This document shows, piece by piece, positions 1 through 31,599 of a stretch of 31,599 nt of DNA; the first letter of the stretch is position 1, and each line of letters starts with the position of its first letter. The stretch is from an uncultured Candidatus Bathyarchaeia archaeon. Its GTDB lineage: Archaea > Thermoproteota > Bathyarchaeia > Bathyarchaeales > DTEX01. The translations under genes were made by a program, and so were the position numbers. The DNA lies in assembly GCA_964539065.1 (NCBI GenBank), contig CAZIFH010000077.1, forward strand, positions 1 through 31,599. The letters are read 5' to 3'. The notes under the pieces are model-generated. The model had not been told where the DNA came from. It saw nothing but the letters and a program-made list of their open reading frames with translations, and did not search any database.

Positions 1-62
1 AGCATGTTTAGCGGTGACAGGCTTTTTCGGGTTCATTGTTTGATGATAGCCTTAATGTTTGA

Positions 63-272
63 CGTGTATCCTGCAATGGTTTTCAAGAAAGAAAACCTCC
101 AGATATGGTCCATGTTGGGGATGATGTTCACCAAGATTTTAACATCCCTAGAGCAGTAGGGATTTCGAGTTATCTGCTGGATAGAACAGGCGAAAAGACC
201 GGAGATTACATAATCAAAAATCTAAGAGAATTAGAAGATTCGGGGTGTGTGCCTCAACCATTTTTTCTTTGA
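63..272 (+). pseudogene. C-terminal remnant of a HAD-superfamily hydrolase
   Basis: Frame 3 reads VSCNGFQERKPPDMVHVGDDVHQDFNIPRAVGISSYLLDR...IKNLREL, matching HAD motif IV (HVGD..D...G). In-frame stops lie upstream (TGA 60-62, TAG 9-11), so there is no intact N-terminus in this frame. Confidence 0.6.
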
Positions 273-314
273 ACTGATTGTTGCAGGATTTGTGAAGAAT
301 TGGGTTTAAGATTC

Positions 315-688
315 TTAAACGTGGATGTTTTTGTTCACGTCTTTCTGTGTCTGCCGCTTAGTCTTTGCCTCTTTGACATAGTCGGCGAACTTGTATCCAG
401 CCTTCTCCGCATACTCGATTTTAAGCTTCATGTAAAGCTTTTTTGTGATAAGAATTTCTAGGAGGAAGGCGCCTGCGCCGAAGATTCTTTCCAAAGCCTC
501 AGCGAAGAACTCTATGCCGCCGGAAAGGCTGGCGCCTCCAATCTGTCGAAGCACAACTGCTGAGCTTACGTCTCCAAGAACCTCGCCTAGCACATTGTCT
601 ATGCAGCCCTGAGAATCTCGTCAAAAGCCTCGTCTGTGCGGCTGCCGCCTTCATCGAAACGGTTTTCACCGCCTCTTTTCTTGTTCAA
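315..688 (-). pseudogene. Small helical protein (DUF3227/NitrOD5-like from memory) split by a 1-nt deletion
   Basis: GAGGAGG (703-697) precedes TTG at 688. That frame reads ...AFDEILRA then TAG (601-599). The -1 frame continues GCIDNVLGEVLG... into ORF 315..593. Adding one G to the GGG run (609-607) joins them. Confidence 0.55.
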
Positions 689-701
689 TCAAATTGCCTC
701 C

Positions 702-2120
702 TCAGCTTATTGGCGTCAGCTTCGGCACAGGGTAGCCGGCTGAAGTGTCTGTCTCAACAAAGTTCACCGGTGTTCTCGGCTTAAGCCCATAAACAAGTAG
801 CGCGCCATGCTCCCTGACAACCTTCAAATGCACATTTGCAATCGAGTTTAAATTAGCTGAAACATCGTGGATGCTGGGTTTAAGCAGGAGAAACATCAAG
901 TCTCCATGCTGCCTCGCTATTGAGACGCTGAAGTTCAAAATCTTAAGGGCTTCAAGTACACCGTAATAGGAGATAAGACTGTCTACTCCAATAATATGCA
1001 AAATAGGTTGGCCAGTTCTTGCATGAGCCTCACTAGCAACGTGTAGGTACGTTTGAAAGTCTTCTTCAATGCTTTCGCCCTTAAACTCGATTATGCATGG
1101 ATGTTTCTGAACAGCTAAGCTCTTGAACTCGCATATCCTTATCAAACGTTCAATCTTTTCTTCAGAGAAGCCGACGTCCCGCATCCTGTTAAGGATAAGA
1201 TTATTGTCCACCCCAGAAGAGGGAATCACAAAGACTGGTCTATCATTTGCGATGAAGTTCCAGGCTACAATTAAAAACAAGTGATATTGCAGGGTTGACA
1301 CGTTTAAGCCTATCTCAAGAAGCACAGTTGAACCTTTAGCGTAGCCTCCATTCAGCAGCCTGTCAAGGTCAGCTGAGCCAGAGGAAAACTTTTCAGAGCT
1401 GTCTGGAATAGGCTTGAAGACTCCGCTCAAATGCTTCTCCACAAACATTGGGAAAGCTTCGAATCCCCTGTGCAGCGTAAAGGCAACAGTTTTTTGCGCA
1501 ACTCGTGTTCCACGCATCTTTTTGATTTCTAGGTCTCTGAACAGTCGACCGTCAAGTTCGCCTGCCCTGAATAGTATGACGCCGTCAGCCACGAACTCCT
1601 CCATGCCAGTGCCTATCCTGGTGCCTCTGTAAGGAACCTCACCGATTATTAGGGATGTGCAGCCTGCCTGCCTCACGATTTTGCCTAGCAGGGTGTGCGT
1701 CACTATTCTTGAGTCGAAAGGCTTTTCGAAGGCTTGAGCCAAAGCCGTGTAGGAGTCTAGGACGAGGCGTTTAGCCTTAACCTCCTCTACGGCGTCAACA
1801 ACAGTGCTTAAGACTGTGGAGACCCCTGCCTCCCTAACGGTTAACAGGTCGAGAAAGCGGAACTTGCCCTTCTTTTCAAGCGTTTCAAAGTTGAAGCCGA
1901 AACCCTTCATGTTTTCAATGAAGGCTTCCCTGTTTTCGGCGAAGCTCACGTAGACGCCTGGCTCATCTTGACCCGCGGCGCCGCGGTAAATGAATTGGGC
2001 AGCGAAAACCGTCTTTCCAGTGCCAGGATTGCCGGCTAAAACAATTAGGCTGCCCTTTGGGAATCCACCTTCCAAAACATCGTCCAAACCACTCACGCCG
2101 GTAGAAACACGCTCAACCAA
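702..2120 (-). CDS. KaiC/RAD55-like (RecA-superfamily) ATPase, active N-terminal domain plus degenerate C-terminal domain
   Basis: STGVSGLDDVLEGGFP, Walker A GNPGTGKT, RLVLDS, EFVADGVI and KKMRGT. The second domain starts SSGSADLDRLLNGG, but its Walker A position reads EIGLNVS. Likely start is TTG 2120 after GGGGAGG (track start 2156). Confidence 0.9.
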   Translation of the reverse strand: MVERVSTGVSGLDDVLEGGFPKGSLIVLAGNPGTGKTVFAAQFIYRGAAGQDEPGVYVSFAENREAFIENMKGFGFNFETLEKKGKFRFLDLLTVREAGVSTVLSTVVDAVEEVKAKRLVLDSYTALAQAFEKPFDSRIVTHTLLGKIVRQAGCTSLIIGEVPYRGTRIGTGMEEFVADGVILFRAGELDGRLFRDLEIKKMRGTRVAQKTVAFTLHRGFEAFPMFVEKHLSGVFKPIPDSSEKFSSGSADLDRLLNGGYAKGSTVLLEIGLNVSTLQYHLFLIVAWNFIANDRPVFVIPSSGVDNNLILNRMRDVGFSEEKIERLIRICEFKSLAVQKHPCIIEFKGESIEEDFQTYLHVASEAHARTGQPILHIIGVDSLISYYGVLEALKILNFSVSIARQHGDLMFLLLKPSIHDVSANLNSIANVHLKVVREHGALLVYGLKPRTPVNFVETDTSAGYPVPKLTPIS

Positions 2121-2317
2121 AACAACCTCCCCCGAAACAAGAACCCTCCTGACCAATAATTAATTGCCTATAAAGTAATGTTGTTTACCTAGAAACAAAA
2201 ATTAATATTCTCAGAGGCTTTGTTAATACTTATTTTGTATCAATATAGGCTCTGGTAGCAGGCATAAACATGCTCCTGCCATCCATTACTCAATCGTTTA
2301 TACATGATTCTTTTTTA

Positions 2318-2347
2318 ATAACAAAGAAGGAGTAAACAAATAAAAGT
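2318..2347 (-). terminator. Pyrimidine/T-rich tract after IF-2, possible archaeal terminator
   Basis: Minus strand reads CTTTTATTTGTTTACTCCTTCTTTGTTATT about 20 nt after the IF-2 stop. Confidence 0.3.
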
Positions 2348-2367
2348 AGGGTGTGTCTTCTTATTGG

Positions 2368-4146
2368 TTAGACCCCCCAAAAAGGCATGTTTTTTCTCAT
2401 AATCTCAACTAGTTCGTTTAGACAATCTAACTCAGCTAGCTCCAGCCTTATCTGAAATTTTGACAATAATTCTTTAACATGTTCCTCAGGAATCGCGACA
2501 TAAAGTATGTCTTCCTCTTTAAAATGGCGACCAACAACAGGCTTATCCATGGATATTGCAACTTGCTTTCCTGCTTCAGCGACAGACACAGATTTACCTT
2601 TTTCCTGAATTTGAAGTATTTCTCCAACTTCTTTTCCGTCGATTGTTACAAGTCGAACCTTAGGTCGGATTTTTCCAGCTAAAACCTCAACCCCTACAAT
2701 AGCTGGTTTTGCTTTTCTAAAAGTGTATCCTGAAAGAACCTTAATTTTTGCTGGAAGCGTAAGCCTGTCAAATTGGTTTTTTTCGCGTGTCTCTTTCTCT
2801 TCTCTCATCCATTTAAGGTACTCGTCAATTAGGTGATAAATAATTTTTTCCCTGAAAATTGGAATCTTTCGAGCCTCAGCTTCTTCTGCAGCATCTGGCA
2901 GAATTCTAACGTTGAACCCTAAAACAGCCGCTAATAATGGATTGCTTTCTTTGACTACAGATGCTTCAGCAATATCTCTTTTCGAAATATCGCCTACATC
3001 AGCCAATCGTAAAGGAACACCTTCTCTTCGCAGGCTTTCTGCTATTGCCTCTAAAGATCCTAAAGTATCTGTCTTCAGAATCACACCATCAGAGTCCGTT
3101 GAAACTCTAATCTTTTGTACCTCCTCAGAAATTTGATTCATGTATATTGCCAGCGTGTTTTTAGAAGGAACCACATAGAAAGGTGCTCCAGCTAGTGCAT
3201 CATTAAGATTGGGAGCGGCAATTTTGACTCCTGCAGCCGCAGAGACCTCCTCTACTACTAAAAACTTGTCTCGAGGATCTCTTATCTCGTCCAGAGGTTT
3301 AGGCAACAAAAGAGCGCGAACTACCGTCTCGATAGGTCCATTTTTTCCGCCCAAAACTACTGTATCATTCCTTTTTAGTACACCTTCGTAAATAATGACG
3401 TTAATAGTTGTTCCCAACCCAACCTCTTCTTTAACTTCAAGAACTGCACCTTTAGCTGGACCTTTCGTTGTCTGAAGCTTGCTTTTAAGAAATTGTTGCG
3501 TAAGCCCTACCAATACAGCCATCAATTCCATTATACCCTCGCCTGTTTTAGCGCTTGTTGGAACAATGGCAACTGTTCGCGTAAAGTCTAAAATTCTGTC
3601 AAACCTCTCTGTTCTTAAACCGATTTCAGAAAATTTTCCAATAATGTTGTACAAACATTCATCTACAGACTGTTGAACATACTTATCTTGCTTCTTATAA
3701 GACTCAATAAAAGAGGAAGTGTGCTGAGGAATCCAACCTGCGATTCGGTCAACCTTGTTTGCTGCTACAATAAAGGGGGTTCGTCTTAACTTCAAAATTT
3801 CAATTGATTCAAAAGTTTGAGCTTCAAATCCCTTTAAAATATCGATAACCAGAACCGCAATGTCCGCTATACTGCCTCCACGTCTTCTTAGATTAGCGAA
3901 AACCTCATGTCCTGGAGTATCAATTACAAGAAGACCTGGAATTCGGATTTCTCCACCAAATTTTTGAAGTAGTGGTCCCGCCAGTTCCTTTAATGTCTCA
4001 ACTGGGAAGAAGCTTGCACCAACATGCTGCGTCATCCCTCCAGGTTCTCTTGCCTGAACTTTACTTTTTCGAATCTGATCAAGCAAAAGGGTTTTTCCTG
4101 TATCCACATGTCCAAGAACACAGACAATTGGTTGCCTTAAAGGCAA
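2368..4146 (-). CDS. infB: Translation initiation factor aIF5B (IF-2)
   Basis: LRQPIVCVLGHVDTGKT (G1), TQHVGA, DTPGHEVF (G3), NKVD (G4). Likely start is TTG 4146 after GGAGG (track start 4164). Confidence 0.97.
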   Translation of the reverse strand: MPLRQPIVCVLGHVDTGKTLLLDQIRKSKVQAREPGGMTQHVGASFFPVETLKELAGPLLQKFGGEIRIPGLLVIDTPGHEVFANLRRRGGSIADIAVLVIDILKGFEAQTFESIEILKLRRTPFIVAANKVDRIAGWIPQHTSSFIESYKKQDKYVQQSVDECLYNIIGKFSEIGLRTERFDRILDFTRTVAIVPTSAKTGEGIMELMAVLVGLTQQFLKSKLQTTKGPAKGAVLEVKEEVGLGTTINVIIYEGVLKRNDTVVLGGKNGPIETVVRALLLPKPLDEIRDPRDKFLVVEEVSAAAGVKIAAPNLNDALAGAPFYVVPSKNTLAIYMNQISEEVQKIRVSTDSDGVILKTDTLGSLEAIAESLRREGVPLRLADVGDISKRDIAEASVVKESNPLLAAVLGFNVRILPDAAEEAEARKIPIFREKIIYHLIDEYLKWMREEKETREKNQFDRLTLPAKIKVLSGYTFRKAKPAIVGVEVLAGKIRPKVRLVTIDGKEVGEILQIQEKGKSVSVAEAGKQVAISMDKPVVGRHFKEEDILYVAIPEEHVKELLSKFQIRLELAELDCLNELVEIMRKNMPFWGV

Positions 4147-4185
4147 GAGGTTTCTTCCCTCCAAAATAGATACCAGTTATTTGAT

Positions 4186-5262
4186 TTACTCATTCTGAAG
4201 AATTTGTTTCCAGTCAACGTTTTCCTTTACTAACTTAAGTGCCCTTTTTATTCTTTCATTATCTGTAGGCTTTATTTTCCCAACCATTCTTTGCATCATT
4301 TGTAAAGTGGTGTATGTGTCAAAAGGTACAAGGATTACAGGAACGCTTAGTTCATCTGCTCGTGGAAAAATCTTAACACTTGGATACAAGTTTCCTGTGA
4401 GAACTAAAGCGGAGACTCCAGCCTCTAACGCAGCAAATATTATGTCTGTTCTGTCTCCTCCGGTGATGACAAGCTCGTCTTTAGTTTTTCGGAAATATTT
4501 TACAGCACTCTCAGGTGTCATTGCTCCTATTAAGAATGATTGAACAGTTTTTTCTATGCCGTTCTTGCCTGCAAGAATTTTTCCACCAATCACGCTGTAG
4601 ATTTCTTTAACTGTAAGAGCGTTTAACATTTTGTCCTCTGGAATAATACCTAAAACATTAATTCCGTTTTTTTCAAGTGCTGGTTTTATAACATTTTTTG
4701 CTTTATACATCTTATTGGAAGAAACTTGATTTAAAATAACGCCGAGAAAAGATACGTTCCATTTCATGCAATAGTCCCTTGCTTGGATAATATTGTCTAA
4801 CGTTAGATCGTCTTCAAATTTTTCGACAAGAATAATTTTTGCTTCAAAAACTGAAGCTAATTTCGGCGCTGAGCAATTGATGAAAGAACCAACTGACATG
4901 AATGGAGGACCTTCAATCAAAATTATCTCCTTCCCTTCAGAAGCAATGCTAAAGGACGTTTTAATCTTGTCAAACACTTCTGAAATGCCAAAGTTCATAA
5001 GTTGATCTAGGAATGCTTCTTTGTGAGCAGTAACGGGACAAATTTGGTCTGCAGATATTTTAAGGTTTAGAATGCTTCTTATTGTGTGAGCGTCTTCATC
5101 AAAATGCTCTCCTCTTTCATCTATGGCGTAACCTAAGCCTATTGGCTTAAAATATCCGACTTTTTTTCCCAAATCCCTGAAAATGAGTGCCAAAGCTATT
5201 GTTACGACGCTTTTGCCAGAAAGTTCCTTGTTGGAAACTATGTAAATTGCCTGTTTCCCCAT
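4186..5262 (-). CDS. Phosphotransacetylase-family protein: BioD-like (AAA_26) N-terminus plus DRTGG domain, no Pta catalytic domain
   Basis: SGKSVVTIALA, VGYFKPIG, ILIEG, GVILNQV, LGIIPED, FLIGAMT and LVITGGDRTD. At 358 aa there is no room for a PTA catalytic domain. Confidence 0.85.
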   Translation of the reverse strand: MGKQAIYIVSNKELSGKSVVTIALALIFRDLGKKVGYFKPIGLGYAIDERGEHFDEDAHTIRSILNLKISADQICPVTAHKEAFLDQLMNFGISEVFDKIKTSFSIASEGKEIILIEGPPFMSVGSFINCSAPKLASVFEAKIILVEKFEDDLTLDNIIQARDYCMKWNVSFLGVILNQVSSNKMYKAKNVIKPALEKNGINVLGIIPEDKMLNALTVKEIYSVIGGKILAGKNGIEKTVQSFLIGAMTPESAVKYFRKTKDELVITGGDRTDIIFAALEAGVSALVLTGNLYPSVKIFPRADELSVPVILVPFDTYTTLQMMQRMVGKIKPTDNERIKRALKLVKENVDWKQILQNE

Positions 5263-5284
5263 TTTTCTCTCCTTCTCTTATCTT

Positions 5285-7384
5285 TTACTTCGAGATCGTC
5301 ATTTTTATATCTACTGCCACACATCCTTCTTTCTCTCCATAAACAAATAATGGGTTAACCTCCATCTCAACAATTTCGTCGAATTGACTCATAATCTGAG
5401 AAATCTTTAGGATCACATCAACAACTGAGGCGATGTCTGAGGCTGGCTCACCTCTTACACCTTTAAGAAGATTATATGCTTTTGTCTCTTCAATCATTTC
5501 TTCAGCTTCTAGCTTTGAAAGTGGACAAAGACGGTATGAGACATCCCTAAGAAAGTTAACGTAAATTCCTCCTAAACCAAACATCATAAGAGGACCAAAC
5601 TGGGGGTCTCGAACAGCTCCTACAATCACCTCTTTACCGTGCAGAGCCATTTTTTGAACAAGAACTCCAGAAATCTTGGCGTGCGGCAATAATTTTGATA
5701 TTTTGCCTATAATGGTCTCATAATTCTGTTCAACTTGCGTTCGTGAAATATTATTAAGTATTACTCCCCCTACATCTGTTTTATGAAGAATTTCTGAAGA
5801 AACAACCTTTAATGCTACGGGGTAACCTAAAGAGTCAGCTATTTTTCCTGCTTCGTTCGAAGATCGAGCAACCATCGCCTTAGGAACTGCGATGCCATAC
5901 ATGGTCGCGATCTTTAAGGATTCCTCAACCGTAGGAACTAGTCGATCATCCTTACGCATTTCTGCAATAATCGTTTTAATGACATTCTCGTCGACTTGTA
6001 CTGGATACAAGGGGTTCTCATTTGGTTTTTTAAGAATAGAGGTATATTCACACATTTTTTTTAGAACGAAAGCAGCTGATTCTGGGAAGGGATAATTAGG
6101 TATATTGTTTTTTAACAATGTTTTTACAGCTACTGAATCTTCATCGAACCCCATAAAGGAAGCAACAATTGGTTTATCCGTTGTTTTGCTAATTTCGACG
6201 ATTAATTCTGCAATTTTATCTGAAGGCGTCATTGCCTGAGGAGTCAAAATAACAATAATGCCACTTATGTTTTGACTTTTAATTCCAGTCGTCAAAGCTA
6301 GTTTATAACGCCTATCGTCAGCGTCGCCTAAGACATCTATAGGATTGTTAAGGCTTGCATGTGCAGGCAAGGATTTGCGAAGTTCCTCTCTAATTTCAGG
6401 TTCAAGCAGTGGCAGATTTAAGCCTATCTTTTCACAGGCATCTGCAGCAAGAATTCCGGGACCGCCACCATTTGTAATTATTAATACATTGTTGTTTTTA
6501 GGTAACGGCTGACCCTCAAATGCCAAGAGAACATCGTAAAGTTCTTTTAACACGTCAACTCTAAGTACATCTGCCTTCTTAAAAGCAGCTGAAAAGGCTG
6601 CGTCTGAGCCTGCAAGTGAGCCAGTATGAGACGAAACAGCTCTTACGCCTACATCTGTGGTTCCAGACTTTAATACAATGACTGGTTTATTCTTAGAAAG
6701 TTCCTTAGCTACTTTTACAAAGCGATGACCATCTTTGACACCTTCAATATACAATCCGATAGCTCTTGTTTGTTCATCTTCAGATAAAGCTTCAAGGAAA
6801 TCTGTAGCTGTCAAGTCAGCCTCATTTCCTAAACTAATAAACTTTGTGAAGCCTACGTGATTGTGAAGTGCCCAGTTCAAAATAGTGCTTCCAAGAGCTC
6901 CGCTTTGAGAAATGAAGGCTATGTTTCCAGTATGAGGTTGAGCCGCAGCGAATGATGCATTCAATCGACTTTGAGTATTAATGAGCCCTAGACAGTTTGG
7001 TCCCTGCATTCGAATGTTATATTTTTGGCATGTTTCTAGAAGCTCTTTCTCTAGATATGTTCCTTCTCTTCCAGTCTCACTGAATCCAGCTGATATGACT
7101 ACTATTCCTTTTACGCCTTTTTCTCCGCATTCCCTAGCGATCACAGGCACTATTTTTTCAGGAACAACGATTACTGCAAGATCAACTTGTCCAGGTACTT
7201 CTGTTATGTTGCCGTAGCATTTGAGACCTAAAAGTTCATTTGTGTTCGGATTTATTGGGTAAAGATGCCCCTTGAATCCATATTCTAATAAGTTTTTGAG
7301 TATTTTGTGTCCTACTTTTTCTGGTTCTCGGCTTGCACCAATAACTGCAATGGATTTTGGATTAAAGAAGGCTTCTAGCTGCAT
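5285..7384 (-). CDS. acdAB: ADP-forming acyl-CoA synthetase (acetate-CoA ligase), fused alpha+beta
   Basis: FFNPKSIAVIGAS, MQGPNCLG, FISQSGALG, SLGNEAD, phospho-His motif SSHTGSLAG, TNGGGPG, NNPIDVLGD. C-terminal ATP-grasp domain (ILHKTDVGGV, FGPLMMFGLGG, MEVNPL). Likely start ATG 7384. Confidence 0.93.
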   Translation of the reverse strand: MQLEAFFNPKSIAVIGASREPEKVGHKILKNLLEYGFKGHLYPINPNTNELLGLKCYGNITEVPGQVDLAVIVVPEKIVPVIARECGEKGVKGIVVISAGFSETGREGTYLEKELLETCQKYNIRMQGPNCLGLINTQSRLNASFAAAQPHTGNIAFISQSGALGSTILNWALHNHVGFTKFISLGNEADLTATDFLEALSEDEQTRAIGLYIEGVKDGHRFVKVAKELSKNKPVIVLKSGTTDVGVRAVSSHTGSLAGSDAAFSAAFKKADVLRVDVLKELYDVLLAFEGQPLPKNNNVLIITNGGGPGILAADACEKIGLNLPLLEPEIREELRKSLPAHASLNNPIDVLGDADDRRYKLALTTGIKSQNISGIIVILTPQAMTPSDKIAELIVEISKTTDKPIVASFMGFDEDSVAVKTLLKNNIPNYPFPESAAFVLKKMCEYTSILKKPNENPLYPVQVDENVIKTIIAEMRKDDRLVPTVEESLKIATMYGIAVPKAMVARSSNEAGKIADSLGYPVALKVVSSEILHKTDVGGVILNNISRTQVEQNYETIIGKISKLLPHAKISGVLVQKMALHGKEVIVGAVRDPQFGPLMMFGLGGIYVNFLRDVSYRLCPLSKLEAEEMIEETKAYNLLKGVRGEPASDIASVVDVILKISQIMSQFDEIVEMEVNPLFVYGEKEGCVAVDIKMTISK

Positions 7385-7439
7385 TCTACAGCCTCGATGC
7401 ATTTAGGTTGCTACAGCATAGCGTTAGGAAAGTACTGTC

Positions 7440-7472
7440 AAATATTTATGTGTAGCTCATTTTTATATAAAT
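7440..7472. promoter_or_regulatory. Divergent TATA-type promoter region between acd and the CoA-transferase gene
   Basis: TTTTATATAAAT about 30-40 nt before ATG 7501, and an AT-rich TAAATATTTG element on the minus strand. The divergent spacer is only about 115 nt. Confidence 0.4.
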
Positions 7473-7500
7473 GATAAAAAAATAATTTGAGTGTTGCTGC

Positions 7501-9378
7501 ATGAGTACTGTAGAAAGCCTTCGATCAAGACCTTATAACGAAAAAAAAGTAAGTTTAGATGAAGCTCTCGGAATGATAAAAACTGGAGACCACATCTTCA
7601 TTGGGTCTGCCTGTGGTGAGCCTCAGTATCTCGTTAATGGGCTTGTTGAAAAAGCTAACCATCTAGCAGACAACGAGATTCTTCACGTTCACACATTAGG
7701 TGTCGCGCCTTATGCTAAACCTATTTACTCTGAAAGGTTTCGGCTAAATGCCTTTTTTGTTGGAATAAACACACGGAAAGCTGTTGCTGAGGGAAGAGCG
7801 GACTACACCCCTGTGTTTCTTTCCGAACTTCCAAAGTTTATAGCAAGAGGCATTGTTCCAATCGATGTTGCACTTATACAAGTAACGCCTCCAGATGAGC
7901 ATGGGTTCTGCAGCTTAGGAGTCTCAGTTGAAATCACGAAAACTGCCACTGAAAAGGCTAAGCTAGTGATTGCTCAAGTAAACCGAGAGATGCCTCGCGT
8001 GCTTGGCGACAGTTTTGTTCATTTAAAAGATATCGATGTAATAGTGGAACATGATGAACCTATACTGGAAATTTCAAGGCCTGACCAAGACATAGTTTCT
8101 AGCAGAATTGCAAAATATGTAGCAGATCTAGTCGAAGACGGATCTACACTTCAAATTGGAATAGGCAGTGTGCCAGATTCTGTTTTGGATGCTTTAAGAG
8201 ATAAAAAAGACCTTGGAATACATACTGAGTTGCTAACGGAGGGGGTCGTTGACTTGGTGGAGGACGGAGTTGTCACCTGCGCCAAAAAAACCATTAACCG
8301 TGGAAAGATAATTGCCTCATTTGCTATGGGAACCCGTCGACTCTACGATTTTATAGATAATAACCCTATGGTTGAATTTTACGAGTCAGACTATGTAAAC
8401 AACCCTGTAGTGATAAGCCAACACGAAAAGATGATTGCAATAAACCAAGCTTTAGAAGTGGACCTGACAGGTCAAGTTTGTTCAGATTCTTTAGGATACC
8501 GATTCTATAGCGGATTAGGAGGACAAGCAGACTTCATGAGAGGAGCTAACCTCTCTAAAGGCGGGAAAGCTATAACCGTGCTTCCATCAACCGCTAAGAA
8601 TGGAAAGGTTTCGCGCATCAAACCTCTTTTATCCAAAGGTGCAGGTGTTGTGTTGACAAGAGGTGATGTAGACTATGTAGTCACAGAATATGGTACTGCA
8701 ATTCTAAAAGGAAAAACAATAAGGGAACGAGCGCTTTCTCTAATCAATATTTCTCATCCAAACTTCAGAAATAATCTTCTAGAATGGGCGAAAGATCGCT
8801 ATTATGTTCCACCAGAAGTTTTGCCATTTCCAGAAATAGAATATCCAGAAGATCTTGTAAAAACGGTAACACTAAAGAACGGTTTAAAGATTGTACTACG
8901 ACCAATAAAGCCTTCAGATGCCACTTTAAAACAGCACCTTTTCTATTCGCTGTCGAAGGATGCAGTAGTTAAACGTTATTTAGGCTCGTTGAAAACTATG
9001 CCATTGAAGCGCATATGGCCTTATATTATTGTTAATTTCAAAGACGAGATGGTGCTTGTAGGAACAGTCAGAGAAGAAGAGAGAGAAAGCGTTATTGCAA
9101 TCGGTAGCTACTCCCGCATCCCAAATACTGACATAGCGGAGGTAGCGCTTCTGGTCAGAGATGATTGGCAAAACCAAGGTTTAGGCACAACACTTTTCCA
9201 CCATCTTGCAGAAATAGCTAAAAAATACGGGATAACCAAATTTACAGCATGGGTTCTAACAGACAATAACAAAATGATGCATATATTCAAAAAATCAGGT
9301 TATCCCATGAAATATAGGATTGAAGGAGACCTATATCACATAAATTTGGAACTAAAAAATGGAAAAAATAGCCTCTAA
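7501..9378 (+). CDS. Acetyl-CoA hydrolase/CoA-transferase (family I) fused to a C-terminal GNAT acetyltransferase
   Basis: DVALIQVTPPDEHGFCSLG, TLQIGIG, GIHTEL (catalytic Glu position), GLGGQADFMRGA, DVDYVVTEYG. GNAT domain: LKNGLKIVLRPIKPSD, AEVALLVRDDWQNQGLGT (acetyl-CoA binding loop), DNNKM. Confidence 0.9.
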   Translation: MSTVESLRSRPYNEKKVSLDEALGMIKTGDHIFIGSACGEPQYLVNGLVEKANHLADNEILHVHTLGVAPYAKPIYSERFRLNAFFVGINTRKAVAEGRADYTPVFLSELPKFIARGIVPIDVALIQVTPPDEHGFCSLGVSVEITKTATEKAKLVIAQVNREMPRVLGDSFVHLKDIDVIVEHDEPILEISRPDQDIVSSRIAKYVADLVEDGSTLQIGIGSVPDSVLDALRDKKDLGIHTELLTEGVVDLVEDGVVTCAKKTINRGKIIASFAMGTRRLYDFIDNNPMVEFYESDYVNNPVVISQHEKMIAINQALEVDLTGQVCSDSLGYRFYSGLGGQADFMRGANLSKGGKAITVLPSTAKNGKVSRIKPLLSKGAGVVLTRGDVDYVVTEYGTAILKGKTIRERALSLINISHPNFRNNLLEWAKDRYYVPPEVLPFPEIEYPEDLVKTVTLKNGLKIVLRPIKPSDATLKQHLFYSLSKDAVVKRYLGSLKTMPLKRIWPYIIVNFKDEMVLVGTVREEERESVIAIGSYSRIPNTDIAEVALLVRDDWQNQGLGTTLFHHLAEIAKKYGITKFTAWVLTDNNKMMHIFKKSGYPMKYRIEGDLYHINLELKNGKNSL

Positions 9379-9395
9379 AGTTTTTGTATAATTGT

Positions 9396-10004
9396 CTAAG
9401 ATTTTCTTAATGCTTTGTATTCCGAAAAGATTTTCTCTTTAACTGCAACAAAATGTTCTGAAAGTTTCTCTGGAAGAAGCCCTTTTTTTATGTATCCTGA
9501 GAAATGAAGAGTGTATTCTTCTGAGTTCGAGGAAAACTGTTCAGCGTACTTTGTAATGTGAGTTCCTGCAATTCTTTTCTCGTCTGGTAGCATCTCTTCA
9601 TTAAAAGGAACGTTAACTCCTGCATCTAGTAAACCTTTAAGCACGCCGAATATGTTTGCACCTTTAGACGGAGTTTGTAGTCCAATGTCTAAAACAGCTT
9701 CTTTCACGTTTTTAGCTAAAATTTTAAAACCACATAGAAGCCCTGTAAGATACGAAGATGGAAGATTACTAAGGCTTCCAAGATAACCGTATTTTTTCCT
9801 CAGCTCGCTTGAATGCGTTGAGGCTACAACTATGTCACCCTTAACGTCAGATTCTATTAACTGAGTTATAATATATTTACCTGTTTTTCTAACTACTATT
9901 CTTGGAATATTTGAAGACACAAGATCCTTTCTGAGATTATAATTCGTTTTTCCTTCTCTCCGTCTTCGATATGGAACGTTGTATCTCGCTCCTTTGCCCA
10001 TCAC
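9396..10004 (-). CDS. rpl18: 50S ribosomal protein L18 (uL18)
   Basis: YNVPYRRRREGKTNY, PRIVVRKT, AVLDIGL. Confidence 0.96.
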   Translation of the reverse strand: MMGKGARYNVPYRRRREGKTNYNLRKDLVSSNIPRIVVRKTGKYIITQLIESDVKGDIVVASTHSSELRKKYGYLGSLSNLPSSYLTGLLCGFKILAKNVKEAVLDIGLQTPSKGANIFGVLKGLLDAGVNVPFNEEMLPDEKRIAGTHITKYAEQFSSNSEEYTLHFSGYIKKGLLPEKLSEHFVAVKEKIFSEYKALRKS

Positions 10005-10453
10005 CTTTTCCTCCTAAGAAGGTGAGATTCAATGTAGCGTTCAAGGTCTTTAACTGAATGGAAAGATCCGCTTTTTGCCTTAATATAAAGCTGTCGATGT
10101 ATAGACTCGTTAATTACATGCTTGTCCCTTAGCTGGTGAATCTTCCTTCTTTGAGCTCTTATCCGTCTAATCCATACCTCTTTTGACGGAGTTCTAGCCC
10201 CCTTTTTTCCGCTACGAGTTCCTTGCCCCCTTCTTTTCCCATCAACCTTTTTTGCATGAATTAATCGAGCTCGTGCCCTGCTTATTCCTTTTTCAGGTAT
10301 CTTTTTAATTGCTTTTTCTCGAATAAGCCTTCTTATGTCTTCTCTTGAGATGGCTGTCTCTACATCATCTATTCTTGCAGGGTCGATCCACACCCTATTT
10401 TCTCCTACTTTAAGGATTTTAGAAGCCATTTGACGTTGACTTTTTAGACTCAT
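10001..10453 (-). CDS. rpl19e: 50S ribosomal protein L19e
   Basis: LKSQRQMASKILKVGENRVWIDP, RRGQGTRSGKKGAR, WIRRIRAQR. Likely start ATG 10453. Confidence 0.96.
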   Translation of the reverse strand: MSLKSQRQMASKILKVGENRVWIDPARIDDVETAISREDIRRLIREKAIKKIPEKGISRARARLIHAKKVDGKRRGQGTRSGKKGARTPSKEVWIRRIRAQRRKIHQLRDKHVINESIHRQLYIKAKSGSFHSVKDLERYIESHLLRRKR

Positions 10454-10476
10454 ATCAAGGTTCTCCATTAATGTTT

Positions 10477-10917
10477 TCATTCTTTCGATTCATTTTTATC
10501 CGCTGTTGGCTCTTTTAGTTCTCTAAATTCCCTTGGGTTAATAACGTGTATTCCTATCTCTTTTGCTTTATTTAGGATTTCAATCCTTTTTCGAGCGCCT
10601 ACAGTATGAGCGATTCTCACCACTTCTACATCTGGTCTAACCTTATCTAAATCATCTACGTTGTAAACCCTTACTTCTAATAGTCCAGAAGGATGCACCC
10701 CTCTCGAATCCTTTGGACAGCGGTATCCAATGTTAGGCAAGGATGGCCAACCTTTGACTTTTCTTCGCATTTTATTGTCTATACCACGGGGTTTTCTCCA
10801 GTTTTCTTTGAGACGCTTGTACCGCCAGTTTTCTTGACGGCGGAACTTAGGTTTCTTACTTTTCTCTTTTTGTCTTTTCTTAATAAGTTCAGGTGCATTT
10901 GGTTCCTGTTCTGTCAC
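10477..10917 (-). CDS. rpl32e: 50S ribosomal protein L32e
   Basis: KPKFRRQENWRYKRL, WRKPRGIDNKMR, IGY, IAHTVGARKR. Confidence 0.96.
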   Translation of the reverse strand: MTEQEPNAPELIKKRQKEKSKKPKFRRQENWRYKRLKENWRKPRGIDNKMRRKVKGWPSLPNIGYRCPKDSRGVHPSGLLEVRVYNVDDLDKVRPDVEVVRIAHTVGARKRIEILNKAKEIGIHVINPREFRELKEPTADKNESKE

Positions 10918-11459
10918 TCAGTCATCCCCTCCATTTTCTCGTATATATAGATCCCGTCAAGAAATTTTCGTGTATCTCTTTTTCTGACAACAGTTGCTTG
11001 TTCAATGTTAGCTGCAGTTTGACTAACATCTTCGATATTAATACCTTTAACTATTATTTCGTCGCCTTTCACTGAAACTAAAGAGTCACCCATAATGAGG
11101 GCTCTACGTGGATTTCTTTCTCCAATAAAGTTTTCAATCACAACATTTTTATCCTGCAATTTTACAGATATCGGGAAATGTGAAAAAACAATCTTAAGTT
11201 TGTACGTGAATCCCTTTGTAACTCCTGTTATCATGTTGTTAATATGAGAACAGACTGTACCGACAAGAGCTGATTCTCTTCTTCTAGGTCTTAGTGCCGA
11301 AACAATTATTTCGTCATCTTTAAGTTTGATGGCTACTGCTGTTTTAGAGAAATCTTTGATTAAGCGTCCCTTTTCGCCTCTAACCTCGATTACCTTTTCG
11401 TTCAAGGTAACTGATACTTCCTTGGGGATTTTAACAGTCCTAGTTTCCAAACGAGACAT
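10914..11459 (-). CDS. rpl6: 50S ribosomal protein L6 (uL6)
   Basis: GFTYKLKIVFSHFPISV, NFIGERNPR, VSQTAANIEQ, DTRKFLDGIY. Likely start ATG 11459. Confidence 0.96.
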   Translation of the reverse strand: MSRLETRTVKIPKEVSVTLNEKVIEVRGEKGRLIKDFSKTAVAIKLKDDEIIVSALRPRRRESALVGTVCSHINNMITGVTKGFTYKLKIVFSHFPISVKLQDKNVVIENFIGERNPRRALIMGDSLVSVKGDEIIVKGINIEDVSQTAANIEQATVVRKRDTRKFLDGIYIYEKMEGMTE

Positions 11460-11473
11460 ATCAAGCCATCCTG

Positions 11474-11857
11474 TCAATAGACATAGGCTAATAGAAGCCC
11501 ACCGAGATTTTTTTGCACTGCTTCTTTGTGTGAAACAACTCCTTCATGAGTTGACATAGCTAGTATACCTATATCTCTTGAAGGAAGAAACATTTTCTCC
11601 CATTTTTCAATGTCTTTATTCTTAACTGCATATCGAGGTCTGATAGCACCGCATTTGTTGATTCTGCCTAAAAGTTGCACTCTAAATTTCCCTGTACGAC
11701 CATCATCAATGAATTCAATCTCTCCGATATATCCGTTCATTTGAATAACTCTGAGTACATTACCTAGAAGTTTCGAGGCAGGTGATATTATGCACTCTTT
11801 CTTTCTCCTAAGTTCATTATTCATTATTGTTATCAATCCATTAGCAATCGTATCCAT
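11474..11857 (-). CDS. rps8: 30S ribosomal protein S8 (uS8)
   Basis: [46 protein letters not shown]. Confidence 0.96.
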
Positions 11858-11870
11858 ACATGCTTCCTCC

Positions 11871-12035
11871 TCACTGGTACTTTTTGAACCCTAGTTTCTC
11901 AGCTACCTCTCTAAAGCAGTGCCTACAAAGGTTAAGACCATACTTCCGTATGATCGGGCCATACGATCCACATCTTCTACATGGCCTGCTTCCTTTGCCG
12001 AATTTTCGTTCTTTCTTTGGATTACCTACGCTCAT
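11871..12035 (-). CDS. rps14: 30S ribosomal protein S14 (uS14, Zn-ribbon type), absent from the ORF track
   Basis: Hand translation gives [54 protein letters not shown] (54 aa). It has two CxxC motifs and sits in the canonical position between L5 and S8. Confidence 0.95.
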
Positions 12036-12056
12036 CTTGTTTACTCCTATTTGTTC

Positions 12057-12554
12057 CTATGTAACTTCCACTCCTAACTGGTTTTTTAAGAATGATACGG
12101 CTTCATCCGTAGTTAATAAATGCTGCGAACCAACTTTAGATTTTGCTCTATGTCTGTTTTTCACACGATATCCTGGTCTTTCTAAAGTTACTGAAATGTC
12201 CATTCCAATTATGCCTAGATCTGGGGAATACTTAGTTCCTGGTATGTCGATATGTTCTTTGATGCCGAAAGAAAAGTTTCCATAATTGTCAATTGATTGC
12301 CGAGAAATTTTGTTGTCCACTGCACGTAAAGCTCGGGATAAAAAGTCGTAGGCTTTTTTGCCACGTAAAGTGACCACGCAAGCTATAGGCTCTTTCTTTC
12401 TTATGCCAAATTCTCTTAAAGTTTTTTTTGCCTTTCTAGTACATGGCTTTTGTCCAGTTAATTCTTCAATTATCTTCATGGCTTTATCAAGAGGTTCTCC
12501 AGATTTACCAATCGCTGAATTCACGACTACTTTGGCAATCTTTGGCCTTCGCAT
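12057..12554 (-). CDS. rpl5: 50S ribosomal protein L5 (uL5)
   Basis: MRRPKIAKVVVN, LEELTGQKP-like segment, FGIRKKEPIAC, GNFSFGIKEHIDIPG, GIIGMD. AGGTGAT Shine-Dalgarno 6 nt before the ATG. Confidence 0.96.
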   Translation of the reverse strand: MRRPKIAKVVVNSAIGKSGEPLDKAMKIIEELTGQKPCTRKAKKTLREFGIRKKEPIACVVTLRGKKAYDFLSRALRAVDNKISRQSIDNYGNFSFGIKEHIDIPGTKYSPDLGIIGMDISVTLERPGYRVKNRHRAKSKVGSQHLLTTDEAVSFLKNQLGVEVT

Positions 12555-12597
12555 AGGGTTATCACCTGTTTTTTCCTTATGCTGTAGAGACTCCGTT

Positions 12598-13362
12598 TTA
12601 GAGAACCTCCTTATTTGGTAAGGATATTCTTAGTTTTTTGTCACCGATAACAAAAGCGTAGTCAAGCATTGTTTGGAAAGTTTCACCTTTCTCATTCTGT
12701 ATTGTTACCAGAAAGTTTCTTCGTTTTTGTCCAGTCTGCTCTATTATCGATGTGACCTTTCCGTGTTTGCCGATATTGTTTCCGTCAACAAAAATTACTA
12801 AAGACTCCTTTTCAAGTTTCAAGTGTTCAAGAACTTCTTGTTCAGGAACGCTGAGTTTCAATGTATCAAGAATGTTATAAACGTCTTCTTTTGGGTTCTG
12901 TGGATCTTCAACATGGATTAACAGATTTCTTCCATCGTGAAGATTGATTTGCAAATTCCCATTGCTTAAGGTTTTCTTATTTTCTATCCTGCAAATCTTG
13001 AATTTAGATTCTTCTTCGCTTATTGGGTTAAGAATTAAACCTTTTTCTGAAGGAAGAATCCTAAAATGCTTATCGTTATCTGGGATTGAAATCACGTCCA
13101 TCAGGCCTACTGGAAATCTTTCGTCGTGAATGATTCTGCCATCAACAAAAATCTTGCCATTTAAAACAATTTTTTTGGCTTCTTTACGAGTCTCAGCTAT
13201 GCCTAGAATTTCACGAATTACGATTAGAAGTGGCAAACACCGGTGAATAGGATGCGAACCTGGGGTAGGCATAACTGTCCAAACATATTCTTTCCTGTGA
13301 ATAGGCCAAAATCTAGGTGATTCTTCTCTCTTTAAGTGGGCTTTGCCGCCTCTCTTTCCCAA
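12598..13362 (-). CDS. rps4e: 30S ribosomal protein S4e
   Basis: HLKREESPRFWPI, PTPGSH, FPVGLMDVISI, QINLHDGRNL. TTG start preceded by GGAGGAG. Confidence 0.96.
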   Translation of the reverse strand: MGKRGGKAHLKREESPRFWPIHRKEYVWTVMPTPGSHPIHRCLPLLIVIREILGIAETRKEAKKIVLNGKIFVDGRIIHDERFPVGLMDVISIPDNDKHFRILPSEKGLILNPISEEESKFKICRIENKKTLSNGNLQINLHDGRNLLIHVEDPQNPKEDVYNILDTLKLSVPEQEVLEHLKLEKESLVIFVDGNNIGKHGKVTSIIEQTGQKRRNFLVTIQNEKGETFQTMLDYAFVIGDKKLRISLPNKEVL

Positions 13363-13847
13363 TTTACTTTTTTCTCCTCCATTATCTCAGATTCTTTGGT
13401 ATCTTGTTTTTCATTCTTAGTGTTTTTGGGTTTTTCAATTTCTTTATTTTTTGTGTCTTTTTCAGGCTTTTTTTCTTTTTCCTTTAGTTTTTTTCGTTCA
13501 ATAATCTTGTTTCGCCATTTATCATCAAGGTTCAATCGAACTATTTCTACCTTTGAAGGATGTATAGGCACATGTACAGAGGTACCATCAGCTTTCTCTC
13601 TGTTTATACCCTCTATGTATATTCTATATTTTTTACGATCAACCCGTGATATTTTTCCCTCGTATCCTTTGTAATCTCCTCTTGAGACCCTCACTGTATC
13701 ACCTTTTCGTACAGGTAAGGAACGAAAATTATATGTACCTTTTAATTCAGTTGAAAGGTGAGCTGAAAATAATTTGTTTCTTCTATGATAAGGTAAGATG
13801 TAGAGCATTTTTCTTTGTTTGCTTGGATCTTTAGTTTTTAACTTCAT
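13332..13847 (-). CDS. rpl24: 50S ribosomal protein L24 (uL24) with Lys/Glu-rich C-terminal extension
   Basis: PSKQRK, SAHLSTEL, RSLPVRKGDTVRVSRGDYKG, VPIHPSKVEI, LDDKWR. The 3' end overlaps S4e by 31 nt. Confidence 0.95.
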   Translation of the reverse strand: MKLKTKDPSKQRKMLYILPYHRRNKLFSAHLSTELKGTYNFRSLPVRKGDTVRVSRGDYKGYEGKISRVDRKKYRIYIEGINREKADGTSVHVPIHPSKVEIVRLNLDDKWRNKIIERKKLKEKEKKPEKDTKNKEIEKPKNTKNEKQDTKESEIMEEKKVNWEREAAKPT

Positions 13848-13865
13848 TTCAATCTCACTTCCTAC

Positions 13866-14306
13866 CTAAACTATTATGCTTGATGCGCTAGCTATTCTTG
13901 GCCATCTTTCAGCAGCTTCCCTTGCCACTGGACCCCGTATCTCTGAGCCTTTCATTTCACCTTCGGGTGTCAATATCACTGCTGCATTATCCTCAAATTG
14001 CACCCAATTCCCTTCAGGACGCCTAAAAGGCTTGACTTGCCTAATTATGACTGCTCTGAAAAGTTTTTTTCTCATATCAGGAGTTCCACGCCTCACTGAA
14101 ACTATGATCATGTCTCCGACAGCAGCTGCCGGTACACGTCTAAGTCTTCCTTTATATCTTGTGACTTGAACTAATCTTAGAATCTTTGCGCCGGAGTTGT
14201 CAGCGCACTTTAATAAAGAGCCGGCTGGCAACCCCGACGTAATCTTTATTCTGTACCCAGAAGTTCCTTTTGCTAGTAGACCTCTTCCCTTCGCTTTAGC
14301 TGCCAT
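13866..14306 (-). CDS. rpl14: 50S ribosomal protein L14 (uL14)
   Basis: CADNSGAK, AAVGDMI, FEDNAAV, IRGPVAREAAERWPRIAS. Confidence 0.97.
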   Translation of the reverse strand: MAAKAKGRGLLAKGTSGYRIKITSGLPAGSLLKCADNSGAKILRLVQVTRYKGRLRRVPAAAVGDMIIVSVRRGTPDMRKKLFRAVIIRQVKPFRRPEGNWVQFEDNAAVILTPEGEMKGSEIRGPVAREAAERWPRIASASSIIV

Positions 14307-14313
14307 TAATTAA

Positions 14314-14622
14314 TCACTTTCCTATTCTTTCTATAACAACAAACGAGACTGTTTTACTTATAGGTCGACATTCTGCTATTTTGACATGATCATTTTCTGA
14401 GGCGCCTATACATGGAGGATTATGTGCAGGAATGTGACTGTGCCGCCTTTCATAACGCTTATATTTTTTGACGTAATGTAAAAAGTCTCTTCGCACTATG
14501 ACTGACTTATCCATTTTTGCGCTTGCAACCACGCCCTCGAGAACTCTACCTCTTATTTTAAGTGAGCCGTGAAAAGGACAATTAGGATCATTACATTTTT
14601 TTTCTGAAATTGATGCAGACAT
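14314..14622 (-). CDS. rps17: 30S ribosomal protein S17 (uS17)
   Basis: [45 protein letters not shown]. Likely start ATG 14622. Confidence 0.96.
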
Positions 14623-14623
14623 C

Positions 14624-14902
14624 TTACCAATGCCTCCATATTGCTTTCTTAACACGATCTGCCGGTCGACCAACAAGAACTCGGCCGTCAACTTCAACTA
14701 CAGTTTTGTCAGGCAATTTTAAAAGTAAAATAGAGTTTTCTTTAATGATACGTTTCTCTTTATCGCTATGAAGTATTGTAAGCGTCTTTTGTGTTTCGTC
14801 TATGATTTTACCTTTAATACCTATTTGTTTTTGATTTGAACTATGTACAACCTTTGCTTCAAGACCTATAAGCTCATGTCGAAGAAAAGTTGGGGAAATC
14901 AT
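14624..14902 (-). CDS. rnp1: Ribonuclease P protein component 1 (Rpp29/Pop4)
   Basis: [39 protein letters not shown]. Canonical position between L29 and S17. Confidence 0.93.
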
Positions 14903-15114
14903 TCTTTTTTACCTCTTTCCATTTTTTCATTCATTACTGTTTTGATACGAGCTATTGTTTTTTTGAGCACCCGAATCTTTGCAGGGTTTTCTATTGCGCC
15001 GCCAGCTTTAACCATGGTTCTCATTCTAACACTCTCTACCTTTAGATCTGACAACCTTTTCAATAGTTGTTCGTCTGACATTTCACGAATTTCCCGTATT
15101 CTTTTCATTGGCAT
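14899..15114 (-). CDS. rpl29: 50S ribosomal protein L29 (uL29)
   Basis: EIREMSDEQL, GGAIENPAKIRVLKKTIARIKT. Confidence 0.95.
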   Translation of the reverse strand: MPMKRIREIREMSDEQLLKRLSDLKVESVRMRTMVKAGGAIENPAKIRVLKKTIARIKTVMNEKMERGKKE

Positions 15115-15858
15115 TTATTCTTCGGTCTCCTCTTCTTTGATTTCAATATTGCCTTTCTGTGCCACTTCAAATGATTCGACAGTAATTTTTTCTTGGTTTT
15201 GTAGTGATTCTTTTTCTATAATTTGAGGTTTCTCAGTTTCATTCATTAACTGTAGTTCAGACTCAAGTTCTTTTATCTTGATCTGATCTGGCAAAACAAC
15301 TCCAGGGGGCATAATAGCTACTTTAACGCCAAATATGCCTGGTTTTAATTGACAGTGAATAACGGCTTTCCGCACGTATTTTATTGCTGGATCTCCACTT
15401 TTTGGCACATATCCTTCTCGAAATTTTTCGCTTCTAGCCCGTTCAGTTCTAAGTTTACCGCTTATAATTATTTCTGCCCCTAAAGCTCCAGCTTCCATAA
15501 TCTGGGATAAAGCCCAAAACCCCGCCCTGCGGAAATGTATCCCTCTTTTAAGCGTTGTTGCGATGCGTGAAGCCATAACGTGAGCGTTAAGTTCCGGAAT
15601 CTCAATTTCAGCAACTGACACTTGAGGGGTTGGCAATCCAAAGTTATCTTCCAATGCTTTTGCAATATTCTTTATTGTTGTGCCTCCACGTCCAATTATT
15701 ATGCCTGGGCGCATTGCGTAAACAACTACATTTGTACCTAATGGAGTTTTTGTTATGTCTACACCTCCATAGCCTGCTTTTTCAAACTCTTTCCATAAAA
15801 ACTCGTCTACACTTGTTTTCTTGAGAGACTCGCCAATAAAATGTTTGATTGAAGACAA
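15115..15858 (-). CDS. rps3: 30S ribosomal protein S3 (uS3)
   Basis: AGYGGVDITKTPLGT, RPGIIIGRGG, PELNAHVMA, GAEIIISGKL, GIFGVKVAIM. Acidic C-terminal tail. Confidence 0.97.
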   Translation of the reverse strand: MSSIKHFIGESLKKTSVDEFLWKEFEKAGYGGVDITKTPLGTNVVVYAMRPGIIIGRGGTTIKNIAKALEDNFGLPTPQVSVAEIEIPELNAHVMASRIATTLKRGIHFRRAGFWALSQIMEAGALGAEIIISGKLRTERARSEKFREGYVPKSGDPAIKYVRKAVIHCQLKPGIFGVKVAIMPPGVVLPDQIKIKELESELQLMNETEKPQIIEKESLQNQEKITVESFEVAQKGNIEIKEEETEE

Positions 15859-16332
15859 CTAAGATTCTCCTCCAACCTGCTCCAAAACAATTTCCACATG
15901 ACATAAAGTCTTGTTCTTAGGAGTCGCTCTACCCATAGCTCTAGGAATAACCCTTTTAATCTTAATTCCTGGATAAGCAGCAGCATGAACTATTCTTAAG
16001 CGCTCAGACTCTAAGCCTTTGTACATCGCGTTTGATTCAGCGCTTTCTATAATTTCAAGGATTTTATGTGCAGCCTTAACAGGATATCTACCAGCAGCAA
16101 ATTTTTGGAGGTTTTTTCTGTGTGGAAGCGTTTTTCTATGTTTTCGGTAAGGTACTGCCTTTTCTTTTCGTTGAATTTGTTCAAGAAATGTCTTTGCCGC
16201 ATCAAGTTTCATTCCCTTAATTGCTGCGCACACTTCTATAGCTGATTTAGGCGATACTCTCAGCTCTCTTCCGCTAGCCTTAACGGTTTTTTCTGGGTCT
16301 AACCCCATCACAGAGTATCCCCACTTTGGCAA
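15859..16332 (-). CDS. rpl22: 50S ribosomal protein L22 (uL22)
   Basis: KASGRELRVSPK, GRYPVKAA, PRAMGRATPK, HVEIVL. Likely start TTG 16332 after GGTGA (ATG 16353 is an alternative). Confidence 0.95.
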   Translation of the reverse strand: MPKWGYSVMGLDPEKTVKASGRELRVSPKSAIEVCAAIKGMKLDAAKTFLEQIQRKEKAVPYRKHRKTLPHRKNLQKFAAGRYPVKAAHKILEIIESAESNAMYKGLESERLRIVHAAAYPGIKIKRVIPRAMGRATPKNKTLCHVEIVLEQVGGES

Positions 16333-16480
16333 TTTGAATTCACCGACTTTCATTGAACAGATGCATGCTTGTTTATAAGAATTATCTTTTTCATATTTAA
16401 ACAAGTTCATCAAAATTTTTCTTGTAATAACCTATTGATTTGAATGGTGGATTCGAAAAAGTTGGCGGGTTTATCTTTCC

Positions 16481-17170
16481 TTAGCTTAAAGGATGCTTTA
16501 GTATAGGTATTCTTTTTAAAGCCGCTATTAAAGGAGCTCCGACAAATGAGGAAATCACAAGGATAAAGATATCTTCAATGAATGAGTCGACAGCTCCTAA
16601 AATGAATGCAGTATATACCATTTCTTCAGACCATCCTAGAATAGCGTAGAAATCTAATGGAATAAGCAGAAATATTCTTGTTAGCGCATCAGTCGCTGTA
16701 CCAATGAAGGCAACTAGAGGAACCGTTAAGGGCAAAAGATGAGGGTCTTCCTCAGAAAGTTTTCCACACAATATTGCCACAGGAAAAATAAGCACCAGTG
16801 CAACAAGAATGTCCAAAATAGTCCATAAAGGAAGCTGTCTCCCTAACGGATGAATTAAAAAGGAGCCGAGCATAAGAACGTAGATTGCCAAAACTGGACG
16901 CCACTGTTTTTTTGCAATAAATCCACATGCCATAACCCCTATAGGCTCAGCGACTATGCCAAACATCCATAGATCTGAAGGCTTAATAACTCTGGCAACC
17001 AAGCTGCCGATAAAGGCAGATGTGAAACCAGCCCATGGACCTAAAATAACTCCTTCTATTGGTGCTAGGTATATACTCCAGCTTCGCCATAGTTCGAAAG
17101 ATAAGATGTATAAAACAGCATGTAAGGATGCAAAGATACTTACAACAGCTACGGTTCTTGAAGTCTTCAT
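16481..17170 (-). CDS. Integral membrane protein, ECF transporter S-component-like
   Basis: About six hydrophobic segments. APIEGVILGPWAGFTSAFIG matches the S-component G..LGP..G....IG pattern. Substrate not inferable. Confidence 0.55.
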   Translation of the reverse strand: MKTSRTVAVVSIFASLHAVLYILSFELWRSWSIYLAPIEGVILGPWAGFTSAFIGSLVARVIKPSDLWMFGIVAEPIGVMACGFIAKKQWRPVLAIYVLMLGSFLIHPLGRQLPLWTILDILVALVLIFPVAILCGKLSEEDPHLLPLTVPLVAFIGTATDALTRIFLLIPLDFYAILGWSEEMVYTAFILGAVDSFIEDIFILVISSFVGAPLIAALKRIPILKHPLS

Positions 17171-17326
17171 AAGTTGAATTATAAGAATTTCAATAAATAA
17201 ATCGTTTTATCTTATAATTATGCATTTTCATCAATAATACTCATGTTTTTATCTTTTCGTACATATTTTTTAGAGTCTGTTGAGTGTGTGTTTGATACTG
17301 TCTTTTCAAATTAGCGGGAGAATTTA

Positions 17327-18658
17327 TTAATCATGCATTTTTAGGCAAAAGAAGTTGGAAGCATTGTCTCTCAAAAGTTTTTGAGCCAAGATGAGTGCTT
17401 GTTTTTTGGAGAATGATCCTTCTTCAACTTTATCCGTTAGCACTTTCGCGATATTTTCTCTAGCTATTATAGAGTGACCAAAAACGCCTTCTGCAAAGGT
17501 ATAATCGCCTCCAAAACCAAAGATTTTGTTCCACGGAACAGTGTCAAGCCATTCCGTCAATGCTTGTCTTGCTCCATTAGGCGATATTATGTGAAGCCAA
17601 CACATGTCGATGTATACATTTGGAAAGTTTTTGGCTAAAACAGCTAATTCCCCGACATAAGGATATGACCCGTGAAATATGTCAAATCTAGCTTCTTTAT
17701 ACTCTCTAAAAAGGTTAATTAGATCAGTCGGCTTTGAATTTGTAATTATATTTTCGTTTCCCTCTTGAATACCTGTGTGAATTTGTATGGGCAATCCATT
17801 CTTACTTGCTAACTGTATTATTTTGTGTACCATAAAATCCTGTAGCGGCTTAGTTTCTACAAAAGAAAGCCAATCAGACATTTCTTTTTCTTTCTCATCT
17901 AAAATCTTTCTTCGAAAAGTTTCCATGTTGTATATATTGACAAAAACCTCTTCAGCTTCTCTTTCAGAAACTTTTTCGAAATGTAGTTTCCTTAGGTATG
18001 CAAGTCCAATCTTGACTCCAACTATCATTTTTGAATATTTTTTGAATTCAACTTCAAGAGATTCTACTAAGTCAGAAAGTGAGTGTATTGATTTACCATT
18101 CCGTCTTCCTAGATGTTCTAATTCTGTTCTTCCACTAACCATAACAAAGTCATCAAACCTCTTAACTGGTGCAAAGAAATCTCTATCCACATCCTCCAAA
18201 GGATAAGTGGGATTATCCAAAATAGATATATCAATGCCAGATTTCTCTTTTATTATCCATTTGTATAAACCTGGTTTGTTTGCTTCTTGCATTCGAGAAG
18301 CCAACTTAAAATATGTCTCATCGTTGAGTGCATCAATAGAATAAAGGTGTTTAAAAGCAATGTTTAAAGCTCTTGCATAACCAGTATTTTGGATTCTTTC
18401 CCAATATATCTTGAAAATTTCCCATCTTTTTTCTAGTGGAATAATTTGGTCTCTAACAATATCTAAATCTTCTTTAGGCATTCCAGAAGAAGTGAGATCA
18501 GATGATGCATATTGCGCCAGAATTGTCTCAAAAAGATCCAGTTTTTTAGATGTTCTTTCCTTCTCTTGAATAAGATGTTCATGAGTGTCAAAAATTCGAA
18601 TCTTATCAACTGTGCTCCTTAAGGTTTTATACAATTGATTGGAATCCATTAAAACCAC
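17327..18658 (-). CDS. Amidohydrolase-superfamily metallohydrolase (Amidohydro_2 / uronate-isomerase-like)
   Basis: IFDTHEH, IQIHTG, DIFHGSYP, NVYIDMCW, KIFGFGGD: the typical metal-ligand set. Confidence 0.85.
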   Translation of the reverse strand: MVLMDSNQLYKTLRSTVDKIRIFDTHEHLIQEKERTSKKLDLFETILAQYASSDLTSSGMPKEDLDIVRDQIIPLEKRWEIFKIYWERIQNTGYARALNIAFKHLYSIDALNDETYFKLASRMQEANKPGLYKWIIKEKSGIDISILDNPTYPLEDVDRDFFAPVKRFDDFVMVSGRTELEHLGRRNGKSIHSLSDLVESLEVEFKKYSKMIVGVKIGLAYLRKLHFEKVSEREAEEVFVNIYNMETFRRKILDEKEKEMSDWLSFVETKPLQDFMVHKIIQLASKNGLPIQIHTGIQEGNENIITNSKPTDLINLFREYKEARFDIFHGSYPYVGELAVLAKNFPNVYIDMCWLHIISPNGARQALTEWLDTVPWNKIFGFGGDYTFAEGVFGHSIIARENIAKVLTDKVEEGSFSKKQALILAQKLLRDNASNFFCLKMHD

Positions 18659-18690
18659 TATGCTACGGATAAATCTTTTACTTAAACCTT

Positions 18691-18852
18691 TTAAACCCAG
18701 TTTTGTCCAGATTTTCTTCGTAACAAAATACGTTTTTCGAAGTTTCTTCTAAACCTTATTCTGGGCGGCTTTCTGGTTTTCGGCGTAGCCTCTATCTTAG
18801 GAGTCTGTGAACGAACTTTCCCAGCCTTTGAAAGACTTCCATGAGTAGGCAT
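18691..18852 (-). CDS. rps30e: 30S ribosomal protein S30e, absent from the ORF track
   Basis: Hand translation gives MPTHGSLSKAGKVRSQTPKIEATPKTRKPPRIRFRRNFEKRILLRRKSGQNWV (53 aa). GGTGA upstream. Confidence 0.95.
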   Translation of the reverse strand: MPTHGSLSKAGKVRSQTPKIEATPKTRKPPRIRFRRNFEKRILLRRKSGQNWV

Positions 18853-18886
18853 TCATGTTTCACCGCCCTAATATTTTATTCAGCGA

Positions 18887-19483
18887 TTATTTATTCTTTA
18901 CCTTAATGTTTTTGAGACATATAGCAATGATATCTTTTATTTGCTCTTGTGTTTGTATGATGGTTGGGTTTAACCTCCCTTTTATTATAGCTTGTTTGAG
19001 ACTCTTTTCTGAGAAGAGTTTCTTTAACCCTGTTACTACAATTATTGATTCGTCTGTTGCCGTTCTCGATATCTCTCTAAGTGTCATATCTATTTTTGGC
19101 GAATCTTGAAGAAGAGTTAAAACGAATACTTTGTGGAAAACTTTTTCTCTAAATGGCAGGAAATCAACGTCAGCACGTATCAAAGAGATTCTCTTCATCC
19201 CAAAATGCTTAACATTAGCCAATGCCACCTTCAAGATTTCTTTGGATAAGTCAACTCCAATAATGTGTCCAGCAAAAGGGTAAATGCTCCTAAAAAGAAA
19301 GCCTGTGCCACAACCTGCGTCTAGAATTAAATCTGAATAGTGTATCTTAACGTGTGTAAATATATATTTAATCTTCAAAATCTGTTCATCTAAATATAGA
19401 GAATTGTATGTATCTGCTAGTCTATCGTAATATTCCATGATTTCACGTTTTTTGTGCCAATACGATGGCAAATCAATTACCAC
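18887..19483 (-). CDS. Class I SAM-dependent methyltransferase
   Basis: ILDAGCGTG (motif I), IGVDLS, RADVDFLPFREKVF. Confidence 0.88.
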   Translation of the reverse strand: MVIDLPSYWHKKREIMEYYDRLADTYNSLYLDEQILKIKYIFTHVKIHYSDLILDAGCGTGFLFRSIYPFAGHIIGVDLSKEILKVALANVKHFGMKRISLIRADVDFLPFREKVFHKVFVLTLLQDSPKIDMTLREISRTATDESIIVVTGLKKLFSEKSLKQAIIKGRLNPTIIQTQEQIKDIIAICLKNIKVKNK

Positions 19484-19528
19484 AAAAACTTATTATTGTG
19501 TATGTTCTAAAAGGTTGTCGGAATCAGT

Positions 19529-20305
19529 TTGCCCCAACGTAGACCACTTATTATTTATGAGAATCCAAGCGTAGAAAAAGCAGCGGAAACAGTTAAGTTA
19601 GCAACTTCTCAGCGTAAAACATTGATTGTTGTTGGTAATTGCTGGGTTGACTATCGAGGTAGAGCAACCTCAATATTGAAGCAAGGCGAAAGAATCTTTA
19701 TTGTGAAAGAAGATGGATCGGTTTTAATTCATAGATCAAAAGGCTATGAGCCTGTAAACTGGCAACCGTCTGGATCTATTTTTTATACAACTCATAAAGA
19801 TGGGATAATGATGATTAGAGCCGTTAGGAGAGTTCCCTCTGAATCGATTACAGCGTATTTTAACCGTTTGTTTTTGGTAGCTGTCCTAAACCTTATTGAT
19901 AAAGGAGAATTTTCACTTTACGCAAGTGAAGAGGATATGCAAAGGGCGATTTTGCTGCAACCATCTATTGTTGAGGATGGATTGAAACTTATCACCTATG
20001 AAAAAAAGGTTGAACCAGGCTTTATCGACATTTATGGCATAGACACAAAAGGAAGAATGGTTGTGATTGAGATTAAGCGTAATACTGCCGGAAAAGAAGC
20101 AGTATTACAACTAGCAAAATATGTAGACTCTCTCCGAAATACGGTGAACCTTGAAGTAAGAGGAATCCTTGTAGCTCCCCGTCTTGCGAAGCGGGTACAA
20201 AAGATGTTGGTAACCATGAGATTGGAGTATAAACGTTTGGATCCAAAAAAATGTGCTGAGATTGTTAGAACAAAAGAAACCAAAAAACTGGTTGATTTTT
20301 GCTGA
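19529..20305 (+). CDS. nucS: Mismatch endonuclease NucS/EndoMS
   Basis: VDYRGRA, KEDGSVLIH, PVNWQP, SEEDMQ, and the catalytic PD-(D/E)xK segment GFIDIYGID...VIEIKR with QLAKY. Confidence 0.95.
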   Translation: MPQRRPLIIYENPSVEKAAETVKLATSQRKTLIVVGNCWVDYRGRATSILKQGERIFIVKEDGSVLIHRSKGYEPVNWQPSGSIFYTTHKDGIMMIRAVRRVPSESITAYFNRLFLVAVLNLIDKGEFSLYASEEDMQRAILLQPSIVEDGLKLITYEKKVEPGFIDIYGIDTKGRMVVIEIKRNTAGKEAVLQLAKYVDSLRNTVNLEVRGILVAPRLAKRVQKMLVTMRLEYKRLDPKKCAEIVRTKETKKLVDFC

Positions 20306-20327
20306 GTAAGCACTATTTATGATAATA

Positions 20328-20699
20328 CTAGTCTTGGATGGCTAATATTTTTACTATTCGGGTTGCGATTTCAATTACTTCATTAGCACTATCGTAAGCC
20401 TCTTTATTCGATGATTCTGACAAACTTTCCATTTTCTGTAATATCTGTTCCATATTTACTAAACATCGAAGAATTGGGTTTCTTATGTTCTTTCCTTTAA
20501 TAAAGGCTTCTTGTACTAACCCTTCAATGTAGAAGGGATCTCCAAGACTATAGTACACGGCAGCTTGAGCTTTCCTAGCAGCATCCAATAGAAGCTCAAG
20601 AGGATGCGCAACTTTATTAGACGCTTTCAACTCGTCTTCTGCTTCCCTTATGTATCGTAAAGCCCAACCCTTACGGAAATCATCCATCAATTTATTCAC
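20328..20699 (-). CDS. Hypothetical helical protein, possibly HEPN-like fold
   Basis: 123-aa ORF; WALRYIREAEDEL...AARKAQAAVYYSLG recalls HEPN helix 1/2. No Rx4-6H motif seen. Confidence 0.5.
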   Translation of the reverse strand: MNKLMDDFRKGWALRYIREAEDELKASNKVAHPLELLLDAARKAQAAVYYSLGDPFYIEGLVQEAFIKGKNIRNPILRCLVNMEQILQKMESLSESSNKEAYDSANEVIEIATRIVKILAIQD

Positions 20700-20737
20700 T
20701 ACCTAATCATTAGACATCCAATTTTACTTTTAGTTAT

Positions 20738-20971
20738 CTATTGCGCTGTTTCTTTTTTTGGATCGATTTGTTGGGTGGGTTCAGGCATGGAGAGAGTTGC
20801 AAGGCGTGTTATATAACCTGCTATCGTATTTCTTAGGCTTTTAGACTGAGTATATAAAATCGTTTCCAGTATTTTTTTGTTTTGTTCAAAATCAGCAGTA
20901 AATTTATCTGAATATTTTACTAAGAGTTCCCGCGCAACTTTTTTAACCTTTTCTGGACGTACGTTTCCCAA
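20738..20971 (-). CDS. rps17e: 30S ribosomal protein S17e
   Basis: GNVRPEKVKKVAREL, FTADFEQNK, SKSLRNTIAGYITR. Likely start TTG 20971. Confidence 0.95.
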   Translation of the reverse strand: MGNVRPEKVKKVARELLVKYSDKFTADFEQNKKILETILYTQSKSLRNTIAGYITRLATLSMPEPTQQIDPKKETAQ

Positions 20972-21108
20972 GTTCACTCATCCTTTTTTATGTTTCTTGA
21001 ATGCTAGATTTTTAATGTTTTTGATGACATTACCTTCTCACCAATCTTACTCCTCATATATAAAAATATGTTTTTAGGAGTCAGAATGGAAATCTTTTTA
21101 TTTATATG

Positions 21109-21125
21109 GAAAAGTGTTAAATAAA
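21109..21125 (+). promoter_or_regulatory. BRE/TATA-like promoter of the histone gene
   Basis: GAAAAGTG followed by TTAAATA (21117-21123), about 35 nt before ATG 21159. Confidence 0.45.
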
Positions 21126-21158
21126 CCTAAAAATTCATATTGAACAGAGGGAAATATT

Positions 21159-21374
21159 ATGGGTGAATTAGCAATCGCAGCGATGCATCGTATCTGTAAA
21201 AAAGCAGGGGCTGAAAGAGTAAGCGAGTCTGCTGCTAGAGAAATGGGTAAAGTTCTTGAAGAAATAGGCGTGAAAATTGGAAAGGAAGCTATAGACTGGT
21301 CTATGCATGCTGGCAGAAAGACAATAAAATCAGAAGATATCAGGCGTGCGGCAGAAAAGGTTTTAGGTAGATAA
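21159..21374 (+). CDS. Archaeal histone (HMf family)
   Basis: ELAIAAMHRICKKAGAERVS...LEE...HAGRKTIKSEDI; 71 aa, no N-terminal tail. Confidence 0.95.
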   Translation: MGELAIAAMHRICKKAGAERVSESAAREMGKVLEEIGVKIGKEAIDWSMHAGRKTIKSEDIRRAAEKVLGR

Positions 21375-21377
21375 ACT

Positions 21378-21418
21378 TATTTTTCAGCATCTTCTACATT
21401 TCTTCTTTTACCTTTGCT
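21378..21418 (+). terminator. T-rich tract after the histone gene
   Basis: TTATTTTTC...TTTCTTCTTTTACCTTTG directly after the stop codon. Confidence 0.35.
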
Positions 21419-21568
21419 TACGCTTTATCTAAAAACATCTGATGTTTCTAGGATACAGTATTATTCGAAATCATGATGAGAAAACATATGGTTTATTTAA
21501 TGATTCAAAAAACGATCAACTTATATTAATTTTGAAAGAATAACTGAATAAACATAAAAGTAGGAATC

Positions 21569-21736
21569 TCAAAAAGGAAATATATCTGTGACAAAGGCTG
21601 TTCTTAAGGTTTTAAGAACAACTTTTGATCCGCGGTCTGTCCTAGCGTTTTTTCTAGGCTTAATGATGGGGGTTATGCCCATCTTTCTGAGTAGAGCATA
21701 AGTCTTAGATGAATCGTACGCTCTATCAATACATGC
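21569..21736 (-). mobile_element. IS5-like DDE transposase remnant
   Basis: Minus strand reads DRAYDSSKTYALLRKMGITPIIKPRKNARTDRG, matching the D(G/R)AYD...GI.P.I.PRKNA segment of IS5-family transposases. Bounded by stops, no start codon. Confidence 0.7.
21599..21620. repeat. Perfect 9-bp inverted repeat
   Basis: TGTTCTTAA-GGTT-TTAAGAACA. Confidence 0.8.
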
Positions 21737-21877
21737 CTAAATAATGGTCCTTAAATTCTTATTCGACTAAGCTGCCAAGTCAGGTTTCAACCTCGTCCCA
21801 AATACTACTCAAACCAATCTTGCCTTCATGAATGTTCACAGTTTATTTACTCGTAAGGAGCATAGCGTCAATCTCTT

Positions 21878-24800
21878 TTACTTTGAAAGTAGTATTGTCT
21901 TTATCTCAAACGGCTTGAAATGCAGGCTAATAGCATTTGTATTACTAGCTATTTTCTCAACGATGTTTTCTAGCAGATCTAATTCAAATAGATCGCAGCA
22001 TTCAGGTATCTTAAACTCAACAGTACGCTCTCTTCCCTCCACTTCATGTAACCTAATCACGACCCCCCTTCCATCCTCATTACGCTTTATGCATTCGATT
22101 ATAACGCCATTTGGGATCTCTATGAAGCTATATCTTGGAGGAAGATTTCCTCCCATATTATTTTTAATAGCCCATTTAACTCCACTCCAAATCTCATACG
22201 CTCTCTTATAGACTTCTCCAGCTCTATAATCCCCTGGATGTGGATAAATGTAGTATGTGGTTTTACATAAACCTGAGTCTGACCAGGGATTGGGTATTAA
22301 TGGGGATTTAAGTAGGTTAACCCTGTCCTACCCATTTTAACAGAGTATCCATGCCTATCAGTAGCAATTATCGAGAACCCCTTATGTCCATCGGATATAT
22401 CCATCCATCTAAGAGATGGTACCTCAAACTTAGCCTCGTCCCATGAGTCTCTTATAATCGCTGATCTTTTAACTACGCCAAATGGTACCTCAAAGTATGC
22501 TTCTTCAGCTCTTACATTAGGTTCAAACCATGCTTTAACCAGAAAGTTCTTCTCATACCAATTTAACGTTACATCAACCATTATAAGTCTTGAACCCCTA
22601 TACAAGGTTATAGTCTGCTCTATTATGGAGCCCCTATACCTGTACTTACTTCTAATTTTAGCGGCTGCTGGGCCCTTCACGATGATATTAGCATCCTCAA
22701 TTAAGTCAGGTTTCACACCTGGAGTCTCCAGAGTTGCTCTGTCTATATCCCACGCATCATATCTTCCAGGCTTATCTATGTGAACCTCTATAACATTACT
22801 TGGACCAGCTATGAAATCTTCGCCAATCTCCTTATCGTATATACTTTCAATGTATCCATTATGCCCCACCCTAATTCTGAGATACTCGTTTTCAAGAATC
22901 ACTCCGTCCGATAAATCCACAGCTATAACATTATCAATCTTATCTCTTATCGTCTCTTCTATATTTGGCGTTATCACAGTGTAGCCTAACGGAGGAACAT
23001 CGACCAGAGCTATTGTATAGTCATTTATGGTTTGCGTAACAACAGGAACACCCTCATATGTCTTATAGGCCCCTTTAGGAAGCTCTGTGATCGCCTTCAC
23101 CGTCCATGGTAAACGATTAAAGACGATTATACTGTCCTTCTGTGCATTTACGTTTTTAGCTATGCTCTTAAGCGAAGTTTTAGTGATCTCGGATAGATGA
23201 ATTAAAGATTTCTCCAGATCTTCAAATGCCTCTACATATGCCTCTTTACATGAGGAGCCTGGGAGTACATCGTGGAATTGAGATCTAAGTATTTTCTCCC
23301 AACAATCTTTTATCTCATCTTTCGGATACACAATTAAATTCATGTTATTAACTATCGTTGACAGCGTCTCAGCCCATATAGCTTCGCTCTCAACTCTACT
23401 CATAAACTGCTTAATGCGAATGTTTGTTGTATAAACTCCTCTATGATACTCATTATATATCTCTCCTTTCCATACGGGTAAAGAACTCTCCAACCTCTGT
23501 AATGTCTCTATATATTCATCTTCTCTAGGGTTTTCAATTAATTCTGGTAGGATCTTCAATTTCTTTAATAGCTTCAATCTTTCAAGCATAGTGAATGTTG
23601 GTCCTCCACCCCCATCTCCATATCCATATGAGTATATTGCAGGAACCTTGTCCCTCTGTTTATACCTGCTCCACATATTATATATCTCTGATGCTGTTGC
23701 AATGCCATTATATGGCGCCACTATTATATGTCCTATAATCTTTGTGCCATCAAGCCCCTCCCATATAAAGGCATGATACGGGAACTCATTAGTATCATTC
23801 CACATGACCTTATGTGTCACGAAAATTTCAATGCCGCTCTTCCTCATGATCTGAGGTAGCTGAGCTGAAAATCCAAAGCTGTCTGGAAGCCATCCTATTC
23901 TACATTTCTTACCAAGTTTCTTCTCAAAATATCTCTGCCCATATAGGAACTGTCTGGCCAAGGATTCGCCTGAAATCAGCTGAGTGTCCGATTCAACCCA
24001 CATTCCACCAACTGGAAGCCATAATCCTTCATCCAATAGTCTCTTCACCATAGAGAAAATTTTCTGATCCTCCTCAAGCCACCTATAGTTCTGTGCACCG
24101 CTCTGAACATACGTAAACCTATATCCTAGGTTCGCAAGCCTAAATATGGTTGAAAATGTCCTTCGAATCTTCCTCTTAGTTTCGCTGAAAGGCCACAGCC
24201 AAGCCGTATCTATGTGGCTATGACCGAATAAATATGTCTTACCCTCCTTAGGAACGAGTGTGAGTATATCGCTTAAATTCTCTTCAATAATTCTTCTTGT
24301 TTCACGTACATTGCTAGCAGAGGGTTTAGGGGTATCGTTCATATGTCCTTCGATAACCTTTTCACCGTAAACAGATGCTATGTACCCTATATCCCATCTA
24401 AGTGACTGATATTCAGGCAGTCCCTCAATCATTAGGAATCCATACAGTGTGCGGGTTAAAGCATATATCTGAGATATACTCGGAGTCAAATTTATTTTAG
24501 AGGCAATGTTAGACAGATATGGTATCAAGCTTCTGTCGCTTTTAGCTAGGGATAACAGATCTAAAATGGATAAAGCGAGGCTGAATTCATCCCATAATAC
24601 AGCCGATAAATCCGAGGCTAAGAAGGAGAACATCCATGGGTTCTCACCAAATAATCTACGTGAAGTTGCTTCTAACGATATTTGCTTAATACCTGGCTCA
24701 AGTGTAGCAATACGATGTTGATTATCGATTCCTTGATAAGGTTCTTCATCCACAATGAGTAAGCCATTACCCGTTATATCTAAGTGGAGCAACCATTTAC

Positions 24801-24996
24801 TTCCCTCAATATCTGCTATATCTATAACCCTATCGAACCTAAGCTCGTCATCTGGCGAAACCCTTACGAAATAGGGTAAAGATATTTCTGTATCTTTATA
24901 AATCCATGAATCTATCAATCTGAAATCAATGAAAGTTGATGCCAAAAAATCAAAAAGTCTTCTCTCGATCTCATATATAGATAGTTCGCTTTTCAT
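21878..24996 (-). pseudogene. GH38 alpha-mannosidase split by one frameshift near 22315 (about 1039 aa if repaired)
   Basis: GHSHIDTAWLWP, VGGMWVESD, GWLPDSFGFS (nucleophile Asp), YGYGDGGGGP, HDVLPGSS. The -1 frame continues LLKSPLIPNPWSDSG...YIYPHPGD without stops into ORF 21878..22156. Confidence 0.85.
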
Positions 24997-25155
24997 ACTA
25001 ACCTTGCTCCTCGTCTAAAATTCTCATGATACAAAAATTAATTTTTCTAATAGAACTTTTATTGTTTTTGTAGCAGGGATCCCCTATTGGCTAAAATACT
25101 AATTGTACATTAATCTAGGAGTGGTAGAGCCGATGCTTTACGAAAGCAGAACTGC

Positions 25156-25538
25156 AAGTTGGATGCTACGATAAATATACTCACAAGTTTCTTTATGGAA
25201 TAGTCAGCATATCTCCACCAATAATTGGTATCTGCACTGCTACACTGGCTGCATGGTACCTTGCCATCGCGTTTGGAGAAGAGGCCTTCCATGGAATTGT
25301 AATATCCTTTGTGGAGACGCTTGCAACCGTGGAAATAACTATATCTGCAATGCTTATAGATCTGTGCTGACACCGCGAAGGATTAGCTAAGTAGCCTGGT
25401 TTAGGTAAAGAGGCTATTGAGGGTACGGATAAGCTGGATGCAGCGGACAAAACCACAAAAGCCATAACGAAAGGATTTGTCATAGGCGCCGCAGCACTTA
25501 CTGTTCCATCTCTTTTTGGGTTATACCCACCTAGTTGA
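25156..25538 (+). pseudogene. hppA: Internal remnant of a membrane-bound H+-translocating pyrophosphatase
   Basis: The plus strand reads KLDATINILTSF, then after a shift near 25190 YGIVSISPPIIGI...FHGIVISFVETLATVEI...TDKLDAADKTTKAITKGFVIGAAALT, which matches TDxLDAxGNTTKAxTKGFAIGxAAL. In-frame stops at 25368 and 25392. Confidence 0.8.
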
Positions 25539-25566
25539 TATAAACGTGGCTGACTTAAGATTGATG

Positions 25567-25773
25567 AGTACGGAAGTGATTGTCTTACTTTTCACGTCTA
25601 TGGCTTGGTCTATATTCTTCGGAGTGTTAGGTGCCATTCGAGACATCCCAACAAATGTTATGGAGTCGGCTGGAAGCTTCATCTTGACTGGATGGCGATA
25701 TGTTAGACACGTGATTCTGCCTGCGTTGAGAAGCCCAGCAATTATGTTTCTATACCTTTTAATTGCCGTCTAA
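25567..25773 (+). pseudogene. Fragment of an ABC transporter permease (nitrate/sulfonate-type)
   Basis: AWSIFFGVLGAIRDIPTNVMESAGSFILTGWRYVRHVILPA is an EAA-loop-like segment. Far too short for a full permease, and no ATPase or binding-protein genes nearby. Confidence 0.6.
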
Positions 25774-25849
25774 GTCGTATATCTCCATCTTTGTCCCTAA
25801 AGGAGGGGCTTAAAACTTAAAAGCGGGAGAGAGAACTGAACCTGGTAAG

Positions 25850-25947
25850 TGCTCCGGCCGGGATTTGAACCCGGGTTTGTGGCTTTCTCCAATCATATGT
25901 AGGGTTTCGAGAGGCCACCATACTTGACCGGACTATACTACCGGAGC
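25850..25947 (-). tRNA. tRNA-Glu(CTC) with a 23-nt intron at 37/38 (25885-25907), CCA not encoded
   Basis: Acceptor GCTCCGG/CCGGAGC, anticodon stem GTGGC/GCCAC, loop CT-CTC-G|intron|A, T-arm CCGGG-TTCAAAT-CCCGG. BHB central helix CUCU/GGAG. Confidence 0.95.
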
Positions 25948-26389
25948 ATTTTATGCGTCTTCCTAATTTCTTGATACACTATTTAGTCATATAAACTCAT
26001 GTTTGTTTTAGGTGTTTTAACAATCTGTTCAATTAAAGAGATATCTAAGTTGTTTTTAACGATGTTTCTGGATATATATTAATTAGCTATAGTTTATCAG
26101 TAAACAAACATTTTTAGTGAGAGAAATTTTTTGGTACTCTAATCGGTCTTATAAAACATTCTTCAATCTGTAGACAGTTATTAGTCATTTTCTGCTTTTT
26201 GATGAATTCTCCCATTTTTTACATGTTTAGAAGTTTGCTTACTTATTAACCGCATTTGTGTATATACTGTTACATGGTTTACAAACCACCCCTATCCTTT
26301 TAGTTTGCAATGCAATCTTTCATGAGCACTATACAACTACAAAAATTACCAGATAACTGGCAACAAAAAAATGTTATTTCATAAAATAG

Positions 26390-26519
26390 CGGGCCCGGAG
26401 GGAATTGAACCCTCGACCTACGGGTTTCTTCGCAAGATATTCTATGCTTAAGAGCTTCAGCCCATCTCATTATTGTAAATTTATTGGTCCGCCGCTCTAC
26501 CTTGCTAAGCTACGGGCCC
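26390..26519 (-). tRNA. tRNA-Lys(CTT) with two introns: 33 nt at 30/31 (26456-26488) and 23 nt at 37/38 (26426-26448)
   Basis: Acceptor GGGCCCG/CGGGCCC, T-arm GAGGG-TTCAATT-CCCTC. Removing both inserts gives the canonical GCGGG-CT-CTT-AA-CCCGT anticodon arm. Both inserts are flanked by BHB-type structures. Confidence 0.9.
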
Positions 26520-26631
26520 GTTTTTGATGATTAGGTAACTTATGGAAACTGCTAATAACCTTTTTCCTTAAAACTTATTATGATGGCTTTCTTGAAAAAA
26601 GTATTTTTGAAGCGAGTATAGAGGTCTAAGT

Positions 26632-27422
26632 ATGCTTGTTTTTGTTGGGTTAGGCCTTTTCGATGAGAATGATGTTTCACTTCGTGGATTAGAAGAAATT
26701 AAGATGGCAGACTATTTTCGGAGTTTTACACAATTCTGATGTCTGGTTTGGCATTGAAAAAACTAGAAAAACTGGTTGGAAAAAAGGTCAATAGTTGTTT
26801 CTCGGCAAATCTTAGAGGAAGAAAAAGGTGAAGTGATTCTTAGGAAGGCTGAATCTTCAAAGGTTGTTTTTCTAGCTCCAGGTGACCCTTTGATTGTAAC
26901 TACACATGTGGATCTTCTAATTAGGGCTAGAATGTGGAATTAAGACTCGTGTTGTGCATGGCATCTCAATCATTTCGGTATCTATGGGGATCTCTGGACT
27001 TCAGAACTACAGGTTTGAAAGAAGTGTTACAGTATCGTTTTCCAGAGGAAATGTTGTTTCTGAGACTCCATATAATGTGATTGCTGAGAACAAAGATAGG
27101 GACCTACATACCCTTTTTCTTGGACGTAAACGCGGAAAATAATCGGTATATGACTGTTAAGGAAGCACTCGAAACTCTTCTGTTGCTCGAGAATAAGAGG
27201 AAGGCTAATGTTGTACCTTTAAACAGCTTAGCCGTAGGCATAGCCAGAGCTGGAAGTGAGGACACGATTGTTAAGGCTAATTTTGTGAAGGACCTTTTAG
27301 GCTTTGATTTTGGAGGCGTGCCGCATGTGCTTGTTTTTCCCGCGGAAGACTTCGTTGTAGAGGCAGAGGCTCTTATCAGGCTTACAGATGCTCCAGCACA
27401 TGTGAGTAGCATGGTTAGGTGA
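26632..27422 (+). pseudogene. dph5: Diphthine synthase pseudogene, four frameshifts
   Basis: MLVFVGLGLFDENDVSLRGLE / EFYT.LM...LEKLVGKK / PGDPLIVTTHVDL / VVHGISII...[11 protein letters not shown] / LHTL.FLD...ARAGS...PHVLVFP...EAEAL. Shifts near 26719, 26790, 26935 and 27115. Confidence 0.9.
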
Positions 27423-27424
27423 TT

Positions 27425-27670
27425 ATGGATTTGAGTGAAATAGCTTCAAAATACGGAACGATTTTTGACAAAGATGAAACTTAATGAAAAATTATCTTCA
27501 GATTTGAGAGAAAAGGTTTTAGCAATTGTGTACAAGGCTAAAAGATATCTTGAAGATGCAAAGTATTATTATGAAAAAAGAGGTTCGATGCAATCTTGGT
27601 TTCAGTAGTTTACAGTGAGGGTCTATTGGATTCTTTGCGTATGCTTGGTTATGTTCAGTTTTCTTGGTAG
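27425..27670 (+). pseudogene. DUF357-like protein pseudogene, two frameshifts
   Basis: MDLSEIASKY / KMK...KVLAIVYKAKRYLEDAKYYYEK / FDAILVSVVYSEGLLDSLRMLGYVQFSW. The YLEDAKYY and Y.EGLLD.LR.LG motifs lie in different frames. Confidence 0.75.
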
Positions 27671-27681
27671 GTTACTCAAGA

Positions 27682-28149
27682 ATGGTTGAAGAAAAGAAGA
27701 AAACAGTGGTTTTGACTTCAGGAGCTTTCGATCTGCTACATTACGGGCACGTCTACTATTTAACTGAGGCGAAAAAGGTAGGAGGCGAAAACGCTAGGCT
27801 GGTCGTCATCGTCGCCAAGGACAAGACAGTTGAAAAGTTCAAGGGTAACAAGCCTATTATCCCCGAAGATCAGCGGAGAGCCGTAGTTGAGTCTCTGAAG
27901 GTTGTTGACGAGGCAATCTTAGGCTACGAGGATATGGACATGCTTCGAGTCATAGAAAAGGTTAAGCCCGACGTCATCGCCCTAGGTTACGACGAAGAAA
28001 GAATTGAAAGAGACCTCAAAAAACTTTTGGAAGACAAGGGACTAAACATTAAAGTTATAAGAATCAACCAGTTCACCGAAAAAGACCTCGTTAGCTCCTC
28101 AAAAATCAAGCGGAAAATAATCGAAAACTATCACGCGAACAAAACATAA
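27682..28149 (+). CDS. ribL: Archaeal FAD synthase (cytidylyltransferase superfamily)
   Basis: GAFDLLHYGH (HxGH), LVVIVAKD, PIIPEDQRRAVVESLKVVDEAILG, KPDVIALGYD, SSSKIK. Likely start ATG 27682. Confidence 0.8.
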   Translation: MVEEKKKTVVLTSGAFDLLHYGHVYYLTEAKKVGGENARLVVIVAKDKTVEKFKGNKPIIPEDQRRAVVESLKVVDEAILGYEDMDMLRVIEKVKPDVIALGYDEERIERDLKKLLEDKGLNIKVIRINQFTEKDLVSSSKIKRKIIENYHANKT

Positions 28150-28223
28150 GTTCTGTATAGACCTAAATTTTGCTATAGAAATTGGGAAAAAATGAAAGTG
28201 GTGGATTTATGGGAATTCTGTAT

Positions 28224-31200
28224 TCACTTATGAATTACTATGCTACCGCCACTAATAGCAGTTGTCAAGTCTACGATGTCTGAATCACCTATTTGGTTGT
28301 CATAGATTGTTGCACCTGTTTCTTTGTCCCAGATTCGTATTCTGAACATGTCTCCATCCTTAGAGCTGCCATCAACGATTGATAGTACGAAGCCGTAGTC
28401 TCCCGCACCGTTGACTGTACCAGATCCCTTACACATAGCTTTGTTTCCTGAAACCACCAGCCACTCGTATCCTGTACCCTTAAATTTGACGCTTGCAGAT
28501 GGGAAGTGAAACTCGAGGTTTCCAGTTGGAACATTTGTGCCTTTTAGATATTTCGAGACAAAGGAGAAGGTTGCTTTACCTGTAAGTTTGGGGTTGATGG
28601 TGTATGCTCCTGCTGGTGACTGTATCCATCCGCCGCCTGTGACAAAACCTGCATTCGGATCATAAACTGCAACGTACCCGAACTTTGCTGTGCCAGAATC
28701 GCCGTAATCGTCTGTTACAGTAAGCGTCACAATGTAGACGCCGGCCTCAGCATAAGTGTGCTGGCCATTTATCTGACCGCTTCCATCTGCCTCTATCACA
28801 GTACCTTCAGATGTGGTTCCGTCGCCCCAGTTCCAAACAGCTGTGTGGCTGTCGAGGAATCCTTCGTCGGTGAAGTATGCATAAGCAGTGATCTCATTAT
28901 TGATCGTCACAGGGTCTGTTGAAGCAACTATTGAGCTGATGACTGGTGCCACGTTTCTAACAGTCACGGTAAAGGAATCCGAGTTTAATCCTCCATCATC
29001 ATCCGTAACCGTTAATGTAACCGTGTAGGTGCCTTCTTTCCCATACTTGTGAGTAGGAGCCAACGAGTCTTTGCAATTTGTCCCGTCACCGAAGCTCCAC
29101 AAGACCATGTGACTGTCAGCTGCTCCTGGGTCCGAGAAGCTACCTGAAAAACTCACGAGGCTTCCCTCGTCGACGGTTTGGTCTTCGCCAGCTTCCACTG
29201 TTGGAGCCACGTTAAGTATCGAGACTGTAACTATTTCGGTGTCTGTTAAGCCATACTCGTCGGTGACTCTGACCGATGCTGTGATCACTCCATCATCCAC
29301 TGTGGGTACAGAGATGGTTGCTCCTTGAGCATCGTCGTAGTCTCCATCTGAATCTAGGTCCCAATCGTAATTCGCGATTGTTCCGTCAGGATCATATGAT
29401 CCTGTTGCATCCAGCCATATTACTTCTCCTTCACCTACACTTTCAGGAGCATTTATGGAGGCGATAGGTGGCTTGTTGATGTTAAAGGTTAACGTTGACG
29501 GCGCTTCCTGGTTTCCAGCGATATCCGTAGAATAGAAGCATACGGTGTGGTCTCCTGCCGTTGACACCGTTAGCGTATTTCCCTCGATGAAACTTGATCC
29601 GTCAAGCGACCAATATGTGCGGTCTACTCCTGAAGCTTCATCAGTGCCATGCAGGTTAACCACCACGTCTGAGATGAAAATTCCGCTGGGCGCCTGCTGC
29701 CCTAGAAGGGTAGCGGTTGTTTGAGGTGGTGTTTTGTCAATTTTGATTGTTGTTTGTTTTGTCGACTCTGTGTTTCCAGCCTTGTCTATTGAGTAGTACT
29801 GGATTACGTTTACTCCTTCTCGGCCTATTGTTATTGTGCCCAAATTGACTTCTTGATGTACGGTTCTCTGTAATAAAACGTTGTCGAATAACGCGTTAAC
29901 ATTTTGACCGTAGTCAGCCCAGGCGACTAGGCCAAATTTGCCTCTTGCTGCTTCAGGATCAAAAAACGTCAGACGACCTACCAAATAGTTGTCACCTAGC
30001 ATTCTTGCAGTTATTTGAAATATGCCCCCATCCTTTTTAACCGATAATACATACCATGAACCTAAAGAGATACCTTCACAAAAATACTCCATTTGTACGA
30101 CCACGCCATTTTTAACAACATACAGATATGAATAAGTAGGGCAGATTAGGCGAAGGGCATAGTAACTGTTTGTTAATTCATTGTAACCGAAAATCACCCC
30201 TCCTCCAGACGAAAAAGAATAGCTTTGAAGATTCACGTAGGTGGTTAGATTCCAATTGTCAAGCGAATCTGAGCCTGAAATTAGCGACTTCGCTACAACA
30301 CCTGCACCTGTACTTGCATTATAAATGCCGTTAATGACTGTCCATGTTCCGCTCTCAGGAACCCACTCTTGCTTCAATGCAGAGAAGTCATCATAGAAAA
30401 TGGTTTCCTGTTGGTAAACAAAGTCTTTGTAGTAGGTAAACCATTCACCTCCATTAACAACAAGCTTGGTTTCCAATGTGGCTCCGTCCGTAAAGTCGTT
30501 TGTCAAGTCGCTGCTGCTAAGTGAAATTTTAACGTCTGAGGTGTACCAGCCATTCTGGCCTAAAACGCCATCATCCACGCAGAGTTCTGTTTCAGGGCTC
30601 TGATTATCTCTATGATATAGGGACAGATAGTAACTGGCTTGATAATTTTTACAAATCCACATACCACCTTTTGGATTTCGCATGATTAGCGAAGGAGAAA
30701 ATGGATACAAGTTGATCTCATGGACAACTGTTCTAGTGCCACGATCGAAGAGAAGTATTCTTCTATTGCCTGAAGATGTGTCGCTGATCCATAATATACC
30801 TTGCTGGTCTATGTCCAAATAGTGATAGGTTTGATCACTTATTGGAAAAATGCTGATTTGTTGTATTGTGTTTGTTTTCGGATCATACTTTACGAATGGG
30901 TAGACTCCATAGTTCTGAGCATTAACTAAGGTCATCCAAACCATGCCAGCATTATCAACACATAGGGCATTTACGTAAAGATATTGTCCTCCGATTGGTA
31001 ACTGGTATGTAGTGTAGGTTTTGGTGGTAATGTTGAACTTGTAGAGTCGCTGATAAGAATTCAGCCAGAGATTTCCTTCGCTATCAACATATCTTATTCC
31101 TATATTACAAATATGCGGCACTGGATACACTGCTAAAGTGTCAGTGGCAGGGTTGTATTCGTAAAGGCATCTATATTCACCGTATCCCGGAGTTGGATTA

Positions 31201-31599
31201 TTATTTTCGATGTATACTAATCCGTTTTTGCCAACCACAACATTGCTAATCCAGATGTAATTCCCAATATTATAGGACTTTGTTGTAATGGTGCCTGTGG
31301 CAACATCAAATGAGTGGATCTTCAGATATGGATTGCTAGAAACTGCCATCCATATTTTCAGATTAGAATCAATATCCCATGAACTGACGCCAATTCCTGA
31401 TGGAAGAGGATAAAACACCTGGTTTCCTGTTTCAGCCTCAACCATCAGAAATCCTTTTAAACTGGCACTATATGAGCATGTCCACATATTACCGTTTACA
31501 TCTACCTTCCAATTGCTAGATGCAACCAGATAATCTTCGTAATGGAACATGTAAGGCTGCACGTCACCCTTAACTCCCACAAACCCAAAAGACGCTTCA
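28224..31599 (-). CDS. Large multidomain secreted/surface protein: beta-propeller, OmpL47-type Ig domains with inserted lectin-like domain, three PKD domains, conserved C-terminal beta domain (5' end outside window)
   Basis: The frame is open to the window edge (EASFGFVGVKG...). Repeating VD..G.lW blades; NGWYTSDV...YYSIDKAGNTE...IDKTPP; PKD motifs WSFGDG/HKY/YTVTLTVTDDDG; terminal GFVTGGGWI...GGSIVIHK. Confidence 0.85.
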   Translation of the reverse strand, partial: EASFGFVGVKGDVQPYMFHYEDYLVASSNWKVDVNGNMWTCSYSASLKGFLMVEAETGNQVFYPLPSGIGVSSWDIDSNLKIWMAVSSNPYLKIHSFDVATGTITTKSYNIGNYIWISNVVVGKNGLVYIENNNPTPGYGEYRCLYEYNPATDTLAVYPVPHICNIGIRYVDSEGNLWLNSYQRLYKFNITTKTYTTYQLPIGGQYLYVNALCVDNAGMVWMTLVNAQNYGVYPFVKYDPKTNTIQQISIFPISDQTYHYLDIDQQGILWISDTSSGNRRILLFDRGTRTVVHEINLYPFSPSLIMRNPKGGMWICKNYQASYYLSLYHRDNQSPETELCVDDGVLGQNGWYTSDVKISLSSSDLTNDFTDGATLETKLVVNGGEWFTYYKDFVYQQETIFYDDFSALKQEWVPESGTWTVINGIYNASTGAGVVAKSLISGSDSLDNWNLTTYVNLQSYSFSSGGGVIFGYNELTNSYYALRLICPTYSYLYVVKNGVVVQMEYFCEGISLGSWYVLSVKKDGGIFQITARMLGDNYLVGRLTFFDPEAARGKFGLVAWADYGQNVNALFDNVLLQRTVHQEVNLGTITIGREGVNVIQYYSIDKAGNTESTKQTTIKIDKTPPQTTATLLGQQAPSGIFISDVVVNLHGTDEASGVDRTYWSLDGSSFIEGNTLTVSTAGDHTVCFYSTDIAGNQEAPSTLTFNINKPPIASINAPESVGEGEVIWLDATGSYDPDGTIANYDWDLDSDGDYDDAQGATISVPTVDDGVITASVRVTDEYGLTDTEIVTVSILNVAPTVEAGEDQTVDEGSLVSFSGSFSDPGAADSHMVLWSFGDGTNCKDSLAPTHKYGKEGTYTVTLTVTDDDGGLNSDSFTVTVRNVAPVISSIVASTDPVTINNEITAYAYFTDEGFLDSHTAVWNWGDGTTSEGTVIEADGSGQINGQHTYAEAGVYIVTLTVTDDYGDSGTAKFGYVAVYDPNAGFVTGGGWIQSPAGAYTINPKLTGKATFSFVSKYLKGTNVPTGNLEFHFPSASVKFKGTGYEWLVVSGNKAMCKGSGTVNGAGDYGFVLSIVDGSSKDGDMFRIRIWDKETGATIYDNQIGDSDIVDLTTAISGGSIVIHK

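Follow-up and report, generated by a model that had tools for sequence, protein, structure and literature searches.

The diphthamide modification of EF-2 has long been held universal in archaea and eukaryotes. Within the pathway, Dph5 trimethylates ACP-EF-2, that is, EF-2 bearing the 3-amino-3-carboxypropyl-histidine (ACP) intermediate, and in yeast and mammalian dph5 mutants EF-2 stops at this intermediate and the cells are viable. To our knowledge, every loss of diphthamide described so far is a complete absence from entire clades. Lineages without diphthamide genes are Korarchaeota, Geoarchaea and most Asgard archaea (Narrowe et al., 2018; PMC6143161). Such archaea frequently possess a second, divergent EF-2 paralogue, and where no paralogue is present, the HxDxxHRG loop of the canonical EF-2 is conserved; Bathyarchaeota are not listed among the dph-lacking lineages, and the EF-2 pattern found there was called "puzzling" (PMC6143161). 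Loss of diphthamide genes in archaea is already known; here it is seen at the pseudogene stage, in Bathyarchaeia.

The DNA analysed here, hereafter the window, is an entire contig of 31,599 nucleotides (C77, 31.6 kb) from a Candidatus Bathyarchaeia metagenome-assembled genome (G000) of 1.35 Mb in 206 contigs, with a GC content of 38.6%, a completeness of 78% and a contamination of 0.3%, and the case rests on this one incomplete genome. The public runs that contain the stretch are hot-spring metagenomes, with no RNA run among them, and the closest Dph2 homologues bearing a source name come from Bathyarchaeia. The dph5 gene of the window is a decayed pseudogene, a conclusion that we hold with high confidence. 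We further consider it probable, if somewhat less firmly so, that the full explanation is a recent loss of function of the orthologous dph5, accompanied by decay of the adjacent DUF357 gene, with Dph2 intact and the target histidine of EF-2 kept.

The dph5 stretch holds no long open reading frame (the longest comprises 113 aa); five consecutive frame pieces (Table 1) jointly spell a whole diphthine synthase. Accordingly, TIGR00522 matches in three parts (model positions 1-100, 103-163 and 155-257; 70.8, 63.5 and 71.1 bits) and PF00590 matches the locus with E 2.6e-8 across 3 internal stops. The indels were called by DNA alignment with 10 intact orthologues, all of which are indel-free at these sites, and the mapped frameshifts (26714, 26790, 26928 and 27115) agree with those that the first-pass annotation had placed at about 26719, 26790, 26935 and 27115. 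The indels do not add up to a multiple of three, and the reading frame is therefore never recovered, whereas the orthologues are single frames of 265-363 aa (the family expectation being ~255-280 aa). Programmed frameshifting was rejected: the four shifts run in differing directions, and catalytic motifs are lost. The region from 25000 to 27660 (2.6 kb), which also includes the transporter remnant and the two tRNA genes of Table 1, is a small zone of decayed genes.

Table 1. Features of the dph5 region, in positions of the window.
Feature	Position	Strand	Basis or remark
ABC-transporter permease remnant, 85 aa	25516-25773	+	BPD_transp_1 positions 50-117 of 184
Second intron-bearing tRNA gene	25850-25947	-	
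Intron-bearing tRNA gene directly upstream of dph5	26390-26519	-	Rfam RF00005, 49.4 bits; same in G003, G005
dph5 (diphthine synthase) pseudogene	26632-27422	+	TIGR00522, PF00590, indels relative to 10 intact orthologues
dph5 frame piece 1	26632-26715	+	
dph5 frame piece 2	26718-26789	+	
dph5 frame piece 3	26791-26931	+	
dph5 frame piece 4	26933-27112	+	
dph5 frame piece 5	27114-27422	+	
dph5 frameshift 1, 4-nt deletion	after 26714 (26714-26716)	+	orthologues GAY TAY GTN TTY GCN; here GAC TA---- TTTT CG
dph5 frameshift 2, 1-nt insertion	26790	+	orthologue alignment
dph5 frameshift 3, 2-nt deletion	after 26928 (26928-26930)	+	RAxKRG region; orthologue alignment
dph5 frameshift 4, 2-nt deletion	after 27115 (27115-27117)	+	part of the conserved Cys codon (LHTLCFLD) gone
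dph5 in-frame 3-nt deletion	after 27352 (27352-27354)	+	His codon of the conserved P-x-x-x-LHF-x-E motif gone
DUF357 (PF04010) pseudogene	27426-27660	+	frameshifts ~27455-27480 and 1-nt deletion ~27585; 12-orthologue alignment
ribL (archaeal FAD synthase, cytidylyltransferase-like), open	27664-28149	+	PF01467, E 2e-19

Beyond the broken frame, the gene has lost residues that its relatives keep. A conceptual translation with X at the breaks was compared with 57 unique full-length orthologues, drawn from relatives and metagenome loci, and is changed at 5 of the 36 strictly invariant columns, whereas the other 57 sequences differ at 0.12 such columns on average and at no more than 1. The changes are A90V (in GDPLIATTH), G131E (in YRFGRS) and P137S, together with a missing L-H in LHF. 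The first-pass annotation had named an A-to-V change giving GDPLIVTTH, a G-to-E change giving YRFERS and the shortening of LHF to F-V, all of them at columns that are either invariant among the 57 orthologues or at least 95% conserved. Motifs still present in the pseudogene are GLGL.DE, GDP..TTH, ETPYN and LHTL.LD. The root-to-tip length in the Dph5 tree is 1.26, against 1.00 +/- 0.16 in the others, and Dph2 is average (0.66 vs 0.66). Thus, constraint on dph5 is relaxed, as seen from the excess of invariant-site changes and from a long terminal branch that is found for Dph5 but not for Dph2. The earlier description of a heavily decayed pseudogene is borne out by the four frame-breaking indels and by these residue changes. 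Judged from its sequence, the pseudogene cannot encode the enzyme.

For the remainder of the pathway, the first-pass annotation had advised a search for dph2, dph6 and all EF-2 copies and an inspection of the diphthamide histidine loop. The dph2 gene (contig C85) is an open frame of 336 aa (E 7.5e-90) with an average branch length; in a comparison with 119 homologues, none of the 31 invariant columns is changed and, of the 73 columns with a conservation of at least 97%, 1 differs, and we take its motifs GDPCYGACD, GQILGCDY and NTACPRIA to hold the three cluster cysteines. Its contig has a GC content of 38.9%, like this genome, as opposed to 45% in the abundant sister species. EF-2 is present as a single copy, with 91% identity to its closest congeners; the diphthamide loop reads HEDPVHRGPAQ, exactly as in these congeners and in relatives whose dph5 is intact. 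The conservation of the loop says nothing either way, because the loop stays conserved in several dph-lacking lineages (PMC6143161). As for dph6, it was not found in the 78%-complete assembly, with no remnant at E below 5. The dph6 neighbourhood of the type seen in G001 and G003 has no counterpart in the assembly except for a gene at the end of contig C54, and the dph6 flanks of the type seen in G002 and G004 lie inside contigs C34 and C88, without dph6. Both neighbourhoods known from congeners are either unassembled or rearranged in this genome, and at this completeness the negative result for dph6 is uninformative.

Across the same order (30 relatives, loci L139-L168), EF-2 comes in two types, ~50% identical to each other, which occur together in several genomes (G002, G005, G007 and G011); some relatives with intact dph5 have two EF-2 copies. 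HEDPVHRGPAQ is kept in both types; the copy found in G016 reads HEDQAQKGYAQ, with the target histidine lost, which fits the "puzzling" Bathyarchaeota EF-2 pattern reported by Narrowe et al. (PMC6143161).

Given that Dph2 is intact under normal purifying selection and that EF-2 keeps its target histidine, the established order of the pathway suggests that in these cells the modification of EF-2 probably ends at the ACP intermediate. Without trimethylation, no diphthine is formed that could be amidated to diphthamide, and it is likely that these cells would contain no finished diphthamide, provided that no second dph5 copy exists. Relaxation is so far visible neither in dph2 nor in the EF-2 loop, and for this reason the loss of dph5 is probably recent relative to the divergence within the genus; the decay comprises multiple hits, and so is old enough for fixation in the sampled lineage. 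An intact and constrained dph2 is unexpected had diphthamide long been dispensable, and it argues either for a recent event or for continued usefulness of the first step. Altogether, the findings are consistent with one population that lost the methylation step fairly recently, and do not point to a pathway loss that is far advanced; the pathway looks interrupted, not abolished. The proposal that this lineage is losing the pathway is supported in part: it fits the methylation step, for which dph5 is dead, but not evidently the pathway as a whole, in which dph2 is constrained, the loop is unchanged and EF-2 has no paralogue.

The decay does not stop at dph5. The DUF357 gene, which starts 3 nt past the dph5 stop codon on the same strand, is also a pseudogene (Table 1), with changes at conserved sites (FETSL to FDAIL and YCEG to YSEG); an intact orthologue (L023:5770-6027) matches PF04010 with E 1e-15, and the piece at 27465-27605 of the window covers positions 12-47 of 73. 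This decay is probably due either to dependence of DUF357 expression on dph5 in a shared operon or to a function tied to Dph5, the simplest cause being expression lost together with dph5. DUF357 is among the most widespread uncharacterised archaeal proteins, found in ~90% of archaeal genomes. The family (arCOG01224; TK1195, PDB 2OO2) has been ranked as a top-priority unknown archaeal protein and described as "tightly linked to DUF555 and cytidylyltransferase TagD" (PMC6393860). In relatives, the small gene between dph5 and ribL belongs to this family, and its link with the cytidylyltransferase (RibL) is confirmed here, including by gene fusions. We found no paper that states a link between Dph5 and DUF357, that study naming DUF555 and the cytidylyltransferase only; the joint breakage with dph5 in this genome and the phylum-wide association with dph5, in the form of fusions and shared absence, are not mentioned there.

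This association was surveyed in 150 genomes of the phylum with a completeness of at least 90%, and the outcome points to a functional tie. Both DUF357 and dph5 occur in 134 genomes and neither occurs in 13, the latter belonging to three families (f18, 10/10; f24, 2/2; f36, 1/1); one genome (G081) has dph5 only and two (G085 and G151) have DUF357 only. In f18 and f24, dph2 is likewise absent. A RibL homologue is present in 151/151 searched genomes, and in the dph-lacking families (all 13 genomes) it is a stand-alone frame of ~150-200 aa. In two genomes, G114 and G042, there is no DUF357 near RibL, and the ORFs beside it, judged by eye, resemble riboflavin kinase and endonuclease V. In a Pfam scan (loci L169-L176), five genomes checked, each of a different family, encode Dph5-DUF357 fusions (343-368 aa), and two further genomes encode DUF357-RibL fusions (230-238 aa); one Dph5 in the same scan is without DUF357. 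Conceivably, DUF357 works together with Dph5 as an accessory factor in diphthamide synthesis, and this genome would represent a fresh, independent joint death of the two genes with the FAD synthase gene open; we put this forward as a tentative reading, which we regard as somewhat doubtful. As a corollary, EF-2 may be held at the ACP-histidine stage by a still-selected Dph2. The loss events are few (three families and this genome) and kin are non-independent, so that the tie between DUF357 and diphthamide is a lead, not a result.

The predicted absence of finished diphthamide depends on the broken gene being the only one. The gene order tRNA, dph5, DUF357, ribL is common to G003, G005, L022, L023 and ~50 metagenome loci, and because of this conservation the broken dph5 is the orthologue and not a decaying extra copy. 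It is the sole PF00590/TIGR00522 locus in the 1.35 Mb assembly: neither a second dph5, for which the first-pass annotation had advised a search, nor any other gene of the TP_methylase family was found in this 78%-complete genome. It is nevertheless conceivable, although improbable, that the pseudogene is real and diphthamide is still made, either by a dph5 or another methyltransferase encoded in the unassembled 22%, or because the broken form is a minority or transient allele. The completeness of only 78% would leave room for such a gene, rare variants are dropped from contigs, and full constraint on dph2 and an unaltered EF-2 loop also speak for this reading. Several observations weigh against it: the broken copy is the syntenic orthologue, two full dph5 copies occur in 0 of 30 relatives, the contigs of four runs contain no alternative allele, and the closest full-length Dph5 to the C-terminal piece in a protein search is only 68% identical. 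The best metagenome loci, L022 and L023, are ~65-72% identical in dph5.

Among the same 30 relatives, all of the same order, 24 have dph5 as a single uninterrupted match, and dph2 and dph6 are each found in 29. Loss of dph5 in G001, G004 and G009 was rejected, as these assemblies break at contig ends beside the locus, and likewise in G005, where most genes of the region carry single frameshifts of the assembly-error type. The apparent dph5 defects of congeners are thus assembly effects and give no sign of a genus-wide trend. Comparison with sister genomes, which had been proposed as a check, accordingly shows dph5 intact in most relatives and lends nothing to the idea of a genus-wide loss.

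We next consider whether the breaks themselves could be technical. Every dph5 break lies in or beside a short T or A run, and consensus homopolymer errors or a strain mosaic might in principle have broken in the assembly a gene that is intact in the cells; we judge this very improbable. The region was obtained in identical form in an independent assembly of run X1, where a 999-nt contig matches 26566-27564 with 0 mismatches and 0 gaps, and the depth of this contig over dph5 is 13, a normal value beside the 15-19 of the organism's neighbouring contigs. Because X1 is possibly the source sample, the match tests the assembler and the read support and does not represent an independent population. 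When the assembled contigs of four public runs were compared with the window, no alternative dph5 indel allele was found, runs X3 and X4 containing little of the stretch, mostly as sister species or as fragments of depth 2-3 that are uninformative on the dph5 locus. Moreover, three of the four dph5 frameshifts are deletions of 2-4 nt, and hence unlike homopolymer miscalls; to these is added the in-frame 3-nt deletion, and the substitutions of invariant residues are beyond the reach of indel errors.

The same contig provides an internal control. Its core genes form 21 open ORFs (20,358 bp), 20 of them with a full-length Pfam match, among which are aIF5B, ADP-forming acetyl-CoA synthetase (ACD), 13 ribosomal proteins, NucS and a GH38 mannosidase. 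These genes contain 417 homopolymer runs of at least 4 (154 of at least 5) and 0 frame breaks, in agreement with the initial argument that intact core genes speak against assembly error; dph5 and DUF357 together have at least 5 frame breaks in 1,029 bp (Fisher p = 2.6e-7 against 0 in 20,358 bp).

A genome-wide pseudogene survey, based on 330 ORFs from 376 kb of the relative G011, of which 196 have a counterpart in this genome, found only about 3 of the 196 counterparts disrupted, namely those of a PriS-like protein (C117), an EamA transporter (C188) and an archaemetzincin (C168), all plausibly dispensable. The broken share of sampled genes, counting these three cases, is roughly 1.5-2.5%. In the archaemetzincin gene (Peptidase_M54; G000:C168:414-713) the HExxH region is out of frame, and the EamA gene (G000:C188:10562-11375) has one frameshift; two further candidates were dismissed, one on C184 (SUI1), with stops upstream of the real start, and one on C194, probably a shadow frame. 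The PriS-like gene, a second primase paralogue (G000:C117:6053-6802), has four +/-1 frameshifts at A5, T5 and A6 runs and retains its residue count and the catalytic SGRGFH.HV motif; it is probably a very young pseudogene. Shifts of this kind in the same assembly are a point in favour of an artefact, as is the congener G005, which shows that error-type frameshifts exist in assemblies of the genus, and as is a switch of lineage type in the contig at ~27720 (see below). However, the genome also contains an intact canonical copy of the broken PriS-like gene (PriS, C192:7552-8151), and breaks confined to a few dispensable genes form the pattern of real pseudogenes, the opposite of that in G005, in which single frameshifts are spread over most genes of the region. 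Thus, the dph5 disruptions are real and not technical.

Inside ribL, at ~27720, the contig switches abruptly to sequence of the sister-species type, which continues to the contig end (3.9 kb). From there on (27720-31599), identity to L023:6090-9981 (Ga0272448_1000059) is mostly 92-98% per 200-bp bin, with one bin at 84.5%, whereas over the dph5-DUF357 stretch the identity to L023 is only 61-72%; across the switch, GC increases from ~38% to 43-44%, L023 having 45%. In run X1, the L023-type sister species is ~7 times more abundant. The switch is either a chimeric join at the conserved stretch coding for GAFDLLHYGH or a recent recombination, which would have imported most of ribL and an 1118-aa surface protein. 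It does not touch dph5, but it means that the intactness of ribL rests mostly on sister-type sequence. That the dph5-DUF357 stretch was itself mis-joined or mis-binned from another, rarer organism, and would thus be uninformative on this genome, is the least probable of the alternatives: the ~27720 junction does unite two lineage types in one contig, and the link across the tRNA region (25850-26520), to which contigs from many organisms align, is less certain, but the depth (13 vs 15-19) and GC content (41% vs 38.6 +/- 1.6%) of the stretch fit the genome, a tRNA beside dph5 is the arrangement of the congeners G003 and G005, and any owner of the stretch would still have a dead dph5. The assemblies of three relatives are broken at dph5-DUF357-ribL, two of them of the same genus (G001, C45/C62; G004, C5) and one of the same family (G009, C4). 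These breaks, together with the lineage switch in the window, suggest that variation between strains or recombination is concentrated at this locus.

The death of dph5 alone, in a group whose relatives keep the pathway, shows a possible first step of diphthamide loss and offers a natural test of whether the ACP-histidine intermediate suffices for growth at high temperature. Furthermore, the co-decay of DUF357, its fusions with Dph5 and its absence shared with the dph genes provide a concrete, testable lead on the function of this family.

With respect to the known systems, the gene is recognisably that of the Dph5 family (TIGR00522; TP_methylase fold, PF00590), with homology over the whole model and its position kept, and differs from the other members in a frame broken four times. 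The state predicted for these cells, with Dph1/2-type activity present and Dph5 absent, would match that of the dph5 mutants of yeast and mammals, whose alleles come from the laboratory or from disease, whereas here the state would be that of a natural population known from its sequence. The likeness to the lineages described by Narrowe et al. (2018; PMC6143161) lies in the giving up of a normally universal archaeal EF-2 modification with the EF-2 loop kept. In contrast to this genome, in which dph2 is intact, those archaea lack dph2, dph5 and dph6 altogether, with no remnants described and the word "pseudogene" absent from the paper, and often have a second EF-2, which this Bathyarchaeia genome is without; here, dph5 is the only gene found dead, and it is still recognisable over its full length.
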